From: Escherichia coli 042 | Lineage (GTDB): Bacteria; Pseudomonadota; Gammaproteobacteria; Enterobacterales; Enterobacteriaceae | Length of the DNA: 64,000 nt | Assembly (NCBI RefSeq): GCF_000027125.1 | Contig: NC_017626.1 | Strand: one strand, 5' to 3' | Shown: piece after piece, positions 1 to 64,000 of the stretch | Position numbering within the stretch: position 1 is the stretch's first letter | How the letters are laid out: each line of letters opens with the position of its first letter | Notes under the pieces: model-generated | Databases searched by the model: none | What the model was told of the DNA's origin: nothing | Seen by the model: only the letters and a program-made list of their open reading frames with translations | Position numbers and translations under genes: made by a program

Positions 1-36
1 CATTAAAAGCAACAGGAGTACCGCACTGGTACTCCT
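1..36 (-). terminator. Putative rho-independent terminator downstream of yhiD
   Basis: Hairpin ggagtacc/ggtactcc (15-35) followed on the minus strand by a U-rich tract; sits just 3' of the yhiD stop. Confidence 0.45.
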
Positions 37-57
37 GCGAATAAATAACTATACAGA

Positions 58-705
58 TTAGCTAATTGAAACGCCTTTCACCCCTGCCATACCTTTTAAT
101 AATCGCAACAGATCTTCTATCGACGTTGTGGCATGAAGCTGGATATCAATGGCGACCACTTCATGATCTTCATTTTCCTGCAACGAAACTAAATCAGTTT
201 TTATTTTTTGCTGCTTAAACCAGTCGAGCATTGACACCGTATTACCGTTCACTAATGTCAGCTGTAAATGGTAATTTTTGTTCATCAGGCGGAAGGTTAA
301 TTGATGGAAGACTTCCAGCACCAGTAAGGTCATCACTGAACCATAAATGCCCAGTTCGTACATACCGCTACCAATAACCATACCAATGGCGGCGGTCACC
401 CAGATATCCGCTGCCGTCGTCAGACCTACAATATTTTGGTTACGAACGAGAATGTTACCTGCACCGATAAACCCGACGCCCGTCACCACCTGAGCAGCAA
501 TACGGCTGGGGTCCAGTCCGACGTGATCTAAAGACAGCACGTCAGCAAAACCATATTTCGAAACAATCATAAACAGGGCGCTTCCCATGCCAATTAATAC
601 ATGTGTGCGTAACCCTGCTCCTTTGCCGCGCATTTGCCTTTCCATGCCAATAGCGCCACAGGCAATTGCTGCGAGTATAAGACGTATAATAAATTCTGCT
701 GTCAT
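58..705 (-). CDS. yhiD: MgtC-family inner membrane protein YhiD
   Basis: ORF 58..717 trimmed to the ATG at 703-705 (MTAEFIIRL...); the ORF-track start at 717 is a TTG. 215 aa, MgtC-like hydrophobic protein in the expected position next to hdeB. Confidence 0.9.
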   Translation of the reverse strand: MTAEFIIRLILAAIACGAIGMERQMRGKGAGLRTHVLIGMGSALFMIVSKYGFADVLSLDHVGLDPSRIAAQVVTGVGFIGAGNILVRNQNIVGLTTAADIWVTAAIGMVIGSGMYELGIYGSVMTLLVLEVFHQLTFRLMNKNYHLQLTLVNGNTVSMLDWFKQQKIKTDLVSLQENEDHEVVAIDIQLHATTSIEDLLRLLKGMAGVKGVSIS

Positions 706-768
706 ATAAAAATGCAAAAAGGAGCAGCAAGATGGCTCAACTTGCTACTCCTTTTTACTTGTACCTCA

Positions 769-1095
769 TTAATTCGGCAAGTCATTAGATGCTTGATTTT
801 TGAAGGTATACAAATTTTTCTGCGGGTTTTTCTTGCAGTATTCGATCACTTTAGGAATTTGAGTGAGATCGGTTTCATTTAAAGTAACGGTATCGCCACC
901 TTTATATACTGTTTCTTCATGCAGCATCCACCATGCAACCGGTGTCATGGCTTTTGGATTCAGATCAATAAATTCCTGGCAGGTCATATCTTTAGCGGAT
1001 TCATTGGCTGCCAGCGCAGATTGTGCGTTCACCAGTGACAAAGCCGCTACAGCGCCCATAAAAATAAACGCTTTACGGAGAGATGAAATATTCAT
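769..1095 (-). CDS. hdeB: Periplasmic acid-stress chaperone HdeB
   Basis: ORF 769..1107 trimmed to the ATG at 1093-1095 (MNISSLRKAFIFMGAVAALSLVNAQSALA, signal peptide); 108 aa; immediately downstream of hdeA on the same strand. Confidence 0.93.
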   Translation of the reverse strand: MNISSLRKAFIFMGAVAALSLVNAQSALAANESAKDMTCQEFIDLNPKAMTPVAWWMLHEETVYKGGDTVTLNETDLTQIPKVIEYCKKNPQKNLYTFKNQASNDLPN

Positions 1096-1210
1096 TTTGT
1101 AACCCATTCAATATAGAGATTATATATGAACAGGAGGAATAGCTGCTTTTAAAGAAGATATTCCGGCCTGTTCAATATGCAAGGAAGTACGATGTAACGC
1201 ATTCCCGGAA

Positions 1211-1543
1211 TTACATATCTTTCTTAATTTTGTCCCATTCGCCTTTAACTTTATCTTTAAAGTTGGCTTGTTTATCCTGAGTACAAGCCTGAACGATAGC
1301 TGGGGTTACGGTTGCAATACCCTGAACATCTAAAACCGCATCTTCTGGTTTATCTTTGTTGTTCAGCGCTTCAGCAAAACCAACTGCAGTTGGCTGGAAG
1401 GATTCGTCCACAGCCAGGAAATCTTCACAGGTCCAGGAGTTGACCGGTTTTTTGTTATCAGCTGCTTTTTGCGCATCCGCTGCATTGCTCACAACTGGCA
1501 GAAGAAGCAGACCACCAAGAATAACGCCTAATACTTTTTTCAT
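1211..1543 (-). CDS. hdeA: Periplasmic acid-stress chaperone HdeA
   Basis: 110-aa ORF MKKVLGVILGGLLLLPVVSNAADAQKAADNKKPVNSWTCEDFL... matching HdeA; signal peptide present. Confidence 0.95.
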   Translation of the reverse strand: MKKVLGVILGGLLLLPVVSNAADAQKAADNKKPVNSWTCEDFLAVDESFQPTAVGFAEALNNKDKPEDAVLDVQGIATVTPAIVQACTQDKQANFKDKVKGEWDKIKKDM

Positions 1544-1797
1544 CGTAATATCCTCAACTATAAAGTGAAAGAGCCGTCACGAATCAATTTCGACACTGAG
1601 GTTATAACCTGGTTTTCTGTATATGTCATGTTGATGGAAAATATCAAAATCAGATATTTTTATTTCAATACAATGAGTTACAGATGCATCAGATACTGTA
1701 ATTAGGAAATTTTTATTAAATCGACTGCATTCTTAGACGCGTTTTTGGCATAGATTGATAGCAGGGGATTTTCTTCTTAATTTTATAGGGTGGTTCT

Positions 1798-2370
1798 ATG
1801 TTATATATAGATAAGGCAACAATTTTGAAGTTTGATCTGGAGATGCTGAAAAAGCATCGCAGAGCAATCCAGTTTATTGCCGTGTTGCTGTTTATCGTCG
1901 GGTTGCTGTGTATCAGTTTCCCGTTCGTCTCTGGCGATATTTTAAGCACGGTAGTGGGTGCATTATTAATATGCTCGGGCGTTGCGCTTATTGTTGGATT
2001 ATTCAGCAACCGCAGTCATAATTTCTGGCCGGTATTATCCGGTTTCCTCGTCGCAGTCGCCTATTTATTGATCGGCTATTTCTTCATCCGCGCACCGGAG
2101 CTGGGCATTTTTGCCATTGCGGCATTTATTGCCGGTTTGTTCTGTGTTGCAGGGGTTATTCGCCTGATGAGTTGGTATCGTCAGCGTTCAATGAAAGGCA
2201 GCTGGCTACAGCTCGTTATTGGTGTGCTGGATATCGTCATTGCCTGGATATTCCTTGGTGCAACGCCGATGGTGTCTGTAACTTTGGTTTCCACACTGGT
2301 GGGTATTGAACTGATATTTAGCGCCGCCAGCCTGTTCAGCTTCGCCAGTTTGTTCGTTAAGCAGCAATAA
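1798..2370 (+). CDS. hdeD: Acid-resistance membrane protein HdeD
   Basis: 190-aa multi-TM ORF divergent from hdeAB; matches HdeD. Confidence 0.93.
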   Translation: MLYIDKATILKFDLEMLKKHRRAIQFIAVLLFIVGLLCISFPFVSGDILSTVVGALLICSGVALIVGLFSNRSHNFWPVLSGFLVAVAYLLIGYFFIRAPELGIFAIAAFIAGLFCVAGVIRLMSWYRQRSMKGSWLQLVIGVLDIVIAWIFLGATPMVSVTLVSTLVGIELIFSAASLFSFASLFVKQQ

Positions 2371-3166
2371 TTATCCCAGTTGTCACCCGGATCATAGTCA
2401 CTTGATGTGACTATGATCCGATTAATACTCTCTCCGCTACACAGCGTTGTAGATCAATTGCGCACTATCATTGAAATAATTACCTGCTGATGATTATTTC
2501 AACCTACTGAATTTCATCTGATTTTTTCATTCCATGGCAAATTAGCCATTTCAAACATTATCATGGCTGATATTTTCCGTAGTCAGGTTTAATGTTTTAA
2601 AAGTGCTGTGGGAAAGTGAACAAAGAGTTCCGTAAGCGTTGATGCTATGGGCGGTTAAATAAGTAATCCGGGTTCATTTTTTGCAACAGGCGTTGATTAC
2701 ATTGCATAAATATCCGTGTCTCCAGACGCTATATAAAAACCTGAAGACATGAATGAGTTATTTACTCAGGTAATTTCAATGCGTTAAAAGAAAGCTGGCA
2801 ATCCAATTGCCAGCTTAAGTCGAAACAAGGAGACTCGATATTTAAATCGGATTACATTTTAACTTTAGTAATATTCTTCAGAGATCACAAACTGGTTATT
2901 GATAACTTATTCTTGGGCAGTAATCCGCAAACGTTAACTTTTTGTTTACTATTTACAAACTGTTAACAACCAGGAATCTTACTTAGGATCAATATATGGA
3001 GTGCGTGATGGATAAATCTGAAGTATTGATTAGTGTTAATAAACGTATTAGTTCACGAAGGGCAAAGTTCTTATAGGCGTTTACTATATTGAACAACGAT
3101 TCGGACAAGGATGTAAATAATGAAAAGGATGACATGTGCGAAACGATAACGGCTAAGGAGCAAGTT

Positions 3167-3694
3167 ATGATTTTTCTCATGACGAAAGATTCTTTTCTTT
3201 TACAGGGCTTTTGGCAGTTGAAAGATAATCACGAAATGATAAAAATCAATTCCCTGTCAGAGATCAAAAAAGTAGGCAATAAACCCTTCAAGGTTATCAT
3301 TGATACCTATCACAATCATATCCTTGATGAAGAAGCGATTAAATTTCTGGAGAAATTAGATGCCGAGAGAATTATTGTTTTGGCACCTTATCACATCAGT
3401 AAACTAAAAGCTAAAGCGCCTATTTATTTTGTCAGCCGCAAAGAAAGTATCAAAAATCTTCTTGAGATTACTTATGGTAAACACTTGCCCCATAAGAATT
3501 CACAATTATGTTTTTCACATAATCAGTTCAAAATTATGCAACTGATTCTGAAAAATAAAAATGAAAGCAATATCACGTCGACGCTCAATATTTCGCAACA
3601 AACATTAAAGATTCAGAAATTCAACATTATGTACAAGCTGAAACTAAGACGTATGAGCGACATCGTCACCCTGGGTATCACATCTTATTTTTAG
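3167..3694 (+). CDS. gadE: LuxR-family acid-resistance master regulator GadE
   Basis: ORF 3089..3694 trimmed to the ATG at 3167 (MIFLMTKDSFLLQGFWQL...), preceded by AAGGAG at 3155-3160; 175 aa with C-terminal LuxR-type HTH. Confidence 0.93.
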   Translation: MIFLMTKDSFLLQGFWQLKDNHEMIKINSLSEIKKVGNKPFKVIIDTYHNHILDEEAIKFLEKLDAERIIVLAPYHISKLKAKAPIYFVSRKESIKNLLEITYGKHLPHKNSQLCFSHNQFKIMQLILKNKNESNITSTLNISQQTLKIQKFNIMYKLKLRRMSDIVTLGITSYF

Positions 3695-4032
3695 TCAGGA
3701 CATAAGCAACTGAAATTGATGGCTGGCATGACGAGGGATGCAGATGCTGATTTCATTACCCCCGGTGATTACTAAAGGAGAGGCGAAAACGACTTTATTC
3801 CCCTGGTATGTGTATCCACCAGTAGAACCCTTCGTTGCCCGAATGCTGGCAGGAACTGTTGGCAGAACGGCAACATTTTTTTTGTCGTTGACCTCACCAT
3901 GTCGATCACTATGCCTGTATCCCACCTTACTGGCTGACAACCCCACTATGCCGCTGGTCTGTAAATCCCTCATATCTCTCCTCGCGCGCAATTTAAAGAA
4001 CCGTTATTTCTCAAGAATTTTCAGGGACTAAA

Positions 4033-5190
4033 ATGAACAGAAGAAGAAAGCTGTTAATACCGTTGTTATTCTGCGGCGCGATGCTCACCGCCTGCGATGA
4101 CAAATCGGCGGAAAACGCCGCCGCCATGACGCCTGAGGTCGGTGTCGTCACGCTCTCCCCCGGTTCGGTCAATGTGTTGAGCGAATTACCCGGTAGAACC
4201 GTTCCTTATGAAGTTGCCGAGATACGTCCCCAGGTGGGCGGTATTATCATTAAACGCAACTTTATCGAAGGCGATAAAGTGAACCAGGGCGATTCGCTGT
4301 ATCAGATTGATCCTGCACCTTTACAGGCCGAGCTGAACTCCGCCAAAGGCACGCTGGCGAAAGCGCTCTCTACCGCCAGCAATGCCCGCATCACCTTTAA
4401 CCGCCAGGCATCGTTGCTGAAGACCAACTACGTTAGCCGTCAGGATTACGACACCGCGCGCACCCAGTTGAATGAAGCAGAAGCCAATGTCACCGTCGCC
4501 AAAGCGGCTGTTGAACAGGCGACTATCAACCTGCAATACGCAAATGTCACCTCGCCGATTACGGGCGTCAGCGGGAAATCGTCGGTGACCGTCGGCGCAC
4601 TCGTTACCGCTAATCAGGCAGATTCGCTGGTTACCGTACAACGTCTGGACCCGATTTATGTCGATCTCACGCAGTCGGTGCAGGATTTCTTGCGTATGAA
4701 AGAAGAGGTCGCCAGTGGGCAAATCAAACAGGTTCAGGGCAGTACGCCAGTACAGCTCAATCTGGAAAATGGTAAACGTTACAGCCAGACCGGCACGCTG
4801 AAATTCTCCGACCCGACGGTGGATGAAACCACGGGCTCCGTGACGTTACGGGCGATTTTCCCCAACCCAAATGGTGACTTGCTGCCTGGCATGTATGTCA
4901 CGGCATTAGTGGATGAAGGTAGCCGCCAGAATGTATTACTGGTGCCGCAGGAAGGTGTCACCCACAACGCCCAGGGTAAAGCAACGGCGCTCATTCTGGA
5001 TAAAGACGATGTTGTGCAGCTACGCGAAATTGAAGCCAGCAAAGCCATCGGCGACCAGTGGGTCGTCACCTCTGGCTTACAGGCTGGCGATCGGGTGATT
5101 GTTTCCGGTTTGCAACGCATTCGTCCGGGTATCAAAGCACGAGCAATTTCCTCCAGCCAGGAAAACGCCAGCACCGAATCGAAACAATAA
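4033..5190 (+). CDS. mdtE: RND efflux periplasmic adaptor (membrane fusion lipoprotein) MdtE
   Basis: 385-aa ORF with lipoprotein signal (LLFCGAMLTAC) and membrane-fusion-protein features; directly upstream of the RND pump gene. Confidence 0.95.
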   Translation: MNRRRKLLIPLLFCGAMLTACDDKSAENAAAMTPEVGVVTLSPGSVNVLSELPGRTVPYEVAEIRPQVGGIIIKRNFIEGDKVNQGDSLYQIDPAPLQAELNSAKGTLAKALSTASNARITFNRQASLLKTNYVSRQDYDTARTQLNEAEANVTVAKAAVEQATINLQYANVTSPITGVSGKSSVTVGALVTANQADSLVTVQRLDPIYVDLTQSVQDFLRMKEEVASGQIKQVQGSTPVQLNLENGKRYSQTGTLKFSDPTVDETTGSVTLRAIFPNPNGDLLPGMYVTALVDEGSRQNVLLVPQEGVTHNAQGKATALILDKDDVVQLREIEASKAIGDQWVVTSGLQAGDRVIVSGLQRIRPGIKARAISSSQENASTESKQ

Positions 5191-5214
5191 CGTTGCAGGC
5201 TTAAGGGGACTTTC

Positions 5215-8200
5215 ATGGCTAACTATTTTATTGATCGCCCGGTTTTTGCCTGGGTACTTGCCATTATTATGATGCTTGCAGGCGGTCTGGCGATCATGAA
5301 CTTACCGGTTGCGCAGTATCCGCAGATTGCGCCACCGACCATTACCATCAGCGCTACCTATCCAGGTGCCGATGCGCAAACGGTAGAAGACTCGGTCACT
5401 CAGGTGATTGAGCAAAATATGAATGGGCTTGATGGCCTGATGTACATGTCTTCAACCAGTGATGCGGCGGGTAATGCCTCTATTACTCTGACCTTCGAGA
5501 CTGGGACATCTCCTGATATCGCACAGGTTCAGGTGCAAAATAAACTGCAGCTCGCTATGCCTTCATTACCTGAAGCGGTGCAGCAGCAGGGGATTAGCGT
5601 CGATAAGTCGAGCAGTAATATCCTGATGGTAGCGGCGTTTATTTCTGATAACGGCAGCCTCAACCAGTACGATATCGCGGACTATGTAGCGTCTAATATC
5701 AAAGACCCGCTAAGCCGTACCGCGGGCGTTGGTAGCGTACAGCTCTTTGGTTCCGAGTACGCCATGCGTATCTGGCTGGACCCGCAAAAACTCAATAAAT
5801 ACAATCTGGTACCTTCCGATGTTATTTCCCAGATTAAGGTGCAGAACAACCAGATTTCTGGTGGGCAATTGGGTGGCATGCCACAGGCGGCAGACCAGCA
5901 GCTAAACGCCTCGATCATTGTGCAGACGCGTCTGCAAACGCCGGAAGAATTTGGCAAAATCCTGTTGAAAGTTCAGCAAGATGGTTCGCAAGTGCTGCTG
6001 CGTGATGTCGCCCGCGTCGAACTTGGAGCGGAAGATTATTCCACCGTGGCGCGCTATAACGGCAAACCTGCTGCCGGGATCGCCATCAAACTGGCTACCG
6101 GAGCAAACGCCCTGGATACCTCGCGGGCAGTCAAAGAGGAGCTGAACCGCTTATCAGCCTATTTCCCCGCAAGTCTGAAGACGGTTTATCCTTACGACAC
6201 CACGCCGTTTATCGAAATTTCTATTCAGGAAGTTTTTAAAACACTGGTTGAGGCTATCATCCTCGTCTTCCTGGTCATGTATCTGTTTTTGCAGAATTTC
6301 CGTGCCACAATCATCCCGACGATTGCCGTACCGGTGGTTATTCTCGGGACGTTTGCGATCTTGTCGGCGGTCGGTTTCACCATCAACACGTTAACTATGT
6401 TCGGGATGGTGCTGGCGATAGGGTTACTGGTGGATGACGCCATCGTGGTGGTGGAGAACGTCGAGCGTGTCATTGCGGAAGATAAGCTACCGCCGAAGGA
6501 AGCAACGCATAAATCGATGGGGCAGATCCAACGTGCGCTGGTCGGGATTGCCGTTGTTCTTTCCGCAGTGTTTATGCCGATGGCCTTTATGAGCGGTGCA
6601 ACCGGGGAGATCTACCGCCAGTTCTCCATCACGCTGATCTCCTCCATGCTGCTTTCAGTATTTGTGGCAATGAGCCTGACCCCTGCCCTGTGCGCCACCA
6701 TTCTGAAAGCCGCGCCGGAAGGCGGTCATAAACCTAACGCCCTGTTCGCACGCTTCAACACGCTGTTTGAAAAATCAACTCAGCACTATACCAATAGCAC
6801 CCGCTCGCTGTTGCGTTGTACCGGTCGCTACATGGTGGTCTACCTGCTGATTTGCGCCGGGATGGCGGTGCTGTTCCTGCGTACGCCGACCTCTTTCTTA
6901 CCAGAAGAGGATCAGGGGGTATTTATGACCACCGCGCAGTTACCTTCCGGTGCCACCATGGTTAACACCACGAAAGTGCTGCAACAGGTGACGGATTATT
7001 ATCTGACTAAAGAGAAAGATAATGTTCAGTCGGTGTTTACCGTTGGCGGCTTTGGCTTCAGCGGCCAGGGGCAAAACAACGGTCTGGCGTTTATCAGCCT
7101 CAAACCGTGGTCTGAACGTGTCGGTGAGGAAAACTCGGTTACCGCGATCATTCAGCGGGCAATGATTGCGTTAAGCAGTATCAATAAAGCCGTCGTCTTC
7201 CCGTTCAACTTACCCGCGGTGGCTGAACTGGGTACCGCGTCAGGTTTTGATATGGAACTGCTGGACAACGGCAACCTGGGGCACGAAAAACTGACCCAGG
7301 CGCGAAACGAGCTATTATCACTGGCAGCGCAATCACCGAATCAAGTCACCGGGGTACGTCCGAACGGACTGGAAGATACGCCGATGTTCAAAGTGAACGT
7401 CAACGCCGCGAAAGCTGAGGCAATGGGTGTGGCGCTGTCTGATATCAACCAGACAATTTCCACCGCCTTCGGCAGCAGCTACGTGAACGACTTCCTCAAC
7501 CAGGGGCGGGTGAAAAAAGTGTATGTCCAGGCAGGCACGCCGTTCCGTATGTTGCCGGATAACATCAACCAATGGTATGTACGCAACGCCTCTGGCACGA
7601 TGGCACCGCTTTCGGCCTATTCGTCTACCGAATGGACCTATGGTTCACCGCGACTGGAACGCTACAACGGCATCCCGTCAATGGAGATTTTAGGTGAAGC
7701 GGCGGCCGGGAAAAGTACCGGTGACGCCATGAAATTTATGGCAGACCTGGTCGCTAAACTTCCGGCAGGCGTCGGCTACTCATGGACCGGACTGTCGTAT
7801 CAGGAAGCGTTATCCTCAAATCAGGCTCCCGCGCTGTATGCCATTTCACTGGTCGTGGTGTTCCTCGCCCTCGCCGCACTTTATGAGAGCTGGTCAATTC
7901 CGTTCTCGGTGATGTTGGTTGTACCGTTAGGCGTCGTTGGCGCATTACTGGCCACCGATCTACGCGGCTTAAGTAATGACGTCTACTTCCAGGTTGGTTT
8001 GCTGACCACCATCGGGCTTTCCGCCAAAAACGCCATCCTGATTGTCGAATTTGCCGTTGAGATGATGCAGAAAGAAGGGAAAACGCCGATAGAGGCGATC
8101 ATCGAAGCGGCGCGAATGCGTTTACGCCCAATCCTGATGACCTCTCTGGCCTTTATTCTCGGCCTGCTGCCGCTGGTTATCAGTCATGGTGCCGGTTCTG

Positions 8201-8328
8201 GCGCGCAAAACGCGGTAGGTACCGGCGTGATGGGCGGGATGTTTGCCGCAACAGTGCTGGCAATTTACTTCGTTCCGGTCTTTTTCGTTGTAGTGGAACA
8301 TCTCTTTGCCCGCTTTAAAAAAGCGTAA
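5215..8328 (+). CDS. mdtF: RND multidrug efflux transporter MdtF
   Basis: 1037-aa ORF, AcrB-like 12-TM RND permease ([28 protein letters not shown]...). Confidence 0.96.
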
Positions 8329-8340
8329 CGTGTAAATGAG

Positions 8341-8380
8341 AGTAAGGTTGAACGTGAGGGTTCAGCCTTACTCTTTCCTG
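8341..8380 (+). terminator. Putative intrinsic terminator after mdtF
   Basis: Inverted repeat agtaaggttgaac / gttcagccttact followed by a T-rich tract, 13 nt after the mdtF stop. Confidence 0.4.
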
Positions 8381-8690
8381 CCAACCATTCACCACTCAAC
8401 AACCAGCTAACCGTCAGGAATACCAGGCTTAGTACACAGCACTGAAAGTAGAAACCACTCCAGCCATTCGTCATCAATTTGAATAACACAATAGTGACCC
8501 ACATTCCCGTAATCGTATGAATTGTCAGCTTAATAATCCCAAACATGCCGAGTCTTTTCCTCCTGAAAATACCTATACCGCCTGGCAAACTGCGAAAGAG
8601 AACTAGCCGGTAGCCCGGCAGAAATCATCAGGGAAGAGTTTCACATGAAGCAGGTGTGAGATCCTGACCAATATTCAAATGCAAAATATG

Positions 8691-9419
8691 TCAGGAAAAG
8701 GTACCTGGCGAATGTTGCGCAAACTGATGTGGCGTTACACCATAATATTGTCGAAATGTGTTTATAAAGTACGATGTACTGCTATAGCCACATTTTTCCG
8801 CAATAGTATGCAGAGGAATTTGACGTAACTCGAGTAATCGTCTGGCCATCGACATCCTGGAGGCGAGTAATATTTTACTGAAACAGGTATTTTCATCCTG
8901 CAACTTTTTTTTGATTAGACTCTCGCTGGTATACATTCTTTCCGCGATATCGCGCAGATACCAACGTTTAGCGATATCAAAGCTAATAAGGCGTTCAACT
9001 TTTCCTGAAACAGTACTGATACTATTGAAAAGTAAGGGGATCAGTTCTTTCTTATGAGAAAACATCGATAAACAGGAAAGATAGAGCATTTTGCTCAGTA
9101 TCGGCGAATTTACCCCGGAGTCATTGAAACTATCAAAAATCGCCGTCACCAGCGGCATGGGGGGTGACTGGTTAATTAACAGACGGTCTTTGCTATGTAA
9201 CCCTAAATTGCGTGGTATCTGACGAATATTTTGTAAGTAATGGCAAACTGTCAGCTCATCGATATCCAGTCGTCGCGTATCCGGTGAACAAAACGCAAAA
9301 TCGTCTGCCAAATTTTTATCCAGTAACAGGATACTCTCGTTGTGCAACGATATTTTTTGCTGTTCATGATAAATATCGAATGAACGACGAACGAGGATCA
9401 CCGAGCAGACATGAGTCAT
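8691..9419 (-). CDS. gadW: AraC-family acid-resistance regulator GadW
   Basis: 242-aa ORF with C-terminal AraC-type HTH (…YFINTFRQYYGVTPHQFAQHSPGTFS). Confidence 0.94.
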   Translation of the reverse strand: MTHVCSVILVRRSFDIYHEQQKISLHNESILLLDKNLADDFAFCSPDTRRLDIDELTVCHYLQNIRQIPRNLGLHSKDRLLINQSPPMPLVTAIFDSFNDSGVNSPILSKMLYLSCLSMFSHKKELIPLLFNSISTVSGKVERLISFDIAKRWYLRDIAERMYTSESLIKKKLQDENTCFSKILLASRMSMARRLLELRQIPLHTIAEKCGYSSTSYFINTFRQYYGVTPHQFAQHSPGTFS

Positions 9420-9665
9420 GACTATCCCTTATATTTCATTACTGCGATTATTTCAATTTCAGTATACTAATGAAATGATGCCAGACTGTTTCTTAGCGCA
9501 AAAACTGCCAGATTTGGTAGGACCAAAATTTATCCACAAAGTAGTTTTGCATAACAGTTAATTGATAATAAGTAAATGCAACACGAATATATTTTCGCAC
9601 AGCGTATAGCTTATGTTTATAAAAAAATGGCTGATCTTATTTCCAGTAAAAGTTATATTTAACTT

Positions 9666-9771
9666 ACTGAGAGCACAAAGTTTCCCGTGCCAACAGGGAG
9701 TGTTATAACGGTTTATTAGTCTGGAGACGGCAGACTATCCTCTTCCCGGTCCCCTATGCCGGGTTTTTTTT
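9666..9771 (+). ncRNA. gadY: Small regulatory RNA GadY, cis-antisense to the gadX 3' UTR
   Basis: Sequence actgagagcacaaagtttcccgtgccaacagggagtgttataacgg...cccggtcccctatgccgggtttttttt matches the GadY sequence as I recall it and ends in a GC hairpin plus T8 terminator on the plus strand, in the gadX-gadW intergenic region. Confidence 0.75.
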
Positions 9772-9787
9772 ATGTCTGAGTAAAACT

Positions 9788-10612
9788 CTATAATCTTATT
9801 CCTTCCGCAGAACAGTCAGTGCCGTAAAAATTCCCTTGCGCAACAATACTTGCCGCCGAGTCACGGTTCGACAATCCCTGCGCCGATCGCTCCTGATACT
9901 CTGTGGGCGTCATCCCATAATAATTTCGAAAGACGTAAATGAAATACGACACGCTGTGATATCCACAGGACACTGCGACTCGCTTAATTGAAAAGCCATG
10001 TATAACAATAAGTTGCAAAGCATGTTGCATTCTACACTCAGTAAGCAACTGTGAATATGAAGTCTCTTCTTCGCGCAATTTTTTCTTTAACAGGCTTGGA
10101 CTCATCAACAGCTCGCTGGCGATTCGGGCTAGTGTCCACTCATGGGCGATATTATTATTGATAACCGTACAAACTCGTGTTCGCATGTTCGGTTGCAAAA
10201 CGTTCAGAAGTAGCGGTATAAACTGCTCATCCTCCAGAAAAACAGATAACAGCGCAAAGATTAATGCTCTTTTACGTAGCGTTTCTGCATAGCGAAGATT
10301 CTTATTCTGCGATAGTTGCGCAACTTCCTGAAAAACAGGAATATCTCTGGTACAGTGATGAACGAGTAATGAAGGAACTTTTTTATGTGCATGAAGTTTT
10401 AATGCCTCCTCCTTGAGCATCGGGAGAAATAATGAAAGCGTATCCCTTGAAACTAATATGAAATGTTCACCACACTTATCTACTCGAATTTGGCTTGCAT
10501 CCGCAAAAACCAGGTCACCGCCATTAAAATAGCGATATTCACCATTAACCATGGTGAGAATATATTTATGTCTTGCGTACGCAATTAGACAATTCCCATG
10601 TAGTGATTGCAT
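9788..10612 (-). CDS. gadX: AraC-family acid-resistance regulator GadX
   Basis: 274-aa ORF MQSLHGNCLIAYARHKYILTMVNGEYRY... with C-terminal AraC HTH. Confidence 0.94.
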   Translation of the reverse strand: MQSLHGNCLIAYARHKYILTMVNGEYRYFNGGDLVFADASQIRVDKCGEHFILVSRDTLSLFLPMLKEEALKLHAHKKVPSLLVHHCTRDIPVFQEVAQLSQNKNLRYAETLRKRALIFALLSVFLEDEQFIPLLLNVLQPNMRTRVCTVINNNIAHEWTLARIASELLMSPSLLKKKLREEETSYSQLLTECRMQHALQLIVIHGFSIKRVAVSCGYHSVSYFIYVFRNYYGMTPTEYQERSAQGLSNRDSAASIVAQGNFYGTDCSAEGIRL

Positions 10613-10912
10613 AGTTGGCTTAATATTACATAAACATATTACTGTTTATTAATGTAGCACGCCGCCCTCTTAAGTCAAATTGATTGATAAATAAATTTTA
10701 ACGAAGCGGGAAAACAGGATGATAATCTACGGGCAGGATGACTGGATTTATAATACAAAAGGCGCGCTTAAGAACGCAGTGAAATTAATAATAAGCAAAT
10801 AATACCTTGTAGTGACATGAAAAATATCCGTTACATTGAATAAACATTCATATAACATATATCTTATCAACACGATGAATAGACAGCCAATATATTATTG
10901 CGATTAATAAGC

Positions 10913-10958
10913 AACCGAATGCCCAACTGTTTTTTAAAGGTTGGGCATTCGGTTTTTA
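10913..10958 (-). terminator. Putative terminator downstream of gadA
   Basis: Perfect 14-15 bp inverted repeat aaccgaatgcccaac / gttgggcattcggtt between the gadA stop and the gadX start. Confidence 0.5.
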
Positions 10959-10971
10959 CAACGTTATGTTA

Positions 10972-12372
10972 TCAGGTGTGTTTAAAGCTGTTCTGCTGGG
11001 CAATACCCTGCAGTTTCGGGTGATCGCTGAGATATTTCAGGGAGGCTTTGTAGTCTTCCAGCAACAGTTCAGCAAAGTCCATTTCGAAGCCGCGACGACA
11101 CATAATGCGCATCACCACGATGTCGGTGGCTTCACCGCCGAGAGTGAAGGCCGGAACCTGCCAGCCGCGCAGACGCAGACGTTCAGAGAGGTCGTACAGG
11201 GTGTATCCCGGATCTTCACCATCTTTCAGTTTGAAGCAAACCGCCGGGATGCCTTCGTCCGGGCGACCGGTACAGATGAACTCATACGGCCCCAGTTTGG
11301 CGATTTCATCCGCCAGATAGGCAGCGACCTGGTAGGAAGCATTCTGTACTTTGGTATAGCCTTCACGACCGAGGCGCAGGAATTCATAGTACTGTGCAAT
11401 TACCTGACCCGCCGGGCGGGAGAAGTTGATGGCGAAAGTCCCAATCTGACCACCGAGATAGTCAACGTTGAACACCAGTTCCTGCGGCAGCGCTTCTTCA
11501 TCACGCCAGATAACCCAGCCGCAGCCCAGCGGAGCCAGACCGAATTTATGGCCTGAAGCACTGATCGATTTCACACGCGGCAGGCGGAAGTCCCAGACGA
11601 TATCCGGGGCGACGAACGGTGCCAGGAAGCCACCGCTGGCGGCGTCGATGTGCATGTCGATGTCGATGCCGGTGTCGGCCTGGAATTTATCCAGCGCATC
11701 GTGCAGCGGCTGCGGGAACTCATAGTTACCGGTGTAGGTCACGCCGAAAGTCGGCACCACGCCGATGGTGTTTTCGTCGCAGGCTTCAATCATGCGTTTC
11801 GGGTCCATAAACAACTGACCGGGGCGCATAGGGATCTCACGCAGCTCCACATCCCAGTAGCGGGCAAATTTATGCCAGCAGATTTGTACCGGACCGCACA
11901 CCAGGTTTGGTTTGTTGGTCGGCTTACCTGCGGCTTCCATACGCTTGCGCCAACGCCATTTCATCGCCATCCCGCCGAGCATACAGGCCTCGGAAGAACC
12001 AATGGTGTTGGTGCCAACGGCCTGACCATTTTTCGGCGCAGGCGCATGCCACAGATCGGCAACCATGTTTACGCAACGCAGGTCGATGGCTGCAGATTGC
12101 GGATATTCTTCTTTGTCGATCCAGTTTTTATTGATCGACAAATCCATCAATTTATGGACGTTTTCGTCGTCCCAGGTCTGGCAGAAAGTGGCCAGGTTCT
12201 GACGAGCGTTGCCATCAAGATATAATTCATCATTGATAATCTGGAATGCGACATCATCGCGCATTTCGTGCAGCGGAAATCGTTTTGACTCCGCGATAGT
12301 AGAAATGGCCTTTGCGCCAAAACGTGAATCGAGTAGTTCTGAGCGGAAATCCGTTAACAGCTTCTGGTCCAT
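10972..12372 (-). CDS. gadA: Glutamate decarboxylase A (PLP-dependent)
   Basis: ORF 10972..12435 trimmed to the ATG at 12370-12372 ([21 protein letters not shown]...); 466 aa; contains the PLP-lysine region [10 protein letters not shown]. Called gadA rather than gadB from its position next to gadX. Confidence 0.95.
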
Positions 12373-12451
12373 TTCGAACTCCTTAAATTTATTTGAAGGC
12401 AATAAAAAAGTAGGATTTATCCGCAATGGAAGCAAGGCATTACAGGCTTAA

Positions 12452-12471
12452 TTTAAATAACAAAATCCTAA
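12452..12471 (-). promoter_or_regulatory. GAD box (GadE/GadX/GadW-responsive element) upstream of gadA
   Basis: Minus-strand sequence TTAGGATTTTGTTATTTAAA, an exact match to the 20-bp GAD box, about 80 bp upstream of the gadA ATG. Confidence 0.8.
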
Positions 12472-12539
12472 GCAGAAAAACGACTTTTTATAATATAAAC
12501 ATTTAACATGATAATATTAAAAACAGACTTTATTATCGT

Positions 12540-12574
12540 AATGAAAATCGCCCAAACATTCCTGTTCGGGCGAT
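12540..12574 (-). terminator. Putative terminator downstream of ccp (yhjA)
   Basis: Inverted repeat tcgcccaaac / gttcgggcga followed on the minus strand by a U-rich tract, immediately 3' of the ccp stop. Confidence 0.45.
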
Positions 12575-12582
12575 TAAATTAA

Positions 12583-13980
12583 TTATTGTTTATCCTGCAT
12601 ATACGGCGTGTAAACCCCGTTCAGACTGTGCAGGAAAGCTACGATATCATCCACATCCTCCTGCGGCAGCTCTTTGCCTACCTGATAGCGCAACATCAGT
12701 TTCACCGCCCCGTCCAGCGTCGGCACATCACCGCGATGGAAGTACGGTGCCGTTAGTGCAACGTTACGTAAACCGGGTACTTTCTGACGCAATTTATCGC
12801 GCTCTTCTTTAGTAACATTCATACGACCAATATCCGCCGCCGTAATTTCACCAAAGTTAAAGTCTTTTTTCAGCCCCAACGGTTCGAAGGAACGTCCGCC
12901 GAGAATAATACCACCATGACAAGTTGCACATTTATTATCTTTAAATAATTGATAGCCTTTTTTCTGTTGTGCCGTCAGCGCATTCTCATCTCCACGCAAC
13001 CATTTATCAAATGGGGAATCCGGCGTAATTAATGTTTTCTCAAATTCAGCAATGGCATCAGTAATATTTTCGCCACTGAAACCTTGCGGATAGACTTCGA
13101 GGAACTGCGCTTTAAGCTGCGGATCTTTTTCCAGCTTAGCAATAATTTCGTCCCAGGATTTCGACGCCATTTCAATCGGATTCAACGGCGGTCCACCAGC
13201 CTGATCCTGCAATGTTGCCGCACGACCATCCCAGAACTGCTCAACGTTAAATACTGAGTTAAATACCGTCGGCGCGTTAATCGGGCCCACTGCGCCACCA
13301 ACACCAATCGATGTTTTTCTGCCATCGACGCCCCCCGCATTCAACGCATGGCAATGAGCGCATGAAATGGTGCTATCAGCCGATAAACGGGGATCGTGAT
13401 ACAGCGCAAAACCCAACTCCACTTTTTGCGCATCGGTAGGCAGTTTTTGCGGGATGGGCTGCACCGGTTCATTGCGATGCTCCGGAGCAGTATCATTGCT
13501 GGCGTAATATTCCGCGCGCTGTTTTGCAATCCAGGCCAGTATTTCCGCCCGCTCTTCATCACTCACCTTACCCGCCCAGTGTAGCGCGGTATAACGCGTT
13601 GGCGGCATAGTTTCATACTGCATCACCCATTCAATCTTATTCAGATCGCTTTGCGAAACGGGTTTATCAGCCAACAGAGCCGCACGCACGGCCTCGAGGT
13701 TAAAAGATTTATATCCAAGCTTTATGTCGTAATCCATCAACTGTTTCGCGCCGGGAATATAATAATAGGCAGGTAATTCTGCCGAAGGCGTATGGCAATA
13801 ATCGCATCCTTTTTCGCGGAGAAAGCCTAAAACCTGATTATTTTCACTGACAGCAGATGCCTGAACATCGGCCTGTTTACTGCGTTTATTATCGTGGTAC
13901 CACACATAACCAGATAACCCTAAATAGCAAATCGCGACGCCAGCCAGGCCGATCGCGGTAATACGTGAGACCATTTTCAT
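12583..13980 (-). CDS. ccp: Di-haem cytochrome c peroxidase
   Basis: 465-aa ORF with N-terminal membrane anchor and haem-binding CxxCH motifs (CDYCH, CAHCH, CATCH); matches YhjA/Ccp. Confidence 0.92.
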   Translation of the reverse strand: MKMVSRITAIGLAGVAICYLGLSGYVWYHDNKRSKQADVQASAVSENNQVLGFLREKGCDYCHTPSAELPAYYYIPGAKQLMDYDIKLGYKSFNLEAVRAALLADKPVSQSDLNKIEWVMQYETMPPTRYTALHWAGKVSDEERAEILAWIAKQRAEYYASNDTAPEHRNEPVQPIPQKLPTDAQKVELGFALYHDPRLSADSTISCAHCHALNAGGVDGRKTSIGVGGAVGPINAPTVFNSVFNVEQFWDGRAATLQDQAGGPPLNPIEMASKSWDEIIAKLEKDPQLKAQFLEVYPQGFSGENITDAIAEFEKTLITPDSPFDKWLRGDENALTAQQKKGYQLFKDNKCATCHGGIILGGRSFEPLGLKKDFNFGEITAADIGRMNVTKEERDKLRQKVPGLRNVALTAPYFHRGDVPTLDGAVKLMLRYQVGKELPQEDVDDIVAFLHSLNGVYTPYMQDKQ

Positions 13981-14354
13981 TATTCTTCCCTCACGGTGGT
14001 GAGTTATTGTGACCCAGAAAATTTTCCAGAATGCTGCAAACGTCTCTGCGAGACAAAGCCATCATAAAAAACAGGGAGATACGCTTTTTGATAGGAATCA
14101 ATCAATTACATGAATATAAACTATCAATAAGATAGCCTGTGCCTATTACCCAGATCAGAAATGGCATATCATGATTGCGGCGAGAGCAGGATTGAATGTT
14201 CTGAAAATGAAAAACAAAACCAAATCCGTATTTTTATAAATTCCATTGATATTAGTGCGTTATATTTTTTGACAAGTTAATAAACGTGATCTACCGCACG
14301 CTTTGTCGCCCACCAGGCGGAGCGAATGACTACCCTTAAAGAAAAGCCCGATAA

Positions 14355-16034
<1,680 letters not shown>

Positions 16035-16042
16035 TATTTTTA

Positions 16043-16077
16043 CAGCCAGCCGCTAACTTCCTGCTGGCTGTAAAATT
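16043..16077. terminator. Bidirectional terminator shared by convergent treF and yhjB
   Basis: Inverted repeat cagccagc / gctggctg flanked by T-runs on both strands, between the two stop codons. Confidence 0.5.
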
Positions 16078-16084
16078 ATCCTCT

Positions 16085-16687
16085 TCAGGAGGAGATATTT
16101 AACATCATTGCCGCCTGGGTGCGATTTTTCACTTCCAGACGGCGATACAGGGATTCCAGATGCGCTTTTACCGTTCCGGTACTGATATTCAGCGCCCTGC
16201 CGATCTCTTTATTTGATTCGCCCGCCGCTAACATGGTTAAAATCTCCCGCTGGCGGGCGCTTAACGATTTGAGATCTTTAATGTCCTTTTCCGGCGTCGT
16301 CCGCCAGTCTCCAGGCAGAAACATCATCCCCATCGCCGCACTATTTACCGCCAACGCAAATGTCTCGACGGTTGAATCACGAGGCACAATGGCCAGCACA
16401 TTAAAATGGATAACTTCCTGTAACCACCGTTTATTACAATCCGTCGCCGTAATTAACACCTTAACCTCAGGAAATTGCACCACGGTTTTTTGCAGCAACC
16501 AGTAGCAAAACTCACCATCCTGATCGCCATCGAGCATCACTAAGGCTTCAGGGTAACTTTCCAGCTTTTGCCATAACTCGTCTGCCTGACCGGCCCCCTG
16601 AATACTCACTCCTGGAATACGCTGCTGTAAACTGATTTTCATTCCATGAATAAATATTGACTGCCTGTCAAACATGACTATTTGCAT
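16085..16687 (-). CDS. yhjB: LuxR/NarL-family response-regulator-like protein YhjB
   Basis: 200-aa ORF with C-terminal LuxR-type HTH (LSARQREILTMLAAGESNKEIGRALNISTGTVKAHLESLYRRLEV). Confidence 0.9.
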   Translation of the reverse strand: MQIVMFDRQSIFIHGMKISLQQRIPGVSIQGAGQADELWQKLESYPEALVMLDGDQDGEFCYWLLQKTVVQFPEVKVLITATDCNKRWLQEVIHFNVLAIVPRDSTVETFALAVNSAAMGMMFLPGDWRTTPEKDIKDLKSLSARQREILTMLAAGESNKEIGRALNISTGTVKAHLESLYRRLEVKNRTQAAMMLNISS

Positions 16688-17206
16688 AACTGAATCTCCA
16701 CCTGAATACGTTAAAAAGACTTAAGTAGTGGAAGGGTATTACCCGCGAGAAAAAATAAGAATTCGCCATTTGGCGGTGGCCATTCTACAGAGATGACGCG
16801 TAGAAAATAGTTACCGATATAAATAGTTACAGCTAAACGCCTGAAATTACATGTCGAGGGCACTATTTAAAACAATTTTGAGGATTTCCTTATATTGATG
16901 GTTAGTACGCATGCAATTAAAAATGAAACTCCGCGACCACAAGCAAAAATAACAAACGGCAATGAGACAAAAATAAGCACAAATAGCCAACACGTCCTCT
17001 GTTCACTTTAAAGGGAATCGCTGAAAAAAACGCTCTGTTTAGGGAAATTCACCTTTCTCATAAAGCTATTCCGCCCTTTTCCTGCTGAGAAATCGCCACA
17101 TTCGTCATGACAACATTGTGAAACCCGGCATAAGATGTTAGAAAAAACAATAAACAATGCGATATGCGCGCTACTGTTTCGCTGTGAACAACAATCGGTC
17201 AAAGAA

Positions 17207-18106
17207 ATGGATAAAATTCACGCAATGCAGTTGTTCATCAAAGTCGCTGAGCTGGAAAGTTTTTCCCGCGCAGCGGATTTCTTTGCTTTGCCAAAGGGAA
17301 GTGTTTCGCGCCAGATACAGGCACTGGAACATCAACTTGGCACCCAGCTTCTCCAGCGCACCACGCGGCGGGTCAAACTCACGCCAGAAGGCATGACCTA
17401 TTATCAACGGGCAAAAGATGTGTTGAGTAATCTCAACGAACTGGACGGTCTGTTTCAACAGGATGCCACCAGTATCAGCGGTAAATTACGCATCGACATC
17501 CCGCCAGGAATCGCGAAAAGCCTGTTACTGCCGCGTCTGTCGGAATTTCTCTATCTGCATCCGGGAATTGAGCTGGAGCTGAGTAGCCATGACCGTCCGG
17601 TAGATATTCTTCACGATGGTTTTGATTGCGTGATACGCACTGGCGCGTCACCGGAAGATGGCGTTATCGCCCGTCCCCTCGGCAAACTGACCGTGGTCAA
17701 TTGTGCCAGTCCACACTATCTGACGCGCTTTGGTTATCCTCAAAGCCCCGACGATCTGACTTCGCACGCAATAGTGCGTTACACACCGCACCTGGGTGTA
17801 CATCCGTTAGGTTTTGAGGTTGCCAGCGTTAATGGCGTCCAGTGGTTTAAGTCTGGCGGCATGTTGACGGTAAACAGTCGCGAAAACTATCTCGCCGCCG
17901 GTCTTGCCGGTCTGGGGATTATTCAGATCCCGCGCATTGCCGTGCGCGAAGCCCTGCGTGCCGGGCGGCTTATTGAAGTGTTGCCTGGCTACCGTGCCGA
18001 GCCGCTCTCCCTTTCGCTGATTTATCCGCAGCGTCGGGAGCTTTCCCGGCGTGTAAACCTGTTTATGCAGTGGCTGGCTGGCGTAATGAAAGAGTACCTG
18101 GACTGA
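17207..18106 (+). CDS. yhjC: LysR-family transcriptional regulator YhjC
   Basis: ORF 17135..18106 trimmed to the ATG at 17207 (MDKIHAMQLFIKVAELESFSRAADFF..., LysR HTH); 299 aa. Confidence 0.88.
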   Translation: MDKIHAMQLFIKVAELESFSRAADFFALPKGSVSRQIQALEHQLGTQLLQRTTRRVKLTPEGMTYYQRAKDVLSNLNELDGLFQQDATSISGKLRIDIPPGIAKSLLLPRLSEFLYLHPGIELELSSHDRPVDILHDGFDCVIRTGASPEDGVIARPLGKLTVVNCASPHYLTRFGYPQSPDDLTSHAIVRYTPHLGVHPLGFEVASVNGVQWFKSGGMLTVNSRENYLAAGLAGLGIIQIPRIAVREALRAGRLIEVLPGYRAEPLSLSLIYPQRRELSRRVNLFMQWLAGVMKEYLD

Positions 18107-18154
18107 CCGACTATACTTTTTAAGAATGACCACGACAGAAGGACAAAAGAGCGG

Positions 18155-19168
18155 ATGACGCAGGAAAACGAGATCAAACGTCCCACCCAGGATCTGGAGC
18201 ACGAGCCGATTAAGCAGTTGGATAATAGCGAGAAAGGCGGCAAAGTTAGCCAGGCGCTGGAAACCGTCACCACCACTGCCGAAAAAGTCCAACGCCAACC
18301 GGTTATTGCGCACCTGATTCGCGCAACAGAACGCTTTAACGATCGGCTGGGTAACCAGTTTGGTGCGGCTATCACCTATTTCTCATTTTTATCGATGATC
18401 CCGATTTTGATGGTGTCGTTTGCCGCAGGGGGCTTTGTGCTGGCCTCCCATCCGATGTTGCTACAGGATATCTTCGACAAAATTCTGCAAAACATCAGCG
18501 ATCCGACGCTAGCCGCCACGTTGAAAAACACCATCAACACCGCCGTTCAGCAGCGTACTACCGTAGGGCTTGTCGGCCTGGCGGTGGCGCTTTATTCCGG
18601 CATCAACTGGATGGGTAACCTGCGTGAAGCGATTCGCGCCCAGTCGCGCGATGTCTGGGAACGCTCGCCGCAAGATCAGGAGAAGTTCTGGGTAAAATAT
18701 CTGCGTGATTTTATTTCGCTGATTGGTTTGTTGATTGCACTGATTGTGACGCTTTCGATCACCTCGGTTGCCGGTTCGGCGCAGCAAATGATTATTAGCG
18801 CCCTGCACCTGAACAGCATTGAGTGGCTGAAACCGACGTGGCGGTTGATTGGCCTGGCGATTTCCATCTTCGCCAACTATCTGCTTTTCTTCTGGATCTT
18901 CTGGCGCTTGCCGCGCCACCGTCCGCGCAAAAAAGCCCTGATTCGCGGAACATTTCTGGCTGCGATTGGTTTTGAAGTGATTAAAATCGTGATGACCTAC
19001 ACCCTGCCATCGCTGATGAAATCCCCCTCTGGCGCAGCATTTGGTTCCGTGCTGGGACTGATGGCGTTTTTCTACTTCTTCGCCCGTTTGACGCTGTTTT
19101 GCGCGGCGTGGATTGCCACCGCCGAATATAAAGATGACCCGCGAATGCCGGGGAAAACGCAGCGGTAA
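18155..19168 (+). CDS. yhjD: Inner membrane protein YhjD (YihY/virulence-factor BrkB family)
   Basis: 337-aa polytopic membrane ORF MTQENEIKRPTQDLEHEPIKQLDN... Confidence 0.9.
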   Translation: MTQENEIKRPTQDLEHEPIKQLDNSEKGGKVSQALETVTTTAEKVQRQPVIAHLIRATERFNDRLGNQFGAAITYFSFLSMIPILMVSFAAGGFVLASHPMLLQDIFDKILQNISDPTLAATLKNTINTAVQQRTTVGLVGLAVALYSGINWMGNLREAIRAQSRDVWERSPQDQEKFWVKYLRDFISLIGLLIALIVTLSITSVAGSAQQMIISALHLNSIEWLKPTWRLIGLAISIFANYLLFFWIFWRLPRHRPRKKALIRGTFLAAIGFEVIKIVMTYTLPSLMKSPSGAAFGSVLGLMAFFYFFARLTLFCAAWIATAEYKDDPRMPGKTQR

Positions 19169-19559
19169 TTCAATGGTTTATAATGCCTGATAAACGCACG
19201 GTCGATCCCCTCGCCCCTTCGGGGAGAGGATTAGGGTGAGGGGGTACAAGCCAGCCAGAGACCAGGCAATGACATGCACATAACCACCTGAAACTACATT
19301 TCTTCAGGAGCAAACAATTTCATACCAACTCATAACCCCAGCATATAAATCCAGTTGGTAACTTTTATTTAACCTGAAACCAGTTTTATCCACTATTTAT
19401 AAAATTATGTGAAGCATTTCATAGAAGAAAAATCACTGGCCTAAACATTATCCCCTTTTTGCCTGGTTTTTGACCATTTCCGCGATTTGTTACACATTGA
19501 AATATCACTTTTGCTGTGCGTAATATGGCTATTCGTTAGCCAAAAAATAAGAAAAGATT

Positions 19560-20882
19560 ATGCAAGCAACAGCCACAACACTCGACCACGAGCAAGAATA
19601 CACGCCGATCAACTCGCGTAATAAAGTCCTTGTCGCCTCTCTCATTGGCACGGCCATTGAGTTTTTCGACTTTTACATTTACGCCACTGCGGCCGTTATT
19701 GTGTTTCCGCATATCTTCTTCCCGCAGGGCGATCCTACGGCAGCAACGCTCCAGTCGCTCGCCACCTTCGCCATCGCCTTCGTCGCGCGCCCCATTGGCT
19801 CTGCCGTTTTTGGTCATTTTGGCGATCGCGTTGGGCGTAAAGCGACGCTGGTCGCCTCGTTGCTAACGATGGGGATTTCGACCGTGGTGATTGGTCTGCT
19901 GCCGGGCTATGCCACGATTGGTATTTTCGCCCCGCTGCTGCTGGCGCTGGCTCGATTTGGTCAGGGTCTGGGCTTAGGCGGTGAATGGGGCGGCGCGGCG
20001 CTGCTGGCGACTGAAAACGCCCCACCGCGCAAACGTGCACTGTATGGCTCCTTCCCGCAGCTGGGCGCACCGATTGGCTTCTTCTTTGCCAACGGCACTT
20101 TCTTGCTGCTTTCCTGGCTACTGACCGACGAGCAGTTTATGAGCTGGGGCTGGCGTGTGCCATTTATCTTCTCAGCGGTGCTGGTCATTATCGGCCTGTA
20201 TGTTCGCGTGTCGCTGCATGAGTCGCCGGTGTTTGAGAAAGTCGCTAAAGCGAAAAAGCAGGTGAAGATCCCGCTGGGTACGCTGCTGACCAAACACGTA
20301 CGCGTCACGGTGCTCGGTACCTTCATCATGCTGGCAACCTATACGCTGTTTTACATCATGACGGTCTACTCTATGACCTTTAGTACCGCCGCCGCGCCAG
20401 TTGGGCTTGGCCTGCCGCGTAACGAAGTGTTGTGGATGCTGATGATGGCAGTTATTGGTTTTGGCGTGATGGTGCCAGTCGCCGGATTACTGGCTGATGC
20501 CTTTGGTCGCCGTAAAAGCATGGTAATCATCACCACGCTGATCATCCTGTTCGCGCTGTTCGCCTTTAACCCGCTGCTCGGTTCTGGCAACCCGATTCTG
20601 GTTTTTGCCTTCCTGCTGCTGGGGTTAAGTCTGATGGGACTGACCTTCGGGCCGATGGGCGCGCTGTTACCAGAGCTGTTCCCGACAGAAGTGCGTTACA
20701 CCGGAGCATCGTTCTCTTACAACGTAGCGTCGATTCTCGGGGCTTCCGTTGCGCCGTATATCGCAGCCTGGTTGCAGACTAACTACGGGTTAGGTGCGGT
20801 GGGGTTATATCTGGCGGCGATGGCTGGCTTGACCTTAATCGCCCTACTGCTGACCCATGAGACGCGACATCAATCGTTGTAA
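19560..20882 (+). CDS. yhjE: MFS transporter YhjE
   Basis: 440-aa 12-TM ORF with MFS signature (GHFGDRVGRK). Confidence 0.92.
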   Translation: MQATATTLDHEQEYTPINSRNKVLVASLIGTAIEFFDFYIYATAAVIVFPHIFFPQGDPTAATLQSLATFAIAFVARPIGSAVFGHFGDRVGRKATLVASLLTMGISTVVIGLLPGYATIGIFAPLLLALARFGQGLGLGGEWGGAALLATENAPPRKRALYGSFPQLGAPIGFFFANGTFLLLSWLLTDEQFMSWGWRVPFIFSAVLVIIGLYVRVSLHESPVFEKVAKAKKQVKIPLGTLLTKHVRVTVLGTFIMLATYTLFYIMTVYSMTFSTAAAPVGLGLPRNEVLWMLMMAVIGFGVMVPVAGLLADAFGRRKSMVIITTLIILFALFAFNPLLGSGNPILVFAFLLLGLSLMGLTFGPMGALLPELFPTEVRYTGASFSYNVASILGASVAPYIAAWLQTNYGLGAVGLYLAAMAGLTLIALLLTHETRHQSL

Positions 20883-20894
20883 TAAGAGTGAAAA

Positions 20895-21057
20895 GCCTGA
20901 TGCGCTACGCTTATCAGGCCTGAATTTCCATACAATATATTGAATTCGCAAAGATTTGTAGGACGGATAAGGCGTTCACGCCGCATCCGGCATGAACAAA
21001 GCACACTTTGCCAACACTCTAAATCTGTTTAATTGCCGGATGTCAGACATCCGGCAA
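20895..21057. repeat. REP/BIME palindromic element cluster
   Basis: Three REP-type palindromes: gcctgatgcgctacgcttatcaggcc, gtaggacggataaggcgttcacgccgcatccggca, ttgccggatgtcagacatccggcaa, between convergent yhjE and yhjG. Confidence 0.75.
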
Positions 21058-21063
21058 TTATCA

Positions 21064-23124
21064 TCACTTCTTCATCTGCGACAATATCGTCCGACACTGA
21101 TTAGCCTCCCCTTCGGAAGGTGAGATCAGCGCCAGTAACGCCGCCGCTGGCGTAACCAGCGTTGCCAGTGCCGCCGCAACGGCTCCGCGAGCAATCAACG
21201 GCCCGGCTTTCACCCCAGCCTGCGGATTTTTAAACGTCCCACGCACATACAGCGGCGAACGCAGTGTGATAATCCGAATTCCTTTACTCTCCGGATCAAT
21301 AGTCAAATCCAGCTGTTCCGAAGCAAAACTTGCCGTGCCGGTAATGTTAATCAACGCGTTCTCAGTATCGAAAGCAAAAATCTGCGGACGCGCCACGCCG
21401 TTGGCAATATCCAGATTCGCCGCCGCACAGTTCACCCGCACCTCATCGTCACCAAATATCGCACCGACAATGTAGTTACCGACATTCAGCCCGACAATCT
21501 CCATCAGGTTGCGGCTCACCAGCCCGTCATTCATCAGCAGTTTCAGGTTGCCGTTACTGTTGCCTAAAAGCGCCGCCACCGAGTTACCGCTACCGCGTAG
21601 TTCCGCGTCACCGTTCATTTCCCCCAGCGTCTTCTGCATCAGTTCTACATCGGGCATCAGTTCTTTCAGTTTCAGCCGACGAGCCTGAATATCCGCCCGC
21701 CCCTGCATCGGTTTTTTATCGCCCTCCAGATGAATATTCGCCGCAATGCTGCCGCCCGCCATGCCAAATTTCAGCGGTTGCAGGCGCAGGTCAGCATTTT
21801 TGAGGATGATATGAGTAGAAAGATCGCTAATCGGCAGGCTACTGCCATGCTCAATGCGCCGCCCTTTGAAGCGAACATCGGCATCCATAACGTCCCATTT
21901 ATCGGTTTCGAAGCGGTCATAAGGCAGCACTTTGCCCGCAGGCTGAATGCTTTTTTCACCCTTCTTCTGTTCAGACCGTTTCGACTTTTCAGCTCCTTTC
22001 CCGGAATCAACGCCAATCAACGGTCCCAGGTCCACCAGCCGCAATTGCCGCGACTCGACATCACCTTCTAGTTTTGGTCGTGGCTTGCCGGTGGTGTAGA
22101 CCAGAGAACCGTGGATATCGCTATCGCCAATGCGCCCATTAAAACCGCGATAATCAAAGACCGACGATTTTTCAGTGTCGATTTTCGCTACCAGCCGACC
22201 ATCCGTTTCAAACGGCGGGGTATCGGGCAGCAGAACGCCCGTCAGTTCATAGAGATCACCCAGCGAATCGCCAGAAAATTTAAGCCGTAAATCGACACCA
22301 CCCATCTTCATTGGGTCATTCACAACGCCATCAAAAGCAACACGGGTGTTACCAGAGCGGAAATCAGCCTGTACCGGAAACGGCGTCCCTTCGCCACGCA
22401 GCGCCAGCATACCGCCAATTTTCCCCTTACCCGCGAGCGGCTCTCCGTTATAACGTCCCTGCGCCTTCAGGCCAAAAACGTAATCGCCCACCTTTTCTTT
22501 ATCCGCTTTACCTTTCGATCCAGTAACTTCGCTGAACGGCAGCGGCTTGCCTAACGGATCGACAAAAATTTCCAGATCCGCTTTGCTTACTTTGTCATCA
22601 ATGGCGATCCGCCCTTGATCGAACAGAATATTATCCAGCCGAAACGACCATGCCGACGGCTTTGCATTCGTGTCTTTGTTGTCATCGTTGGCGAGATTAA
22701 AGGTCCAGTTATTGTTCTTTTCAGAGAGGCGAATCAGGCGTGCGTCGGGCTTTTCCAGTTTGATCCACGGTAGCCAGACCGTTTTGGTCAGCAGCGCCAA
22801 CGGTGCCAGCGTTGCCTCTACGCGTGGCAAATGCACCATCGTGACTTCGGGAATATCCGGTGGATTGCCAAGAATGATGTCTTCCGCGTGTACATGGGGC
22901 CACGGCACCCAGCTGCGCCAGCCAGTTTCTTGTTTTTGTCGCTCCCACTCCACGCCCAGATCGCCACGGATAGCGAACGGACGATTCAGTTCAGTAGAGA
23001 CTTTCTGGTTGATGGTCGGTTTAAGGCGATTCCAGTCAAAAGTTGCAATCAAAATGATCGCCACGACAATCAACAACAAGAAAGCCCCTGAAATCGCAGC
23101 GGTTATTTTGCCTGCCTTGCTCAT
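21064..23124 (-). CDS. yhjG: AsmA-family outer-membrane biogenesis protein YhjG
   Basis: ORF 21064..23139; start placed at the ATG at 23122-23124 (MSKAGKITAAISGAFLLLIVV...) because AGGAAG lies 6 nt upstream; the alternative ATG at 23139 gives 691 aa. Confidence 0.88.
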   Translation of the reverse strand: MSKAGKITAAISGAFLLLIVVAIILIATFDWNRLKPTINQKVSTELNRPFAIRGDLGVEWERQKQETGWRSWVPWPHVHAEDIILGNPPDIPEVTMVHLPRVEATLAPLALLTKTVWLPWIKLEKPDARLIRLSEKNNNWTFNLANDDNKDTNAKPSAWSFRLDNILFDQGRIAIDDKVSKADLEIFVDPLGKPLPFSEVTGSKGKADKEKVGDYVFGLKAQGRYNGEPLAGKGKIGGMLALRGEGTPFPVQADFRSGNTRVAFDGVVNDPMKMGGVDLRLKFSGDSLGDLYELTGVLLPDTPPFETDGRLVAKIDTEKSSVFDYRGFNGRIGDSDIHGSLVYTTGKPRPKLEGDVESRQLRLVDLGPLIGVDSGKGAEKSKRSEQKKGEKSIQPAGKVLPYDRFETDKWDVMDADVRFKGRRIEHGSSLPISDLSTHIILKNADLRLQPLKFGMAGGSIAANIHLEGDKKPMQGRADIQARRLKLKELMPDVELMQKTLGEMNGDAELRGSGNSVAALLGNSNGNLKLLMNDGLVSRNLMEIVGLNVGNYIVGAIFGDDEVRVNCAAANLDIANGVARPQIFAFDTENALINITGTASFASEQLDLTIDPESKGIRIITLRSPLYVRGTFKNPQAGVKAGPLIARGAVAAALATLVTPAAALLALISPSEGEANQCRTILSQMKK

Positions 23125-23193
23125 CGTTCGCTTCCTCATATTCTTCCTGTGCCAGTCCTAAAGATAGTCCAGCCAGGCGGAAAATGAGGCAGC

Positions 23194-23961
23194 TTATAGC
23201 GCCAGAACCGCCGTATTCAGCGTTTCTATCGGTGCCGGGCGTGAAAGAAACCAGCCTTGTGCGGCGAATGCGGGCGAGTTCTGAACATCACGCCACTCTT
23301 CCGGCGTTTCTACGCCCTCGACGATCACCCCGCGACAATAGCGATTCATGAGATGTAAAAGCTGAGAAAAGAGTGTGCGTCCTTCCGGCGACTGACGCAG
23401 CATCACAAACAGCTCTCGCGCGATTTTGATGTAGTCATAACGCACTTCACTTAGCGCAGAGAAATTTGCCATCCCGGTGCCAAAATCATCCAGCCACAGC
23501 GGGCCAAATTCACACATCGAGGCAAAGGTTGAATCTTTCGGCAGACGGATGTGTTCCACCAGTTCGAAACGCAGCCAGGGAAGACGCTCAATCTGGCGCA
23601 GGATTTTTGGTTGCTGACGCAGGGCGATGAGCGTAGGGCCATCAATATTGACCGATGCCAGCAGGTCGTGCTCTACAAAGAAGTCGGCTTTTTGCGCCAG
23701 CAAATCAATCTGCTCTTTCACAACCTCCATCCGATAGCTGACGGTGATTTCAGTAAAATAGCGATCCGGCGGCAGGCGTTGCGAAGGGTTCAAGGGATGC
23801 GTGACCACCGTTAATAGCTCCACGGCCATTAACCGCCCGCATGTTTGATAGATCGGCTGCCAGGTGTAAGCACGCTCACACTGCAACCAAAAACGCCGTT
23901 CCTGCAAGCTCTCGATGCTTGCTTCAGGGTTGCTTATTCGCTGGATAACCTGCCTTATCAT
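23194..23961 (-). CDS. pdeH: c-di-GMP phosphodiesterase PdeH (EAL domain)
   Basis: ORF 23194..24006 trimmed to the ATG at 23959-23961 (MIRQVIQRISNPEASIESLQERRF...); 255 aa; EAL-domain protein. Confidence 0.92.
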   Translation of the reverse strand: MIRQVIQRISNPEASIESLQERRFWLQCERAYTWQPIYQTCGRLMAVELLTVVTHPLNPSQRLPPDRYFTEITVSYRMEVVKEQIDLLAQKADFFVEHDLLASVNIDGPTLIALRQQPKILRQIERLPWLRFELVEHIRLPKDSTFASMCEFGPLWLDDFGTGMANFSALSEVRYDYIKIARELFVMLRQSPEGRTLFSQLLHLMNRYCRGVIVEGVETPEEWRDVQNSPAFAAQGWFLSRPAPIETLNTAVLAL

Positions 23962-24009
23962 CAAAGATGTCCTGTGTTTAAAAGTGATGCTGCCCGGACT
24001 CGACAAAGA

Positions 24010-24036
24010 TTATCGGCGCGCAAGGGCAGAACTTTA
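24010..24036 (-). promoter_or_regulatory. Sigma-28 (FliA) promoter for pdeH
   Basis: On the minus strand TAAAGTTC-N11-GCCGATAA (consensus TAAAGTTT-N11-GCCGATAA), about 40-50 nt upstream of the pdeH ATG. pdeH is a known class 3 flagellar gene. Confidence 0.65.
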
Positions 24037-24108
24037 CCGCCTGGCCGGGTTAAATTTCCCCACTCCACAACGGAATCTTTCAGGAATACGTTCTGGCTCA
24101 AAAAAATA

Positions 24109-24126
24109 ATGGAACACTGTTTTAAT
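24109..24126 (+). promoter_or_regulatory. Putative KdgR operator upstream of kdgK
   Basis: ATGGAACACTGTTTTAAT resembles the KdgR palindrome ATGAAACAnTGTTTCAT (about 15 of 17), about 70 bp upstream of the kdgK ATG. Confidence 0.4.
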
Positions 24127-24192
24127 ATGGTTGACCAGCAAACCACCACAGCGCAAACTAACGCTAATTTTTTACAGATCAGGTTCACGACT

Positions 24193-25122
24193 ATGTCCAA
24201 AAAGATTGCCGTGATTGGCGAATGCATGATTGAGCTTTCCGAGAAAGGCGCGGACGTTAAGCGCGGTTTCGGCGGCGATACCCTGAACACCTCCGTCTAT
24301 ATCGCCCGTCAGGTCGATCCTGCGGCATTAACCGTTCATTACGTAACGGCGCTGGGAACGGACAGTTTTAGCCAGCAAATGCTGGACGCCTGGCACGGCG
24401 AGAACGTTGATACTTCCCTGACCCAACGGATGGAAAACCGTCTTCCGGGCCTTTACTACATTGAAACCGACAGCACCGGCGAACGTACGTTCTACTACTG
24501 GCGTAACGAAGCCGCCGCCAAATTCTGGCTGGAGAGCGAGCAGTCTGCGGCGATTTGCGAAGAGCTGGCGAATTTCGATTATCTCTACCTGAGCGGGATT
24601 AGCCTGGCGATCTTAAGCCCGACCAGCCGCGAGAAACTGCTTTCTTTGTTGCGCGAATGCCGCGCCAACGGCGGAAAAGTAATTTTCGACAATAACTATC
24701 GTCCGCGCCTGTGGGCCAGCAAAGAAGAGACACAGCAGGTGTACCAGCAAATGCTGGAATGCACGGATATCGCCTTCCTGACGCTGGACGACGAAGACGC
24801 GCTATGGGGTCAACAGCCGGTGGAAGACGTCATTGCGCGCACCCATAACGCGGGCGTGAAAGAAGTGGTGGTGAAACGCGGGGCGGATTCTTGCCTGGTG
24901 TCCATTGCTGGCGAAGGGTTAGTGGATGTTCCGGCGGTGAAACTGCCGAAAGAAAAAGTGATCGATACCACCGCAGCTGGCGACTCTTTCAGTGCCGGTT
25001 ATCTGGCGGTACGTTTGACGGGCGGCAGTGCGGAAAACGCGGCGAAACGCGGGCACCTGACCGCAAGTACCGTTATTCAGTATCGCGGCGCGATTATCCC
25101 GCGTGAGGCAATGCCGGAATAA
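24193..25122 (+). CDS. kdgK: 2-dehydro-3-deoxygluconokinase
   Basis: ORF 23845..25122 trimmed to the ATG at 24193 (MSKKIAVIGECMIELSEKGADVKRGFGGDTLNTSVY...); 309 aa; PfkB sugar-kinase family. Confidence 0.93.
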   Translation: MSKKIAVIGECMIELSEKGADVKRGFGGDTLNTSVYIARQVDPAALTVHYVTALGTDSFSQQMLDAWHGENVDTSLTQRMENRLPGLYYIETDSTGERTFYYWRNEAAAKFWLESEQSAAICEELANFDYLYLSGISLAILSPTSREKLLSLLRECRANGGKVIFDNNYRPRLWASKEETQQVYQQMLECTDIAFLTLDDEDALWGQQPVEDVIARTHNAGVKEVVVKRGADSCLVSIAGEGLVDVPAVKLPKEKVIDTTAAGDSFSAGYLAVRLTGGSAENAAKRGHLTASTVIQYRGAIIPREAMPE

Positions 25123-25678
25123 TGGTTTTTGACGGAGAACGGGTAGATATTCGTTCTCCGTTAATCGCCTTGCAGGGGTGAACCGAACTATGCTGATAAT
25201 TTGAAGTAAACTGCTGACGCATATCATTCAAACTACGCGTAAATTTAAGCGGGTTCTCACCTTTAATTTCGACCGTGACGAAGACATTCCCATTGTTGTT
25301 AAAGAAGCCAAAATAATAGTCATGTTGATGACGACGATTGGTTTTAAATTGACGAAATGATAAATAGCAGCGGTTATCGTAGGTAATTAAAAAATCATTT
25401 TCTCCGTATTCGTTTATCATCTTATTTTTCAGGCTACCATCGAAGAGCACTGCATACTTATCTTTGTCAGCAAATAATTCGGCATCAGTTTCTCGGTTGA
25501 TCGTGTTGACGCTGATACCGAATTCTATTTTTACCTTGTCTTTATCGATATTATTTCTTGTGCTGACATACATATTATTGGCATCCCAGAGTAAGAGAAA
25601 GTTTTTGTTGCAGGAATAAAGACCTGTTAAGCAAAGAATGACTGTTAGCAAGAATAGTATGCGTTTTTTGTTACGCAT
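25094..25678 (-). CDS. Hypothetical lipoprotein (islet ORF A); 3' end reads across the islet junction into kdgK
   Basis: ATG at 25676-25678 preceded by AGGAG with 5-nt spacing; N-terminus MRNKKRILFLLTVILCLTGLYSC looks like a lipoprotein signal. The frame stays open across the junction near 25167 and ends inside the kdgK 3' end, so the native C-terminus may be truncated. Confidence 0.45.
   Translation of the reverse strand: MRNKKRILFLLTVILCLTGLYSCNKNFLLLWDANNMYVSTRNNIDKDKVKIEFGISVNTINRETDAELFADKDKYAVLFDGSLKNKMINEYGENDFLITYDNRCYLSFRQFKTNRRHQHDYYFGFFNNNGNVFVTVEIKGENPLKFTRSLNDMRQQFTSNYQHSSVHPCKAINGERISTRSPSKTIIPALPHAG
25133..25160 (+). terminator. Hairpin downstream of the kdgK stop (putative kdgK terminator)
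   Basis: Inverted repeat cggagaacg / cgttctccg starting 11 nt after the kdgK stop. Confidence 0.4.
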
Positions 25679-25739
25679 TTATACTCCTGAAAATGCGTTG
25701 AGGTCGCAAATATAATTAAATAGTCTGACATAAATAAAA

Positions 25740-26060
25740 TTAATTCCCTATCAATAATACATCTGCGACTTTTCTTGGTCCTTCGTAGATCTCAAATGCC
25801 TCGTACTTAGTCATCCATTGTTCAGGGGCGGTATCGAAAAGGAACTGAACGCACCCCATTGAAACGATACGTCCATCGGTTACATTAGGTTTTTCCAATT
25901 CAAAAACAACGCTCCATGCATTATTTTGCCAGTCAGTTTTCTCCTCTGGAAACCTGGAGACGGGATAATATCTACCGATAGGAGGTGCGCTCCTTCTGCC
26001 ACCTTCATTTTCTGTAAGCCAAACAACCTTTACACGATACATATGTTTCCATTCATTCAT
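25740..26060 (-). CDS. Hypothetical protein (islet ORF B, 106 aa)
   Basis: ATG at 26058-26060 lies 3 nt after the ORF C stop (TAA-TTA-ATG), suggesting translational coupling; no family recognised. Confidence 0.4.
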   Translation of the reverse strand: MNEWKHMYRVKVVWLTENEGGRRSAPPIGRYYPVSRFPEEKTDWQNNAWSVVFELEKPNVTDGRIVSMGCVQFLFDTAPEQWMTKYEAFEIYEGPRKVADVLLIGN

Positions 26061-26063
26061 TAA

Positions 26064-26543
26064 TTAAATTAAGTGTGAATTATATAATATTGCCACCCCA
26101 TGCGATCTTTCCCATTTTAGTCCATCAACTAATAATGATAGAAAAGAATACTGGAAGCTTATATTTTTAATCACTTCTATTTTTTCATCATCTAATGACA
26201 AGATTACCCACCCCCCGTAATTTTTGCTAACCAGGTTGTTAATAAATTTAATTATAGGATTGGTTGAAATATCCTTTCCTTTATTCACAGCCATTTCCAG
26301 GTCATCGACTAAAGAACCATTGAAGTTGTAAACATGATATTCATTAAAGTCTATGTGCTCATCTAAAGGTGGGCCATAAGTAATCGGTAGATTGCATCTC
26401 TGCAAAAGATGATGATTACACCAGGCGTATACCGGAGGGTCGCGATGAAAGGTTTCCCCACCCCAGTGAACCATAACCTCTTGTAGATCTAGTTCCTCTG
26501 GAGCGAATCGTGTAGGGAGTAAAATATCCAAGTGAAAATCCAT
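26064..26543 (-). CDS. Hypothetical protein (islet ORF C, 159 aa)
   Basis: ATG at 26541-26543 preceded by AGGATAGG; no recognisable motif; AT-rich codon usage. Confidence 0.45.
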   Translation of the reverse strand: MDFHLDILLPTRFAPEELDLQEVMVHWGGETFHRDPPVYAWCNHHLLQRCNLPITYGPPLDEHIDFNEYHVYNFNGSLVDDLEMAVNKGKDISTNPIIKFINNLVSKNYGGWVILSLDDEKIEVIKNISFQYSFLSLLVDGLKWERSHGVAILYNSHLI

Positions 26544-26642
26544 AGCCTATCCTAAATTTGGCACCCATAACATAAACTGTGTAAGAATCAACGACTGCCC
26601 CCCCAAAAATGGGAAAATTTACTTATTATGCAAAGTTACTTA

Positions 26643-26897
26643 TTAAGAAGCCCATTCCTCATTTTTTGGCAAATAGCCCTTTCGCCAACAGGTCAGAATC
26701 TTAAAACTCGCTCGCAAATAAAATTTATTAGCCGAATCGTTTTTAACCATTCTGACTAATGTCATCTCACCCGTTCTTTTATCTATCACGAACTCGCCGT
26801 AATCAGATCTACAATAGTCAGAAGATGTAGGTCCAAATTCATATTTTACTACTTTATCAGTTTCTTCAATTTTCAATATTTCTATATGATAGGCCAT
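26643..26897 (-). CDS. Hypothetical protein (islet ORF D, 84 aa)
   Basis: ATG overlaps the ORF E stop (TAATG, 26895-26899), a classic translational-coupling arrangement; no family recognised. Confidence 0.4.
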   Translation of the reverse strand: MAYHIEILKIEETDKVVKYEFGPTSSDYCRSDYGEFVIDKRTGEMTLVRMVKNDSANKFYLRASFKILTCWRKGYLPKNEEWAS

Positions 26898-27322
26898 TAT
26901 TTAACACCATCTATTGCCTGGCATCGTATACAGCTAAAACCAGTAGCTAAAATCTCAACATAACTATCATAACCTGCTATAATATAATGTTTTAACTTTA
27001 ACCGTTTTTTAGGGTCATATAATCTCTCTTTTTCTTCAAGCGGTACAGAATTCATTACTTGATATATACCGGAGTCCAGATTTTCACCATCAACCTTCTT
27101 AATAACAATATTGTTATAGTTGGCTTCATGAAAATTGACGGTAGCACACTTAACTTCAGCAACTGTAGTGAAGACCAGTTCAATTTGAACATAATCTTTC
27201 TCTGTTGATATTAACTCCAGAGCATCTACTTTAATGTTGACGCCATCAGACTCTGTATATGTTAAAGATAAATAAGTTGTGGAAATCCTGAATCCAATCG
27301 ATTGTGATTTTAACACAAGCAT
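26897..27322 (-). CDS. Hypothetical protein (islet ORF E, about 141 aa)
   Basis: ORF 26897..27346 starts at a GTG; the in-frame ATG at 27320-27322 (MLVLKSQSIGF...) has AAGGAG 7 nt upstream and is preferred. First gene of the minus-strand cluster. Confidence 0.45.
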   Translation of the reverse strand: MLVLKSQSIGFRISTTYLSLTYTESDGVNIKVDALELISTEKDYVQIELVFTTVAEVKCATVNFHEANYNNIVIKKVDGENLDSGIYQVMNSVPLEEKERLYDPKKRLKLKHYIIAGYDSYVEILATGFSCIRCQAIDGVK

Positions 27323-27489
27323 AAACTCACTCCTTCCAGTAGGCACAGGTATAATTTATTCAGCTAATAAATAATTAAACCCACTCTACGGTAAGTTTAT
27401 TTTAATAATGAATGGTTATCTGCGCGCTACCGCCGTGCCCGGAAAAATATCTGCGGTTATATCACGGTAACTAATTTATTACCGTTAAT

Positions 27490-27518
27490 CCCGGCAGCGC
27501 AGAAGAAACGCTGCCGGG
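27490..27518. terminator. Terminator hairpin at the yhjJ 3' end
   Basis: Inverted repeat cccggcagcg / cgctgccggg followed by ttatttatt on the plus strand, abutting the yhjJ stop; it looks like the original convergent kdgK/yhjJ terminator, now separated from kdgK by the islet. Confidence 0.5.
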
Positions 27519-27525
27519 TTATTTA

Positions 27526-29022
27526 TTACTGTGCGGGGGGAATATCCGTCACTTCAGGATGTACGTCATCCGTGGCGACAGAGGTGGTCGCAGCGGCGGT
27601 AGATGGGGTCATGATTTGATCCCAGGCCGCCTGCAACGCTTTCATGTTAAATTCCGGCTCGCCTTTCGGCTGCAGAAGTATTAACGCCATATCATTCGAC
27701 AACTGCTGACGCAGATCCTGATTTAACATCTCCACCGTCAGGCTGTTAAGGAAGTCCTGGCGCAGTTTCTGATATTGCTCCGGCGCGATATCAACGACCT
27801 GATTTTGCAACGAACGCATCCGCTGACCCATCAGAATATCGGTATCAGCTCGCGCATAGGCGGCAAACAGTTTCTGCAGCTCCAGTTTCTTTTGCGCCAC
27901 TAACGCATTGAACTCTTCTTCCGGCAGACCTTTATCGCGAACCTTCGCCAGTTCACGCGCCACCAGATTAAGGTTGCTGCTCAGCTTGTCGTTTGGTGAT
28001 TCGATGTTAATGGCACACTGCGCACGCAGATACAGCACACGACAGTCAAATCCAAGACCGATATCTTTGCTGTTACTGGCGCTTAACGCTTGCTGAACAT
28101 GCCAGAACAGCGCCTCACGGGCCAGGTCCGCACGCCAGTAGCGCAGCAGTGCGGCTGATTCACGAATCGGCTGCCACGGCGTATCCCACATGATTGATAA
28201 CCGGTCCTGACGCACCGCGTCAGTCATAATACTCACCGCTTCCGCACGCAGCGGAGAAAGCGTCGGCACCGGAGCCGGTGTTTCACGTTTGCCTTTCAGT
28301 TCGCCAAACGTTTTATTGATTTGGTCGACGACCGAGCGCGCATCCACGTTTCCCACCACCAGCAGCGTCATTGCATCCGGGGTATACCATTTCTGATAGA
28401 AATCTTTAATCTTTTCCGCTTCAACGGGTTGTTTCAGCGGATCGGCAGGATCGTGACCTAACAAGGTTGATCCTTTCAGACGATAGCGCCACCAGCCCTC
28501 TTTAGTATCGGCAGGCCAGGTTGCCACCATGTCCTGACTTTGCAGCGCGTGGTTGATGGTTTCTGGCGTGATAGTCAGTTTGCCAGTGGCATTTGCCAGA
28601 TAAGAGAGCGCTTCTTTCAGCAAGTCGTTACGGTTATTGGGCAAACTCAGATTAAACAGCGTGGTGTCATAAGAGACAATTACCGGCGGCATCGGGCGTT
28701 TAGGGTCGATCCCCTGCTGCCACAATGAACGCGCCTGTGCTGCTTCAAGGCCACCGCTTTGCGTTAACGCAATACGAGGGATGGCGTGGCTGTAACCGCT
28801 CTGTTGTGTACTTTCGGCGAGCGAACCGGTATTAACCAGCAGGCGAATTTCAACACGATCGCTGGGACGCTGGGGTGTGGTCAGCACTTGCCACTGTAAA
28901 CCGTTGGAAAGCGTCCCCTGTTGCCATGCTGGATCAGGCTGGAGCGCATCTGCCTGCACATAGCCAGCAGTGGCCATCATCAGCAAACCGCCCGCTAAAA
29001 GTCGAATTTTTGTGCCCTGCAT
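27526..29022 (-). CDS. yhjJ: Periplasmic M16-family zinc peptidase-like protein YhjJ
   Basis: 498-aa ORF with signal peptide (MQGTKIRLLAGGLLMMATAGYVQA). Confidence 0.9.
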   Translation of the reverse strand: MQGTKIRLLAGGLLMMATAGYVQADALQPDPAWQQGTLSNGLQWQVLTTPQRPSDRVEIRLLVNTGSLAESTQQSGYSHAIPRIALTQSGGLEAAQARSLWQQGIDPKRPMPPVIVSYDTTLFNLSLPNNRNDLLKEALSYLANATGKLTITPETINHALQSQDMVATWPADTKEGWWRYRLKGSTLLGHDPADPLKQPVEAEKIKDFYQKWYTPDAMTLLVVGNVDARSVVDQINKTFGELKGKRETPAPVPTLSPLRAEAVSIMTDAVRQDRLSIMWDTPWQPIRESAALLRYWRADLAREALFWHVQQALSASNSKDIGLGFDCRVLYLRAQCAINIESPNDKLSSNLNLVARELAKVRDKGLPEEEFNALVAQKKLELQKLFAAYARADTDILMGQRMRSLQNQVVDIAPEQYQKLRQDFLNSLTVEMLNQDLRQQLSNDMALILLQPKGEPEFNMKALQAAWDQIMTPSTAAATTSVATDDVHPEVTDIPPAQ

Positions 29023-29241
29023 GTGAACCCCTGATCAACTATCCTGGTAATAAAAAACTGCCCGTTGTCGGTCAGTCTAAATGACGTTAAAAACACTTCG
29101 TGTTAGACCGCAAGAACATGAAAATGTCACGGAAGAAGTGAAATAAACCTGAACTCACCCAGGTGGTAAGTTCAGGCACAGGGGTCAATTATGCGCAAAC
29201 ACCCGCACTCGGGGAAGGGAGTGCGGGCATAAGTGATGAGA

Positions 29242-30564
<1,323 letters not shown>

Positions 30565-30710
30565 TTATGGGGTACCTGCGGCCTTAAAATAACACCCAGA
30601 CAACATCACAGAAATGTACCTGGATCATAATTGAAACAAAAAGGTTAAAAAGTTTGAGCTGGCTCGCACAAACCAGCACTTTTTAAAGTTTTGTAATCAG
30701 TTTGGGGTAG

Positions 30711-32699
30711 CTACTTTTCTTCCAGGTAACTCTCTTCGAAGATTTCAATAGGGAGTGGGCGAGCAAAAAGGAAGCCCTGGGCAATACCAACGCCCGCTTT
30801 TGCCAGCCAGTCGCGTTGTGCTTCAGTCTCCACGCCTTCGGCAATCATTTGTAAGTTCAGGCTTTGCGCCAACATGATAATTGCAGCAATCATGCTGCTA
30901 TCTTCCGGCAAGCCTTCAACAAACATTTTGTCGATTTTTAACACGTCGATTGGCAACGATTTCATATGCTGCAGCTGACGCAGCCCTGCGTAGCCCATGC
31001 CGAAATCATCCAGCGCCACCCGAACTCCGGCATTGCGCAGCGGACGGAGGATTGCCACCGCAGCATGAGGGTCGTCAATACGTCGGCTTTCTGTCACTTC
31101 CAGAATCAGTGTTCCCGGCTGAATGCGATAGCGGGTTAACAGTTCCAGCATATCCGCCACCATATTCGGGTGCATCAGTTGCAGCGCAGAGAGGTTTACC
31201 GACAAGGGCAGCATAATGCCGCGCTCTTGCCAGGCTGCAAGCAATCGACAGGACTCTTCCAGCACCCAGTGACCGACGGTAACCATCAGCCCACAGCACT
31301 CAATGCGATCGATTAAGCCATCCGGCAGATCCCAACTGCCATCCGGTTGCTGGATACGCAGTAACACTTCCGCACTGACCAGTTTACCGCTGTTCATCTC
31401 GACCTGTGGCTGTAACCAAATCGCAAACTGATGATTTTCCAGCGCATTAAGGATATCGCTCTCTTCCGTCAACCGCTGCTGGGCGGCTTCCATCTGCTGC
31501 GGATCAAAGAACTGAATCTGATTCTTGCCTTTATGGCGAGCGGTAAATGCCGCAGAAATAGCGCGACTGTAAAGCTGTTCGGCGGTGAGATCGCCGTAGA
31601 ACATCGCCACGCCAATGCTACAGTGCGGACGGAGTTGAATACGTTCAATCGGCAGGCGCTCGCTCATGATAGTGAGCACTTGCTGACCTAAAGTGATTGC
31701 GTGCCACGGTTCCTGTACACCATTGGCAATGACAGCAAAGTCATAACCACTAATCTGCGCGAGGATCATACGTGGCGACAGTACCGATTTGAGTTTTTCC
31801 ACCAGCGTCAGCAGCAGAATTTCTCGTTGCGCCTCTTTCAGCACGCCCGCAGTATCACGCAGGGTTTCACAGGTGATGATCATCAGCGCGGTGGTTTGTT
31901 TACGCGCGACAACCTGCTCCAGCATCTCCATCAGCAAGGCTTTGTTCGGCAAATCCGACACCGGGAAGCGCATCGCGTTTTCGTTCTGTTCTTCATAATG
32001 GCGCTGCAGCAATTGCTGGTTGAGGTTGTAACTGCGCACCAACATACCGATTTCATCATCCTGATGCAGACGCGGTAATGCCAGTTGGTGACCAACAAGC
32101 TCCTGGGCTGGGATGGCGTTAAGTTCGCGAGCAATATTGCGTAAAGGATGTAAAATCAGTCGATTAATACACCAGCTGATGGCGACGGTCAGGATAAGCG
32201 ACAAAAGTAAGTAAATGGTCACTAACGTTGAGAGGGTGCTCATCACGAACTTATACATGCGGAAGGAATCCGCCTGTAGCACCAGATAGGCAATTGGCTG
32301 CGGGTTTGCCGGACGTTCCAGCGAGTAAACGCCCAGCGAGATTTGCACCGGTAGCTCAAACAGGCGAGTAACCATTACCGGCACCGGACGCTCTGGAATA
32401 AAACTTTTACGCAGTGCCTGGAACTGGTTGGGCAGCACCACATCGGCACGGCTGACCACGCCTGCCGGTTTAATGCTGGCAAGAATAGCTTCCGCTTCGG
32501 GAATATCGCCTTTCAAAATAGCTGAAGATAAGGGTTCGCGGACAGAGCGAGCAATGCTTTCCAGTTGCGTAGCCGTGTTATAGCGATTCTGCTGGACCAG
32601 ATGGAACAGCAAAACGGTGCAAAAAATAAAAACGAACACCAGGACAACGGCTGCCACCATTGCCATCTGCTTGATTGTTAACGAGCGACTTACGCGCAA
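30711..32699 (-). CDS. pdeK: c-di-GMP phosphodiesterase PdeK (HAMP-GGDEF-EAL membrane protein)
   Basis: 662-aa ORF from a TTG at 32697-32699 preceded by GGAGA; in-frame ATGs at 32666 and 32660 are alternatives. EAL-domain motifs in the C-terminal half. Confidence 0.85.
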
Positions 32700-32780
32700 A
32701 TTGTCTCCCCCCGGAAATCCCAGATTGCCGCCCGAGTATACCCGATCGCAGCGGCATTAAGAGAGGCGCTATCTGAAAAC

Positions 32781-35700
32781 TTACCAGTCGGCGTAAGGTA
32801 TCAGCGGCTGCGGCGGTAAATCCATGTCACCCTGCCATCCGGCGGCGGAATAACGTACGTAGAGCAGGAAATGGCTGGGTGCGTAATCTTTCGCCTGCTG
32901 GATATCAATTGCCGTGCCGACAAACCAGTTGGAAGTAACACGTCGTTCAAGTAATGCCCGCGCCGTGTAGCCAAAGCCCTGACTGCTGCCGCCATCGTTC
33001 GATTGCCGCGCAGCTTCTTCCTGCCAGTCGGTCGGGATCAGATTCATCAGCGGATAACGCGGCATGGTTTTGGTGCGTGAATGCGACCACGAGCCAGACG
33101 CCCCCAGCTCCCACGACCAGTTTTCCGTCCGCTCCCGCCACATCACCGGTATGGCAAACGACAGGTATTCCTGCGGGCTGTAGTAACCGCCCTGACCAAG
33201 TGAGTAGCCACTCAGGTCTTTGTCGTAATGCCAGATCATGTTGTTCAGGCCGATGGTGACGCGGCGATTGTTCTGGTTAATGACCTTATAGTAATAGCCC
33301 GTCATCCAGCGCACGCGCCAGTTATCTTCGACATTTTTACCGGTTAACTGATCACCGCTAAGCGATGCCCAGACGCCGTTTGCTTCACCTTTATCGTAGC
33401 TCAGGCTTAGCCCCACGCCGTCGGCACGCACGCCGCCCCATTTTTTCCCGGTATTGCTCGGGGAGTCTTTTTGCCCGCCAAAGGCCAGCAAAGAACTGGA
33501 GATGGGCCGACGATGGGCGTTAACGGTGTAACCCAGCGGCCCGATATCATCGCTGTAACTGATGCCGCCGACCACATCCACCACATTGAAGCCCATCGGC
33601 GTAGTGCCGATATCCCAGCTCCAGACGTCATTTCGCCAGCCGACCGCCACGCTGGCACCGGAATCCGACTGGCTGCGGTTGCCGCTACAGTCTTGTAATG
33701 TACAGGTGCCCCAGTTGTCATCCCATTTGCCATCGGCATTAGTGGAAAAACTGCCGACGTTCATATTGACGAAATCACTACGAAAGAACATCCGCCCGTC
33801 AGAATACGGCGCATCCACCTGCAACATAGTGGTGTGCGCTTTCAGATCGGAGTAACCACCGGTGCCGCTCGAACCCCAGTAATCGTGCTCGAGGGTGACA
33901 TTAAGATCCTGCTGACGATAGAGGTCCGCCGCATCGCTGCGCACGCCGCGTTTCAGCCAGTCATCTTTCTCGTCATTGCGGGTCAGTCGGGTAAAGGTGT
34001 CGTTATCCTGTGGACGCATCGTGGTCACACCGGATGCAACCATGGCGTCTTTGTAGGTTTCCAGCGCCTGCGTTGGATCGCCCGCCTGCGCTTCAAACTT
34101 CGCACCGTCGCGCAGTACCATCGCGCTTTCCATCGACGGCGGCTGAGATTTTGCCTGCGGGATCAACTTATTAAACGTCTGCTGCGCCGCTGCGGTATCG
34201 CCAAGCTGCGCCTGTGCCAGCGCCACGCGCCGCTGTGTGTTCAGCGAGGCGTTATCGGTAGCGGGCAGTTTCGCCAGCTGGCTACGTGCCGCCGCTTTGT
34301 CACCGGCAGCAATATCCACTTCCGTCAGACCAAGAATGGCATCGGCGTTAGTTGGCTCCCGCGTCAGGACATTCTGATATGCAGCGCGAGCGGCGGTGTA
34401 ATCACGTCGTTGTTGCGCCCAGTCAGCCAGCGTGAGGTCTATGCGCGTGGAAGGTGGTTGCTGGCGCAGCATCGCTTCCGCTTCAGCTTCTTTGCCGCTT
34501 TCTCGCAGGCGATTAGCGGTTTCCAGTACCTGATTGCTTTGCAGTCGATTAACCAGCTCCTGAATATTGCTGCTCCACTGCGCGCGCGGCAGGCTGTTGA
34601 TATGCGCCAGCGCCGCTCTGTCCTGGTCATGACCAGAGAGATACAGCCCGTAAGCGTAAACCTGCTCCGGGTCGTTCGGCTTCTGCTGCGCCAGATTACG
34701 CATTAACGTATCGGCCTGGCTGCGTTGTCCGGCCTGCCAGAGATCCTGCGAAAGTCGGTAAGTAATCCATACGCTGCCGGGGTCCAGCGCCAGTCGTTGC
34801 CGCTGAAGTGCTGCCGCCTGCGCCCATTTGCCCTGGTTTTCCAGTGCCTCTGCCTGCTGTGCCAGACGGTCGTTTTGCAGGCTGCGTTCGATATCATCAA
34901 TGCTTCGCCGCTGACTGGCAGAGAGCGAGGCGATAAACGCTTCAGCTTTTTCTGGCGATTGCTGGCGGTATATATTCGCCAGCCCGCGCACGGCGTTAGT
35001 GTTGCCGCTGTCCATACGCAAGGTCTGCTGATAATAACGTTCGGCGGCGGGATAATCTTTTCGCGCCATCGCCACATCGCCCAGCCCCAGCACTGCATAG
35101 CTGTCGGTGTTATCGACATTACGCGCCTGCTGGAACAGGCGTTCTGCCCGGTCAGGATTATTGGCTTTCAGCGCAGCATCGCCCTGCTGGATCGCCAGCC
35201 AGTAGCGGTTTACTTTCAGGAGACTGTTCCATTTGTCGTTGTTGCTGCTGTGCGGATCCAGGGCGAGGGCTTTTTCCAGATTCGCCACCGCATTGGCGCG
35301 ATCGCCTTTCTGAGAATACGCCTGGCCCAGCGCCCCCAGAGCCTCACTGTCTTTCGGGTTCGCCCGCACTGCCTGTTGTAGTTCGGGAATGGCTTTACCC
35401 GCCATACCAGAGTCCACCGCCGCTAAACCTTGCGCACGAGCGCGGAAAGCAGGGTCGGCCAGCTGTTTTTGCTGTTCTGCCAGTTGCGATTGCGCCGCAG
35501 CTACGCTATCGCCATCACTAAAGATCGAGAGATATTTTTTCAGCGCCGACACACTGGCATCGCTGACGGGCATGTCTTTAATCTGCCCGTACCAGATTTT
35601 AGAGGCCCCTTCGCGCCCGGCGTTTGATTTCGCCATCTGTTCCAGGACGGCAAAACCTTCGTCACGGCGATCGCTACTAAACAGCAATAGCGCCAGATTG

Positions 35701-36254
35701 TTTTGTAGGCCCGTATTGCCCGGCGTATCCGCATTAATGCGTTTTAGCTGATTAATCGCTTCGCCACGGCGAGCCGGAATTTTCGCCACCGTACTCCAGT
35801 ACTCGACGGCAATGTCACCTTCCGGCGGCGCACCGTTGAACAGTTTGTTGTAACTCGCCACAGCTTCTTCTGCATGACCGGTCGTCGCCTGCAATCTTGC
35901 CTGTTGCAGTGCCTGACGACCATCCGGCGTGGAAAGCAACATTGTGGTCCGCGACGATTTATACGCATTTGAACTCGGCGCTAACTGCGACAGCCGATCG
36001 AGCTGTTTTTGCGCGCCATCAATATCGCCCTGACGTAACAGAGAACGGAAACGGGCGGCAACGACGTCCGGGTTATTCGGATCAATAAGTTCCAGACGAT
36101 ACAACGACTGTTGCACCAGGTCTTCACGATGGGTCGCTTCGCCTAACCGAACTTGCTCCAGCAACTGTTGCTGAGCGGTTGGTGCTGCCTCGACCATCGG
36201 CATGACGGCCAGACCGAGAGAAAGCGTGAATATGTTTAGTGTGAATTTGCGCAT
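32781..36254 (-). CDS. bcsC: Cellulose synthase outer-membrane subunit BcsC (TPR repeats plus beta-barrel)
   Basis: 1157-aa ORF with signal peptide, extensive TPR region and C-terminal beta-barrel; last gene of bcsRQABZC. Confidence 0.95.
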
Positions 36255-37342
36255 TCCTGGCCCCAGTCAGGTAATAACTCACCTTTTGTCGAGAAGCGGA
36301 AACGGTGTTGATCCCAGCCTTGTCCAAACAGGGTCAGCACATAGTTGTAATAGGCATCGCTGCCGGGAAAGTTATCGGCCACGCGCTGGCGCTGAACGGC
36401 CTGCGCATCGCGGTTTTGTAAAAAGGGCAGCATGGCGGCAGAAAAACCGACCGGTCCTTTACCCTGCGCTTTCCCCGTAGCCACATCCACTTTTTCTGGC
36501 GGATAGCCGTTTTTCTCGGTGAATGTCGCCATCGGTTTAAACCGGTTGAGCATCCGCGCTTTTTGCGGATCGCTGTCAGGCATCATGCCTACCCACATGT
36601 AAACGCGGATCGCGTCGTAGCTGCTGATCAATGTTTTTTCGGCTTTTAGCTGCCAGCCTTTGTCTTTCTCATAGCGCACCCAGTCTGGCGAAAAGCCTTT
36701 CGGGGCGGTTTCCAGCAATAAACGTTGATTGGTTTCGCGCAGCGTAGTCCACGGCGCGCCAAAGCGGGTGAAATACTGCGCCAGCGTCGGCGGCAGGTAG
36801 CTGGGGTTAAAACGCCAGCTGTTATCCTCAGCAAAACCCACTTTGCCCGGTAACAACATGGAACCCAGCCCAGGCACCGTCACCACTTCCTCCCGCGCGA
36901 TACGTTTTAACAACGCGCTGCCGATGTCGGTATAACGCTGCTCTTTCCACAAACGCCCCGCCTCCAGCAACGACCAGGCCATCCAGACATCACCATCGGA
37001 GGCCGAATTGCTGTCCAGCACTTCCCACTTACTGTTCTCTTTCTTGCCCCACAGCCAGGCAGGCAAACGTTCTTTTAAAGAACCCTGAGCGAGATTGTTC
37101 TGCGTCCAGTCGAGAATATTATCGAAAGCTGCACGGTCGTTAGCCGCCAGGGCAAAGAACATGCCGTAACTTTGCCCTTCGGAGGTGGTGATTTTGCGCG
37201 CGTCGCTGGGGTCGATGACGCGCCCTTCCTGACTGATGTAATCCTTTTTAAACTGCTCCCAGGCAGGCCAGGTACAGGCTGCCTGAACACTAAAGGCAGC
37301 CAGCAGCAGCATCGTCACGAGTCCACTACGCAACACATTCAT
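36236..37342 (-). CDS. bcsZ: Periplasmic endo-1,4-beta-glucanase BcsZ (GH8)
   Basis: ORF 36236..37348 trimmed to the ATG at 37340-37342 (MNVLRSG...); 368 aa; overlaps the bcsC start by 19 nt. Confidence 0.93.
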
Positions 37343-37348
37343 CTTCAA

Positions 37349-39688
37349 TTACTCGTTATCCGGGTTAAGACGACGACGGCTGATAATACGCAGCAGACGC
37401 CACAGTACCCATGCCAGCAGCACGACGCTGATTGCCGCCAGCACCGCCAGCAGAATCGGATGGTTTGCCAGCGCATACCATAAGCGTTCGAACCACGGCA
37501 GATGGCCAACGTAATAGACGTCGCCAACGCGTAGGCTATTGATACCGGACTCGCGGATCACCGCGACCGAACCGAACATGGTGGCGCGTTTGCCGCTATC
37601 GTTCACCGCATCGTTAAGCATTTCATAACCGCGTGGGCTATCTGCCAGCAGCGCAATCACGCTGCGCTGGTCGTTATACGGCGACTGGAAGCCAATCACC
37701 GCCGCCATCGCACCGGAAGAGGTCAGCGTTGACTGGGTTTCTGCCGCGCGATCGCTCTCGTCCGGAACAATGCCGGGGAACGGGGTCTGGCGCATCGGCG
37801 TTTTCACCCAGCTTTCGGTCGCCTGCACCAACAGGTCGATCTGCTTGTCGTCTTTCAGTTTGTCCGGGATACCACCGATGATCATGATGTCGGCATCTTT
37901 GCCCTGAATGGTGCTGCCATCATCGGTCACCGTCAGATTAATCGCCGGGAAGCCCGTCTGTGCGCCGATAAAACCAACAGTATTCAGCAAGGTTTCCATC
38001 TGTGCTTCGTTAGGCGTTTTCGGCATCACGGTGATGGTTTGCGACAGATCCGCCATCCGGCTGAACGGGAAGCCCGCGTTAGCAAAGGCGCGTAGATCCG
38101 GCATCGGGATGAAGTGGTAATACTTCGAGAAGTCGATGGTGGAGTCGTCACCAATCACCACATGATTCTGCACCGGCTGGAAGGTAATACAGTTATCCAC
38201 CGAACCGCCAGGCATCGGGTTCATATACTCAAAGTCAAAGCGCAGCTGGTTGGTCGCGCCCAGTTTCAGCGCCGGAATAGAGACATCCGTTTTGCCATCC
38301 AGCAAACCTTGTAATACCGGAATCCGCAGCAGCAGGCGGTTCGCCTCCTGTTTGCTGCTCAGATTGAATGATTGCAGGAACTGGTTATTCAGGCTGATAT
38401 CCATCCGCGAACTGTCTTTCACCGGCGGCATGGTGTAGCGATAGTTGATATCCATATCAATGCCGGTACTACGCATCAAGTAGAGATCTGGCGGCAGGTT
38501 TAGCGAAACATTAATCGCTGCTGGCTCAAGACCGCTGGATTGCAACTGTTCTTCATAGGTTTTCAGTTCACCAAAGGTGACCGGACGATCGGTACGCACC
38601 CAGTTCGGCGCATCGTACGGCTTACGCGGTAGCAGCGGTTTCACTTCATTCACTACCACGCTTTCACCACGGAACAGAATGTTACCCTGAGCGATACCTT
38701 TCGCTGCCTGCAACAGGTCTTTGTCGTCACGACCAAACACCACCAGCAGTTTGACGTAAGGATTCTGCGGATGGTTGATCATCTCAATCACCGGGGCTTT
38801 TACCGCCGGATGATCGCGCAGGAAGTCCGGCCGTTTGTCGTTGGTTGCAAAGACAATGGCATTGCGATCCGGCAGTTGGTTATAGAGCACCGGGAAGTTC
38901 TGCCCACGCCAGCCAGAACGCGAACCAAACCACGAGGCAACAATGGCAGATGCTTGTTGCAGCCCAACATCCGGCGCACCCGCAAAGACCATCGGCAAGG
39001 TGTTAGTACGGTTATCACGCGGGTCAAAGAATGGTACCGGGAAGTGTGACAGGTCATTCTTCACATTCAGGGTCTGATAGGTCAAATCCAGTCCACTGCT
39101 CCGCCCAACATCCAGCCAAAGCGTGGTGCTGGCCGGGTTTTCGCACACGTCCTGATAATGGCCGACAAACTCCAGCCGCACACGGTTGAAATCAGTAATA
39201 AACAGCGGGTTAATGGGCATTTGTGCCAGCGTTTTTTTACCCAACTGTTCTTTGGTCACTGGCAGCACGCCCATCAGTTCATCATTGAGATAAACCTTTA
39301 ACTGCGACTGGACAGGCAGTAACGATGGCGATGGCGTGTATTCGAGATTGAGCATCGCCTTCGTCACCACTTCATCGCTGCGCATACCAAACTCAATGCT
39401 GCCGTTCGGGTTAATGCCACGTAGCACCATGCTGCCCGGCGGCGGCGCAATTTGCGCAAAGGTCAGCTTCACATCACGCGAAGGACCGTTCTGCGCCACG
39501 ACTGGCGCATCAGCGCCCTGCACGCCTGGCATCACTTGTCCCACCTGCGGATTTTGTTCCGTCTGGGCGGCTACAGCTGGCTCAGCATTGATCAGTGGTT
39601 GCGTTGCTGGCGTCGCCTGCGTCATGAAAGAGGGGAACGCACTCATCCCCATAGCCACTGCACAAATCCAGAATAGTTTTCTTTTCAT
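37349..39688 (-). CDS. bcsB: Cellulose synthase periplasmic subunit BcsB
   Basis: ORF 37349..39775 trimmed to the ATG at 39686-39688 (MKRKLFWICAVAMGMSAFPSFMTQA...); 779 aa; C-terminal TM anchor. Confidence 0.94.
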   Translation of the reverse strand: MKRKLFWICAVAMGMSAFPSFMTQATPATQPLINAEPAVAAQTEQNPQVGQVMPGVQGADAPVVAQNGPSRDVKLTFAQIAPPPGSMVLRGINPNGSIEFGMRSDEVVTKAMLNLEYTPSPSLLPVQSQLKVYLNDELMGVLPVTKEQLGKKTLAQMPINPLFITDFNRVRLEFVGHYQDVCENPASTTLWLDVGRSSGLDLTYQTLNVKNDLSHFPVPFFDPRDNRTNTLPMVFAGAPDVGLQQASAIVASWFGSRSGWRGQNFPVLYNQLPDRNAIVFATNDKRPDFLRDHPAVKAPVIEMINHPQNPYVKLLVVFGRDDKDLLQAAKGIAQGNILFRGESVVVNEVKPLLPRKPYDAPNWVRTDRPVTFGELKTYEEQLQSSGLEPAAINVSLNLPPDLYLMRSTGIDMDINYRYTMPPVKDSSRMDISLNNQFLQSFNLSSKQEANRLLLRIPVLQGLLDGKTDVSIPALKLGATNQLRFDFEYMNPMPGGSVDNCITFQPVQNHVVIGDDSTIDFSKYYHFIPMPDLRAFANAGFPFSRMADLSQTITVMPKTPNEAQMETLLNTVGFIGAQTGFPAINLTVTDDGSTIQGKDADIMIIGGIPDKLKDDKQIDLLVQATESWVKTPMRQTPFPGIVPDESDRAAETQSTLTSSGAMAAVIGFQSPYNDQRSVIALLADSPRGYEMLNDAVNDSGKRATMFGSVAVIRESGINSLRVGDVYYVGHLPWFERLWYALANHPILLAVLAAISVVLLAWVLWRLLRIISRRRLNPDNE

Positions 39689-39698
39689 CGCGTTATCA

Positions 39699-42317
39699 TC
39701 ATTGTTGAGCCAAAGCCTGATCCGATGGTTGTGCCGTTTCGCTCCGCTCCGGGCGGCGCGGAATAAACGATACAACCCAGGAAACCAGAGAAGTCAGCAC
39801 ACGGAATATGCCCTTCACCGAAGAAGGCGCAAACTCCGCCAGATGGCGGTAGCCACGGAAGCCGAGCTTCAGAATATCCAGCAGACTTTCCAGCGGCTTA
39901 TCTTCCGGGTAGCTGTCCTGCCAGAGCGCCCATGTATCCGCACGGGCAAACGTACACTGCACAAAATCGATATGTTGCTGGGTGGTGAGCGGCATTAATT
40001 TCAGCCCAACTTCATTACCCATCACGCGCGCCACCTGGGTGGGGAAGACGTATTCCTGCTGACCGCGTTTAAGCAACAGATTCACTTTCTGCCCTTCCAG
40101 AATCTGCGCCTGACCGTTGATCTTGATCCCCAAACCACCGTCGGAGAAATCCTGAACGGTACACGAGAAGAGGTGACCATCTTCGCGGGCAATTGCCGCG
40201 GGCATCGTCATCTCCACGCGGTGCGATCGGCGTACCTGTTTGCTTTCTACCGATACCGCAACTGCGCCGCCAAGAACAATCAGGTTGTAGAATACCCACA
40301 CCATACTGACGACCACGGTGAGCATCTCGGTTGGCGGGCCATAGAAGTAGCGCCAGATGCCTACCGCAACGCCCACCAGGTTGAGCAGAACAAGGAAGAT
40401 GTAGGGCCGCGAGATCACCCAGTCGACGTACTCTTCTTCCACCAGTCCACCTTTGGCGGTAACGTTAAATTTGCCTTTGTGCGGGTTAATCAGCGCCACC
40501 AGCGTCGGTGGTGCGATATACCACGCCAGCACCGTTTCGTAGATTTCACTCCAGAAAGAGTGGCGATATTTGCCCTGGATCTTCGAGTTGGTCAGGCTGG
40601 CATGAATCATATGCGGCAGCACGAACAGGGCGATCATCAACGCTGGCGCATAGATGATGTAGGCATGAAGCAGTAGGAACGCCAGCGGCGCAGTCAGGAA
40701 GATCAGCCGTGGAATGCCCGACAAGAAGTGGAACATGGCGTTGACGTAACATAGCCGCTGAGCAAACTTCAGCCCTTTACCGGTGAGCGGGTTATCGAGA
40801 CGGAAGATTTGCACCATCCCGCGCGCCCAGCGAATACGCTGACCGATATGCGCCGACAGACTTTCGGTCGCCAGCCCCGCCGCCTGCGGAATACGCATAT
40901 ACGCGGAGGTATAGCCACGACGGTGCAAACGCAGAGAAGTATGCGCATCTTCAGTCACGGTTTCGACAGCAATGCCGCCAATTTCATCCAGCGGCTTACG
41001 GCGAATCACCGCACAGGAACCGCAGAAGAAAGTGGCGTCCCACATATCGTTGCCATCCTGCACCAGACCATAGAACAGCGTGCCTTCGTTCGGTGTTTTA
41101 CGGAAACGTCCCAGGTTGCGTTCAAACGGGTCCGGTGAGAAGAAGTGGTGCGGCGTCTGCATCATCGCCAGTTGTTTTTCTTTCAGGAACCAGCCCATGG
41201 TCATTTGCAGGAACGATCGCGTTGGTACGTGGTCGCAGTCGAAAATCGACACGAACTCGCCTTTGGCATATTTCAGCGCATTGTTGATGTTGCCCGCTTT
41301 CGCATGTTCATGAGTGGTACGGGCGATATATTTCACCCCCACGTTTTGCGCAAACTGGCGAAACTCTTCCCTGCCGCCGTCATCAAGGATCCAGATGTTC
41401 AGCTTGTCTTTCGGCCAGTCGATACCCAGCGAGGCGTAAATGGTATTTTTCACCACGTTGAGATCTTCGTTGTAAGTCGGGACAAAGATATCCACCGACG
41501 GCCACAACGACATATCTTTCGGCAATGGCACCGGCTGACGATTCAGCGGCCATACTACCTGGAAGTAGCCGAGCACCAGCACAATCCACGCGTACGTTTC
41601 GGCGAACAGCAGAATAAGCCCGCACACCAGGCTGACCGGATCGTCCCAGTTCAGCGTAGAGGTGTAGCGCCACCAGATATAACGGCAAGAAACGGTCAGC
41701 GACAGCACAATCAACATTAGCGCCGAGAAGCGCCCCGGCATCCGCCGTACGATCAGCGCTACCCCCCACAGCAGCATCAGGAAGATAAACTGCGCCAGCG
41801 GGTTAAACGGCTGAGTAACGCAGATTAACGCCAGAATCAGCGAGAAGGTGACGATGATACCGAGGATCAACCGCCGCGCCCCGGCACTCAAATGGCCGAG
41901 CTCTTTTTTCTCATCAAGATGCTGTGTTTTATGGCTAACGCGCTCAGGCAGCTCGTTCATCCATTGATGGTAACGTCCACGAATATTTTGCAGACCTGAA
42001 AATGCCCGCCTGCGCGGTTTCGGCGTTTCTTTGCGCGATGCACCGATCAGTAACCAGCATGTTTGAATGAGATAACGGACCGGATCCAGCGGACGCGGAC
42101 GCGAGGCGTTGATATGCGGATACAGGTTTTTATGTTCTGCGCGAATACGCTGCCAGCGCGGGTGCTCCAGCGGAATAAAAATCCAGGCCAGGATCAACCA
42201 AAAACAGCCGAGCGTCGCGCTGAAAGCCGACGCGCCATGACGACGATAATCGCGATAACGCCCGATAAGCCGCGCGTTGACCGGCGGGATAAGCAACCAC
42301 CGGGTCAGGATACTCAT
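39699..42317 (-). CDS. bcsA: Cellulose synthase catalytic subunit BcsA (GT2, C-terminal PilZ domain)
   Basis: 872-aa ORF with a GT2 region (DCDH, QRIRWARG) and a C-terminal PilZ c-di-GMP-binding region. Confidence 0.96.
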   Translation of the reverse strand: MSILTRWLLIPPVNARLIGRYRDYRRHGASAFSATLGCFWLILAWIFIPLEHPRWQRIRAEHKNLYPHINASRPRPLDPVRYLIQTCWLLIGASRKETPKPRRRAFSGLQNIRGRYHQWMNELPERVSHKTQHLDEKKELGHLSAGARRLILGIIVTFSLILALICVTQPFNPLAQFIFLMLLWGVALIVRRMPGRFSALMLIVLSLTVSCRYIWWRYTSTLNWDDPVSLVCGLILLFAETYAWIVLVLGYFQVVWPLNRQPVPLPKDMSLWPSVDIFVPTYNEDLNVVKNTIYASLGIDWPKDKLNIWILDDGGREEFRQFAQNVGVKYIARTTHEHAKAGNINNALKYAKGEFVSIFDCDHVPTRSFLQMTMGWFLKEKQLAMMQTPHHFFSPDPFERNLGRFRKTPNEGTLFYGLVQDGNDMWDATFFCGSCAVIRRKPLDEIGGIAVETVTEDAHTSLRLHRRGYTSAYMRIPQAAGLATESLSAHIGQRIRWARGMVQIFRLDNPLTGKGLKFAQRLCYVNAMFHFLSGIPRLIFLTAPLAFLLLHAYIIYAPALMIALFVLPHMIHASLTNSKIQGKYRHSFWSEIYETVLAWYIAPPTLVALINPHKGKFNVTAKGGLVEEEYVDWVISRPYIFLVLLNLVGVAVGIWRYFYGPPTEMLTVVVSMVWVFYNLIVLGGAVAVSVESKQVRRSHRVEMTMPAAIAREDGHLFSCTVQDFSDGGLGIKINGQAQILEGQKVNLLLKRGQQEYVFPTQVARVMGNEVGLKLMPLTTQQHIDFVQCTFARADTWALWQDSYPEDKPLESLLDILKLGFRGYRHLAEFAPSSVKGIFRVLTSLVSWVVSFIPRRPERSETAQPSDQALAQQ

Positions 42318-43066
42318 GATTTACTCCCGACTGGCGTTTTCAGCCCGGAATAGTTCAACAGGCACCAGTTAGCCAGCGTCAGTATCTCTTCAGCGGCCAG
42401 CGCATCACTGCGATATTCACCGACTGGTTGCTTAGCCGCCAGGCATTCAGCCATCGCTTCATCACGATGAATGAGCATTGGCAGTAATCGGCGCTGGCTT
42501 TGCAACCAAAGCTGGTAAATATCGTCCTGAACTTGACTGCCGATACGGAAGTCATTAATCAAAATATGCGCGCCATCCGGCAGCGCCTGCTGATGCAGCC
42601 GGATATGGCAGTTGGCATCCACATTGACGATTGCCAGCGAGTGATCGCACAAACTCAGCAGCTGGTGGGTTATCTGCGAGGAATCACGCGGTAAGTCGAT
42701 TAAAATCCACTGGTAACGCCCGCTGGCTTTTAGTTGCTGTAAGCCGGAGCAAATATCGCTCAGCCGGGTTTGCCAGTGCTGTGGATTTTCTTGTTCTTCA
42801 ATGGATAACTGACCAAAAGGCAGCAAATCGAGCTGCGAGGTATAGCGCAACCCGGCGTCACGCCAGTCCTGGTCATCCAGCATAGCTCTGGCCCAGCCCT
42901 GACGGTGGGTAAAATCAACGTTAAATGACAGGCGCAACAAGTTGTCCGGGCAGGCATCGACCACCAGGACATTTTCTCCCAACATTTGTAATGACCAGGC
43001 TAATGCGGCGGTGATGGTTGTTGTCCCCACGCCTCCCCGCACCCCCTGCAATCCCAGTACGGCCAT
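42314..43066 (-). CDS. bcsQ: Cellulose biosynthesis ATPase BcsQ (MinD/ParA family), intact
   Basis: 250-aa uninterrupted ORF MAVLGLQGVRGGVGTTTITAAL... with a deviant Walker A. Codon 6 is TTG (Leu), not the TAG I recall for K-12. Confidence 0.9.
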   Translation of the reverse strand: MAVLGLQGVRGGVGTTTITAALAWSLQMLGENVLVVDACPDNLLRLSFNVDFTHRQGWARAMLDDQDWRDAGLRYTSQLDLLPFGQLSIEEQENPQHWQTRLSDICSGLQQLKASGRYQWILIDLPRDSSQITHQLLSLCDHSLAIVNVDANCHIRLHQQALPDGAHILINDFRIGSQVQDDIYQLWLQSQRRLLPMLIHRDEAMAECLAAKQPVGEYRSDALAAEEILTLANWCLLNYSGLKTPVGSKS

Positions 43067-43077
43067 TCACCAATCCC

Positions 43078-43266
43078 CTACTTTTGTTGCGCAAACTCTG
43101 CCAGCAACGGCCAGCGTTTTAATGCCGCGGCCAACTGTTCGCGTTGGGAAATATCGGCATAATCAATATCAGGCAGTGAAAATGCCTGCTTTAACGCCAA
43201 AATATCATTCTGGAAGATATAGCCTATCGCGGGATCAGGCAGAGTATCTGGTTCATTGTTATTCAT
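43078..43266 (-). CDS. bcsR: Cellulose biosynthesis small protein BcsR
   Basis: ORF 43078..43308 trimmed to the ATG at 43264-43266 (MNNNEPDTLPDPAIGYIFQNDILALKQAF...); 62 aa; directly upstream of bcsQ. Confidence 0.85.
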   Translation of the reverse strand: MNNNEPDTLPDPAIGYIFQNDILALKQAFSLPDIDYADISQREQLAAALKRWPLLAEFAQQK

Positions 43267-43537
43267 TTGCTTGATCCCTATGAAATAACCGTACCGTTCA
43301 TGAGACAATTCTAACCGTGAGCATTTCGCCGGTTTATTGTTTACGGCGAGACGGGAATTTGCTCACTTTTTGACTTTCCGTTACGCAACAAAAAAAGTTA
43401 AAAACGAAAAGACTAAAATCACACGTCTTGTGACCTGCTAAATTGATTCACATGCTAAATCTGATAAGTTTTAATTTCAATGGTAGGTTTATTTCTTAGC
43501 TTTCGCTAGTAAACTGATAATCAGACAAAATGATGAC

Positions 43538-45109
43538 ATGAGGGACATTGTGGACCCTGTATTCTCTATCGGTATCTCATCATTATGGGATGAGCTGCGA
43601 CATATGCCAGCAGGCGGCGTCTGGTGGTTTAACGTCGATCGCCATGAAGATGCTATCAGTCTGGCGAATCAAACAATTGCATCCCAGGCTGAAACCGCAC
43701 ACGTCGCGGTCATTAGCATGGACAGCGATCCGGCGAAAATCTTTCAATTAGATGATTCTCAAGGACCGGAAAAAATAAAATTATTTTCAATGCTAAATCA
43801 TGAAAAAGGTCTATACTATTTGGCCCGTGATTTGCAGTGTTCTATTGATCCCCATAATTACCTTTTTATTCTTGTTTGCGCAAATAACGCATGGCAAAAC
43901 ATTCCTGCCGAGCGGCTTCGCTCATGGTTGGATAAAATGAATAAATGGAGCAGGTTAAACCATTGTTCGCTTTTGGTAATTAATCCCGGAAATAATAACG
44001 ATAAACAATTTTCATTGTTGCTTGAGGAATACCGTTCACTTTTTGGTCTTGCCAGTTTGCGTTTTCAGGGCGACCAACATTTGCTGGATATTGCCTTCTG
44101 GTGCAACGAAAAAGGGGTTAGCGCCCGTCAGCAGCTTAGCGTTCAGCAACAAAATGGTATCTGGACATTAGTTCAAAGCGAAGAGGCGGAGATCCAACCA
44201 CGCAGCGACGAAAAACGCATTCTGAGTAATGTTGCTGTACTGGAAGGTGCGCCGCCGCTATCAGAACACTGGCAACTGTTCAACAATAACGAAGTCCTGT
44301 TCAATGAAGCCCGTACCGCTCAGGCGGCGACGGTGGTCTTTTCTTTACAACAAAATGCGCAAATCGAGCCACTGGCCCGCAGCATTCATACTCTGCGTCG
44401 CCAGCGCGGTAGTGCGATGAAAATCCTCGTACGGGAAAATACCGCTAGCCTGCGCGCCACCGATGAACGTTTGTTATTGGCCTGCGGTGCAAATATGGTT
44501 ATCCCATGGAATGCCCCACTCTCCCGCTGTCTGACGATGATCGAAAGCGTGCAAGGGCAGAAGTTTAGTCGCTATGTGCCGGAAGATATCACTACCTTGC
44601 TGTCAATGACCCAGCCGCTCAAACTGCGTGGTTTCCAGAAGTGGGATGTGTTCTGTAATGCCGTCAACAACATGATGAATAACCCTCTATTACCTGCCCA
44701 CGGTAAAGGCGTTCTGGTTGCCCTACGTCCGGTACCGGGTATCCGCGTTGAGCAAGCCCTGACGCTGTGTCGCCCTAACCGCACCGGCGATATCATGACT
44801 ATTGGCGGTAATCGGCTGGTGCTGTTTCTCTCATTCTGTCGGATTAACGATCTGGATACCGCGTTGAATCATATTTTCCCATTGCCGACTGGCGACATTT
44901 TCTCAAACCGTATGGTCTGGTTTGAAGATGATCAAATCAGTGCCGAGCTGGTGCAGATGCGCCTGCTTGCCCCAGAACAATGGGGCATGCCGCTGCCTTT
45001 AACGCAAAATTCTAAACCGGTCATTAATGCCGAGCACGATGGTCGCCACTGGCGACGAATACCAGAACCAATGCGACTGTTAGATGATGCTGTGGAGCGC
45101 TCATCATGA
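43538..45109 (+). CDS. bcsE: c-di-GMP-binding cellulose biosynthesis protein BcsE
   Basis: 523-aa [36 protein letters not shown]..., divergent from bcsR. Confidence 0.93.
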
Positions 45110-45297
45110 TGACCATCAGCGATATCATTGAAATTATTGTCGTTTGCGCACTGATATTTTTCCCGCTGGGCTATCTGGCGCGGCACTCTTTGCGACGCAT
45201 TCGCGACACCTTACGTTTGTTCTTTGCTAAACCTCGTTATGTTAAACCGGCCGGGACGTTACGCCGCACGGAAAAAGCCAGGGCAACCAAAAAATGA
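45106..45297 (+). CDS. bcsF: Small membrane protein BcsF
   Basis: 63-aa single-TM ORF overlapping the bcsE stop and the bcsG start by 4 nt each. Confidence 0.88.
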
Positions 45298-46973
45298 CTC
45301 AATTTACGCAAAATACCGCCATGCCTTCTTCCCTCTGGCAATACTGGCGCGGCCTTTCCGGCTGGAACTTCTATTTTCTGGTTAAGTTCGGCCTGTTGTG
45401 GGCGGGATATCTTAACTTCCATCCGCTCCTCAATCTGGTGTTTGCCGCGTTTCTGCTGATGCCCATTCCGCGCTACAGCCTGCATCGCTTACGCCACTGG
45501 ATTGCCCTGCCGATCGGCTTTGCTTTGTTCTGGCATGACACCTGGTTGCCTGGCCCGGAAAGCATAATGAGCCAGGGTTCGCAGGTGGCGGGGTTCAGTA
45601 CCGATTATTTAATCGACCTTGTCACACGCTTTATTAACTGGCAGATGATTGGGGCCATTTTTGTTTTATTAGTGGCCTGGTTATTCCTGTCACAATGGAT
45701 TCGCATTACCGTTTTTGTGGTTGCCATTCTGCTATGGCTGAACGTACTTACCCTGGCGGGACCAAGTTTCTCCTTGTGGCCAGCCGGTCAACCGACGACC
45801 ACTGTAACAACGACGGGTGGCAACGCAGCGGCAACCGTTGCGGCGACGGGTGGCGCACCGGTAGTGGGTGATATGCCCGCACAAACTGCACCGCCAACAA
45901 CGGCGAACCTTAACGCCTGGCTGAATAATTTCTATAACGCGGAGGCGAAACGTAAATCGACCTTCCCGTCTTCGCTGCCCGCTGATGCTCAACCATTTGA
46001 ACTACTGGTGATTAATATCTGTTCGCTTTCCTGGTCGGATATTGAAGCCGCCGGGTTGATGTCGCATCCGCTGTGGTCGCATTTCGATATTGAGTTCAAG
46101 AACTTTAACTCCGCCACCTCCTACAGTGGCCCGGCGGCGATCCGTTTACTGCGCGCCAGCTGCGGGCAGACTTCGCACACTAATCTGTATCAACCGGCAA
46201 ATAATGACTGCTATCTGTTTGATAACCTGTCGAAACTGGGCTTTACCCAGCACCTGATGATGGGACATAACGGCCAGTTCGGCGGTTTTTTGAAAGAAGT
46301 TCGCGAAAATGGCGGCATGCAGACCGAATTGATGGATCAAACAAATCTGCCGATTATTTTGCTGGGCTTTGATGGTTCGCCGGTTTATGACGATACCGCC
46401 GTGCTTAACCGCTGGCTGGACGTTACCGAAAAAGATAAAAACAGCCGTAGTGCCACGTTCTACAACACGCTTCCACTGCATGACGGCAACCATTATCCGG
46501 GCGTCAGCAAAACAGCGGATTACAAAGCGCGGGCGCAGAAATTCTTTGATGAACTGGACGCCTTCTTTACTGAACTGGAGAAATCGGGTCGTAAAGTGAT
46601 GGTGGTCGTGGTGCCGGAACACGGCGGCGCGCTGAAGGGCGACAGAATGCAGGTATCTGGCCTACGTGATATCCCTAGCCCGTCTATCACAGACGTCCCC
46701 GTTGGGGTGAAATTCTTCGGCATGAAGGCACCACATCAGGGGGCACCGATTGTCATCGACCAACCGAGCAGCTTCCTGGCTATCTCCGATCTGGTGGTTC
46801 GCGTTCTTGATGGCAAGATTTTCTCCGAAGACAATGTTGACTGGAAAAAACTCACCAGTGGGTTGCCACAAACAGCACCGGTCTCCGAGAACTCAAATGC
46901 AGTAGTTATTCAATACCAGGATAAACCGTACGTTCGCCTGAACGGCGGCGACTGGGTGCCTTACCCGCAATAA
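45294..46973 (+). CDS. bcsG: Cellulose phosphoethanolamine transferase BcsG
   Basis: 559-aa ORF with N-terminal TM helices and a C-terminal alkaline-phosphatase-like domain. Confidence 0.93.
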
Positions 46974-47059
46974 GAACGAAAAAGGCCGCAGAGTTTCACC
47001 CCTGCGGCCTGATCCGGGCGCAAATTGCCATTACGGCAGCCTGACGCCCGCATGACACG

Positions 47060-47167
47060 TTACTTCCGCTTATTCAGCGAGTTCACGATCAGACTGGCAA
47101 GAATGCCAGCAATGACCGGAGCCGCTAAATCATGCCAGAAGGCCATGCCCAGTTCTGCGAGCGTCAT
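47060..47167 (-). CDS. ldr: Ldr-family type I toxin peptide (35 aa), copy 1
   Basis: MTLAELGMAFWHDLAAPVIAGILASLIVNSLNKRK; ATG at 47165-47167. The ORF-track 80-aa ORF is an upstream in-frame extension. Confidence 0.85.
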   Translation of the reverse strand: MTLAELGMAFWHDLAAPVIAGILASLIVNSLNKRK

Positions 47168-47215
47168 ATAGCCGCCTCTGTTGTAATGACAACGTTTCGC
47201 GGCTATTCTTGAGTT

Positions 47216-47283
47216 GTTTGGGTTCAAGATTAGCCCCCGTGATGTTGTCAGGTGCATACCTGCAACGTGCGGGGGTTTTCTCT
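47216..47283 (+). ncRNA. rdl: Rdl-family antisense RNA, copy 1
   Basis: Plus-strand element ending in the hairpin gcccccg...cgggggttttctct within the ldr leader; coordinates inferred from my recollection of RdlD. Confidence 0.55.
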
Positions 47284-47542
47284 CTCCAGCAACCAATGCC
47301 ACCAGGGATTAAGCCCCCGCAACATTGCGCCTCACCGGAACCCTTCCGGCTTGCCGCTGATTCTACGGCCATTTTTGTTCGTCGAAATCCATCACTTCTT
47401 CACTCTGTGCTGCGCATTCCGCAGAATATTATCCGCTTGCAGCCGTTGCATTTTTCTTACGAAAAAGGCCGCAGAGTTTCACCTCTGCGGCCTGGTCCGG
47501 GCGCAAATTGCCATTACGGCAGCCTGACGCCCGTCTGACACG

Positions 47543-47650
47543 TTACTTCCGCTTATTCAGCCAGTTCACGATCATGCTGGCAAGAATGCCAGCAATGACC
47601 GGAGCCGCTAAATCATGCCAGAAGGCCATGCCCAGCTCTGCGAGCGTCAT
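47543..47650 (-). CDS. ldr: Ldr-family type I toxin peptide (35 aa), copy 2
   Basis: Same frame and length as copy 1; C-terminus ...ASMIVNWLNKRK; not reported separately in the ORF track. Confidence 0.8.
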   Translation of the reverse strand: MTLAELGMAFWHDLAAPVIAGILASMIVNWLNKRK

Positions 47651-47698
47651 ATAGCCGCCAGTGTTGTAATGACAACGTTTCGCGGCTATTCTTGAGTT

Positions 47699-47766
47699 GT
47701 GTAGGTTCAAGAATGGCCCCCGTCATATTGTCAGGTGAATACCTGCAACGTGCGGGGGTTTTCTCT
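47699..47766 (+). ncRNA. rdl: Rdl-family antisense RNA, copy 2
   Basis: Repeat-unit copy of the rdl element with terminator hairpin. Confidence 0.5.
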
Positions 47767-48025
47767 CTCCAGCAACCAATGCCACCAGGGATTAAGCCCC
47801 CGCAACATTGCGCCTCACCGGAACCCTTCCGGCTTGCCGCTGATTCTACGACTGTTTTTCTGTTCCGAAATCCATCACTTCTTCACTCTGTGCTGCGCAT
47901 TCCGCAGAATATTATCCGCTTGCAGCCGTTGCATTTTTCTTACGAAAAAGGCCGCAGAGTTTTATCCCTGCGGCCTGATCCGGGCGCAAATTGCCATTAC
48001 GGCAGCCTGACGCCCGTCTGACACG

Positions 48026-48133
48026 TTACTTCTGCTTGTTCAGCCAGTTCACGATCATGCTGGCAAGAATGCCAGCAATGACCGGAGCCGCTAAATCGTG
48101 CCAGAAGGCCATGCCCAGCTCTGCGAGCGTCAT
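48026..48133 (-). CDS. ldr: Ldr-family type I toxin peptide (35 aa), copy 3
   Basis: MTLAELGMAFWHDLAAPVIAGILASMIVNWLNKQK. Confidence 0.85.
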   Translation of the reverse strand: MTLAELGMAFWHDLAAPVIAGILASMIVNWLNKQK

Positions 48134-48181
48134 ATAGCCGCCTCTGTTGTAATGACAACGTTTCGCGGCTATTCTTGAGTT

Positions 48182-48249
48182 GTGTAGGTTCAAGAATGGC
48201 CCCCGTGATGTTGTCAGGTGCATACCTGCAACGTGCGGGGGTTTTCTCT
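48182..48249 (+). ncRNA. rdl: Rdl-family antisense RNA, copy 3
   Basis: Repeat-unit copy of the rdl element with terminator hairpin. Confidence 0.5.
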
Positions 48250-48508
48250 CTCCAGCAACCAATGCCACCAGGGATTAAGCCCCCGCAACATTGCGCCTCA
48301 CCGGAACCCTTCCGGCTTGCCGCTGATTCTACGACTGTTTTTCTGTTCCGAAATCCATCACTTCTTCACTCTGTGCTGCGCATTCCGCAGAATATTATCC
48401 GCTTGCAGCCGTTGCATTTTTCTTACGAAAAAGGCCGCAGAGTTTCACCTCTGCGGCCTGGTCCGGGCGCAAATTGCCATTACGGCAGCCTGACGCCCGT
48501 CTGACACG

Positions 48509-48616
48509 TTACTTCCGCTTGTTCAGCCAGTTCACGATCATGCTGGCAAGAATGCCAGCAATGACCGGAGCCGCTAAATCATGCCAGAAGGCCATGCCCA
48601 GTTCTGCGAGCGTCAT
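48509..48616 (-). CDS. ldr: Ldr-family type I toxin peptide (35 aa), copy 4
   Basis: MTLAELGMAFWHDLAAPVIAGILASMIVNWLNKRK. Confidence 0.85.
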   Translation of the reverse strand: MTLAELGMAFWHDLAAPVIAGILASMIVNWLNKRK

Positions 48617-48664
48617 ATAGCCGCCTGAGTTGTAATGACAACGTTTCGCGGCTATTCTTGAATG

Positions 48665-48732
48665 GTCTAGATGCAAGAATGGCCCCCGTGGTGTTGTCAG
48701 GTGCATACCTGCAACGTGCGGGGGTTTTCTCT
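48665..48732 (+). ncRNA. rdl: Rdl-family antisense RNA, copy 4 (RdlD-like)
   Basis: gtctagatgcaagaatggcccccgtggtgttgtcaggtgcatacctgcaacgtgcgggggttttctct, the copy closest to the RdlD sequence as I recall it. Confidence 0.6.
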
Positions 48733-48991
48733 CTCCAGCAACCAATGCCACCAGGGATTAAGCCCCCGCAACATTGCGCCTCACCGGAACCCTTCCGGCT
48801 TGCCGCTGATTCTACGGCCATTTTTGTTCGTCGAAATCCATCACTTCTTCACTCTGTGCTGCGCATTCCGCAGAATATTATCCGCTTGCAGCCGTTGCAT
48901 TTTTCTTACGAAAAAGGCCGCAGAGTTTTATCCCTGCGGCCTGATCCGGGCGCAAATTGCCATTACGGCAGCCTGACGCCCGTCTGACACG

Positions 48992-49099
48992 TTACTTCTG
49001 CTTGTTCAGCCAGTTCACGATCATGCTGGCAAGAATGCCAGCAATGACCGGAGCCGCTAAATCGTGCCAGAAGGCCATGCCCAGCTCTGCGAGCGTCAT
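48992..49099 (-). CDS. ldr: Ldr-family type I toxin peptide (35 aa), copy 5
   Basis: MTLAELGMAFWHDLAAPVIAGILASMIVNWLNKQK. Confidence 0.85.
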   Translation of the reverse strand: MTLAELGMAFWHDLAAPVIAGILASMIVNWLNKQK

Positions 49100-49147
49100 A
49101 TAGCCGCCTCTGTTGTAATGACAACGTTTCGCGGCTATTCTTGAGTT

Positions 49148-49215
49148 GTGTAGGTTCAAGAATGGCCCCCGTGATGTTGTCAGGTGCATACCTGCAACGT
49201 GCGGGGGTTTTCTCT
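49148..49215 (+). ncRNA. rdl: Rdl-family antisense RNA, copy 5
   Basis: Repeat-unit copy of the rdl element with terminator hairpin. Confidence 0.5.
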
Positions 49216-49574
49216 CTCCAGCAACCAATGCCACCAGGGATAAAGCCCCCGCAACATTGCGCCTCACCGGAACCTTTCCGGCTTGCCGCTGATTCTACGA
49301 TTGCTTTTTACCGTCAGCACCCGGCAATCTTCCTCATTGCGCGATGCCTTCCAGCTTAATTTCTTTATTTGCAATAGTTGCAGTTCATATCCGGGCTGAC
49401 TCCAGACTGGTAGTGAAATGCGCAATTTTGTAGAATTGCGCCTCCTCGCGACCTCCCCAGTGAATCTGTTGCCTCATTTTTTACATACTGCGTATTCGAC
49501 TTCTCCACCTGTTGCGCAAGAGAAACTGGGTTTATTCATTTTTGCGAGGCCGACTTCTTTCTGGACAGGACTTT

Positions 49575-50846
49575 ATGCAGCACAACACACTACCGAAACA
49601 CGATCAGAAATTGCCGTTTACACGCTACGACTTCGGCTGGGTTTTATTATGCATAGGCATGGCGATTGGTGCCGGAACCGTGCTGATGCCAGTACAAATT
49701 GGCTTGAAGGGAATTTGGGTATTTATTACCGCAGCGATCATTGCTTATCCTGCCACCTGGGTAGTGCAGGACATTTATTTAAAAACCCTTTCTGAAAGCG
49801 ATTCCTGTAATGACTACACCGATATTATCAGTCATTACCTGGGGAAGAACTGGGGAATTTTCCTCGGGGTTATCTACTTTTTGATGATTATCCACGGGAT
49901 TTTTATCTACTCTCTCTCCGTGGTTTTCGACAGCGCCTCGTACCTGAAAACCTTCGGTTTAACCGATGCCGATCTTTCACAATCTCTACTTTATAAAGTC
50001 GCCATTTTCGCCGTACTGGTGGCGATTGCGTCTGGTGGTGAACGATTACTGTTTAAGATTTCCGGGCCAATGGTGGTGGTCAAAGTAGGGATTATTGTCG
50101 TGTTCGGTTTTGCGATGATCCCGCACTGGAATTTCGCCAATATAACCGCCTTCCCGCAAGCCTCCGTCTTTTTCCGCGATGTCCTGCTTACCATTCCATT
50201 TTGCTTCTTTTCTGCAGTATTTATTCAGGTACTTAACCCAATGAATATTGCCTATCGTAAACGGGAAGCAGATAAAGTACTGGCAACCCGGCTCGCGCTG
50301 CGTACCCACCGAATTAGTTATATCACGCTCATCGCGGTGATCCTGTTTTTTGCCTTTTCGTTTACCTTCTCAATTAGCCACGAAGAAGCCGTTTCTGCCT
50401 TTGAACAAAATATCTCGGCACTGGCACTGGCCGCGCAGGTGATCCCTGGACATATCATTCATATCACCTCGACGGTGCTGAATATCTTTGCCGTACTGAC
50501 CGCATTCTTTGGCATTTATCTCGGTTTCCACGAGGCCATTAAAGGCATTATTCTCAATCTGTTAAGCCGAATCATTGATACCAAGAAAATTAACTCACGC
50601 GTGCTGACTCTGGCGATCTGCGCTTTTATCGTCATTACGTTGACGATTTGGGTTTCGTTTCGTGTATCGGTGCTGGTGTTCTTTCAGTTGGGAAGCCCGT
50701 TATATGGCATTGTGTCGTGCCTCATTCCATTTTTCCTGATCTATAAAGTCGCACAACTGGAAAAACTTCGCGGGTTTAAAACCTGGCTGATTCTGCTGTA
50801 CGGCATTTTGCTATGCTTGTCGCCACTGTTGAAGCTGATTGAGTAA
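49575..50846 (+). CDS. yhjV: Amino acid permease-like inner membrane transporter YhjV
   Basis: ORF 49512..50846 trimmed to the ATG at 49575 ([36 protein letters not shown]...); 423 aa; polytopic. Confidence 0.9.
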
Positions 50847-50875
50847 ACCGGAGCGCACGGCCCCGGTTTTGTGAG

Positions 50876-51880
50876 TTAACGCTGCGGATTTTCATCCTGA
50901 TCAACAGCAAAACAAGCTACCAGTTGACCGCCGTAGTCTTTTAGCTGCGGCTGCAACTGGGTGCAGGGGCCGAAGCGCCGACGACAGCGGGCGTTAAACG
51001 CGCAGCCCGGCGGTGGATTGAGCGGGCTTGGCAGTTCACCGGTGAGCTTGATGCGCTCGCGGCGATCGTCCGGGTTCAGGCGCGGCGTCGCGGAGAGTAG
51101 CGCCTGAGTGTACGGATGACGCGGGTTATTGAAGATTTGGTCCTTCGTTCCCTTCTCCACGCAGCGGCCCAGGTACATCACCATCACTTCATCGGCAATG
51201 TGCTCAACCACTGACAGGTCGTGCGAGATAAAGACATAAGACAGCCCCAACTCCTGCTGCAAATCCATCATCAGATTCAGCACCTGCGCACGCACTGAAA
51301 CGTCCAGCGCGGAAACCGGTTCATCGGCAATCACCACATCCGGGTCGAGCATCAGACCACGGGCAATGGCGATACGCTGACGCTGACCGCCGGAGAACAT
51401 ATGCGGATAGCGGTCGTAATGCTCGGTTTTCAGGCCGACTTTCGCCATCATCGACAGGGCTTTTTCCCGACGCTGTTCTTTGCTTAAGCTGGTGTTGATC
51501 AGCAGCGGTTCTTCAAGAATTTGCCCGACTTTTTTACGCGGATTCAGCGAACCGTAGGGATTCTGGAAGACGATCTGGATTTTCTGCCGACGCAGCTTCT
51601 GCGCCTGCGGATCGTGCTTGAGCAGATCCTGCCCCTGGTAATACAGCTCACCGCCGGTGGGCGTTTCGATCATCGTAAGCAACCGACCGAGGGTAGATTT
51701 ACCGCAGCCGGATTCACCTACTACCGCCAGCGTTTTGCCACGTTCAAGGTTAAACGAAACGCCATCCAGCGCCTTCACCAGACGTTCCGGCGCGAACATA
51801 CCTTTCTTCACCGGATAATGTTTTTTCAGGTCGATAGCCTGCAACAGCGGTTGTTGCGAGGTGGCCTCATGCGTACTCAT
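50876..51880 (-). CDS. dppF: Dipeptide ABC transporter ATP-binding protein DppF
   Basis: 334-aa ORF with Walker [10 protein letters not shown] and ABC signature. Confidence 0.95.
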
Positions 51881-52860
51881 AGTGTCGGCCTCCCGGCATC
51901 ATCAAGTGGGTAATGGCATTTGGACTGACGCCCGTCAGAGAGCATATTCAGCGCCGGTTCTTCAGCGCGACATCTGTCAGTGGCATAGGGGCAGCGCGGG
52001 TTAAGCAGGCAGCCGTTCGGGCGGTCATACTTGCCGGGAACAACACCTGGCAACGACGCCAGACGTTCTTTGTCCTGAGCAAATTCCGGCAGCGCACGCA
52101 GCAATGCCTGAGTATATGGATGACGCGGCGCATGGAAGATGGCGTGGGCATCGCCCGTTTCCACCACCTGGCCTGCATACATCACGATGATTTTATGTGC
52201 CGCTTCCGCCACCAGTGCCAGGTCATGAGTGATCAACACCAGCGCCATGTTCTCTTTCTGCTGTAGCTCCAGCAGCAGTTCGATAATTTGCGCCTGAATG
52301 GTCACGTCCAGCGCAGTGGTTGGTTCATCGGCAATCAGCAGCTTTGGCCGACAGGCAATCGCCATGGCGATCATCACGCGCTGGCTCATGCCGCCGGAAA
52401 GCTGATGCGGGTAAACATCCAGACGCGATGCCGGATCGGGAATACCGACCTGATTCAGCAGGTCAATCGCCCGCTGACGGCGGGTACTTTTGTTGCCGCC
52501 CTGATGCACCTTAATCGCTTCCATAATCTGGAAACCCACGGTGTAGCACGGGTTAAGGCTGGTCATCGGGTCCTGGAAGATCATCGCCACTTCGGCACCC
52601 ACCAGGTTGCGGCGCTCTTTTTCTGAGATACGCTGTAAATCCTGACCGTTAAACTCCAGCTTTTCCGCCATTACGCGGCCCGGATAATCAATCAGCCCCA
52701 TAATCGCCAGCGAACTGACCGATTTACCAGAGCCGGACTCACCCACAATCCCGACCACTTCGCCCTGTTTTACGCTGTAGCTGATGCGGTCTACGGCGCG
52801 GAACGGTGCGCTTTCGTCGCCGAAATGCACCGATAATTTATCTACATTTAATAACGCCAT
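51877..52860 (-). CDS. dppD: Dipeptide ABC transporter ATP-binding protein DppD
   Basis: 327-aa ORF with Walker A GESGSGKS and signature LSGGMSQR; overlaps the dppF start by 4 nt. Confidence 0.95.
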
Positions 52861-52870
52861 CTCGAACCTC

Positions 52871-53773
52871 TTACTGCTTCAGTTTGGGATCGAGCGCGTC
52901 ACGCAGACCGTCACCCATCAGGTTAAATGCCAGCACCGTCAGCAGGATCGCCAGACCCGGGAAGGTCACGACCCACCAGGCGCTTTGCGCGAACTGCAAC
53001 ACGTCGGAGAGCATGGTGCCCCACTCCGGCGTTGGCGGCTGCGCCCCCATGCCGAGGAAACCAAGAGCAGCCATATCGAGAATGGCGTTAGAGAAACCGA
53101 GCGACGCCTGAACAATCAGAGGCGCAAGGCAGTTCGGGAAGATGTTAATAAACATCTGACGCATCGCCCCGGCACCTGCCACGCGAGACGCGGTAACGTA
53201 ATCGCGATTCACCTCCACCAGCACGGCGGCGCGTGTTAAGCGCACATAGTGCGGCAAGGCAACGAAGGTCAGCGCCAGCGCGGCGTTACCAATCGACGGG
53301 CCGAAAATCGCCACCAGCACCAGTGCCAACAGCAGACTTGGTAGCGCCAGCATGATATCGACCACGCGCATGATGATGTTATCGACCAGGCCGCCGAAGT
53401 AACCGGCGATCAGGCCGAGAATAACGCCCATAATCAGCGATAACACAACTACCAGACAGCCAACCAGCAGTGACAATCGCGCACCGTACATCAGACGCGA
53501 CAGCACATCACGGCCTACGTCATCGGTGCCCAGCAAGTGCGCCATGCTGCCGCCTTCCTGCCAGGCTGGCGGGGCGAGCAGTGCATCGCGGAACTGTTCC
53601 GCCGGGTTATAGGGTGCAATCCAGTTGGCAAAGATCGCGATAAACAGCACGATGACGACGTAAACCAGCCCGACGACCGCGCCTTTGTTGCGTTTAAAAT
53701 AGTGCCAGAACTCCTGTAACGGGGTCATCGGCACCGGTGCGCTAATCACTTTATTTTCAGTAACCTGTGACAT
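52871..53773 (-). CDS. dppC: Dipeptide ABC transporter permease DppC
   Basis: 300-aa polytopic [34 protein letters not shown]... Confidence 0.95.
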
Positions 53774-53782
53774 GATGTCCCC

Positions 53783-54802
53783 TTACTTCTTATGACGAAT
53801 ACGCGGGTTCACCACGCCGTACAGCAGATCGACCAGCAAGTTGACGAGGATAATCATCGTCGCCACCAGCAATACGCCGCCCTGCACTACCGGATAGTCG
53901 CGGCGTTGCAGTGCGTCAATCAACCAGCGCCCCAGACCGGGCCACGAGAAGATGGTTTCGGTCAGAATCGCCCCCGCCAGCAATGTTCCCACCTGGAGGC
54001 CGATAACGGTCACTACCGGCAGCATCGCGTTACGCAGCGCATGGACGATAATCACCCGCATGCGGGTCAGCCCTTTGGCGCGCGCGGTGCGGATATAATC
54101 TTCACCTAGCACTTCCAGCATCGAGGAGCGTGTCATACGCACAATGACCGCCAGCGGGATAGTACCCAGCACAATGGCGGGCAAGATCATATGGGCGACG
54201 GCATCGATAAAGTTACCGTCTTCACCCCAGATGGCGGTGTCGATCAGCATAAAACCGGTTAACGGATTGGAATCATCGAGGAACACCATGTCGCTCACGC
54301 GACCGGAGACGGGCGTCAGGTTCCAGTGCACCGAAACCAGCATGATCAGCATCATGCCCCACCAGAAGATAGGCATTGAATAACCTGTCAGCGCCAGGCC
54401 AACCGCCGTGTGATCGAAAATGGAACCGCGTTTAACCGCAGCCAGCACACCAACCGGAATACCGACTGCCGTAGCAAAAATCATCGCGCAGACGCCAAGT
54501 TCCAGCGTGGCCTGAAAGCGCGGCACGAACTCTTCCCATACCGGGATGCGGCTTTTCATCGAAATGCCTAAATCGCCGTGCATTACGCCCCAAATGTAAT
54601 GGAGATACTGCTGCCACATCGGTTTATCTAAGCCGAGTTCAGCCAGCAGCTGCGCGTGACGCTCTGGGGAGATCCCACGCTCGCCCGCCATGATCATCAC
54701 CGGATCGCCCGGGATCATGTGGACAAAGGCAAATGTGAGAAGGGTAATACCGATAAACGTGGGGATGACGAGTCCCAAACGTCGGAGAATAAACTGCAAC
54801 AT
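53783..54802 (-). CDS. dppB: Dipeptide ABC transporter permease DppB
   Basis: ORF 53783..54958 trimmed to the ATG at 54800-54802 (MLQFILRRLGLVIPTFIGITLLTFAF...); 339 aa. Confidence 0.93.
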   Translation of the reverse strand: MLQFILRRLGLVIPTFIGITLLTFAFVHMIPGDPVMIMAGERGISPERHAQLLAELGLDKPMWQQYLHYIWGVMHGDLGISMKSRIPVWEEFVPRFQATLELGVCAMIFATAVGIPVGVLAAVKRGSIFDHTAVGLALTGYSMPIFWWGMMLIMLVSVHWNLTPVSGRVSDMVFLDDSNPLTGFMLIDTAIWGEDGNFIDAVAHMILPAIVLGTIPLAVIVRMTRSSMLEVLGEDYIRTARAKGLTRMRVIIVHALRNAMLPVVTVIGLQVGTLLAGAILTETIFSWPGLGRWLIDALQRRDYPVVQGGVLLVATMIILVNLLVDLLYGVVNPRIRHKK

Positions 54803-54900
54803 AACCCGGATTCTCTGTAGTGACCCGCAGCCTGGAACTGCGTGTCTGTATTGCTCACAAATCAATTCCCGCCCGTGCCGGACAGGGAATGAAGTATTGC

Positions 54901-55072
<172 letters not shown>

Positions 55073-55108
55073 AGTTTTGCCTTTGCCATCAGTCTTGTAT
55101 GGCTTTAA

Positions 55109-56716
55109 TTATTCGATAGAGACGTTTTCGAAGTGATGTTTGCCTAATGGATCAACCACATAGCCTTTAACTTCTTTGCGTACCGGTTCAAACACGGTGG
55201 AGTGAGCGATGATCAGTGCCGGAGCCTGATCGTGCATCACCACCTGTGCTTGCTTATACAGCTCAATACGCTTGTTGTGGTCGTCAGTAGCACGTGCCGG
55301 TTGAATCAGATCTTCAAACGGCTTGTAGCACCATTTTGAGTAGTTGGAACCTTGTTCAGAAGCAGCGCAGCTGAACAGGGTGGCGAAGAAGTTATCCGGA
55401 TCCCCGTTGTCGCCAGTCCAGCCCATCATTACCGTCTGATGCTCGCCATCTTTCGCGCGCTTGAGGTACTCACCCCATTCGTAGGTGACGATTTTGGCCT
55501 GTACGCCCACTTTCGCCCAGTCTGCCTGAATCATCTCCGCCATGCGGCGAGCGTTCGGGTTATACGGACGTTGTACCGGCATCGCCCACAGGTCGATGGA
55601 GAAACCTTTTTCCAGACCCGCTTCTTTCAGCAAGGCTTTCGCTTTTTCGGGATCGTAGGTGTAGTCCTGAACGTCGTCGTTATAGCCCCACATGGTTGGC
55701 GGGATCAGGTTTTTCGCTGCCACGCCCGCGCCCTGATAAACCGCTTTGATGATCGCGTCTTTGTTCACCGCGTAGGTCAGAGCCTGGCGAACTTTCACAT
55801 CATCGAGTGGTTTTTTCTGCACGTTATATGAAAGATAGCCGACGTTCAGCCCCGGCATTTCCATCAGGTTGATGGATTTATCCTGCTTCATGCGAGCGAT
55901 GTCTGCCGGGTTCGGGTACGGCATCACCTGGCATTCATTCTTCTGCAATTTCGCGTAACGCACGGAAGCATCAGGGGTAATAGAGAAAACCAGCGTATCG
56001 ATCTGCGGTTTGGTGCCCCAGTAGCCATCAAACGCTTTGTAGCGGATACGGGAATCTTTTTGGTACTGCTGTAACTGGAACGGACCGGTGCCGATTGGGT
56101 TGAGGTCCAGTTTTTCCGGTGTACCGGCTTTCATCATCGCGTCAGCATATTCTTTTGACAGAATAGAGGCGAAGTCCATTGCCAGATCCGCGAGGAACGG
56201 CGCTTCCGGGCGAGTCAGCACGAACTGAACGGTGTTATCGTCCACCTTTTTCACTTCGCTGATCAGCTCCGGCAAGCCCATGCCTTCGAAGTATTCGTAG
56301 CTGCCGCCAGAAACTTTATGGTACGGGTTTTGCGCGTTTTTCTGACGATCGAACGAGAACACCACGTCATCGGCGTTCAGTTCGCGCGTCGGTTTGAATT
56401 CTTTATTGTCGTGCCACTTCACACCTTTACGCAGATGGAAGGTATAGGTTTTACCGTCTTCGCTGACTTCCCACTTTTCAGCGAGGCCCGGGATCACTTC
56501 GGTGGTGCCGATTTTAAATTCAACCAGGCGGTTATAAAGCGGCACGGAAGAGGCGTCATAGGTAGTACCGGAGGTAAACAACTGCGGGTTAAACCCTTCC
56601 GGAGATCCTTCTGAGCAATAAACCAGAGTTTTAGCCTGAACACTTGCTGCGACGGTCATAGCCACCAGGCTGAGACCAAGCTTCAGCATCCCTGACTTTT
56701 TCAAGGAAATACGCAT
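55109..56716 (-). CDS. dppA: Periplasmic dipeptide-binding protein DppA
   Basis: 535-aa ORF with signal peptide (MRISLKKSGMLKLGLSLVAMTVAASVQA); first gene of dppABCDF. Confidence 0.96.
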   Translation of the reverse strand: MRISLKKSGMLKLGLSLVAMTVAASVQAKTLVYCSEGSPEGFNPQLFTSGTTYDASSVPLYNRLVEFKIGTTEVIPGLAEKWEVSEDGKTYTFHLRKGVKWHDNKEFKPTRELNADDVVFSFDRQKNAQNPYHKVSGGSYEYFEGMGLPELISEVKKVDDNTVQFVLTRPEAPFLADLAMDFASILSKEYADAMMKAGTPEKLDLNPIGTGPFQLQQYQKDSRIRYKAFDGYWGTKPQIDTLVFSITPDASVRYAKLQKNECQVMPYPNPADIARMKQDKSINLMEMPGLNVGYLSYNVQKKPLDDVKVRQALTYAVNKDAIIKAVYQGAGVAAKNLIPPTMWGYNDDVQDYTYDPEKAKALLKEAGLEKGFSIDLWAMPVQRPYNPNARRMAEMIQADWAKVGVQAKIVTYEWGEYLKRAKDGEHQTVMMGWTGDNGDPDNFFATLFSCAASEQGSNYSKWCYKPFEDLIQPARATDDHNKRIELYKQAQVVMHDQAPALIIAHSTVFEPVRKEVKGYVVDPLGKHHFENVSIE

Positions 56717-56728
56717 TATTCTGCTCCA

Positions 56729-56750
56729 ATTGTGATGTTTGTTGTTTTAA
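56729..56750 (-). promoter_or_regulatory. C/A-rich element in the dppA 5' leader, probable GcvB sRNA target site
   Basis: Minus-strand aaaacaacaaacatcacaa immediately upstream of the GGAGCAG Shine-Dalgarno and the ATG; dppA is an established GcvB target through such a C/A-rich site. Confidence 0.5.
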
Positions 56751-57295
56751 CCCTTTGCAGTGGGTTGTCGCTGCCTGACCTTTTTTGTTTTTTGCCCGGT
56801 CGGGTCAACGTTATGAGGTGGGGATGCCGTACTAATTAACATCAGTGTAACAGTGCGGATCCTCCATAAAATGCCCCTCGTGACCTACAATCTGTCAACA
56901 GAATGTGAAAACGTCAATACAGCCAACCGGGATTTACACCAACGGTGAGAATCCACAAACAAAGATTAAAAAAACTTCAAACAGCTATTTGCAGCAGAGA
57001 AATTTGTGCTACTCCAACATGACCAGAACAATCAGCTTAATATTTAGCAACAATTGGTGATTAAGTTTTATGCATTTTGTGAAAAAAATCTGAGGAAAAG
57101 GTGGATATCTGAGCGATTAATACCATGAACGCTAAAACGCACAGCGGAAAATGCCAGCGCCAGCCATAAGTAACGCAAAAAAAAATTTAAGCAAATATAA
57201 AAAAAGACAATGGTTTCTGTCACAAATCCGTTAATGGATAGTGAGATATGGGCGCAAATTTGGCAGGAAAATGTGTGGTGTGTAGGTCGAATAAG

Positions 57296-57794
57296 GCGGT
57301 CGCGCCGCATCCGACAATGGGCCGGCACATTTGCCTGATGCGACGCTGGCGCGTCTTATCAGGCCTACGTCGAATCGAACCTCCCTGCCCCCGGAAGTTC
57401 TCATCCTCTTCAGGCCGCAGAAAGCAAAAAACCAGCCCGTAGGCTGGTTTTTCTAAATTGGTCGGTGATAGAGGATTACTCGCCACTTCGTGGCTCGCCC
57501 TGCGGGCCGTTGCTGGCGCAACGTTCTCTCGCTTCGCTCGAGTCGAATCTCCCTGCCCCCGGAGGTTCTCATCCTCATAGGCTACAAATGCAAAAAAGCC
57601 TGCTCGCTGAGCAGGCTTTTCGAATTTGGTCGGTGCCAGAGGATTACTCGCCACTTCGTGGCTCGCCCTGCGGGCCGTTGCTGGCGCAACGTTCTCTCGC
57701 TTCGCTCGAGTCGAACCTCCCTGCCCCCGGAGGTTCTCATCCTCATGGGCTACAAATGCAAAAAAGCCTGCTCGCTGAGCAGGCTTTTCGAATT
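57296..57794. repeat. Three tandem imperfect direct repeats (about 150-185 bp), each ending with a terminator hairpin plus a roughly 20-nt copy of the proK 3' end
   Basis: Units at about 57296-57479, 57480-57648 and 57649-57794. Each contains tcgaa(t/c)ctccctgcccccgga(a/g)gttctcatcctc, a hairpin (aaaaaaccagcccgtaggctggttttt or aaaaaagcctgctcgctgagcaggctttt) and aatttggtcggtg(at/cc)agaggatt, which matches the proK 3' terminus. Confidence 0.7.
57762..57790 (-). terminator. Rho-independent terminator of proK
   Basis: On the minus strand aaaagcctgctcagcgagcaggcttttttg, 5 nt after the tRNA 3' end. Confidence 0.65.
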
Positions 57795-57871
<77 letters not shown>

Positions 57872-57962
57872 AATGCGGGGCGCATCTTACTGCGCAGATA
57901 CGCCCTCGTCAATCCCTTAATAGCAAAATGCCTTTTGATCGGCGAGAAAGTCAGCAGGCCTC

Positions 57963-59654
57963 TTAGTTAGCCGCTGCCTCTTTTGCCTGCGGGATGTGAC
58001 ACCAGTTGTTGTTTTCGTTAATTCCACCATCAGGTGAAGTATAGCCAAGACACCCCATGATGGTGTCGTACAGCTCTACGTGACGGCGTGGCACTTTCAT
58101 GTCGGCTTCTTTTTTCAGCTGCGCAAATGCCTGCGCATTGGCCGGATTTTCCAGATATTTATCCGACATCCAGACCATCATCGGCACACGGAACTGTTCC
58201 GGCGGTGCCAGTTCACGCGGCGTGCCGTGCAGGTGCTCGCGTTCGTTAATTGACTCACCGTGGTCAGCTGCGTAGAACACAATCGCTTTCTTATCGCGAA
58301 CCTGATCAATCACGCTGGAGATAAAGTGATCCACATAGGTCACCGAGTTGTCATAGGAGTTGATCATCTGCGCTTTGGTACAGCCGCTATCAACACCAAT
58401 ACATTCCGGCTTCCACTGCGCAAAGCTGCGCGGGTAACGCTGGGTGTAGTTAAAGTGCGAACCTTTGGTATGCAAAATGATCAGATGCTTGCCATCCGGG
58501 TTGCGCCCCAGCGATTGCTGCATTTCGTCTACCAGCAACATATCATCTACCGGCTTGCCACGGTTACGTGGCTCCGCACCAATCTGCTCACGATAAGCAA
58601 TGTTGTCCGCCATCGTGTTGCTGTAGAACCACATTTCGCTCTGCATAGCGTAGAGGTCAGAACTGAATCCTAACTGCTTCAGCACCGCGAAAATGTTCTG
58701 TTCTTTTAATGTGCGCTGCGGATTATCTTCCGCTCCACCCTCTCGTACAAACATGCAACGCAGAGAAAGTTTGGTCGCCGTGTCACAAGAATAGCCACGG
58801 AACGCCGCCAGATTTTTCTCCTGGGCCAGCTTCGGCGTGGTATTACGCTCATAGCCGAAAATGCCCATATGGTCCCAACGCGTAGTTTCACCGATGATAA
58901 ACACGACATAAGTGTCATCAACGTTTTGCGGTGCCTGATAAGTGAATTTCTTCGCCGGATTAAGCAATGAATTGTTATCGGAAGATTCATCGACCCGCGC
59001 CCAGGCATACAGCCCCAATGCCGAAAGCCAGTTTGATGGCAGATAAGAGTTCGCTACGACGCCGCCATAGCTTGGCAAATCAACACCGGTCGCCCTCTCC
59101 ACTTTCTTCTGCTGGATATCCAGCAAACGAATCGGTGCCCAAACCATAATACCCGCTAGCACGACGACCGCCAGGCTGCGAATACGCTGTCCAGGGGTTC
59201 GCAGCTGTCGGAGCAAGGTGTAACGACAGCGGTTATTCCAGATAAGGATAAGAGGCAATGCACTTACGGCGATTAACCAGAGAATAAAGTTCAGACCAAC
59301 AACTTCTTTTGACAGGTCGATATCGGTGGTCATGACGGAAGCGATGATGCCATAACCAATGACCACATTAAGGAAGGTCATGTAATAGCTGGCACCTGCG
59401 GAAAAGAGCACCACCAGCGACGCCAGAATACGCCAACTGCGGCGGCCAAACAGCGAAAGAAGACGTAGTAAAAAGAAGGTCACCAGTACGGTGGCGGCCA
59501 GTTCAACAACAGCAGAAATGCCTTTCCAGACGGTAAAATCGTGCGCATAGCTGCCGAAGCGGCGGTAAAAAACCGCGCCATTCATAAAAAGGCCAATATA
59601 GATTGCAAGCAAAAAGCTCAGCTTCTGCTGTGTAATCGATTTGATGTATCTCAT
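57963..59654 (-). CDS. eptB: Kdo(2)-lipid A phosphoethanolamine transferase EptB
   Basis: ORF 57963..59687 trimmed to the ATG at 59652-59654 ([26 protein letters not shown]...); 563 aa; N-terminal TM helices plus sulfatase-like domain. Confidence 0.92.
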
Positions 59655-59869
59655 GCAAACAAACCCTGGGCAAACAGGTGATAACACCCTGCTTAGTGGC
59701 TTTTCAGGCCAGGCAGGGGAAAAGTGCGGAGGTAGTCAGATAAGTAAAATCTACACGCGCGAATAAGTAGACCACAGCAAAGGGAAAAAGTGTGGGGAAA
59801 GAGTGTGCATGAAGCACAAATTTACAAAAATGCAAGTTTGAAAAGAGACTTTAGCGTTACAAAAAGCAG

Positions 59870-59900
59870 TAAAAAGGGCCAGTTAACTGGCCCAAATTTT
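59870..59900 (-). terminator. Putative terminator downstream of yhjX
   Basis: Palindrome gggccagttaactggccc followed on the minus strand by tttttactg. Confidence 0.45.
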
Positions 59901-59977
59901 ACGCGTTATTGTTTATACATTTCGTTGATGCGTTTGATGCATACTGAAGCTGAAGCCCAGTAGCTCACGGCTGAGCA

Positions 59978-61186
59978 TTAAAGGGAGCCATGCGCCTCAC
60001 GCAACACTTTCTGCTCTGGCTGACGAATCGTCGTAGAGAGCGCCAGTGACAGAATCAGCAGGGCGAAAATCACGTAGAAGGTCACATAGAAGCCGCCAAA
60101 CAGTGAGGCGATAATCGACCCACAAATGCTGCCGATACCGAAACCGAGATAAATCACACCGTAGTTTTTCGCCAGGTTATTGAGGCCGAAGAACTCACTG
60201 ACCAGTGACGGGAACACCGTGATAGTGCCGCCAAAGTTAAACGCCACGCAGGCAATCGCTGCAAAGAACGTCACTGCATTCAATGGTGCAAACAGCAGGG
60301 CCGCCATACCCACCAGCGAAATCACCTGACCAATAGTGATAACACGGATACGGGCGATTTTGTCAGACAGTATCCCCAGAACCAGACGACCTGAAAGGTT
60401 GGCGATGGAAATAACAGTGACTGCATTAGCTGCGGAAACCACATCAAGGTGTGCCAGACTTTGGGCGATATCTTTCGCTACTCCAATCACGTACAGACCG
60501 CTCATGCAGGCAGTCAGGAACATTACCGCTAACATCCAGTACTGCGGTTTACGCATCGACTCTGCCAGCGTGTAATCTTTCTCCACCACACCATTGCTGG
60601 TTTTCACTTCCTGTTTTGGTGCGTCTTTCATTAACGTTGCGCCGAAAACAATCATCACCAGCGCAATCGCTCCCCAAATCACAAAGGTTTTTTCCAGACC
60701 CACCGTTTCGAGCAGCTGCGTGTCGATAAATTTGAAACCCAGGCTACCCAGACCATAAGAACCGATAGCGAACGCGGAGATCAGACCTTTACGCTCCGGG
60801 AACCACTTCACGCAGTTTGAGAGCGTCAGCAGGTAGCCCGCACCATCCGCCAAACCGACCAACACACCGGCGCTTAACCACAGCATCATCAGGTTGTCAG
60901 AATGCGCTGTCAGGAAGAAGCCTAATCCCAGCAAAATGCCGGAAGCCATAGTGACGCGTTTAACGCCAAAACGTTCCTGCAATTTGCCCGCAACAGAAGA
61001 TGAAATTGCCAGCCCCAGACTTAACAAGCCGAAAGAGAAAGCGACCTGGCTTACCGGCGCATCCAGCTTGGCAGAAAGCGCGCCGTTAAACAGGCTCCAG
61101 GTATAAACCGACCCAAGGGCAAACTGGGTAATGATAGTACCGATGAGTGTCAACCAGCGGGTACGCTGATAATTTGAAGGTGTCAT
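59978..61186 (-). CDS. yhjX: MFS (oxalate/formate antiporter family) transporter YhjX
   Basis: ORF 59978..61231 trimmed to the ATG at 61184-61186 (MTPSNYQRTRWLTLIGTIITQFALGSVYTWSLF...); 402 aa. Confidence 0.92.
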   Translation of the reverse strand: MTPSNYQRTRWLTLIGTIITQFALGSVYTWSLFNGALSAKLDAPVSQVAFSFGLLSLGLAISSSVAGKLQERFGVKRVTMASGILLGLGFFLTAHSDNLMMLWLSAGVLVGLADGAGYLLTLSNCVKWFPERKGLISAFAIGSYGLGSLGFKFIDTQLLETVGLEKTFVIWGAIALVMIVFGATLMKDAPKQEVKTSNGVVEKDYTLAESMRKPQYWMLAVMFLTACMSGLYVIGVAKDIAQSLAHLDVVSAANAVTVISIANLSGRLVLGILSDKIARIRVITIGQVISLVGMAALLFAPLNAVTFFAAIACVAFNFGGTITVFPSLVSEFFGLNNLAKNYGVIYLGFGIGSICGSIIASLFGGFYVTFYVIFALLILSLALSTTIRQPEQKVLREAHGSL

Positions 61187-61414
61187 GGCAGTATTCCTGC
61201 AGTAATAAAAAGGAAAAATCTCTGCTGACAACCATAACGAAGTGCACTTTATGCCTGGGGAAAAACGGCATGAAATGCCATCAGAACGGAATGAAATGCC
61301 TTAGTTCAGGAATGAATGACGTGACAATTATTCACCAAATTTATTATTTGGTAAGTTAGCACCCACTATCGCCACAACTGCTGTTATTCAATGGTTTTAA
61401 TTGTGACTGTTACG

Positions 61415-62113
61415 TTAAAATCTGGCACTAACCCCCATCGTATACAGATAGTCGCTATTGTTAGTGGTATTTTCTGCCTGAGATAGCGCCGCATAGGCGG
61501 CAATATTTTGATTGAGCAACATATCAGCGCCTACGGTGACATCCAGCCAGTTGCCGTTCTGGTTTGTCGCCGTCATCCGGCTCAGGCCTGATTGCGCCTT
61601 CCAGATATTCTCGCCAAATTGCTGGTTATAGCTGATTTGCGCCCAGGGTCGGAGATCGCCAAGCCGGGAGTCAACACGCCAGCCTAAGGTACTCACGCTG
61701 GCATGCCATAACGGATCGGCCAGCGTGGTAGTACTGTCGCCAAACTCGTTATACATCGAGGTGGTTGTGCCATCGTAATGTAATGCCGCGACCGGGCCGG
61801 TTGTAACCTGCTCATATAAAGGAAAATTCCAGCCCATACTCATACTGCTGGTCACATCCACAGGGGTTTCTTCCGCCAGATTGACTTCCAGTCCCAGCGC
61901 CCTTTGGCTACTTTGAATACGTTGCGACAAAATATCGTTGTAATCAGGTTGATGATCGCTATCCCAGGTGTAACGCTCTGTGGAATGTCCGGGTTGCGTA
62001 TCAACGATATATTCTTGTTGCCAGGCGTAAGCTGTGTTGAGAAAAAAGGCACTGATTACCACGCTCACCAGCAGGCTTAGCTGCCAGCGACCACCGCTTT
62101 TTTTTATGATCAT
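61415..62113 (-). CDS. yhjY: Outer-membrane beta-barrel (autotransporter-domain-like) protein YhjY
   Basis: ORF 61415..62119 begins at a GTG; the ATG at 62111-62113 gives 232 aa (MIIKKSGGRWQLSLLVSVVISAFFLNTAYA...), signal peptide, C-terminal aromatic residue. Confidence 0.85.
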   Translation of the reverse strand: MIIKKSGGRWQLSLLVSVVISAFFLNTAYAWQQEYIVDTQPGHSTERYTWDSDHQPDYNDILSQRIQSSQRALGLEVNLAEETPVDVTSSMSMGWNFPLYEQVTTGPVAALHYDGTTTSMYNEFGDSTTTLADPLWHASVSTLGWRVDSRLGDLRPWAQISYNQQFGENIWKAQSGLSRMTATNQNGNWLDVTVGADMLLNQNIAAYAALSQAENTTNNSDYLYTMGVSARF

Positions 62114-62270
62114 TAACACGACTCCAGGGAAGAGCCGAATTCGGCAATATTATTGTCATTGTATGAAGGATATCGGGCATAGTAGCCCTGTATTAAATAT
62201 TGACTTTTTCACCGATGCGTCAAGAAAAGCGGCTGAAATTTTTACGATCGGGTACATAGCGAGGGAAAGT

Positions 62271-62834
62271 ATGGAACGTTGCGGCTGGGTGAGTCAGGAC
62301 CCGCTTTATATTGCCTACCATGATAATGAATGGGGCGTGCCTGAAACTGACAGTAAAAAACTGTTCGAAATGATCTGCCTTGAAGGGCAGCAGGCTGGAT
62401 TATCGTGGATCACCGTCCTCAAAAAACGCGAAAACTATCGCGCCAGCTTTCATCAGTTCGATCCGGTGAAGGTGGCTGCAATGCAGGAAGAGGATGTCGA
62501 AAGACTGGTACAGGACGCCGGGATTATCCGCCATCGCGGGAAAATTCAGGCAATTATTGGTAATGCGCGGGCGTACCTGCAAATGGAACAGAACGGCGAA
62601 CCGTTTGCCGACTTTGTCTGGTCGTTTGTCAATCATCAACCACAGGTGACACAAGCCACAACGTTGAGCGAAATCCCTACATCTACGCCCGCCTCCGACG
62701 CTCTATCTAAAGCCCTGAAAAAGCGTGGTTTTAAGTTTGTTGGTACCACAATCTGTTACTCCTTTATGCAGGCATGTGGGCTGGTGAATGATCATGTGGT
62801 TGGCTGCTGTTGCTATCCGGGAAATAAACCATGA
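62271..62834 (+). CDS. tag: 3-methyladenine DNA glycosylase I
   Basis: ORF 62034..62834 trimmed to the ATG at 62271 (MERCGWVSQDPLYIAYHDNEWGVPETDSKKLFEMICLEGQQAGLSWITVL...), preceded by GAGGGAAAG; 187 aa. Confidence 0.94.
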   Translation: MERCGWVSQDPLYIAYHDNEWGVPETDSKKLFEMICLEGQQAGLSWITVLKKRENYRASFHQFDPVKVAAMQEEDVERLVQDAGIIRHRGKIQAIIGNARAYLQMEQNGEPFADFVWSFVNHQPQVTQATTLSEIPTSTPASDALSKALKKRGFKFVGTTICYSFMQACGLVNDHVVGCCCYPGNKP

Positions 62835-63271
62835 TTCGGGAAGCGCAACGTTCAGAACTCCCCGCGATCCTCGAACTGTGGCTGGAAAGTACAACCTGGG
62901 GGCATCCCTTTATAAAAGCGAATTACTGGCGTGATTGCATTCCGCTGGTGCGGGATGCCTATCTTGCCAACGCGCAAAACTGGGTCTGGGAAGAAGACGG
63001 TAAGCTTCTCGGTTTTGTCAGCATTATGGAAGGCCGATTTCTGGCTGCAATGTTTGTCGCACCGAAGGCCGTCAGACGCGGTATTGGTAAGGCGCTAATG
63101 CAGTATGTGCAGCAGCGCCATCCCCATCTGATGCTGGAGGTTTATCAAAAAAATCAACCGGCGATAGATTTTTACCATGCGCAGGGTTTTCACATTGTCG
63201 ACTGCGCATGGCAGGATGAAACCCAACTACCCACCTGGATTATGAGCTGGCCGGTGGTTCAAACGCTGTAA
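62831..63271 (+). CDS. yiaC: GNAT-family N-acetyltransferase YiaC
   Basis: 146-aa ORF overlapping the tag stop by 4 nt; GNAT acetyl-CoA-binding motif (RRGIGKALMQY). Confidence 0.9.
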   Translation: MIREAQRSELPAILELWLESTTWGHPFIKANYWRDCIPLVRDAYLANAQNWVWEEDGKLLGFVSIMEGRFLAAMFVAPKAVRRGIGKALMQYVQQRHPHLMLEVYQKNQPAIDFYHAQGFHIVDCAWQDETQLPTWIMSWPVVQTL

Positions 63272-64000
63272 GTGTCAGTTCCGGACCGTTGTATTTTTCT
63301 AGCCATGCCAAAGCCGTGTTGCCTGCACAACCATTCCCCAGCCGCGAGCTGGGGAGGTCTTTAGTCAATACATTCACTGCGCCGTTTTTACAAATGCCGT
63401 CAGCGGTTAAATCCAGATCCGGCCATGCCCCTTCGTGAATACAAATCACGCCAGGTTTAATTCCCTCGCTAATGACTGCCCCGGCAAGAATTTGCCCGCG
63501 TGCGTTCCACAGCCGAACAGTATCGCCATCTTGTATGCCGCGCGCCTGAGCATCGTCAGGATGAATGGTGACAGGCTCACGATTTGCCACCGCGTACAAT
63601 TCGCGCAGAGAACTGTAATTCAGCTGGCTGTGCAGACGATGTGCCGGATGAGCAGAAAGTACCTGCAACTGTTCCGGTTCGGCATTGCCCTGCCATTCGT
63701 CCGGCTCCAGCCACATTGGATGCCCAGGGCAATCCGGATAAGCGTAATCGGCAATACGCTGCGAGAAGATTTCAATCTTGCCGCTGGCGGTTTTTAATGG
63801 ATGCGCCTGCGGATCGCGGCGAAAATCGGCGAAGCGAATAAACCGCTCGCTGTCCGGGTTTTCCGGCATCTCAATTAACTGGTTGGCTTGCCAGAACTCA
63901 GCAAATGGCGGCAATTCAACCTGCTGGCTTGCCCCGCGCTGCCGGGCAACGTTATAAAACGTTTCCAGCCATTGCAGCTCACTTTTTCCTTCCGTAAACC
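63240..64000 (-). CDS. bisC: Biotin sulfoxide reductase BisC (molybdopterin oxidoreductase), C-terminal part only; gene continues beyond the window end
   Basis: Minus-strand frame encodes the C-terminal domain of a DMSO-reductase-family enzyme (…PDDAQARGIQDGDTVRLWNARGQILAGAVISEGIKPGVICIHEGAWPDLD…). The ORF-track Met at 63914 is internal, and the frame is open to position 64000. Confidence 0.85.
   Translation of the reverse strand, partial: FTEGKSELQWLETFYNVARQRGASQQVELPPFAEFWQANQLIEMPENPDSERFIRFADFRRDPQAHPLKTASGKIEIFSQRIADYAYPDCPGHPMWLEPDEWQGNAEPEQLQVLSAHPAHRLHSQLNYSSLRELYAVANREPVTIHPDDAQARGIQDGDTVRLWNARGQILAGAVISEGIKPGVICIHEGAWPDLDLTADGICKNGAVNVLTKDLPSSRLGNGCAGNTALAWLEKYNGPELTLTAFEPPASS

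Follow-up and report, generated by a model that had tools for sequence, protein, structure and literature searches.

Is the long non-coding stretch in front of gadE in Escherichia coli 042 still the regulatory region that has been described in K-12, with all of its promoters and its antisense RNA ArrS in place? The window analysed here is a whole stretch of 64 kb, and its first 8.3 kb are the E. coli acid fitness island, with the gene order yhiD-hdeB-hdeA / hdeD-gadE-mdtE-mdtF (Table 1). According to the open reading frames, the gene order, and RefSeq, hdeD and gadE lie on one strand with the interval between them; the RefSeq annotation of the near-identical strain 118UI agrees with both boundaries (hdeD stop at 2370, gadE ATG at 3167). 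We consider it very probable that 2371-3166 is an intact orthologous copy of the E. coli hdeD-gadE intergenic region, to which the K-12 model of multiple promoters and ArrS applies. A preliminary description of this DNA had called the interval upstream of gadE unusually long and AT-rich, and it is both. It is 796 bp long and has a GC content of 0.359, compared with 0.506 for the whole window; this AT-richness is matched by only 1.85% of all 796-bp windows, and the block 2401-3200 has the lowest GC content among eighty 800-bp blocks. By a crude measure (a gap being any stretch with no ORF of at least 110 aa), it ranks second among the ORF-free gaps in the 64 kb, exceeded only by an LDR repeat array.

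The counterpart in K-12 MG1655 (NC_000913.3, 3657568-3658365; 798 bp) is colinear and about 97.5% identical, and shares the flanking genes and their orientation. The differences amount to 18 substitutions and two 1-nt deletions in T-runs (T6 here against T7 in K-12, at 2522-2527 and at 2677-2682). These contractions are the only length changes; the rearrangement or deletion of upstream promoter DNA that the preliminary description had named as the finding to its detriment is absent. Substitutions in the distal stretch occupied by GadX and GadW are found at 2520, 2530, and 2533, beside the T6 run 2522-2527. Further differences from K-12 are a clade-specific G-to-A at 3042 (-125 from the gadE ATG, adjoining T1), and changes at 3063 (-104), 3136, and 3138 (-31 and -29); 2757-2947 has none. 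The interval was found by megablast in 5413 of 5426 complete E. coli genomes, chromosomal in every case, and in 5406 of them with a coverage of at least 80%. Apart from the base at 3138 (see below), its substitutions and T-run contractions are shared with a minority allele group (154 of the 5413 genomes at 99% identity or more, e.g. strain 118UI), the majority of the remaining genomes being 95-98.6% identical to it. Within E. coli, variation clusters in two spots, namely the first ~160 nt beside hdeD and 2932-2963, and very few variable sites occur in 2534-2931.

The substitution at 3138 is private to the window: the six other E. coli of our first alignment all have T, and an exact match to 3100-3175 occurs in none of 5411 E. 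coli genomes. The base affected is the final one of the -10-like hexamer that precedes the -21 start; this hexamer reads CATATT in K-12, CATGTT in most strains, and CATGTG here. The substitution could be a sequencing error. When the gadE leader was folded with G or T at this position, the predicted accessibility of the Shine-Dalgarno sequence was 0.58 versus 0.24 in a 157-nt context and 0.60 versus 0.55 in a 100-nt context; the K-12 allele resembles the window allele, and the effect on the ribosome-binding site is inconsistent between contexts. Among the other genomes, E. coli strain 3059 (NZ_CP103559.1) has a match to the interval that stops at 2601, one base before the T3 start; from the equivalent of 2602 a Tn3-family transposase remnant has taken the place of all that follows in the interval, of gadE, and of the sequence onward into part of gadA.

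Table 1. Features of the hdeD-gadE region and its surroundings in the window. Identities are ranges over the eight other sequences of a nine-sequence Escherichia alignment, each compared with the window.
Feature	Position	Strand	Basis and remarks	Identity to window
yhiD	58-717	minus		
hdeB	769-1107	minus		
hdeA	1211-1543	minus		
hdeD	1798-2370	plus		
hdeD-gadE intergenic region (gadE 'sensory integration region')	2371-3166		796 bp, 35.9% GC; bounded by hdeD stop and gadE ATG	
Hairpin 3' of hdeD	2388-2420	plus (listed)	perfect 14-bp stem, 5-nt loop, no U-tract; starts 18 nt after hdeD stop	
YdeO-box hexamers (ATTTCA/TGAAAT), four	2472-2477; 2496-2501, 2511-2516, 2548-2553	minus; plus	upstream of P3	
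GadX (four peaks) and GadW (two peaks) ChIP-exo occupancy of K-12	2515-2621		spans P3; PMC4918353 suppl. tables 2-3	
P3 core promoter block, T3 start 2602	2537-2610	plus	PMC3708157; identical to K-12	95-100%
Best GadX/GadW motif match, ATGGCTGATATTTTCCGTAG	2563-2582	plus	2 mismatches in 20; -39 to -20 of T3	
T3-leader-specific segment	2611-2785	plus	P3 to ArrS-complementary stretch; holds T6/T7 difference 2677-2682	27-40% in four most distant lineages; 99% in K-12 and B2
YdeO-box hexamer, fifth	2773-2778			
ArrS sRNA gene	2786-2855	minus	70 nt, cis-antisense to gadE T3 leader; K-12 arrS b4704, 100% identity	94-100%
ArrS intrinsic terminator	2792-2816	minus	11-bp stem, 3-nt loop, UUUCUUUU; terminator scan and RNA fold	
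T2 (-324) and T4 (-317) 5' ends	2843, 2850	plus	PMC3708157; inside ArrS gene	
Putative ArrS promoter	2862-2890	minus	-35 TTGTGA 2890-2885, 17-nt spacer, -10 TAAAGT 2867-2862; read from sequence	
GadE site	2966-3005			85-100%
GadE ChIP-exo footprint of K-12	2971-3005		centre -55 from T1; PMC4918353 suppl. table 1, peak P11	
Candidate upstream ORF, 26 codons, MECVMDKSEVLISVNKRISSRRAKFL	2996-3076	plus	AGGA 7 nt upstream; on T2/T3/T4 leaders only	
P1	3006-3042			86-97%
T1 start 3043 (-124) and 124-nt T1 leader	3043-3166	plus	PMC3708157	93-99%
Private T-to-G	3138 (-29)	plus	last base of -10-like hexamer upstream of -21 start	
'-21' 5' end (T)	3146	plus	PMC3708157	
Shine-Dalgarno AAGGAG	3155-3160	plus		
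gadE	ATG 3167, stop 3694	plus		
GadF/ES205, gadE 3'-UTR sRNA	3812-3883		Rfam	
mdtE	4033-5190			
mdtF	5215-8328			
GadY	9663-9776		Rfam RF00122	

Identity, coordinates, integrity, conservation, and the features themselves are derived here from the sequence, and the start sites, the protein occupancy, the ArrS mechanism, and the H-NS silencing are taken from the K-12 literature; the results of Ma 2004, Sayed and Foster 2009, and Aiso 2011/2014 are cited second-hand via PMC3708157, PMC6755755, PMC6212723, and PMC8708148. The K-12 gadE 5' ends were reported at -566 (T3), -324/-317 (T2/T4), -124 (T1), and -21 from the ATG (PMC3708157). In the window they map to 2602, 2843/2850, 3043, and 3146, a span of 545 bp, in line with the preliminary description of gadE as driven by several spread-out promoters; the check it proposed, an alignment of the known starts and ArrS to the interval, placed every element. 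The contexts of the starts are kept: those of T3 and T2/T4 are identical to K-12, that of T1 has one change (-125), and that of the -21 end, which stems either from a weak promoter or from processing, differs at -31 and -29. The ChIP-exo peak centres of PMC4918353 (tabulated in U00096.2 coordinates, to which 1977 is added for U00096.3), combined with their stated distance to the transcription start, reproduce -566 and -124 exactly.

GadX/GadW sites at P3 and a GadE site upstream of P1 were both located. The GadX and GadW peaks (3655735-3655842 in U00096.2, i.e. -654 to -547 from the gadE ATG) were mapped through the alignment. The best match to the GadX/GadW motif AKGKCTGWTWTTWWYMYVAK (PMC4918353) lies inside the mapped GadX peaks and is invariant in all nine Escherichia sequences. 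The GadE peak P11 (3656193-3656227; -196 to -162) falls on sequence identical to K-12 and contains TTAGGA (2983-2988), the only exact TTARGA core of the interval. The YdeO box has been defined and YdeO reported to bind the gadEp2p3 promoters (PMC4222967); the interval holds five such hexamers where dinucleotide shuffles give 1.3 (P ~0.005), four of them clustered in 2472-2553. The search for GAD-box-like 20-mers that the preliminary description had recommended yielded nothing of use: the best match to TTAGGATTTTGTTATTTAAA in the interval reaches 13 of 20, a score that shuffles attain 88% of the time, and the GadE site was therefore placed from the published ChIP-exo coordinates. The EvgA 18-mer TTCYTACANNTGTARGAA has no match in the interval at up to 5 mismatches, and a generic sigma-70 consensus scan of the interval gave 4 hits against 3.5 expected, none at any published start. 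Since the GAD-box, EvgA, and sigma-70 scans do not rise above chance, our promoter and operator assignments rest on homology to the K-12 experiments.

The K-12 gene arrS (b4704) occupies 3657985-3658054 on the minus strand, or -381 to -312 from the gadE ATG, and its copy here is the same in 70-nt sequence, position, strand, terminator, and upstream promoter sequence. The RNA, GUAAUCCGAUUUAAAUAUCGAGUCUCCUUGUUUCGACUUAAGCUGGCAAUUGGAUUGCCAGCUUUCUUUU, folds into a weakly structured 5' part followed by an 11-bp Rho-independent terminator hairpin and then UUUCUUUU (-20.2 kcal/mol, z = -3.84). ArrS is identical in 4095 of 5411 E. coli genomes. Upstream of it we propose the promoter hexamers listed in Table 1, with a C at -13 and 6 nt between the -10 and the +1 G at 2855. 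The C would fit the reported sigma-S dependence of ArrS. This -35 is invariant, and the -10 conserved or improved in eight of the nine Escherichia sequences. Only the T3 leader contains the full 70-nt complement of ArrS: the T3 start lies 184 nt upstream of the ArrS 3' end, the T2 and T4 starts fall within the ArrS gene, leaving these transcripts an overlap of 13 and 6 nt with the RNA, respectively, and T1 starts downstream of it. The statement that ArrS overlaps the far-upstream gadE 5' UTR can thus be made precise. In keeping with this geometry, the longest gadE transcript is the one to which ArrS has been described as complementary (PMC6755755). A search of positions 1-9000 against Rfam at E <=1 gave no match within the interval, ArrS included.

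In K-12, ArrS is induced by acid via sigma-S and GadE (PMC6755755, among others), its overexpression leads to higher acid survival, and the gadE/ArrS duplex is a substrate of RNase III, with a positive effect on GadE; it also binds Hfq and acts in trans, for instance in the activation of cfa (PMC6755755, among others). H-NS and StpA silence the whole locus, and ArcA counteracts them at P3 and P1 (PMC3708157, among others). By analogy with K-12, the start sites, the occupancy, the ArrS mechanism, and the silencing presumably operate unchanged in E. coli 042. Accounting for gadE in this way, the gene (and gadE-mdtEF) would be transcribed from several starts with different regulators feeding each of them. 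The distal P3, ringed by GadX/GadW sites and YdeO boxes, would give rise to a transcript with a 565-nt leader, and the proximal P1 would fire 55 bp downstream of the site at which GadE, with RcsB, may activate its own gene; further ends would arise at 2843/2850 and 3146. ArrS would be made from its own sigma-S-type promoter and end at its intrinsic terminator, and its duplex with the T3 leader would be cut by RNase III, raising gadE mRNA stability and GadE output; its action in trans, e.g. on cfa, would pass through Hfq. The region, its promoters, its regulators, and ArrS are already well described in the literature, and the copy here is an ordinary and intact one, so that the standard K-12 regulatory model should be transferable to E. 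coli 042. Our results leave the current understanding unchanged; what is gained are window coordinates for each published element, the allele differences of the strain, and a cross-species map of the constrained sub-blocks.

That map raises the question of how much of the interval matters. Three blocks, the P3 core, ArrS, and the GadE site together with P1 and the T1 leader, surpass the flanking genes in conservation: in the four most distant lineages, the coding sequences of hdeD and gadE share only 85-90% identity with the window (gadE 89-90%). Between P3 and ArrS, the T3-specific leader behaves otherwise. It is 88% identical in the intermediate lineages MOD1-EC7003 and SCPM-O-B-8794, and in the most distant ones (strain E69, Escherichia sp. 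E1V33, E. whittamii, and E. albertii) only 27-40% of its positions match, with gaps of ~60-90 nt. In these lineages similarity returns at the 3' end of ArrS, give or take a few bases (blastn segments begin at 2776-2786, and a conserved run at ~2785). Because similarity resumes there after a degenerate leader, ArrS and both promoter blocks look individually constrained.

The same pattern could be read differently, much of the 796 bp being non-functional AT-rich spacer from a horizontally acquired island, coated by H-NS, in which only short islands matter and the length is incidental. The low GC content and a silencing by H-NS/StpA that spans the whole locus agree with this, as do 2421-2536 and 2611-2785, whose conservation drops to 27-59% in the four most distant lineages, and the shrinkage of the whole region there to ~720-740 bp through deletions in 2611-2785. 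However, 2611-2785 is 99% conserved within typical E. coli (K-12, phylogroup B2), the three blocks exceed the flanking genes in conservation, and removal of the P3 region lowered the activity to about one third in published truncations (PMC3708157). We hold such a reading of the region to be possible but doubtful; for the variable segments alone it is compatible with the regulatory model taken over from K-12.

A second doubt concerns the number of promoters. T2 and T4 may be RNase III products of the T3 leader in its duplex with ArrS, which would leave two real promoters, P3 and P1, and a processing site. Both ends fall where the leader is complementary to ArrS, at distances of 13 and 6 nt from the 5' end of ArrS, no convincing -35/-10 precedes them, fusions carrying only P2/P4 were inactive in anaerobic assays (PMC3708157), and RNase III cleavage of the gadE/ArrS pair has been reported. 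Against this, MnmE-dependent gadE expression is attributed mainly to the P2 region in Sayed and Foster 2009, as far as that work is cited in PMC3708157, YdeO was found bound at 'gadEp2p3' promoters (PMC4222967), and good consensus hexamers are often missing from activator-dependent promoters. On balance we think that processing is unlikely to be the origin of T2 and T4, although their positions inside the ArrS duplex keep the idea alive. If T2 and T4 are promoter starts, as in the multi-promoter model that we favour, they interpenetrate with the putative ArrS promoter (2862-2890), and RNA polymerase at one should occlude the other.

Six ORFs of at least 20 codons lie wholly inside the interval. 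Five of them are disrupted in other Escherichia sequences, and only the one at 2996-3076 stays open in all nine. With its conserved ATG and stop and its AGGA, it might be a small protein gene read from the long leaders, be it for a functional peptide or as a regulatory upstream ORF. We find this very improbable. Of its 13 variable columns, 3, 6, and 4 occupy codon positions 1, 2, and 3, respectively, and most of the changes are non-synonymous, which is no coding signature; codons 11-22 are invariant with their third positions included and coincide with the P1 promoter and the T1 start, so that the constraint is explained at the level of DNA or RNA. Moreover, the ORF is not annotated in the K-12 RefSeq record, exact look-ups of the peptide returned only single mis-named fragments on ~1.2-kb contigs (contig-end artefacts), and a literature search for a gadE upstream ORF gave nothing relevant. 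The AGGA in front of the ORF, its ribosome-binding motif, also forms the core of the GadE box. A translated upstream ORF coupling translation of the T2/T3 leaders to gadE expression, which if real might help to explain why the block of P1 and the T1 leader is better conserved than the gadE coding sequence, is slightly less probable still.

At the other end of the interval, the hairpin 2388-2420 folds as RNA with -25.0 kcal/mol (z = -9.95). In the nine Escherichia sequences 94.4% of its cells are paired, against 23-47% in slid controls, and compensatory changes at both positions are seen in three pairs (GGATC/GATCC to GCCTC/GAGGC). Judged by its mismatches and wobble pairs, the plus strand is the better candidate for the functional strand in one lineage, and the minus strand in three. 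It is probably the 3'-end hairpin of the hdeD transcript.

Further down the same island, GadY resembles ArrS: both are acid-response RNAs associated with Hfq and antisense to the transcript of a gad regulator. GadY also directs mRNA processing that raises expression. RNase III-dependent action is documented here for ArrS only. The two RNAs have no sequence relationship. GadY overlaps the gadX 3' UTR in the gadX-gadW intergenic region and ArrS a 5' leader; GadY is the subject of an Rfam family (RF00122), and ArrS matched none at E <=1. According to RIL-seq data, both act in trans as well.

A scan of representative genomes for the 21-mer of the ArrS terminator matched, within Escherichia, E. albertii, E. 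whittamii, two other Escherichia species, and two divergent 'E. coli'. Two Photobacterium species and Terribacillus halophilus also carry the exact 21-nt palindrome GCTGGCAATCCAATTGCCAGC (L009 6493-6519, L017 1880-1906, and L016 4558-4578), where by our estimate ~0.14 hits would be expected by chance. Each of these copies of GCTGGCAATCCAATTGCCAGC stands beside an A- or T-run and resembles an intrinsic terminator; we read GCTGGCAATCCAATTGCCAGC in these genera as convergent terminator hairpins with no homology to ArrS.

Several other observations were made along the window and in other assemblies. Contig NZ_JAUFQN010000010.1 of 'Flavobacterium paronense' CECT 8460 (8635 bp) matches window positions 1-7366 over 7.4 of its 8.6 kb with 98.1% identity, and is almost certainly E. 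coli contamination in that assembly. Between yhiD and hdeB, a near-perfect palindromic hairpin (715-757) drew a sub-threshold 'mir-761' match on both strands (E ~0.35), spurious as a microRNA; it is likely a bidirectional terminator-like stem. Antisense to the gadE-mdtE spacer there is a 98-codon ORF (3695-3991, minus strand), with which the GadF sRNA (ES205, 3812-3883) overlaps. The counterpart of this ORF is a 'hypothetical protein' in the RefSeq annotation of several strains, and the K-12 record has gadF there; the ORF was probably called as a gene in error. Strong AT-richness is seen a second time at 25601-27200, over ~1.6 kb with a GC content of 0.36. The tandem array at 46976-49309 (4.8 copies of a 483-bp unit with 95% matches) holds five Rfam rdlD antitoxin hits, at 47216, 47699, 48182, 48665, and 49148, and is an expanded LDR array (ldr/rdl type I toxin-antitoxin); K-12 presumably has a single ldrD/rdlD copy at this locus. 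Rfam also reports ES036 at 55009-55051 and naRNA4 at 57285-57365, and a tRNA-Pro(CGG) gene (57795-57871, minus) is followed by two RtT-family hits at 57459-57592 and 57627-57762, both likewise on the minus strand.

Follow-up and report, generated by a model that had tools for sequence, protein, structure and literature searches.

The 338-nt spacer between gadE and mdtE in the analysed stretch of Escherichia coli 042 (64,000 nt, to be referred to as the window) very probably consists of the gadE 3′ UTR, with the small RNA (sRNA) GadF and its intrinsic terminator, followed by a 149-nt mdtE leader devoid of promoters, GadF being processed from the gadE mRNA and mdtEF being expressed by read-through. 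The sRNA and its terminator are already known, as the annotated and published GadF/ES205. The overall reading combines the identity of gadF/ES205, its terminator, the conservation of its seeds and the lack of promoter motifs, as found here, with the Hfq binding, processing, target motifs, co-transcription and inactive PmdtE fusion described in the literature. Beyond the literature, four candidate features were found by sequence comparison: an open reading frame on the plus strand, an upstream block complementary to the seeds, a conserved block in the mdtE leader, and a T7/T8 polymorphism in the U tract.

The stop codon of gadE ends at position 3694 and the ATG of mdtE is at 4033 (Table 1), so that the gap of 338 bp given in an earlier note on this DNA is confirmed by the list of open reading frames. 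The spacer has the same length in K-12 MG1655 and differs from its K-12 counterpart at just two sites, 3785 and 3911, neither of which lies within GadF. Among 5426 complete E. coli genomes the spacer is found in 5413, with at least 99% identity in 4150 of these. The spacer was also searched for repeats, direct as well as inverted, and only short two-copy chance matches came up.

The earlier note had proposed that the spacer may give rise to an sRNA derived from the gadE 3′ UTR and may contain an internal terminator or promoter. The first two proposals are borne out. Comparison with reported gadE 3′ UTR sRNAs identifies the segment as K-12 gadF (b4718), with 100% identity; this sRNA has been published as Hfq-bound, detected by northern blot and processed from gadE mRNA, and a strong intrinsic terminator forms its 3′ end. 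The internal promoter, on the other hand, finds no counterpart in the motifs of the spacer or in the published reporter fusion (see below). The two ORF entries described there do lie on opposite strands and overlap each other, and the judgement that neither is credible holds, as codon-position periodicity is absent from both.

Table 1. Features of the gadE-mdtE region, with positions in the window.
Feature	Position	Strand	Description
gadE CDS	3167..3694	+	175 aa, K-12 start; GC about 0.30–0.35, AT-rich; from ORF list and K-12 annotation (offset 200)
gadE-mdtE spacer	3695..4032	+	gadE 3′ UTR (3695–3883) plus mdtE leader (3884–4032)
Minus-strand ORF	3695..3991	-	98 aa, TTG start; antisense to GadF
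Conserved gadE 3′ UTR block	3712..3770	+	GCUGG at 3722–3726, SD-like GAGGG at 3733–3737, ATGs at 3738 and 3744; from alignments
Plus-strand ORF	3738..4031	+	97 aa, ATG start; spans seeds, hairpin and U tract; ends with TAA
GadF sRNA, 91-nt form	3793..3883	+	K-12 b4718 (3658992–3659082), all 91 positions identical
Seed 1, CCCCUGG	3800..3806	+	Complement of CLASH motif CCAGGGG; in the 91-nt form only
ES205 sRNA, 72-nt form	3812..3883	+	Rfam RF02754; coordinates of Rau 2015
Seed 2, CACCAG	3817..3822	+	Complement of target motif CUGGUG
Terminator hairpin	3834..3874	+	-20.7 kcal/mol; lower helix GUUGCC/GGCAAC, upper helix of 9 bp
U8 tract	3876..3883	+	Transcript 3′ end, expected Hfq-binding tail
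Fast-evolving stretch of mdtE leader	3884..3944	+	About 80% variable columns; other species have indels of 9 and 12 nt in frame
Conserved C-rich block CACTATGCCGCTGGTCTGTAAATCCCTCATA	3945..3975	+	mdtE leader; within a stretch with C in excess of G, GC skew -0.40
mdtE ribosome-binding region	4023..4035	+	AGGGA at 4023–4027, plus-strand ORF TAA at 4029–4031, ATG at 4033
mdtE CDS	4033..5190	+	385 aa, lipoprotein signal

There is a sharp step in base composition across positions 3100–4700 of the window. The GC content is 0.26–0.40 in gadE, about 0.45–0.51 in the spacer and 0.49–0.63 in mdtE. This compositional step suggests that gadE and mdtEF are of different origin and were joined secondarily.

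The ES205 family model (RF02754) is matched by the 3′ UTR over its entire length (model positions 1–72 of 72), scoring 105 bits where the gathering threshold is 86 (cmscan, E = 3.8e-18). The 91-nt form of GadF is predicted to fold into a weak 5′ hairpin and the strong terminator hairpin, followed by an A and the U8 tract, with a folding energy of -26.4 kcal/mol and a z score of -2.3 against shuffled sequences. Fold prediction, which the earlier note had recommended for the whole interval, therefore singles out the GadF segment, while the full 338-nt spacer is no more stable than shuffled sequence (z = +0.25). A Rho-independent terminator with a U tail of at least 6–7 residues is expected of Hfq-dependent sRNAs, and the -20.7 kcal/mol hairpin of GadF is followed by such a tail.

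GadF was named by Melamed 2016 (PMC5145812), a study that reports large amounts of it on Hfq in stationary phase and a discrete northern band. The 72-nt ES205 was described independently by Rau 2015 (PMC4676190), and GadF was confirmed by northern blot in Iosub 2020 (PMC7213987). Its association with Hfq is documented by co-immunoprecipitation, RIL-seq and CLASH (PMC5145812, PMC7213987). Through GadF, a post-transcriptional regulator is tied to GadE, the master activator of acid resistance.

The length of the U tract is polymorphic in natural isolates. Among 4212 complete E. coli genomes that share a 60-nt haplotype, the T8 allele is carried by 3965 and the T7 allele by 234 (5.6%), with 2–3 genomes having T9. 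The difference between T7 and T8 could alter the formation of the GadF 3′ end, the binding of Hfq, and the read-through into mdtEF.

Transcripts would start at the gadE promoters, and most of them would end at the U8 tract (3883) to give the gadE mRNA. Endonucleolytic processing would then free GadF from this mRNA, with 5′ ends at 3793 and 3812. A probe for GadF detects transcripts of gadE length as well, and GadF is depleted by a 5′-phosphate-dependent exonuclease (TEX); on these grounds, Melamed 2016 (PMC5145812) concluded that GadF is processed from the gadE mRNA. Moreover, the gadE 3′ UTR is listed among the 3′ UTR sRNAs released by RNase E, in the overlap of CLASH data with those from RIL-seq and from TIER-seq (Iosub 2020, PMC7213987).

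A purely processed origin is contradicted, however, by Rau 2015 (PMC4676190), because the 5′ end of the 72-nt ES205 (3812) is equated there with a previously mapped transcription start site. GadF/ES205 would in that case be a primary transcript from its own promoter in the gadE 3′ UTR, a type I sRNA like DapZ and MicL. We consider such an origin very unlikely. A consensus scan of both strands of 3695–4032 for σ70-like pairs of -35 and -10 hexamers, with a spacing of 16–18 nt, found none, and there is no acceptable -10 hexamer at the proper distance upstream of either 3812 or 3793. The exonuclease depletion, the gadE-length transcripts and the RNase E data are also against it. Processing from the gadE mRNA is thus the preferred origin of GadF.

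Polymerases that pass the GadF terminator would produce a gadE-mdtEF transcript, and the terminator would therefore set the ratio of gadE to mdtEF expression. Co-transcription of gadE and mdtEF was observed by RT-PCR in Deng 2013 (PMC3708157), and a PmdtE-lacZ fusion was reported in the same paper to be inactive under both aerobic and anaerobic conditions, with the data not displayed. In the spacer, no EvgA box (TTCYTACA-N2-TGTARGAA) is found with up to three mismatches. The best match to the 20-bp GAD box in the spacer has 11 of 20 positions, which is background, as 475 sites in the window reach this level; the box of gadA matches at 20 of 20. As promoter motifs are absent and the PmdtE-lacZ fusion is inactive, read-through of the terminator is favored as the route to mdtEF. 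Expression of mdtEF most likely depends on it, and we infer that it is the sole route.

An alternative is that a conditional promoter within the spacer, dependent on EvgA, GadE or σS, drives mdtEF without gadE. Binding of EvgA to the gadE-mdtE intergenic region in EMSA is consistent with this possibility, as reported by Nishino and Yamaguchi 2002 according to its citation in PMC3708157. Deletion of gadE abolishes the induction of mdtEF by YdeO, an observation that also fits the read-through model; the paper that made it lists mdtEF as a transcription unit of its own. The conserved block in the mdtE leader could be part of such a promoter. The dependence on GadE is equally well explained, however, by autoregulation of gadE or by polarity of the deletion. 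Together with the inactive fusion and the absence of a σ70-like hexamer pair, an EvgA box and a GAD box, this makes the internal promoter rather unlikely. In the preferred reading, with mdtEF reached by read-through, the GadF terminator is the only sequence-level device found that separates the output of gadE from the expression of the MdtEF multidrug pump. This has a bearing on how E. coli tolerates acid, anaerobic conditions and drugs, and is established knowledge.

GadF would base-pair with its target mRNAs through CCCCUGG and CACCAG, aided by Hfq. The corresponding target motifs, CCAGGGG and CUGGUG, were derived from CLASH data (Iosub 2020, PMC7213987). The two seeds also complement one another. 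Folding of the 91-nt form predicts that they pair, with an unpaired probability of about 0 and a hairpin energy of -5.9 kcal/mol. The 72-nt form lacks seed 1, and the predicted unpaired probability of seed 2 in it is above 0.9. Because seed 2 is unpaired there, we infer that the 72-nt form may be the more active isoform.

In the predicted fold of the full 3′ UTR, the seeds are paired instead with the conserved upstream block, at GCUGG and around GAGGG. A duplex scan of the gadE mRNA places the best complement of the seed region at 3726–3733 (rank 1 of 604 windows, -18.7 kcal/mol), but composition-preserving shuffles give a p of only 0.12. The upstream block may pair with the seeds in the precursor, and processing may unmask them in a stepwise manner; in view of this p value, it is kept as a hypothesis. 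An ORF of 18 codons, MAGMTRDADADFITPGDY, is located at 3719–3775 on the plus strand, within this block. Its frame extends over 70–97 codons in Escherichia other than E. coli, and ACG replaces its ATG in E. whittamii as well as in two further lineages.

Regulation of targets by GadF is weakly established. Overexpression of GadF increased acrB and cfa reporter fusions in Melamed 2016 (PMC5145812); in Bianco 2019 (PMC6755755), cfa was activated by no more than about 1.2-fold, and no footprint was found. CUGGUG is present at the acrA/acrB junction. Neither CCAGGGG nor CUGGUG is present in the 5′ UTR of cfa. In RNAduplex calculations, the GadF 5′ region paired with the 5′ UTR of cfa and with the leader of acrB at energies not better than those for shuffled sRNA, and these energies are not used as evidence here.

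The spacer was aligned from gadE loci of E. coli, E. albertii, E. whittamii and further Escherichia lineages, giving 10 distinct sequences. Both seeds, the lower helix of the terminator and the U tract are invariant among them. The 9-bp upper helix carries only single substitutions that are compatible with wobble pairing, and 96% of the alignment cells in the predicted helices are paired. No compensatory double changes are seen in the GadF helices among the 10 sequences, and covariation therefore neither supports nor opposes the structure. The region immediately downstream of the terminator evolves rapidly, and by sequence comparison its variability may be taken as a local, near-neutral baseline. 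The conserved C-rich block that follows it in the mdtE leader is rut-like by composition.

Several individual loci show unusual arrangements. In E. coli TB354 (L022, NZ_AP038814.1), an IS5 element at about 3780 splits GadF and mdtEF from the gadE promoters. A contig from a human gut metagenome (L041) has a 13-nt deletion of 3954–3966 in the conserved leader block, which may be an assembly error (coverage 4.8x). Another metagenome contig, NODE_8692 (L015/L043), has a spacer that resembles E. coli as far as the GadF terminator and E. albertii further downstream, which suggests that recombination took place at the terminator or that the assembly is chimeric there. The E. coli gadE-GadF-mdtE sequence is found as well in contigs labeled Flavobacterium paronense CECT 8460 (L009), where it has indels of the homopolymer type, and Streptomyces sp. 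DH24 (L010); both are most likely E. coli contamination of those assemblies.

The plus-strand ORF runs through the entire GadF sequence, and it is not evolving as a protein. The numbers of variable columns at the three codon positions are 31/37/38 (p = 0.53), compared to 13/8/75 in gadE and 11/7/52 in the first 294 nt of mdtE, with all counts, including those for the minus-strand ORF (see below), being taken from the same genomes. There is no constraint at the amino-acid level. Searches of Pfam and NCBIfam with the plus- and minus-strand ORFs gave no match, and a homology search with the plus-strand ORF found only Escherichia copies of the same locus.

The frame itself has several odd features. 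No interruption is seen in any of the seven Escherichia lineages that were ascertained through GadE, although about 36% of the columns are variable and indels of 9 and 12 nt occur in frame. Its only stop codon is the terminal one, compared to 2–9 stops in the other frames. In column-shuffle tests, an open reference frame has P = 0.012, and its persistence in all other lineages has P = 0.004–0.02, the test being post hoc and on one of six frames. Four loci (L011, L013, L015 and L017) were left out of these statistics because they had been ascertained through the plus-strand ORF itself. In six of the seven lineages the stop codon lies 1 nt before the ATG of mdtE, and an SD-like GAGGG, part of the conserved upstream block, is located 6 nt upstream of the ATG at 3744.

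These features raise the possibility that the ORF (3738/3744–4031) is translated on read-through or nascent transcripts, with the act of translation being important rather than the peptide. A ribosome trailing RNA polymerase through 3834–3883 would suppress the terminator hairpin of GadF. It would also block the loading of Rho on the mdtE leader, which is C-rich and G-poor, and would then reinitiate at mdtE via UAAAAUG. Against this, codon periodicity is absent, the T7 allele cuts the ORF to 50 aa, and the open-frame test has the post hoc character given above. Two published Ribo-seq studies report no small ORF here, under conditions and with size filters that are unfavorable for its detection. 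The ORF is also broken in 4 of 27 metagenomic loci; gadE is interrupted in about 4 out of 24 of these loci, and because of this similar rate the metagenome sample does not discriminate. Translation of the ORF with a function, such as pyrBI-like suppression of the terminator together with coupling to mdtE, is very improbable in our assessment.

The spacer would have a dual use if such translation took place. When transcription terminates, it would provide the sRNA GadF; on nascent transcripts, or on those that read through, the unconstrained ORF of 95–97 codons would be translated, suppressing the terminator and Rho and leading to reinitiation at mdtE. Initiation at the ORF (SD GAGGG, ATG 3744) would choose between the sRNA and the efflux pump, and pairing of 3722–3737 with the GadF seeds would mask both the start of the ORF and the seeds in the precursor. 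If the frame through the terminator were indeed translated, it would be a switch of an unusual kind, with the sRNA on one side and expression of the pump on the other. We give the combined mechanism little chance of being correct, and the preferred reading remains that of a processed GadF with read-through into mdtEF.

The ORF on the minus strand is probably an annotation artefact. A "hypothetical protein" (for example, WP_001205327.1) is annotated by PGAP at 3695–3973 on this strand in nearly all RefSeq E. coli genomes, and E. coli and E. whittamii, as well as two further Escherichia lineages, have an intact frame, as might be expected of a real gene antisense to GadF. Interruptions, however, leave 38 and 67 aa of it in E. 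albertii and 72 aa in the E69 lineage, and the variable columns at its codon positions (35/30/39) show no periodicity. The absence of a domain match, the lack of any promoter-like site on the minus strand of the spacer and its omission from the curated K-12 record also argue against a gene, which we regard as extremely improbable. In T7 strains, PGAP labels the ORF a "frameshifted" pseudogene. The gadF gene is left unannotated by PGAP in these genomes, and only the curated K-12 record carries it. As a practical by-product of this analysis, RefSeq/PGAP thus carries a probably spurious antisense protein and omits gadF in nearly all E. coli genomes. The start of mdtE is also annotated differently by PGAP in strain 118UI and others, at 4081 (369 aa), which drops the lipoprotein signal peptide MNRRRKLLIPLLFCGAMLTAC that is kept by the K-12 start at 4033.

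Other RNA features are located elsewhere in the window. The sRNA GadY is found at 9663–9776 on the plus strand (Rfam match of 150 bits); gadW and gadX flank it, as they do in K-12. Five tandem matches to the rdlD antitoxin RNA at 47216–49213 (plus strand), with a spacing of 483 nt, indicate a putative ldr/rdl toxin-antitoxin array. A cluster of RNA families at 55009–57871 includes ES036 (55009–55051), naRNA4 (57285–57365), two RtT repeats (57459–57762, minus strand) and a tRNA (57798–57871, minus strand). An irrelevant miRNA model gave a sub-threshold match, on each of the two strands, to a near-perfect palindrome at 715–757, between yhiD and hdeB; the palindrome probably represents a stem-loop or a terminator within the hdeAB-yhiD unit. 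Schumacher 2023 (PMC10746267) described sORF15, a translated 93-aa small ORF in the gadW 3′ UTR beside mdtF that was verified by western blot. It corresponds to about 8330–8690 on the minus strand of the window, between mdtF and gadW.

The arrangement of the plus-strand ORF has some likeness to attenuation of the pyrBI type. This likeness is in topology only: an ORF with an SD-like sequence crosses a terminator hairpin and U tract, and ends beside the start of the next gene. Unlike in pyrBI, the translation is putative, the element separates two genes of one operon and at the same time serves as an sRNA, it is not known to involve regulatory pausing or a sensing step, and the T7 alleles break the frame.

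The sRNA of the window is the same as K-12 GadF (b4718)/ES205, with the same locus, flanking genes and terminator, and there is no difference in the sRNA. A broader comparison can be made with CpxQ (from the cpxP 3′ UTR), SdhX (from the sdhCDAB-sucABCD 3′ UTR), NarS and UhpU, the type II class of 3′ UTR sRNAs, which are processed by RNase E and dependent on Hfq. GadF resembles these sRNAs in probably being cleaved from its parent mRNA and in sharing the terminator of that mRNA, in having a conserved seed just upstream of the terminator, and in acting in the same physiological pathway as the product of the parent gene. There are clear differences, however. GadF is located within an operon rather than at its end, and because of this position its terminator also gates mdtEF. 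In addition, GadF carries two mutually complementary seeds, and it is confined to Escherichia and Shigella, where it tracks gadE.

What the first reader, a model, noticed from the sequence alone, without database searches (positions are those of the whole stretch)
9666..9771. GadY sRNA encoded antisense to the gadX 3' end with its own terminator
The plus-strand segment matches the GadY sequence as I recall it and ends in a GC hairpin followed by eight T residues. Its 3' end is 17 nt from the gadX stop on the opposite strand, consistent with GadY base pairing to the gadX-gadW mRNA 3' UTR.
Basis: partly seen in the sequence, partly recalled or inferred. Interest (0 to 1): 0.3.

Follow-up and report, generated by a model that had tools for sequence, protein, structure and literature searches.

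The report
The known E. coli GadY sRNA

Summary
Confirmed, and already known. Window 9666-9771 (+) scores 150 bits against Rfam GadY (RF00122, gathering score 45, E = 8e-32), over the full model length, with every base equal to the consensus. The context is the canonical one: gadX (9788-10612, -) upstream and gadW (8691-9419, -) downstream on the opposite strand, with gadA and mdtF beyond them. The RNA ends in a 6-bp GC-rich hairpin followed by T8. Its end lies 17 coordinates (16 intervening bases) from the gadX stop codon. The 106 nt are at least 99% identical in 5,412 of 5,426 complete E. coli genomes. They stay 98-100% identical in other Escherichia species whose gadX and gadW genes are only 77-81% identical. 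The mechanism comes from the literature and was not tested here. GadY pairs with the gadX-gadW intercistronic RNA and directs its cleavage by RNase III plus an unidentified nuclease. The separate gadX and gadW transcripts are more stable, which raises acid resistance. Nothing in this copy differs from the described one.

The parts
9666..9771 (+). GadY small RNA, full-length form (106 nt as annotated in RefSeq K-12)
   Evidence: Rfam RF00122 at 150 bits, E = 8e-32. 100% identical to K-12 b4452. At least 99% identical in 5,412 of 5,426 complete E. coli genomes.
9666..9712 (+). Predicted 5' compound hairpin of GadY
   Evidence: The MFE structure is identical to the Rfam consensus structure. It has no covariation support: the only two substitutions seen in other Escherichia species (9696 G>T, 9712 T>C) each break a predicted pair.
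9717..9737 (+). Predicted central hairpin of GadY (7 bp, loop of 7)
   Evidence: MFE and Rfam consensus structure agree. Invariant in all six Escherichia sequences aligned.
9745..9771 (+). Intrinsic terminator of gadY: hairpin 9745-9763 plus T8 at 9764-9771
   Evidence: Terminator scan and direct reading. Invariant across Escherichia apart from one extra T in one species.
9654..9659 (+). -10 hexamer TATATT of the gadY promoter, 6 nt upstream of the annotated 5' end
   Evidence: Direct reading. Identical to K-12 and invariant in six Escherichia sequences. Assignment as the -10 is an inference from its position relative to the annotated 5' end. The simple sigma-70 scan did not report this promoter because the -35 is weak.
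9627..9636 (+). ATGGCTGA (9627-9634), a match to the published AppY motif ATGSCWGM, overlapping a weak -35-like hexamer CTGATC (9631-9636; 17-nt spacer to the -10)
   Evidence: The motif, and its position overlapping the -35 of gadY, are taken from PMC10057817. The match in the window is by direct reading. Binding was not tested here.
9420..9787 (-). gadX-gadW intercistronic RNA (the gadX 3' UTR). Its segment 9666-9771 is perfectly complementary to GadY and is the published site of GadY-directed cleavage
   Evidence: Complementarity follows from the geometry. There is no terminator-like site on the - strand in 9300-10000. On the - strand the hairpin is followed by AAGAGG, not a U run, so read-through from gadX into gadW is plausible. 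Co-transcription and cleavage come from the literature.
9788..10612 (-). gadX, an AraC-family activator of the glutamate-dependent acid-resistance genes; upstream cistron of the target mRNA
   Evidence: NCBIfam NF007432 equivalog at 589.7 bits against a cut-off of 500, full length. Syntenic with K-12 b3516.
8691..9419 (-). gadW, an AraC-family regulator; downstream cistron of the target mRNA
   Evidence: ORF of 242 aa. 97.5% nucleotide identity to K-12 gadW. Annotated as gadW in the syntenic RefSeq records.
10972..12372 (-). gadA, glutamate decarboxylase A; downstream output of the GadX/GadY circuit
   Evidence: TIGR01788 at 692 bits against a cut-off of 380. K-12 synteny.

Best explanation
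Window 9666-9771 (+) is the gadY gene of Escherichia coli, in the acid fitness island. It is transcribed from its own promoter (-10 TATATT at 9654-9659, with a weak -35 overlapped by an AppY-type site) and ends at its own intrinsic terminator. The result is a ~105-nt Hfq-binding RNA. Because it is encoded opposite the gadX-gadW intercistronic region, it is perfectly complementary to the gadXW transcript just downstream of the gadX stop codon. [quoted passage not shown] The unstable bicistronic mRNA is thereby split into separate gadX and gadW transcripts, which accumulate to higher levels. More GadX raises expression of gadA and gadBC, and with it glutamate-dependent acid resistance.

Shown here: identity, boundaries, terminator, genomic context, conservation, and the absence of a minus-strand terminator. 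Taken from the literature and not tested here: expression, Hfq binding, the cleavage mechanism, the physiological output, and additional trans roles (CsrA titration, sdiA).
For: Identity: RF00122 at 150 bits against a gathering score of 45, E = 8e-32, full length, all bases consensus. 100% identity to the K-12 gadY ncRNA b4452 at exactly 9666-9771.

Promoter region: identical to K-12 from 9582 onward. An AppY motif match lies at 9627-9634 (motif from PMC10057817).

Terminator: 9745-9771.

Context: gadX passes its equivalog model. The gene order mdtF / gadW / gadY / gadX / gadA / ccp is the same as in K-12.

Read-through of gadX into gadW: no minus-strand terminator-like site in 9300-10000, and no U run after the hairpin on that strand.

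Selection: at least 99% identity in 5,412 of 5,426 E. coli genomes. In E. whittamii and Escherichia sp. E1V33, gadY is 98.1% identical while the gadX CDS is 79-81% and the gadW CDS 77-78% identical. 104 of 108 alignment columns are invariant inside gadY, against 3 of 16 in the gap before the gadX stop.

Not a coding region: no ORF of 20 aa or more starts inside the RNA.

Mechanism from the literature: GadY positively regulates gadX and gadW by affecting RNase III processing of gadXW (PMC3937726). Processing gives separate, more stable gadX and gadW transcripts, and a second unidentified endoribonuclease is involved (PMC5029454; PMC3919570). GadY binds Hfq and is stabilised by it (PMC4152368). 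RNase III-derived dsRNA fragments have been captured at gadY in vivo (PMC7373196).
Against: Nothing argues against the identification. There are limits to what was shown here.

(1) No expression data exist for this strain.

(2) The three-hairpin structure is not independently supported. The MFE is no better than shuffled sequence (z = -0.73). The family is almost invariant. The only two substitutions found in other Escherichia species each break a predicted pair rather than compensate.

(3) The two primary papers (PMC522195, PMC3030618) are not held in the library, so the mechanism is cited through later papers. One of those (PMC10783499) names RNase E in its text and RNase III in its figure legend.

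(4) Sequence conservation cannot say which strand is constrained, GadY itself or the gadXW intercistronic RNA.
Confidence: 0.97

Rival explanations
1. The region's main role is in trans. On this reading GadY acts chiefly as an Hfq-dependent or CsrA-titrating RNA on unlinked targets (the pgaABCD biofilm pathway via CsrA, sdiA mRNA), and the antisense overlap with gadXW is secondary.
For: A cis-antisense pair stays perfectly complementary whatever mutates, so pairing with gadXW alone does not explain why the primary sequence is 98-100% conserved while the flanking genes have diverged to 77-81%. Published trans roles exist: CsrA titration and biofilm (PMC10057817, citing Parker 2017) and sdiA (PMC11300174). 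Whether Hfq binding serves the cis or the trans function is stated to be unclear (PMC4152368).
Against: The cis effect on gadXW is the experimentally established one, and several independent papers restate it. The two roles do not exclude each other, so this extends the best explanation rather than replacing it. Nothing in the sequence can rank the two.
Confidence: 0.25
2. The conserved element is really a cis-acting feature of the gadX-gadW mRNA, such as an intercistronic processing or stability site, and the plus-strand RNA is a by-product.
For: Conservation is a property of the duplex DNA and cannot be assigned to a strand. The minus-strand RNA of this region folds somewhat better than shuffles (z = -1.67), against -0.73 for GadY itself.
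Against: The plus strand carries a complete transcription unit: a conserved -10, an AppY-bound promoter, and an intrinsic terminator that works only in the plus direction. Overexpressing GadY changes gadX and gadW transcript levels (literature). dCas13a directed against GadY RNA lowers gadX mRNA and acid survival (PMC10783499).
Confidence: 0.03
3. The interval is only a chance hairpin or terminator, or a short protein-coding gene, and not an sRNA.
For: None beyond the fact that the fold energy alone is unremarkable.
Against: Rfam E = 8e-32. Exact identity to a curated ncRNA. There is no upstream plus-strand gene to terminate: mdtF ends at 8328 and gadW lies between on the other strand. No ORF of 20 aa or more starts inside it.
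Confidence: 0.005

Closest known systems
GadY (Rfam RF00122; E. coli K-12 gadY, b4452; formerly IS183)
   Same: Everything testable is the same: the 106 nt, the promoter region, the terminator, the 17-coordinate offset from gadX, and the gene order mdtF / gadW / gadY / gadX / gadA.
   Different: Nothing within the RNA or its promoter. The only differences from K-12 in the 368-bp gadW-gadX spacer are two substitutions and one 1-bp indel, all upstream of 9582, near gadW.
Other cis-antisense RNAs that direct RNase III cleavage of an overlapping mRNA (lambda OOP with cII-O; type I antitoxins such as Sok, IstR-1, OrzO)
   Same: Perfect or extended complementarity to the overlapping transcript. RNase III takes part in cleaving the duplex, and residual cleavage persists in rnc mutants (PMC3919570).
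   Different: For GadY the outcome is positive: the cleavage products are more stable than the precursor. Those other systems repress or degrade their target (PMC5029454).
SraG (antisense RNA in the rpsO-pnp intergenic region)
   Same: An sRNA encoded opposite the spacer between two co-oriented genes of one transcription unit, with an unidentified nuclease involved (PMC5029454).
   Different: A different locus, sequence and outcome. It is not homologous, and there is no Rfam cross-match in the window.

Membership tests
GadY sRNA (Rfam RF00122) | Covariance-model score at or above the family gathering score (45 bits) | tested here: met
   150 bits, E = 8.3e-32, model positions 1-114 of 114, not truncated.
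GadY sRNA (Rfam RF00122) | Sequence identity to the experimentally characterised K-12 gene | tested here: met
   100% over 106 nt with no gaps, at window 9666-9771.
GadY sRNA (Rfam RF00122) | Encoded between gadX and gadW on the opposite strand, overlapping the gadX 3' UTR | tested here: met
   gadX at 9788-10612 (-) passes NF007432. gadW lies at 8691-9419 (-). The order and spacing are the same as in K-12.
GadY sRNA (Rfam RF00122) | Own Rho-independent terminator defining the common 3' end | tested here: met
   Hairpin at 9745-9763 plus T8 at 9764-9771. It is the only terminator-like site in 9300-10000.
GadY sRNA (Rfam RF00122) | Own promoter upstream of the mapped 5' end (reported as RpoS-dependent and AppY-activated) | tested here: inconclusive
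   The sequence upstream is identical to K-12. A -10 TATATT lies at 9654-9659, and an AppY motif match at 9627-9634 (motif from PMC10057817). The generic sigma-70 scan did not call it. Promoter activity and sigma-factor dependence cannot be tested on sequence. RpoS dependence is from my own knowledge of Opdyke 2004, which is not held in the library.
GadY sRNA (Rfam RF00122) | Three-hairpin secondary structure | tested here: inconclusive
   The MFE structure equals the Rfam consensus structure. However, z = -0.73 against shuffles, there is no covariation, and the two substitutions seen in other Escherichia species both break pairs.
GadY sRNA (Rfam RF00122) | Expressed as ~105-nt and shorter processed forms; binds Hfq | not testable with these tools
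   This needs a northern blot, RNA-seq or Hfq co-immunoprecipitation. Hfq binding is reported in the literature (PMC4152368). The 105/90/59-nt forms are from my memory of Opdyke 2004.
GadY sRNA (Rfam RF00122) | Directs cleavage of gadX-gadW mRNA, increasing gadX and gadW transcript levels | not testable with these tools
   Literature only. The sequence is compatible with it: complementarity is perfect and there is no minus-strand terminator between gadX and gadW.

The most novel reading that the evidence does not exclude
GadY's primary sequence is held almost invariant across the genus Escherichia: 98-100% identical where the neighbouring gadX and gadW genes are 77-81% identical, and 104 of 108 columns invariant against 3 of 16 in the adjacent 16-nt gap. 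Complementarity to gadXW is preserved automatically in a cis-antisense pair, so it cannot be the source of this constraint. The constraint would then reflect sequence-specific requirements: Hfq or CsrA binding, trans targets, or recognition by the still unidentified second endonuclease. That would make the invariant single-stranded segments a handle for finding that nuclease or the trans targets.
Probability: 0.4. Interest if true: 0.2.

Novelty: already known. Interest (0 to 1): 0.05.

Why it matters
It matters little as a discovery. GadY has been characterised since 2004 and is annotated in the K-12 reference genome, and this copy is identical to it. The value of the check is practical. It anchors the window as the E. 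coli acid fitness island, collinear with K-12 from about 3.655 Mb. It also notes that routine PGAP annotation leaves this gene unannotated in the sampled RefSeq E. coli genomes: 'none' under the match in all 27 listed rows. The conservation contrast measured here is a small by-product that fits published suggestions of trans-acting roles.

Tried and rejected
(1) I tried to read the two primary papers (PMC522195, PMC3030618) and the Thomason & Storz review (PMC3030471). None is held. The mechanism was therefore taken from seven held papers that report those results.

(2) I looked for covariation support for the structure by collecting GadY from other species. An exact 27-mer scan of 100,044 species-representative genomes gave only five loci, all Escherichia, and they are nearly identical. 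No compensatory change exists, so I built no covariance model of my own.

(3) Thermodynamic stability does not work as evidence: z = -0.73.

(4) The generic sigma-70 promoter scan does not report the gadY promoter. I placed the -10 and -35 by position relative to the annotated 5' end and by the published AppY motif.

(5) I considered a small-protein reading and rejected it.

(6) I considered whether the five rdlD hits together with the RtT hits meant a rearrangement joining the ldrABC/tyrT region to this locus, and rejected it. The tRNA is proK (Pro-CGG), and the gene order bcsG / ldr / yhjV / dpp / proK / eptB is the K-12 order. Only repeat copy numbers differ.

Full report
**Observation.** It described the RNA as ending in a GC hairpin plus eight T, 17 nt from the gadX stop codon on the other strand. 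A scan of the whole window against Rfam 15 at gathering thresholds gives one GadY (RF00122) match, at 9663-9776 on the + strand. It scores 150 bits against a gathering score of 45, with E = 8.3e-32, and covers all 114 model positions. Every base equals the model consensus. Reading the sequence and the terminator scan confirm the stem-loop CCCGGTCCCCTATGCCGGG at 9745-9763, followed by T8 at 9764-9771. This is the only terminator-like site on either strand between 9300 and 10000. The ORF at 9788-10612 (-) has its TAG stop at 9788-9790, so the coordinate difference from the GadY 3' end is 17, with 16 bases in between.

**Context.** The 274-aa product of 9788-10612 (-) matches the NCBIfam GadX equivalog NF007432 over its full length, at 589.7 bits against a cut-off of 500. 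The product of 10972-12372 (-) is glutamate decarboxylase (TIGR01788, 692 bits). The 242-aa ORF at 8691-9419 (-) is an AraC-family protein. It corresponds to gadW in the syntenic RefSeq records of K-12 MG1655 and of strain 118UI. The order mdtF (+), gadW (-), gadY (+), gadX (-), gadA (-), ccp (-) is that of the K-12 acid fitness island.

**Comparison with the curated reference.** NC_000913.3 annotates the ncRNA gadY (b4452) at 3664864-3664969, 106 nt, 17 coordinates below the low end of gadX. Over the whole 368-bp gadW-gadX spacer the window differs from K-12 at three positions, all upstream of 9582. GadY and about 85 bp upstream of it are identical.

**Anatomy.** The MFE structure of the 106-nt RNA has three parts: a compound 5' hairpin (9666-9712), a central 7-bp hairpin (9717-9737) and the terminator hairpin (9745-9763). 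It is identical to the Rfam consensus structure.

The structure is not independently supported, though. The MFE is no lower than that of dinucleotide shuffles (z = -0.73), and there is no covariation (see Conservation below).

Upstream, TATATT at 9654-9659 lies 6 nt before the annotated 5' end. A weak -35-like CTGATC lies 17 nt further up. ATGGCTGA at 9627-9634 matches the AppY motif ATGSCWGM, which PMC10057817 places over the -35 of gadY and shows to contribute to AppY-dependent activation. These promoter assignments are inferences from position. The generic sigma-70 scan did not call the site.

On the minus strand no terminator-like site exists between gadX and gadW. The reverse complement of the GadY terminator is followed by AAGAGG rather than a U run. 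This fits the published co-transcription of gadX and gadW. No ORF of 20 aa or more begins inside the RNA.

**Conservation.** The 106 nt are found at 99% identity or better in 5,412 of 5,426 complete E. coli genomes. They are always chromosomal and almost always single copy. PGAP leaves the gene unannotated in every listed record.

An exact 27-mer from GadY occurs in only five of 100,044 species-representative genomes. All five are Escherichia: two E. coli clusters, E. whittamii, Escherichia sp. E1V33 and Escherichia sp. MOD1-EC7003. All five score as GadY, at 123-150 bits.

| Segment | Identity to the window, or invariant columns |
|---|---|
| gadY, in E. whittamii and sp. E1V33 | 98.1% |
| gadX CDS, same two species | 79-81% |
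| gadW CDS, same two species | 77-78% |
| Rest of the spacer (9420-9599), same two species | about 73% |
| gadY, six-sequence alignment | 104 of 108 columns invariant |
| 66 nt upstream of gadY | 48 of 66 columns invariant |
| 16-nt gap before the gadX stop | 3 of 16 columns invariant |

GadY is therefore the most conserved element of the locus. The two substitutions found (9696 G>T, 9712 T>C) each disrupt a predicted pair of the 5' hairpin and are not compensated.

**Mechanism (from the literature, not tested here).**
- Overexpression leads to processing of gadXW into separate gadX and gadW transcripts. These are more stable and accumulate to higher levels. An unidentified endoribonuclease acts besides RNase III (PMC5029454).
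- Cleavage persists, with slightly shifted sites, in rnc mutants (PMC3919570).
- GadY binds Hfq and is stabilised by it, but it is unclear whether Hfq serves the cis function or possible trans targets (PMC4152368).
- RNase III-derived dsRNA fragments are captured at gadY in vivo (PMC7373196).
- Blocking GadY with dCas13a lowers gadX mRNA and acid survival (PMC10783499).
- Reported trans roles are CsrA titration with effects on PGA-dependent biofilm (PMC10057817) and sdiA (PMC11300174).

The two primary papers (Opdyke 2004, PMC522195; Opdyke 2011, PMC3030618) are not held in the library. RpoS dependence and the 105/90/59-nt isoforms are from my own recollection of them.

**Rivals.** A purely incidental hairpin or a coding gene is excluded. 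The conserved element could in principle belong to the gadXW mRNA rather than to GadY, and sequence conservation alone cannot exclude this. However, the plus strand carries a complete, conserved transcription unit, and published trans-complementation and RNA-targeting experiments argue against that reading. A predominantly trans-acting role is compatible with the data. It would help explain why the primary sequence, and not just complementarity, is conserved. It extends the accepted model rather than replacing it.

**Verdict.** Both the observation and the interpretation are correct. The feature is the already known GadY sRNA, identical to the K-12 reference, in its canonical context. Novelty: already known. 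Interest: 0.05.

Noticed in passing
window 46976-49309; Ldr ORFs at 47060-47167, 47543-47650, 48026-48133, 48509-48616 and 48992-49099 (all -); rdlD matches at 47216, 47699, 48182, 48665 and 49148 (+): There are five tandem ldr/rdl type I toxin-antitoxin units between bcsG and yhjV (483-bp period, 4.8 copies, 95% matches). K-12 has a single ldrD/rdlD there and strain 118UI has two. All five 35-aa Ldr ORFs are intact, in three sequence variants. Across complete E. coli genomes the unit occurs at a median of 4 and up to 12 places per genome, so this is ordinary copy-number variation.
   Followed up: yes
window 57370-57813 (-), next to tRNA-Pro(CGG) proK at 57795-57871 (-): Two RtT-family matches (57459-57592 and 57627-57762, at 97 and 100 bits) form a 168-bp tandem array of 2.6 copies. 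The array starts inside the 3' end of proK, which resembles the RtT repeats known downstream of tyrT. K-12 has one RtT unit at this site, and strain 118UI has an IS1397 inserted in the same spacer.
   Followed up: partly
window 3793-3883 (+) and 2786-2855 (-): The Rfam 'ES205' match (3812-3883) lies inside the sRNA that K-12 annotates as GadF (gadE 3' UTR, b4718), which is 100% identical here. ArrS (b4704, antisense to the gadE leader) is also 100% identical here but did not appear among the Rfam gathering-threshold matches. The island therefore carries three annotated sRNAs: ArrS, GadF and GadY.
   Followed up: partly
window 57285-57365 (+) and 55009-55051 (+): There are Rfam matches to naRNA4/CssrE (70.5 bits) and ES036/CssrF (52.4 bits), in the dppA-proK spacer and the dppB-dppA spacer. 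Both are present at the same relative positions in K-12.
   Followed up: partly
window 9420-9787 compared with RefSeq E. coli records: PGAP-annotated RefSeq genomes list no feature under gadY ('none' in all 27 listed rows), although the sequence is present in 5,412 of 5,426 genomes. Among the records examined, only the curated K-12 record carries the ncRNA.
   Followed up: yes
window 9788-10612 (-) and 10613-10971: This strain's gadX is 96.8% identical to K-12's at the nucleotide level, and the gadX-gadA spacer only 91% identical with 12 gap positions. Both are clearly more diverged than gadY and its promoter, which are 100% identical. The spacer as a whole is 100% identical to that of uropathogenic strain 118UI.
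   Followed up: partly

Follow-up and report, generated by a model that had tools for sequence, protein, structure and literature searches.

The GC-rich hairpin between yhjD and yhjE in Escherichia coli 042 is a slightly mutated type-A unit of BoxC, an intergenic repeat dispersed through E. coli. The explanation that best accounts for it, which is highly probable when taken jointly for identity and for carriage, is that the element is a degenerate BoxC type-A unit that is passively carried and that has no locus-specific regulatory role. We infer both the lack of a function at this locus and the direction of the replacement by which, in one E. coli haplotype, the unit came to stand where most E. 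coli genomes have REPs.

The window (that is, the whole 64-kb stretch of DNA that was analysed) contains the element in a spacer between two genes whose names are taken from the RefSeq annotation of E. coli genomes matching the window at 99.9-100%. The genes, the segment that contains the unit and the parts of the unit itself are as follows, with the basis for each in brackets:

18155-19168, + strand: yhjD coding sequence, a 337-aa ORF (RefSeq annotation under identical matches)
19169-19275, no strand assigned: haplotype-specific 107-nt segment containing the BoxC unit (alignments A1 and A3)
19185-19206, + strand: conserved left flank of the BoxC unit, GCCTGATAAACGCACGGTCGAT (paralog alignments A2 and A5)
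19207-19217, + strand: block 1, the C-rich arm CCCCTCGCCCC (nhmmer match at 19208-19243; inverted repeat)
19218-19220, + strand: loop 1, TTC (Table 1 of PMC4666352; alignment A2)
19221-19230, + strand: block 2, the first G-rich arm GGGGAGAGGA (alignment A2)
19231-19233, + strand: loop 2, TTA (section 18 and Table 1 of PMC4666352; PMC5100583)
19234-19244, + strand: block 3, the second G-rich arm GGGTGAGGGGG (inverted repeat, profile match and PMC4666352)
19246-19255, + strand: right-hand spacer remnant ACAAGCCAGC (alignments A2 and A5)
19560-20882, + strand: yhjE coding sequence, a 440-aa ORF (RefSeq annotation under identical matches)

The yhjD stop codon, TAA, occupies 19166-19168, and the three-block core, which reads CCCCTCGCCCC-TTC-GGGGAGAGGA-TTA-GGGTGAGGGGG (19207-19244, + strand), is intergenic, lying 39 nt past that stop codon and about 315 nt ahead of the yhjE start. 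The original prediction of a GC-rich, imperfect hairpin at 19184-19250 quoted a 42-mer, cgatcccctcgccccttcggggagaggattagggtgaggggg, which is found on the + strand at 19203-19244, and the pairing claimed for it is present: CCTCGCCCC pairs with GGGGAGAGG (block 1 with block 2) with one G.A mismatch. A second pairing is possible between the C block and block 3 (CCCCTCGCCC with GGGTGAGGGG, 10 nt, 90% complementary), the single mismatch being a G.T or G.U wobble; hence the hairpin stands, while what had been described as a G-rich tail following it is no tail but the third block of the motif. By energy alone the element is less striking: an RNA fold of the 67-nt + strand gives -28 kcal/mol (z=-2.2), z is -0.5 for the minus strand, and a DNA fold of the 40-nt core gives z of about -1. 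Such folding energies are unremarkable and are not persuasive alone; that the element is more than a chance palindrome follows from its family membership and not from thermodynamics.

The family in question has been described several times under different names. Holder et al. (2015; PMC4666352) equate the motif with the BoxC of Bergler et al. (1992), which the Maher laboratory later found anew and called the PIT element and which is here renamed TMECO; the PIT element work of Hoyne and Maher (2000-2002) thus concerns the same element as BoxC. In MG1655 there are 23 TMECO copies, always intergenic and either of type A (TTA loop) or of type B (PMC4666352); a 2008 survey gives 22-32 BoxC copies in E. 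coli (PMC2267715); and in Kaplan et al. (2016) this core appears as the HPG1 G-quadruplex/hairpin motif, GGGAGAGGGTTAGGGTGAGGG (PMC5100583). It is the TTA of loop 2 that marks type-A units, type-B units having CCG-like loops (PMC4666352, PMC5100583), while loop 1 varies across the family (TTT, TCT, CTC and others).

An nhmmer profile built from the 23 K-12 TMECO sequences in Table 1 of PMC4666352 yields one match in the 64-kb window, at 19208-19243, where the published 36-nt motif begins at 19208; the match is full length, with 36.4 bits and E=3.3e-10. Over this 36-nt core, the sequence agrees with the commonest type-A copies at 34 positions and departs from them at two, of which one falls within the variable loop, so that the yhjD-yhjE copy is of the form 'type A with one mismatched triplet'. 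The likeness extends beyond the 36-mer into flanks that align with those of eight paralogous loci (left GCACGGTCGAT, right ACAAGCCAGC; alignments A2 and A5), as belongs to a BoxC unit of roughly 56 nt, and the motif is dispersed, chromosomal and intergenic, as BoxC is. At the left flank, 19185-19206, the family consensus is approximately AAAGCGCACGGTCnGT; the right-hand spacer reads ACAGGCCAGC in the rest of the family and, in full composite BoxC elements, runs into an inverted type-B unit (as seen in a motif scan of the paralogous loci). No inverted type-B unit is present at the yhjD-yhjE copy, which is thus a lone A unit, unlike the BoxC units at five K-12 sites that have such a partner.

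The other departure from the family is an A at 19230, where all eight other copies in alignment A2, and all 23 published K-12 copies, have an otherwise invariant G. This one base breaks both the strict TMECO search pattern, CCCTCNCCC-N3-6-GGGNGAGGG-N3-GGGNGAGGG, which fails here by that base, and the canonical quadruplex pattern of four G tracts of at least three joined by short loops, which has no match at the element (the tracts being GGGG, GG, GGG and GGGGG). A relaxed TMECO pattern does match. The copy is filed as a degenerate member of BoxC by descent, because the strict pattern is an operational one, because PMC4666352 itself admits a 'mutated TMECO', and because the allele of strain ETEC1738 keeps the G. 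Relative to HPG1, the copy has the same G-rich core (published as GGGAGAGGGTTAGGGTGAGGG) and a C-rich 5' flank, but its second G tract is only GG and a canonical three-tetrad quadruplex is not predicted for it. The overall order of C block, loop, G block, TTA and G block is that of BoxC, PIT and TMECO, with which the element further shares its intergenic position, multiple copies and common flanks, as well as presence or absence between strains and local decay; it is unlike them in the A for G at 19230, by which it misses the strict published pattern.

What is published on the structure and activity of the family bears on this copy as follows. In vitro, the G-containing strand on its own adopts an intrastrand triplex or a G-quadruplex (PMC4666352, PMC5100583), block 3 being the third strand of the triplex as published (PMC4666352), whereas no triplex was detected in duplex DNA or in vivo (PMC4666352). 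The circular dichroism and NMR data on the triplex come from consensus oligonucleotides (PMC4666352), relative to which the yhjD-yhjE copy would, from its base sequence, lose only the terminal triplet of the predicted purine-motif triplex. Earlier work, as cited in PMC4666352, found for PIT/BoxC elements neither promoter nor terminator activity, nor any effect on RNA polymerase. TMECO loci are hypervariable between strains and prone to rearrangement (PMC4666352). The supplement of Holder et al. lists type-A copies with a TTC loop at other loci and mentions neither yhjD nor yhjE (PMC4666352); the site is in fact outside the set of 23 MG1655 copies, K-12 having REPs there.

The dispersal of the family, which the original prediction had suspected without being able to name it, is evident from complete genomes. 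Within the 64-kb window the 38-mer is unique (0 further copies expected), but 5425 of the 5426 complete E. coli genomes contain the 61-nt unit, at 89,965 places in total (median 18 per genome, range 1-33), 89,913 of these places being chromosomal and 52 on plasmids. In strain 118UI, whose sequence here matches the window at 100% identity, it is found at 15-16 places, so that the copy count proposed as a check shows the motif not to be unique in the genome; and the family proves to be BoxC, which had been named among the catalogues to compare. The count differs widely from genome to genome: ATCC 25922, NU14 and strains like them have 2-5 places, K-12 derivatives have 19-20, and the highest count elsewhere is 33. 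Eight paralogous loci (sstT-alx, recA-recX, flgG-flgH, ybdD-cstA, fepB-entC, ypfG-tkt, zntA-tusA and trmJ-iscR) were aligned (A2, A5): the core is invariant among them and the flanks are conserved, the left one being approximately GCGCACGGTCnGT and the right one, which at some loci runs into an inverted second unit, approximately AACAGGCCAGCA. The closest paralog is that at trmJ-iscR, with 91.5% identity over 59 nt (window 19185-19243). The resemblance to a dispersed intergenic repeat family is thereby borne out by the paralog alignment, by PMC4666352 and by the nhmmer profile.

The three-block motif also occurs beyond E. coli. A pattern scan of metagenomes with the exact 23-mer GGGGAGAGGGTTAGGGTGAGGGG finds at least 120 contigs, ranging in GC content from 0.32 to 0.73 and having unrelated flanks. 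Among the matches listed, a complementary CCCTC(T/G)CCCC block lies within 12 nt upstream of the 23-mer in 97 of 123 occurrences, and an inverted partner lies downstream in 20; among these same matches, the three-block motif is cross-phylum, and the flanks are specific to the enterobacterial family.

At the yhjD-yhjE site itself the unit is present in only a minority of E. coli. When the element is searched together with its surroundings as a 151-nt query, only 600 of the 5426 complete genomes (about 11%) match, whereas a 1.1-kb query matches 5422, mostly as two pieces that lack the middle. The 106 nt that follow the yhjD stop codon in K-12, O157 and other strains are instead a BIME consisting of two inverted canonical REPs, with variants having fewer REPs (alignment A1); the K-12 record NC_000913.3 has no repeat feature annotated in the yhjD-yhjE spacer. 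The two kinds of segment are non-homologous: in global alignments against shuffles, the 107-nt window segment and the K-12 BIME segment give z=-0.03, as against z=8.5 for the window segment and the trmJ-iscR BoxC segment. A reading of the segment's ends (ATGCCTGAT..AAACGC and GCCAGC...GGC.AT) as REP remnants was considered and rejected, the same bases being found in the trmJ-iscR BoxC copy and the alignment to the K-12 BIME being no better than shuffles.

Outside this haplotype, 80 orthologous yhjD loci taken from other species and clades were searched, and no BoxC motif lies within 1.5 kb at any of them. REPs hold the orthologous site in E. albertii, E. whittamii and cryptic Escherichia clades; Salmonella subspecies have REP-like palindromes after yhjD; and Citrobacter, Klebsiella and Enterobacter have a plain hairpin there. 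In the representatives read from the latter three genera (loci L019, L057 and L065, of Citrobacter, Enterobacter and Klebsiella), each genus has its own simple hairpin directly past the yhjD stop codon. A 3' stem-loop of some kind is thus a constant of the position after yhjD in the genera examined. Because other E. coli and other Escherichia species have a REP or BIME at the site, the REP state is probably the older one in Escherichia, with BoxC having been gained in one E. coli haplotype as the derived state; a single gain at yhjD-yhjE is assumed here. The original prediction had named uniqueness in the genome together with lack of conservation at orthologous loci as what would count against it; the motif is multi-copy, which disposes of the first, while the second is true outside one E. 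coli haplotype. To be multi-copy and yet not conserved at orthologous loci is typical of the BoxC family.

Two further differences lie close to the repeat site. The last sense codon of yhjD (window 19163-19165), and thus the C-terminal residue of YhjD beside the repeat, varies: the codon is CGG (Arg) in the window and in E. albertii and CCT (Pro) in K-12 and O157, and two other Escherichia clades have AAT or CAT. At 19294/19295 the window is without a 20-nt stretch that is found in K-12, O157 and E. albertii (CGTCCCCAGAGCCTCTTCAG in K-12); this indel is independent of the BoxC/REP swap, because a cryptic-clade genome with REPs (L014) is also without the stretch.

The allele of the unit differs among carriers. 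The four that were fetched (ETEC1738, AR_0077, Ecol_881 and HS-02) all encode the same YhjD protein variant. Of about 604 carriers, 469 (~78%) match the window exactly over 61 nt and therefore have the A at 19230 that breaks the quadruplex and strict TMECO patterns. The ETEC1738 allele, which keeps the consensus G at that position, has a different G-to-A change in block 2; the AR_0077 allele has a second G-to-A change in block 2; and the HS-02 allele is missing 7 nt of block 3 and has many changes nearby (alignment A3). The block 1:block 3 pairing is intact in three of the four variant alleles that were read. This drift matches the 'TMECO mutated' category of Holder et al., who also report raised local variability (PMC4666352). 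The HS-02 allele (L093:151-298) is 85% identical to the window within surrounding DNA that is nearly identical, its small indels and substitutions clustering in the left flank and in block 3; this variant may reflect local hypermutation or an assembly error.

Scans for conventional signals return nothing at the element. As had been noted originally, no T-run follows the stem in the yhjD direction (the following bases are GGGGGTACAAGCC), and a terminator scan of 19169-19560 finds no site; a promoter scan places no promoter-like site at the element, the sole one upstream of yhjE lying at 19497-19526, about 250 nt past it. An Rfam search of the local region at E<=10 gives as its best overlap Antizyme_FSE, with 18.6 bits against a gathering score of 40 and E=0.42, which is read as chance, and in a whole-window Rfam scan at gathering thresholds no family reaches threshold at the element. 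Elsewhere, the whole-window scans find a tandem array at 46976-49309 (+ strand; period 483 nt, 4.8 copies, 95% identity) with five Rfam matches to the rdlD antitoxin sRNA, at 47216, 47699, 48182, 48665 and 49148, which identify it as an ldr/rdl type I toxin-antitoxin array in multiple copies; at this locus K-12 presumably has a single ldrD/rdlD. The same scans find routine features at 9663-9776, 3812-3883, 55009-55051, 57285-57365, 57459-57762, 57798-57871, 20958-20991 and 43025-43055, among which are GadY, ES205, ES036/CssrF and naRNA4/CssrE (each of these last two overlapping a REP-like core), a pair of RtT-like repeats beside a tRNA, a REP past yhjE and, on the minus strand, one canonical G4 motif.

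From these observations a history may be proposed. The unit consists of a C-rich block followed by two near-identical G-rich blocks, on either of which the C block, when single-stranded, can fold back. It would have arrived inside the 107-nt segment, just past the yhjD stop codon, in one E. coli haplotype, and has drifted since, the commonest allele through the change of G to A at 19230 and others through further changes in block 2 or a deletion in block 3. At most, it serves the yhjD transcript as a generic 3' stem-loop, as REPs or plain hairpins do in other strains and genera; it lacks the look of an intrinsic terminator, and it is not a promoter element of yhjE. Against a locus-specific regulatory role stand the broken quadruplex and strict TMECO patterns, the drift of the sequence, the unrelated REPs that hold the site in 89% of genomes, and the distance of 250 nt to the promoter-like site of yhjE.

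Among other explanations the most serious, although we consider it unlikely, is that the element is a functional 3' stem-loop of the yhjD mRNA, in which block 1 paired with block 3 (10 bp, with one G.U) blocks 3'-to-5' exonucleases as the equivalent of a REP; this is compatible with BoxC identity. REPs stabilise upstream mRNA, and the proposed structure occupies the very position that is held by REPs in other Escherichia and by plain hairpins in Citrobacter, Klebsiella and Enterobacter; that a stem-loop follows yhjD in every genus examined hints at a useful 3' structure there. A hairpin of -28 kcal/mol is predicted in the RNA, beginning 39 nt past the stop codon, and in three variant alleles the substitutions lie in block 2, leaving the block 1:block 3 pairing untouched; because three of four variants keep that pairing, the hairpin could still be under some constraint. 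On the other hand, the fold z-scores are modest both as RNA (-2.2) and as DNA (about -1), part of block 3 is gone from the HS-02 allele, and PIT elements were, according to PMC4666352, without terminator activity and without effect on RNA polymerase.

It is very improbable that the element acts as a G-quadruplex/hairpin/duplex switch regulating the neighbouring genes, as has been proposed for HPG1. The family core GGGAGAGGGTTAGGGTGAGGG is the HPG1 sequence, for which circular dichroism supports both quadruplex and hairpin in vitro (PMC5100583); here, however, the A at 19230, shared by ~78% of carriers, reduces the second tract to GG so that the canonical four-tract pattern fails, the nearest promoter-like site of yhjE is ~250 nt away, unrelated REPs hold the site in 89% of genomes, and the BoxC family is not known to have a regulatory effect in vivo (PMC4666352).

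That the element is a Rho-independent terminator of yhjD, as a GC-rich stem-loop shortly past a stop codon might suggest, is extremely improbable: the U/T run required of an intrinsic terminator is absent, the stem being followed by UACAAGCC, the scan of 19169-19560 is empty, and PIT/BoxC elements were without terminator activity in the earlier work that PMC4666352 cites. Finally, the chance that it is a diverged REP or BIME, or a fortuitous palindrome, is negligible in spite of the REPs found at the same site in other strains, for no REP core (GCCGGATGCGGCG or GCCTGATGCGACGC, with a TTATCCGGCCTAC tail) occurs within two substitutions anywhere in 19169-19300, the segment resembles the K-12 BIME at chance level (z=-0.03), and its likeness to BoxC paralogs is strong (z=8.5; profile E=3.3e-10); this reading is accordingly refuted by the REP-core scan, the profile match and the alignments against shuffles, and the original judgement that the element is not a canonical REP is upheld. 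What BoxC here has in common with REPs and BIMEs is that all are short, structured, dispersed intergenic repeats just past a stop codon, and that REPs hold this very site in most E. coli; in sequence, the two are unrelated.

A BoxC segment that stands in the place of a BIME is not peculiar to yhjD-yhjE. At trmJ-iscR, a 123-nt BoxC segment is present in 1433 of 5426 genomes, in place of the three BIME units of K-12 and the single one of strain 536; in the comparison of NCTC9088 (L098) with K-12 (L102) and strain 536 (L103), the BoxC and BIME segments have identical boundaries and no homology. At both loci, therefore, a BoxC segment of ~107-123 nt lies exactly where other strains have one to three BIMEs. 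At ybdD-cstA (L008:352-447 and L009:349-444) and zntA-tusA (L012:240-447), BoxC lies 26-38 nt downstream of canonical REP tails. A different arrangement is seen at recA-recX, where BoxC and a degenerate inverted partner form an insertion of ~174 nt in a REP-free spacer in 1635 of 5426 genomes, K-12 not among them (O104:H4 strain C227-11, L006:366-540, compared with K-12, L097); the junctions of the occupied and empty sites resemble one another in an ambiguous, diverged way, for which a target duplication might account. In all, BoxC contacts REPs at four of nine sampled loci, a sample that is small and not unbiased, and this contact is suggestive. The metagenome scan is uninformative on such an association, because few of the contigs listed are enterobacterial and most are from unrelated phyla. 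That BoxC units and BIMEs are interchangeable occupants of the same sites after stop codons is, on this evidence, a doubtful proposition that we regard as improbable.

As a discovery, the yhjD-yhjE copy carries little weight: the BoxC family has been known since 1992 and was studied in 2000-2002, 2015 and 2016, no in-vivo function has been established for it, and this copy is an ordinary, slightly decayed member. For annotation, a previously unlabelled stretch can now be named a degenerate BoxC unit and its spacer, between yhjD and yhjE, marked as a repeat-swap hotspot, with BoxC in ~11% of genomes and a REP or BIME in the rest. One lead is worth following, namely the replacement of BIMEs by BoxC at two loci. 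REPs have a mobilising transposase family, RAYT, and we know of no mobilisation mechanism for BoxC. If BoxC units and BIMEs did prove interchangeable, then BoxC might spread either by landing or recombining at REP arrays or by way of the same mobilising machinery, and this would provide a first handle on the mechanism of BoxC mobility.

Follow-up and report, generated by a model that had tools for sequence, protein, structure and literature searches.

The window, a 64,000-nt stretch of DNA from Escherichia coli 042, carries on its minus strand the pdeH (yhjH) gene for an EAL-domain c-di-GMP phosphodiesterase, with yhjG downstream on the same strand and kdgK as the divergent upstream neighbor. 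The gene order yhjG-pdeH / kdgK is found both in the best match of the window and in MG1655. The encoded protein begins with MIRQVIQR and matches the NCBIfam equivalog NF008617 over residues 1-254 of 255 with a score of 460.7 bits (cutoff 190). An earlier note on this DNA had proposed a near-consensus sigma-28 (FliA) promoter upstream of a gene that it named pdeH; the name of the gene is borne out by this score of 461 bits and by the RefSeq annotation of identical DNA. Of 5426 complete E. coli genomes, 5421 contain the 361 bp surrounding the proposed promoter, in every case between kdgK and pdeH. The promoter elements, the gene and the neighboring features discussed below are listed in Table 1.

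Table 1. Promoter elements of pdeH and other features of the window.
Feature	Coordinates	Strand	Basis or remark
-35 octamer TAAAGTTC of the FliA (sigma-28) promoter	24036..24029	minus	strand read directly; 7/8 consensus positions
11-nt spacer TGCCCTTGCGC	24028..24018	minus	strand read directly
-10 octamer GCCGATAA (extended -10 and core -10)	24017..24010	minus	8/8 consensus positions
Predicted transcription start, G, 6th base past the -10 octamer	24004	minus	analogy with aer
Predicted 5' leader, 43 nt	23962..24004	minus	sequence reading
Shine-Dalgarno AGGA, 8 nt ahead of ATG	23973-23970	minus	sequence reading
pdeH (yhjH) coding sequence, 255 aa	23194..23961	minus	ORF and RefSeq annotation of identical DNA
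Near-palindrome TAAAACAGTGTTCCA	24110-24124
Low-GC islet	25123-27525
Islet ORF, lipoprotein-like signal	25094-25678	minus
Islet ORF	25740-26060	minus
Islet ORF	26064-26543	minus
Islet ORF	26643-26897	minus
Islet ORF	26897-27346	minus
Tandem array	46976-49309
Two RtT RNA matches	57459-57871	minus	Rfam

The sigma-28 consensus is TAAAGTTT-n11-GCCGATAA (Hollands et al., PMC2859248). The pdeH site agrees with it at 15 of 16 positions, and its spacer is exactly 11 nt long. The sole mismatch is a C at position 8 of the -35 octamer, where the tar promoter has T. Among 51 FliA-bound sites of E. coli the frequencies of A, C, G and T at this position are.25,.24,.18 and.33, and the pdeH site is effectively a full match because its mismatch falls on a position nearly without information. 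The site lies on the coding strand of pdeH, with 48 nt between the -10 octamer and the ATG at 23961. On direct reading, the earlier note was exact in placing the motif at 24010-24036 of the minus strand; its count of 15 matching positions with correct spacing agrees with the published consensus, and its estimate of some 40-50 nt to the pdeH start includes the measured distance.

A consensus match alone is no proof of function, and many weak FliA-like sites lie inside genes (PMC4183435), so that a chance resemblance without promoter function has to be weighed. With at most one mismatch allowed, the pdeH site is the only match in the 64-kb window, none of 100 dinucleotide-preserving shuffles of the window gave any, and the analytic expectation is 0.0015 per window, or ~0.1 per 4.6-Mb E. 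coli genome; these figures speak against chance. At up to three mismatches, two matches were found in the window against 0.59 expected, therefore only the near-perfect match is meaningful. The other one, a 3-mismatch match at 1826-1852, was rejected as a FliA site at chance level.

Sites were scored with a weight matrix derived from Table 2 of Fitzgerald et al. 2014 (PMC4183435), using the 51 FliA ChIP-seq motifs listed there other than that of yhjH. The resulting leave-one-out score of the pdeH site is 23.3 bits, which would place it fourth among 52 published bound sites of E. coli, behind tar, flgMN and motA. The second-best site in the window scores 14.7 bits, and the maxima of the shuffled windows average 14.5 bits, the largest being 20.4. 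All other matches to the matrix in the window (14.7 bits or less) were accordingly rejected as FliA sites, being at chance level.

The 231-bp intergenic region between pdeH and kdgK differs from that of MG1655 by three SNPs. One is located in the spacer of the promoter, at 24021 (G in the window, A in MG1655), and two lie upstream of the -35 octamer. The window and MG1655 are identical in both octamers of the orthologous promoter, in the length of the spacer, in the leader and in the start codon. The exact 71-nt promoter allele of the window (23990-24060) is present in 181 of 5426 complete genomes. The promoter is one already known in detail, present here as a minor allelic variant.

Homologs of pdeH were selected by the protein alone, with one genome per species, giving 80 loci with 67-92% amino-acid identity. 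The set covers 17 named genera (Escherichia, Citrobacter, Salmonella, Enterobacter, Lelliottia, Leclercia, Kosakonia, Yokenella, Phytobacter, Pluralibacter, Huaxiibacter, Silvania, Superficieibacter, Siccibacter, Atlantibacter, Franconibacter and Pseudocitrobacter), as well as several MAGs and one record titled Chryseobacterium, which is probably mislabelled. Upstream DNA is available for 78 of these loci, and all 78 possess a FliA site of at least 19 bits on the coding strand of pdeH. In 76 of 77 loci, a scan of 250 nt of upstream DNA placed a site of 19-23.6 bits 47-57 nt ahead of the approximate start codon. The exception, locus L010 of Citrobacter amalonaticus S646, keeps its site at 22.3 bits. 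As a control, the opposite strand of the same upstream stretches gave a maximum of 10.5 bits, and among 1777 other 250-nt blocks of the same loci only 4 reached 15 bits or more (maximum 18.9). The divergent neighbor kdgK is kept in 76 of the 78 loci.

In locus L010, ~215 bp (about 2770-2985) are inserted between the FliA promoter and the ribosome-binding site of pdeH, giving a leader of ~260 nt.

Positions 1-7 of the -35 octamer and all eight positions of the -10 octamer, that is 15 of the 16 consensus positions, are invariant in the 78 loci. The spacer is always 11 nt long and occurs in 56 distinct sequences. The information content per column is 1.94 and 2.00 bits in the two boxes, 0.61 bits in the spacer and 0.5-0.7 bits in the flanks. 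Promoters in Salmonella, Citrobacter, Enterobacter, Kosakonia and other Enterobacteriaceae share the boxes and the spacing of the window, whereas their spacer and leader sequences diverge freely. Invariant boxes on either side of a spacer saturated with changes are a second argument against a chance resemblance.

The third argument comes from published work on MG1655 and K-12. A FliA ChIP-seq peak at yhjH is among the strongest in MG1655 (fold-above-threshold, FAT, 67), with the motif TAAAGTTCTGCCCTTACGCGCCGATAAT (PMC4183435, Table 2). The motif center is given as 3677273 in NC_000913.2 (Fitzgerald et al. 2014, PMC4183435), and an offset of 3653249 from window to NC_000913.2 coordinates, which we inferred, agrees with this center within 2 nt. 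Transferred in this way, the center of the MG1655 peak falls at ~23995 of the window, ~27 nt downstream of the motif center, and the same downstream offset has been described for holoenzyme-bound promoters (PMC4183435). The yhjH RNA level drops significantly, from 511 in motile MG1655 to 2 in a fliA deletion, a loss of ~250-fold (PMC4183435). In microarrays, yhjH changed -9.6-fold in a fliA deletion and +1.9-fold 5 min after FliA induction (Zhao et al. 2007, PMC1935009). YhjH is unexpressed in flhDC and fliA mutants and over-expressed in flgM mutants (Serra et al. 2013, PMC3604763), and a pdeH::gfp fusion was chosen, as that of a class 3 gene, to report sigma-FliA activity (Klauck et al. 2018, PMC6119863). 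Given the statistics, the conservation in homologs and the published data on binding and expression, a chance resemblance has next to no probability.

The link to the flagellar cascade drawn in the earlier note is therefore sound, since its motif is the published FliA site of MG1655. The FliA-dependence and reporter experiments that it suggested as a check are already in the literature, and they agree (PMC4183435, PMC1935009, PMC6119863). Binding of FliA in vivo and FliA-dependent expression are known from this literature for the near-identical MG1655 sequence, and we infer that the promoter of E. coli 042 behaves in the same way.

Dual class 2/class 3 promoters are known from several flagellar operons (PMC4183435), and it is conceivable that a promoter of another type (sigma-70, FlhDC-activated class 2 or sigma-S) is the main driver of pdeH, the FliA site being auxiliary as at fliA, fliD and fliL. 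A simple consensus scan of 22900-24500, which may miss weak sigma-70 promoters, found no sigma-70-like promoter. The RNA figures quoted above leave essentially zero residual transcription when FliA is lacking, and yhjH is absent from the FlhDC-bound sites in Table 1 of PMC4183435, which makes it a gene of class 3 only. With expression at background in the fliA deletion and no such site seen in the scanned region, we consider a dominant sigma-70 or FlhDC promoter very unlikely.

The transcription start of pdeH is predicted at G24004 by analogy with the aer promoter, where primer extension placed the start 6 bp downstream of the -10 octamer (PMC2859248). The homologs of pdeH have a purine at position 6 or 7 past this octamer. 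A mapped start for pdeH, the other check that the earlier note suggested, is found neither in the supplements of Kim et al. 2012 and Cho et al. 2014, nor in that of Ettwiller et al. 2016 (searched by coordinate prefixes), nor by full-text literature search. The TTG at 24006-24004 that opens the longest pdeH ORF overlaps the predicted transcription start; the usable start codon would then be the annotated ATG (23961), which is preceded by the Shine-Dalgarno sequence AGGA. The earlier note took the promoter to confirm the gene call and its orientation; its position goes further in favoring this ATG over the TTG of the longest ORF. The site in the window thus confirms the annotation, the orientation and the start codon of pdeH in E. 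coli 042.

A structured leader or riboswitch-like element was also considered and rejected (MFE -8.8 kcal/mol, z = +1.05), and no Rfam match was found at or near the pdeH locus.

Two other sigma-28 promoters of E. coli are useful for comparison. The promoter of tar-tap-cheRBYZ has the same architecture as that of pdeH and is a perfect TAAAGTTT-n11-GCCGATAA, differing from pdeH at position 8 of the -35 octamer as noted above. In ChIP-seq both are strong, with FAT values of 57 for tar and 67 for pdeH in MG1655, and both genes are essentially off when FliA is lacking (PMC4183435). The aer promoter resembles that of pdeH in being sigma-28-dependent and located outside the core flagellar operons (PMC2859248). 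However, aer is farther from the consensus (TAAAGATA / GCCGACAT) and requires CRP at -49.5 (PMC2859248), whereas the pdeH site is near-perfect. At aer, the counterparts of a G to A change at position 5 of the -35 octamer and of changes in the core -10 CGAT abolish activity. Inspection by eye showed no CRP-like site in the pdeH promoter.

The motif, its significance, its conservation and the identity of the gene are matters of observation, and we assign the site to the class 3 flagellar FliA promoter of pdeH (yhjHp), with the start most likely at about G24004; we put the probability of this assignment at roughly 97%. FliA-RNA polymerase would recognize TAAAGTTC and GCCGATAA, set 11 nt apart, and transcription from about G24004 would run through a leader of ~43 nt into pdeH. 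FliA itself is a class 2 product under FlhDC, and FlgM keeps it inactive until the hook-basal body has been completed; its release at that point therefore turns pdeH on together with the flagellin, motor and chemotaxis genes. By lowering c-di-GMP, PdeH keeps the YcgR brake off, and the low c-di-GMP level also holds back or delays the production of CsgD/curli and cellulose, in line with established knowledge (PMC4183435, PMC6119863, PMC3604763). Through this promoter, flagellar assembly is linked to the main enzyme that degrades c-di-GMP in E. coli, and this link is central to the decision between motile and sessile life. It has been established for many years, and yhjH and ycgR were reportedly first assigned to the flagellar regulon by Ko and Park in 2000, a paper that Fitzgerald et al. 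cite as their reference 21. Our analysis adds a clean phylogenetic footprint and no new biology.

Two positions of the promoter behave differently in pdeH homologs and in the FliA sites at large. At position 8 of the -35 octamer, 70 of the homologs have C, 8 have A and none has T. All 78 pdeH promoters begin the spacer with T, at a position that is nearly uninformative among the other FliA sites of E. coli. It can be speculated, as a long shot, that the pdeH promoter is subject to gene-specific constraints beyond the generic FliA consensus at these two positions, or that the lineage-specific spacer SNP plays such a part, and that they tune the strength or timing of pdeH expression within class 3. 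If so, such bases would set the c-di-GMP level at which motility yields to biofilm formation.

The same promoter might also drive a longer pdeH-yhjG transcript, which would extend the assignment to pdeH and not replace it. A search for terminator-like hairpins in 23140-23193, between the pdeH stop at 23194 and the yhjG start (~55 nt), found none, although it was only a simple pattern search, and in 74 of the 78 loci yhjG is found downstream of pdeH in the same orientation. On these two grounds FliA-driven read-through into yhjG is possible. However, the FliA literature examined gives only yhjH as FliA-regulated, and yhjG is absent from Fitzgerald et al. 2014 (PMC4183435); on balance we regard the longer transcript as rather unlikely.

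Several features elsewhere in the window are described here in their own right. The near-palindrome TAAAACAGTGTTCCA lies in that half of the pdeH-kdgK intergenic region which is nearer to kdgK, and in other genera at least 43 of 75 loci have a close variant at the corresponding position. A comparison with a 21-nt KdgR operator consensus gave no match at up to three mismatches, and for this reason TAAAACAGTGTTCCA remains only a candidate KdgR operator for kdgK.

The low-GC islet (GC 0.32-0.41 against ~0.52 in the flanks) contains five small ORFs. Relative to MG1655, it substitutes for the 95-bp intergenic region between kdgK and yhjJ, with the final two kdgK codons replaced as well, and is present in 169-200 of 5426 complete E. 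coli genomes, where its annotation is "hypothetical" throughout. Its ORFs gave no match to Pfam, PADLOC or NCBIfam and a single marginal match to PHROG. The number of islet-bearing genomes resembles that of genomes with the 71-nt promoter allele, and this likeness of counts suggests that the allele and the islet both mark one lineage.

In the tandem array, a 483-bp unit is repeated 4.8 times (95% matches), and Rfam gives five matches to the rdlD antitoxin RNA. The array has the look of an expanded type I toxin-antitoxin locus of the ldr/rdl (LDR) kind, at a place where K-12 has a single ldrD/rdlD copy. Finally, the two RtT RNA matches adjoin a tRNA gene, with matches to naRNA4 and ES036 nearby, all of them ordinary Rfam matches.

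Follow-up and report, generated by a model that had tools for sequence, protein, structure and literature searches.

A KdgR-type operator in the pdeH-kdgK spacer of Escherichia coli 042

The pdeH-kdgK locus

The window is the whole 64,000-nucleotide stretch of Escherichia coli 042 DNA that was analyzed (contig NC_017626.1, assembly GCF_000027125.1). It includes kdgK, a plus-strand gene at 24193-25122 that encodes 2-dehydro-3-deoxygluconokinase and whose product matches the Pfam PfkB family (E = 1.5e-73). Transcribed away from kdgK is pdeH, a minus-strand gene that encodes a c-di-GMP phosphodiesterase with a Pfam EAL domain. Comparison with MG1655 places the start of pdeH at 23961 and that of kdgK at 24193, and the divergent genes are separated by a spacer of 231 nt.

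This spacer contains the imperfect 21-bp dyad TAATGGAACACTGTTTTAATA at 24107-24127, referred to here as the KdgR box. Its center, C24117, precedes the kdgK ATG by 76 nt. The left half-site is TGGAAC (24110-24115, plus strand), and the right half-site is GTTTTA on the plus strand (24119-24124), which reads TAAAAC on the minus strand. Each half-site has one mismatch to the consensus TGAAAC. Between them is a variable 3-nt center (24116-24118), which is ACT in the window and AGC, GTT, GAT, GTC or others in other loci. An earlier note on this DNA had pointed to an 18-mer, ATGGAACACTGTTTTAAT, as a KdgR-like operator. The 18-mer is found in the window at 24109-24126 and is slightly off-center with respect to the full dyad. 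In MG1655, the box has the identical sequence and is located at NC_000913.3 3679333-3679353. Of 5426 complete E. coli genomes, 5422 match the ~1.1 kb around the box, and the neighboring genes are annotated there as pdeH and kdgK.

On the pdeH side of the spacer, a sigma-28 (FliA)-type promoter, TAAAGTTC-N11-GCCGATAA, is located on the minus strand at 24010-24036. Both elements are in conserved blocks of an alignment of 81 sequences. The promoter agrees at 15 of 16 positions with the class-3 flagellar consensus.

On the kdgK side, a sigma-70 promoter scan of the region reported none at the scan threshold, and the kdgK promoter was instead deduced from invariant columns of the same alignment. 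The putative -35 element is TTGACC (24131-24136, plus strand), which matches TTGACA at five of six positions and whose first five bases (TTGAC, 24131-24135) are invariant in the 81 sequences. The putative -10 element is CAAACT (24154-24159, plus strand), where C24154, A24155, A24157 and T24159 are invariant. The resulting CAnAnT pattern is exactly 17 nt downstream of TTGACC and keeps the critical A at position 2 and T at position 6. Transcription of kdgK would then start near 24166 and generate a 27-nt leader. The supplements of genome-wide start-site and promoter papers yielded no measured start site for kdgK, and a literature search for "kdgK promoter" returned nothing.

Relative to this predicted start, the KdgR box spans approximately -59 to -39, with its center at -49. 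It had been claimed that the box overlaps the kdgK promoter. This is true of the upstream zone, where the alpha C-terminal domain (alpha-CTD) and UP contacts would be made, and of the edge of the -35 element, but not of the putative sigma-70 core hexamers. The box ends 3 nt before TTGACC and therefore adjoins the putative -35 element without overlapping it. Directly upstream of the box is an A-tract, CAAAAAAA (24099-24106, plus strand), that is nearly invariant in the 81 sequences, with CAAA and A24104 fully so. The A-tract may act as a UP-like element, bend the DNA or provide an outer contact for the operator.

Downstream of kdgK, the window differs from K-12. A low-GC islet (25094-27346, minus strand) is located between kdgK and yhjJ, with a GC content of 0.35-0.39 compared to ~0.52 in its flanks. 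The islet contains five small hypothetical ORFs of 194, 106, 159, 84 and 149 amino acids, the first of which overlaps the 3' end of kdgK by 29 nt. K-12 MG1655 lacks the islet, and 95 nt separate kdgK from the following yhjJ in that strain. Searches of the five ORFs found no Pfam or PADLOC match, and the ORFs are annotated as "hypothetical protein" in NZ_AP022298.1.

Motif strength and conservation of the box

The dyad TAATGGAACACTGTTTTAATA is complementary at seven of its 10 arm pairs. The description of the site as a near-palindrome is thus accurate, but palindromy alone is within chance: the 64-kb window holds 266 equally palindromic 21-mers, two of them in the spacer, and palindromy was rejected as evidence for the site. 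An inverted-repeat search with an exact 6-nt seed did not report the KdgR box because its arms are imperfect.

The KdgR consensus is AAATGAAACAnTGTTTCATTT, as quoted from Rodionov 2000/2004 in a passage of PMC5559549. The box matches this consensus at 15 of 20 positions and is the single best match in the window, which bears out the resemblance proposed earlier from the sequence. The closest known sites are the KdgR boxes of the enterobacterial KDG/pectin regulon, which include those of kdgT, kduI-kduD, tabA/yjgK and ygjV in E. coli, and those of pel, ogl, kdgK and kdgT in Dickeya. Like these, the kdgK box is a 21-bp A/T-rich dyad with TGAAAC-type half-sites 3 nt apart. It is positioned 5' of a gene of the 2-keto-3-deoxygluconate (KDG) pathway; mutation of kdgR derepresses this gene, and KDG induces it. 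It also differs from them. The kdgK box is weaker than the kdgT, kduI and tabA boxes (15/20 compared to 17-19/20); it has one mismatch per half-site, and its outer flanks deviate from the consensus. kdgK has a single box and kduI has two. Unlike the other KdgR boxes, that of kdgK would be just upstream of the -35 element and not over the core promoter.

A position weight matrix (PWM) was trained on five boxes of E. coli K-12 (MG1655) and their reverse complements, and the kdgK box was excluded from the training. The five boxes, taken from MG1655 upstream regions, match AAATGAAACAnTGTTTCATTT at 17/20 (kdgT), 19/20 and 17/20 (the two kduI boxes), 17/20 (tabA) and 13/20 (ygjV). They were chosen by their likeness to the consensus, so that the PWM, although independent of kdgK, is still tied to the consensus. 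The PWM is our own surrogate and is distinct from the curated KdgR matrix. The eda and edd genes were left out because they have only weak matches (12/20). Among the MG1655 stretches scanned upstream of eda, edd and yeeO, which are reported targets of KdgR and/or PlaR, consensus matches are weak and reach at most 12/20. The eda site may be degenerate or outside the stretches scanned.

The earlier note had suggested scoring the region with a KdgR PWM. On the surrogate matrix, the kdgK box scores 20.9 bits, compared to 21.6-30.1 bits for the other E. coli KdgR boxes. The runner-up in the whole window reaches 11.6 bits, and no other position in the spacer exceeds 2.1 bits. In a Markov-1 null of 5 Mb, ~2e-7 of positions reach 20.9 bits, which corresponds to ~0.013 expected per window and makes the PWM the decisive sequence test against chance. 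As the sole credible box of the spacer, the site is presumably also the curated KdgR site of kdgK. The spacer was also searched for a second, tandem KdgR box and for a CRP site, and neither was found. With no tandem box in the spacer, a single dimer site is therefore the simplest reading.

Conservation was assessed with one genome per species. The comparison comprises 80 kdgK loci from ~25 genera of Enterobacteriaceae, including Escherichia, Citrobacter, Salmonella, Enterobacter, Klebsiella, Kluyvera, Kosakonia, Lelliottia, Leclercia and Atlantibacter, and the window brings the alignment to 81 sequences. All 80 comparison species are Enterobacteriaceae with a KdgK identity of at least 86%. A protein search aimed at Dickeya, Yersinia and Serratia gave only close relatives, with at least 87% identity, among the matches listed. 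The pattern GGAAC-N3-GTTTTAA is present in all 80 species, at -74 to -84 from the ATG. In the alignment of the 200 nt upstream of kdgK, the invariant runs are GGAAC (24111-24115) and GTTTTAA (24119-24125), while the dyad center varies freely, with A and G both occurring at position 24116, C and T at 24118 and all four bases at 24117. The top base has a mean frequency of 0.998 in the arms; the corresponding values are 0.74 for the center and 0.72 for the remaining upstream region. The half-site arms are reverse-complementary at five of six positions. Invariant arms around a free center are the signature of a dimeric helix-turn-helix operator. Purifying selection on the site is strong and dyad-shaped, and the invariance of the arms in 81 sequences, around a variable center, places the site clearly beyond chance.

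The box is also stable within the species. Of 5426 complete E. coli genomes, 5331 (98%) have an identical copy of the 34-mer that spans the box and the adjacent TTGACC (24105-24138). E69 (L001), SCPM-O-B-8794 (L002) and ~90 other E. coli genomes vary in the 34-mer. In the two named strains, the difference is confined to the dyad center, which is AGC in the former and GGC in the latter compared to ACT in the window. One Salmonella locus (L025) has the same KdgR box as the window.

Two readings of the site do without a repressor. The box could be a chance match to an A/T-rich consensus, since a 15/20 match is expected 0.46 times per dinucleotide-shuffled 64-kb window and is weak by itself, and palindromy at seven of 10 pairs is common. 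In shuffles of the 186 nt upstream of kdgK (24007-24192), however, only 0.3% contain a 15/20 match (P = 0.003). The PWM null and the conservation of the arms across 80 species effectively refute a chance match, and the published genetics of kdgK as a KdgR target also argue against it, which leaves this reading with a negligible probability. The conservation could otherwise reflect promoter architecture alone, either a UP-like A/T-rich element or the -10-like TAATAT at 24123-24128. The A/T-rich region at approximately -40 to -60 of the putative promoter is the UP-element zone, and TAATAT matches TATAAT at four of six positions. Yet a dyad-shaped constraint with a free 3-nt center is not expected from a UP element or from a -10 hexamer, and the same motif is found upstream of kdgT, kduI and tabA. 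Moreover, TAATAT has no -35 partner 16-18 nt upstream, and the promoter scan found none. Promoter architecture without a repressor is thus extremely improbable as the source of the footprint.

KdgR and PlaR as ligands of the box

The box is very probably the operator through which KdgR, a repressor of the IclR family, controls kdgK. Motif, position, conservation and the presence of the regulator in the species, the features of a KdgR operator that were tested, were all found. The kdgR gene is located outside of the window, and its presence was therefore assessed at the level of the species, where 5424 of 5426 complete E. coli genomes encode it. KdgR is composed of an HTH_IclR domain and an IclR_C domain. 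Sites of IclR-family regulators cluster at -20 to -80 from the gene start (PMC8222616), and the center of the kdgK box at -76 fits this range. E. coli kdgK is not listed in the supplements of that paper.

Published genetics connect KdgR to kdgK. In E. coli, kdgK mRNA is increased in a kdgR deletion mutant, as observed by Northern blot (PMC6958661), and an evolved strain without kdgR overexpresses kdgK and kdgT (PMC6892915). In Salmonella Typhimurium, KDG strongly induces kdgK, whose expression is undetectable when KDG is absent, and a kdgR deletion mutant expresses the gene constitutively (PMC4784465). Both kdgT and kdgK are named as known KdgR targets (PMC6892915), and these target genes are said to contain a KdgR box, with citation of Rodionov 2000/2004 (PMC6958661). 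The literature searched yielded no footprint, gel shift or ChIP for direct binding of KdgR at the E. coli kdgK site, and none of the full-text papers searched prints the sequence of the box, either as in the window or with a variant center. The repression of kdgK by KdgR that the earlier note had proposed is supported by the motif, the PWM score, the position, the footprint and the genetics of kdgR mutants.

A second regulator also binds DNA of this region in vitro. PlaR (YiaJ) is an IclR-family paralogue of KdgR and is 34% identical to it. In work done by Shimada et al., kdgK is among the gSELEX targets of PlaR, and a probe labeled "pdeH/kdgK" is shifted by PlaR in a gel shift (PMC6958661, main text and Table S1). 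The primers of this probe map to 23955-23974 and 24158-24180 of the window, and the probe contains the KdgR box. The PlaR box, ATnTGAAACnnnGTTCAnTT, has the same half-site type and spacing as the kdgK box (PMC6958661), and the kdgK half-sites are compatible with it. The target lists of PlaR and KdgR also overlap and share kdgK, kdgT, kduI, eda, tabA and ygjV (PMC6958661). Another operator of the family is that of IclR itself at aceBAK, TGGAAATNATTTCCA (PMC8222616, Table 1). Like the kdgK box, it is palindromic, A/T-rich, bound by an IclR-family repressor and located in the upstream part of the promoter, but its half-site sequence, spacing, effector and regulon are different.

These data could be read to mean that the box is mainly a PlaR operator and that KdgR acts on kdgK only indirectly. 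The gSELEX result, the shift of a probe that contains the box and the resemblance of ATnTGAAACnnnGTTCAnTT to the KdgR box would fit such a role, and indirect effects are conceivable because plaR mRNA is increased in the kdgR deletion mutant (PMC6958661). On the other hand, the genes reported as raised in the plaR deletion mutant do not include kdgK, which is increased upon deletion of kdgR, and the gel shifts used micromolar PlaR (PMC6958661). On the KdgR-type PWM, the strongest site of PlaR itself, located between plaR and yiaK, reaches 8.8 bits, compared to 20.9 bits for the kdgK box, and Salmonella kdgK is inducible by KDG through KdgR (PMC4784465). A main role for PlaR is therefore very unlikely. 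The same low probability applies to the proposal that the box regulates the divergent pdeH, instead of or besides kdgK. The box is in the spacer that the two genes share, and the PlaR target is labeled "pdeH/kdgK" (PMC6958661), but the distance from the pdeH -35 element upstream to the box is 71 nt, which is beyond the usual range for repression, and the genes reported as overexpressed in the absence of kdgR do not include pdeH (PMC6892915).

KdgR appears to be the main ligand of the box, and PlaR probably also contacts it in vitro. PlaR is treated as a plausible secondary ligand because of the 8.8-bit score of its own site, the micromolar protein in the gel shifts and the lack of a reported rise of kdgK in the plaR deletion mutant. 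Co-binding by PlaR is compatible with control by KdgR, and we hold it tentatively, at slightly less than an even chance.

Repression of kdgK and significance of the site

A KdgR dimer would bind the half-sites TGGAAC and TAAAAC, with three non-contacted bases between them. When bound to the box, ~49 nt upstream of the predicted start and beside TTGACC, KdgR would hinder the docking of RNA polymerase. The hindrance would probably affect sigma region 4 at the -35 element as well as the alpha C-terminal domains, which would contact the A/T-rich DNA between -40 and -60. Upon accumulation of KDG, which binds KdgR, the repressor would leave the DNA and kdgK would be transcribed. The promoter position, the dimer stoichiometry and the steric step are inferences, the last because the box is off the putative -35 and -10 hexamers and the start site is itself a prediction.

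The interaction of KdgR with kdgK is already known and is textbook knowledge, and the site is real but not new. The kdgK promoter in the window is the standard one of E. coli, under the control of KdgR. The result is mainly one of annotation: the site is refined to the 21-bp dyad at 24107-24127, with a putative promoter directly downstream. Pipelines for finding operators could use the clean footprint across 80 species and 5426 E. coli genomes as a positive control.

With its center at approximately -49, the box could be a shared two-input operator for KdgR and PlaR that blocks alpha-CTD/UP contacts instead of the core hexamers, that also modulates the motility and c-di-GMP gene pdeH, or both. 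This is improbable, with only a small chance of being correct. If true, a two-input operator that also affects pdeH would couple the sensing of plant sugar acids to c-di-GMP turnover.

Follow-up and report, generated by a model that had tools for sequence, protein, structure and literature searches.

Translation of the phosphodiesterase gene pdeK of Escherichia coli 042 very probably starts at a UUG codon conserved across Enterobacteriaceae

Introduction

Among E. coli genes, ATG serves as the start codon in ~83% and TTG in ~3%, and reporter work has found that AUG, GUG and UUG starts initiate at 10–100% of the AUG level. In 2016, Nakahigashi and colleagues mapped the initiating ribosomes of strain K-12 by tetracycline-inhibited ribosome profiling (TetRP), and reported dual starts for many E. 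coli genes (PMC4909307). The closest described cases come from this work: for ftsH, potA, rfaQ and yedI, as for yhjK (the gene now called pdeK), an ATG annotation gave way to a UUG, upstream or close by, that has initiating-ribosome signal. The UUGs of the former four genes were confirmed by start-codon mutagenesis in lacZ fusions, whereas that of yhjK is known from the TetRP signal. Another related case is lacI, for which the fitness effect of the GTG start relative to ATG was measured, in a study that also described conserved non-ATG starts of regulators in Enterobacteriaceae (Cherrak 2024, PMC11445065). The GTG of lacI and the TTG of pdeK are alike in that a weak start is kept family-wide in a low-abundance regulatory protein (PMC11445065). 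They differ in that the effect of the start codon on fitness has been measured for lacI, while for pdeK selection on the codon is suggested by sequence comparison.

At the protein level, the nearest described relative is HmsP of Yersinia pestis, represented by the NCBIfam model NF008807, with which E. coli PdeK shares an equivalog-level score, the domain order and the N-terminus. A difference lies in the target, which for PdeK in E. coli is the cellulose synthase and not the Hms/PGA system (PMC7397504).

The TTG start of pdeK is already known: it has stood in the reference annotation since 2014, and ribosome profiling arrived at it independently in 2016. An earlier reading of the DNA (the original prediction) proposed TTG as the probable start, and did not mention that this is the accepted annotated one. 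Here we follow up this proposal in a 64,000-nt stretch of the E. coli 042 chromosome (contig NC_017626.1), called the window below. What is new is the depth of conservation of the TTG/Shine-Dalgarno (SD) pair and of the N-terminal tail.

Results and Discussion

The pdeK gene and its protein family

The gene under study is the following:
30711..32699, minus strand: coding sequence of pdeK (yhjK/hmsP), the longest ORF, with 662 codons plus stop and the same extent in RefSeq

This ORF is pdeK, alias yhjK or hmsP, a gene for a c-di-GMP phosphodiesterase. According to the ORFs and the RefSeq features, it lies directly downstream of bcsC and is followed by dctA. Its product of 662 aa contains, in the order given by Pfam, GAPES3 (residues 36–155), HAMP (178–231), a degenerate GGDEF (247–394) and EAL (415–648), where the HAMP match of 21.2 bits is slightly below the 25-bit gathering score. 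Against the HmsP equivalog NF008807 the protein scores 781.5 bits, higher than the curated cut-off of 733, with residues 2–659 aligned to profile positions 1–663 of 670. That is, profile position 1 corresponds to PdeK residue 2, so the family model opens at the N-terminus of the TTG form. In addition, the hydropathy profile shows hydrophobic segments at residues ~12–34 (TM1) and ~150–185 (TM2). The resulting order of TM1, periplasmic GAPES3, TM2, HAMP, degenerate GGDEF and EAL is the layout of the HmsP/PdeK family.

The start region and its rival codons

The following features of the start region, all on the minus strand, are needed for the analysis:
32697..32699, minus strand: TTG initiation codon of pdeK, as indicated by sequence, annotation, TetRP and conservation
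32704..32710, minus strand: Shine-Dalgarno sequence GGGGAGA, its GGAG core 5 nt from the TTG here
32667..32696, minus strand: codons 2–11, the cytoplasmic N-terminal tail, supplied only by the TTG start
32664..32666, minus strand: ATG at codon 12, coding for an internal Met where TM1 begins; a rival start without SD (anti-SD pairing −0.4 kcal/mol)
32658..32660, minus strand: ATG at codon 14, the start in the 2006 K-12 annotation (anti-SD pairing −2.2 kcal/mol)
32637..32639, minus strand: GTG at codon 21, inside TM1; the second candidate in TetRP
32598..32666, minus strand: TM1, about residues 12–34, by Kyte-Doolittle; GAPES3 begins at residue 36

As had been stated, the longest pdeK frame opens with the TTG at 32699–32697, which in the ORF listing is the first ATG, GTG or TTG past the upstream in-frame stop. 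On the minus strand, GGGGAGA (32710–32704), CAAT and TTG follow one another, and the GGAGA said to precede the TTG is found at 32708–32704 within the longer motif. The coding sequence begins with TTG CGC GTA AGT CGC TCG TTA ACA ATC AAG CAG ATG GCA ATG GTG; the two in-frame ATGs are thus codons 12 and 14, that is, 11 and 13 codons downstream as described.

We then compared the candidates by anti-SD pairing, taken as the best duplex of the 16S 3' end with the 20 nt upstream of the start. The value is −9.4 kcal/mol for the TTG, compared with −0.4 for ATG12 and −2.2 for both ATG14 and GTG15, while the sole pairing of GTG21 (−4.9 kcal/mol) is located ~14 nt away. As background, all TTG or ATG triplets of the 64-kb window, ~2,100 in number, average −2.2 to −2.4 kcal/mol. 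Actually, just 0.5% of the TTG triplets in the window show a pairing as strong as that of the pdeK TTG, and GGAG occurs within −14 to −5 for only 22 of 2,097 triplets. The view that the downstream ATGs lack an SD sequence is therefore borne out.

Two further readings of this short region were considered and dropped. The minimum-energy fold pairs a UUUCC segment with the GGAGA, which would sequester the SD sequence; its z-score of −0.77 is not significant, and the complementary segment is missing outside Escherichia, Citrobacter and Salmonella. A sigma-54-like GG...TTGC spanning the SD sequence and the TTG was also dismissed, as its spacing varies among species.

Annotation and published initiation mapping

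In the K-12 reference NC_000913.3, pdeK (b3529, NP_417986.4) occupies 3683630..3685618, and these 1989 nt correspond to the TTG form; PGAP likewise annotates hmsP with 1989 nt from the TTG. The agreement of the TTG start with the 2014 reference annotation is also recorded in TetRP Table S2 (PMC4909307). Row 51 of this table gives for yhjK a new initiation at 3683641 (U00096.2), a shift of −39 nt relative to 2006, with TTG as the codon (PMC4909307). In Table S3, the right end of yhjK in 2006 is 3683602, 39 nt (13 codons) inside the TTG (PMC4909307), which means that the 2006 start was ATG14. In the three samples, the TetRP depth is 37.6/53.1/21.1 at the TTG and 0/0/0 at the 2006 start (PMC4909307). 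Initiation-site data, which the original prediction had named among the checks to be made, hence contradict a start at a downstream ATG. The second yhjK candidate of Table S2 lies +21 nt from ATG14, i.e., at GTG21, and ATG12 is not listed (PMC4909307).

In the same study, yhjK is flagged as "not tested" for manual inspection and stands outside the lacZ fusion set, and its N'-peptide column in Table S2 is blank (PMC4909307). In the text of the supplements of TRAINSPOTTER, of a Salmonella riboproteogenomics paper and of Giess 2017, no entry for pdeK, yhjK or STM3615 was found. Trypsin would release just "MR" from the N-terminus, a peptide too short to detect, and this would explain the absence of proteomic evidence for the N-terminus.

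The K-12 mapping applies to the same letters as those in strain 042, in that K-12 equals the window base for base from −219 to +120 around the TTG. Over the 381 nt from −260 to +120 there is one difference between them, at −220, inside bcsC. The K-12 PdeK has the same TTG, the same 662 aa and the same bcsC-pdeK-dctA neighbourhood, and differs at residues 199, 408, 436 and 599. Of 5,424 complete E. coli genomes, 5,367 carry the identical 61-nt initiation region, and the one variant examined keeps both the TTG and the GGAGA.

Conservation across Enterobacteriaceae

A comparison with orthologs had also been proposed as a check. For this we used a scan with one genome per species, in which 79 of the 80 closest loci are usable (a locus starting at residue 22 was excluded), covering ~25 genera at 73–98% protein identity; together with the window they make 80 distinct sequences. 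Substitutions were counted by parsimony on a neighbour-joining tree of the 80 sequences. The start codon is TTG in 80/80 of these Enterobacteriaceae sequences among the matches listed, with 0 parsimony changes at all three bases.

The codons that follow are just as informative. In the same 80 sequences, among the matches listed, codons 2–11 are invariant in amino acid even though each is written with 2–5 synonymous codons: their third positions have undergone 2–12 changes (mean 6.7), while the first and second positions show 0 changes except for a synonymous Leu switch between TTA and CTN. The non-coding sites from −30 to −13 have 6–20 changes each in these sequences among the matches listed, and carry no three-base periodicity. 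That is, a codon-type periodicity of substitutions begins at codon 2. Purifying selection at the protein level is switched on at this codon, which would be inexplicable if translation started from ATG12 or ATG14.

Variation dips again over the SD sequence. Among the matches listed, GGAG lies 5–9 nt before the TTG in 78/80 sequences, mostly at 7 nt, and the two sequences without GGAG carry GGGGAAG. The upstream in-frame stop shifts between species and comes down to −5 codons, with no conserved upstream start in the 80 sequences among the matches listed. As for the downstream candidates in this same set of listed matches, Met12 is invariant, codon 14 reads ACG in one species and ATA in two others, and codon 21 is not kept as NTG across species.

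Weighing the possible starts

Based on the above analyses, we consider with high confidence that pdeK is translated from the UUG at 32699–32697, with a GGAG-type SD sequence 5 nt upstream and a tail of charge +3 placed before TM1. The points established are the layout of the sequence, its annotation, the purifying selection from codon 2 and the published signal of initiating ribosomes at the TTG; the probable TTG initiation that had been proposed is supported by annotation, published TetRP and comparative evidence together. An initiation solely at ATG14 or ATG12, with the TTG and its GGAG being fortuitous as in the annotation before 2014, could appeal to the prevalence of ATG as the commonest start (~83% of E. 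coli genes versus ~3% for TTG) and to the use of ATG14 in 2006. However, TetRP reads fall on the TTG and none on ATG14 (PMC4909307), both ATGs are without SD sequence, and ATG14 has been lost in three species and in most of the distant homologues. In addition, the ten codons before ATG12 are invariant as protein and change only synonymously, which is impossible in an untranslated sequence. The chance left to this reading is practically negligible.

A dual initiation, where the TTG is the main start and a minor proteoform arises from ATG12, ATG14 or GTG21 without the charged tail or part of TM1, has somewhat more in its favour, and we still regard it as quite improbable. The second candidate of TetRP Table S2 is GTG21, and the TetRP authors report many dual-start genes in E. 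coli (PMC4909307); since Met12 is invariant, conservation alone leaves room for a minor internal start. On the other hand, pairing at ATG12, ATG14 and GTG15 is at the background level (−0.4 to −2.2 kcal/mol), and a properly spaced SD sequence is absent at ATG12, ATG14 and GTG21, where the only pairing, −4.9 kcal/mol, is ~14 nt off. The TetRP depth is 0/0/0 at ATG14, and ATG12 is not among the candidates (PMC4909307); moreover, NTG is not kept at codons 14 and 21 across species. A protein started inside TM1 would also be unlikely to insert correctly into the membrane.

The N-terminal tail and the proposed mechanism

The original prediction held that the choice of start alters the length of the cytoplasmic N-terminus before TM1. 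This agrees with what we find, as the TTG start adds 11 residues ahead of TM1 (~12–34), for which Kyte-Doolittle windows of 19 residues above 1.6 start at residues 5–20. The 11 added residues include three K/R and no D/E (net +3), and the 15 residues past TM1 include one K/R and one D/E. By the positive-inside rule, such a charged tail would stay cytoplasmic. A cytoplasmic N-terminus and a periplasmic GAPES3 match the described topology of PdeK (PMC7397504).

Residues 1–13 (32661–32699, minus strand) are the best conserved part of the sensor half: in the 80 sequences among the matches listed, no other invariant run within the first 300 residues is as long, and 36% of these positions are invariant overall. 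They are more conserved than membrane topology alone demands, which hints, on the comparison of sequences, that the tail may have a role beyond charge.

The following course of initiation is thereby proposed. The GGAG-type SD sequence would position the 30S subunit so that the UUG comes into the P site, and the initiator fMet-tRNA would read the UUG with a first-position mismatch, so that the protein opens with Met. Residue 2 is an Arg, before which methionine aminopeptidase, given its known specificity, probably leaves the initiator Met in place. The +3 tail of 11 residues would then fix the N-terminus in the cytoplasm and GAPES3 (36–155) in the periplasm, while a protein started at Met12 would be without this charged anchor. 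The UUG in place of AUG would lower the output of PdeK, and from the strong SD sequence combined with UUG a moderate to low output is expected.

Possible selection on the UUG itself

Beyond the position of the start, the identity of the UUG may itself be held by selection across Enterobacterales, with the tail perhaps having a sequence-specific role beyond topology; we put this forward tentatively, as a possibility that is somewhat less probable than its opposite. In the 80 sequences among the matches listed, the initial T of the start codon has never changed, though A or G there would still give a start. Four-fold degenerate sites, 24 in number, have undergone on average 15.5 changes on the tree used above, of which 7.9 are purine/pyrimidine transversions. 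A Poisson estimate for zero is 4e-4, while empirically 3/24 sites also show zero transversions, roughly p = 0.13, so that the support for selection on UUG identity is only suggestive. Such selection is plausible, and would be in line with the result for the GTG of lacI (PMC11445065). If it is true, the combination of a strong SD sequence with a weak start would keep PdeK scarce, or make its synthesis sensitive to initiation fidelity (IF3), which would suit a phosphodiesterase with a local action at the cellulose synthase.

The practical value of these results is small, in that they confirm the 662-aa form as the one to clone, tag and model. Constructs built on the earlier 649-aa form from ATG14 would be without the charged cytoplasmic tail, and their membrane insertion would probably be wrong. 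Overall, pdeK joins the well-supported examples of UUG initiation, and since its UUG/SD pair is old and stable across Enterobacterales, the gene is usable as a test case for weak starts in signalling genes.

Distant homologues

The TTG is also found in distant homologues (L087–L094). A Pantoea-like locus has GGGAG, 8 nt, and then TTG CGC GTA; Affinibrenneria (L087) has GGAGG, 6 nt, and then TTG CGG ATC; and the layout of TTG with GGAG is repeated in further Pectobacteriaceae-like loci. In Ca. Palibaumannia (L093), ATGGAGAAAAGT-TTG matches the SD/TTG spacing, and the gene caller took an upstream ATG. The called starts lie 4 codons (L093) and 21 codons (L094) upstream of the homologous TTG. Since both loci hold GGAGA-N5-9-TTG at the homologous position, their annotated starts are probably too long, as judged from the sequence. 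Photorhabdus reads ATG AAA TTG CGC and Proteus reads ATG AAA CCT; in Morganellaceae, the start may have passed to an ATG two codons upstream.

The tail sequence reaches equally far, as RSLTIKQM is kept in Pantoea-like, Pectobacteriaceae, Palibaumannia, Photorhabdus, Xenorhabdus and Proteus homologues. Met12 is present in all the homologues seen, and ATG14 is missing from most of the distant ones.

Several of these homologues are short. Those in L083–L086 (Photorhabdus, Proteus), L087 (Affinibrenneria) and L088–L090 have just 235–283 aa, with two TM helices and GAPES3, a variable HAMP and no GGDEF-EAL, and may be what remains of a PdeK reduced to a sensor or a scaffold. A gene for a dctA-like SDF transporter adjoins the short gene in L087 and L088, where the TTG start is retained.

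The bcsC-pdeK intergenic region

The region upstream of the start is the following:
32700..32780, minus strand: bcsC-pdeK intergenic region of 81 nt; the bcsC stop codon is at 32783–32781

Translational coupling to bcsC is unlikely, because the TTG comes 81 nt after the bcsC stop and pdeK is provided with its own SD sequence. A same-strand frame of 59 aa from the ATG at 32757 was also rejected: several Citrobacter species carry ATA in place of the ATG, the frame is interrupted by indels in the G-run, and the substitution periodicity follows the frame of pdeK.

The alignment reveals the blocks TTTTCAGATA, CTCTCTTAAT, GGTATACTC and GGCGGC, which show little or no variation in Escherichia, Citrobacter and Salmonella and are absent from Enterobacter, Klebsiella and Kluyvera. 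A TATACT at 32740–32735 (minus strand) lies in the block GGTATACTC. Neither a consensus sigma-70 promoter nor an intrinsic terminator was found in the intergenic region. Judged by their conservation, the blocks may serve pdeK as a promoter or as the binding site of a regulator.

Further upstream, the sigma-54 ChIP-seq site IS44, TTGGCACGGCAATTGAT, was published by Bonocora 2015 (PMC4591121). It maps within the 3'-terminal part of bcsC at 32904–32920 (minus strand), is directed at pdeK and precedes its TTG by 204 bp. At this site, strain 042 reads TCGGCAC, which is the sole difference from K-12 between −260 and +120.

In addition, CsrA sites have been predicted in the 5' UTR of Y. pestis hmsP (PMC4549057), and a control of pdeK translation by CsrA is a possibility. 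The initiation region of pdeK (32700–32725, minus strand) contains two GGA motifs, GGGAUUUCC and GGGGAGA.
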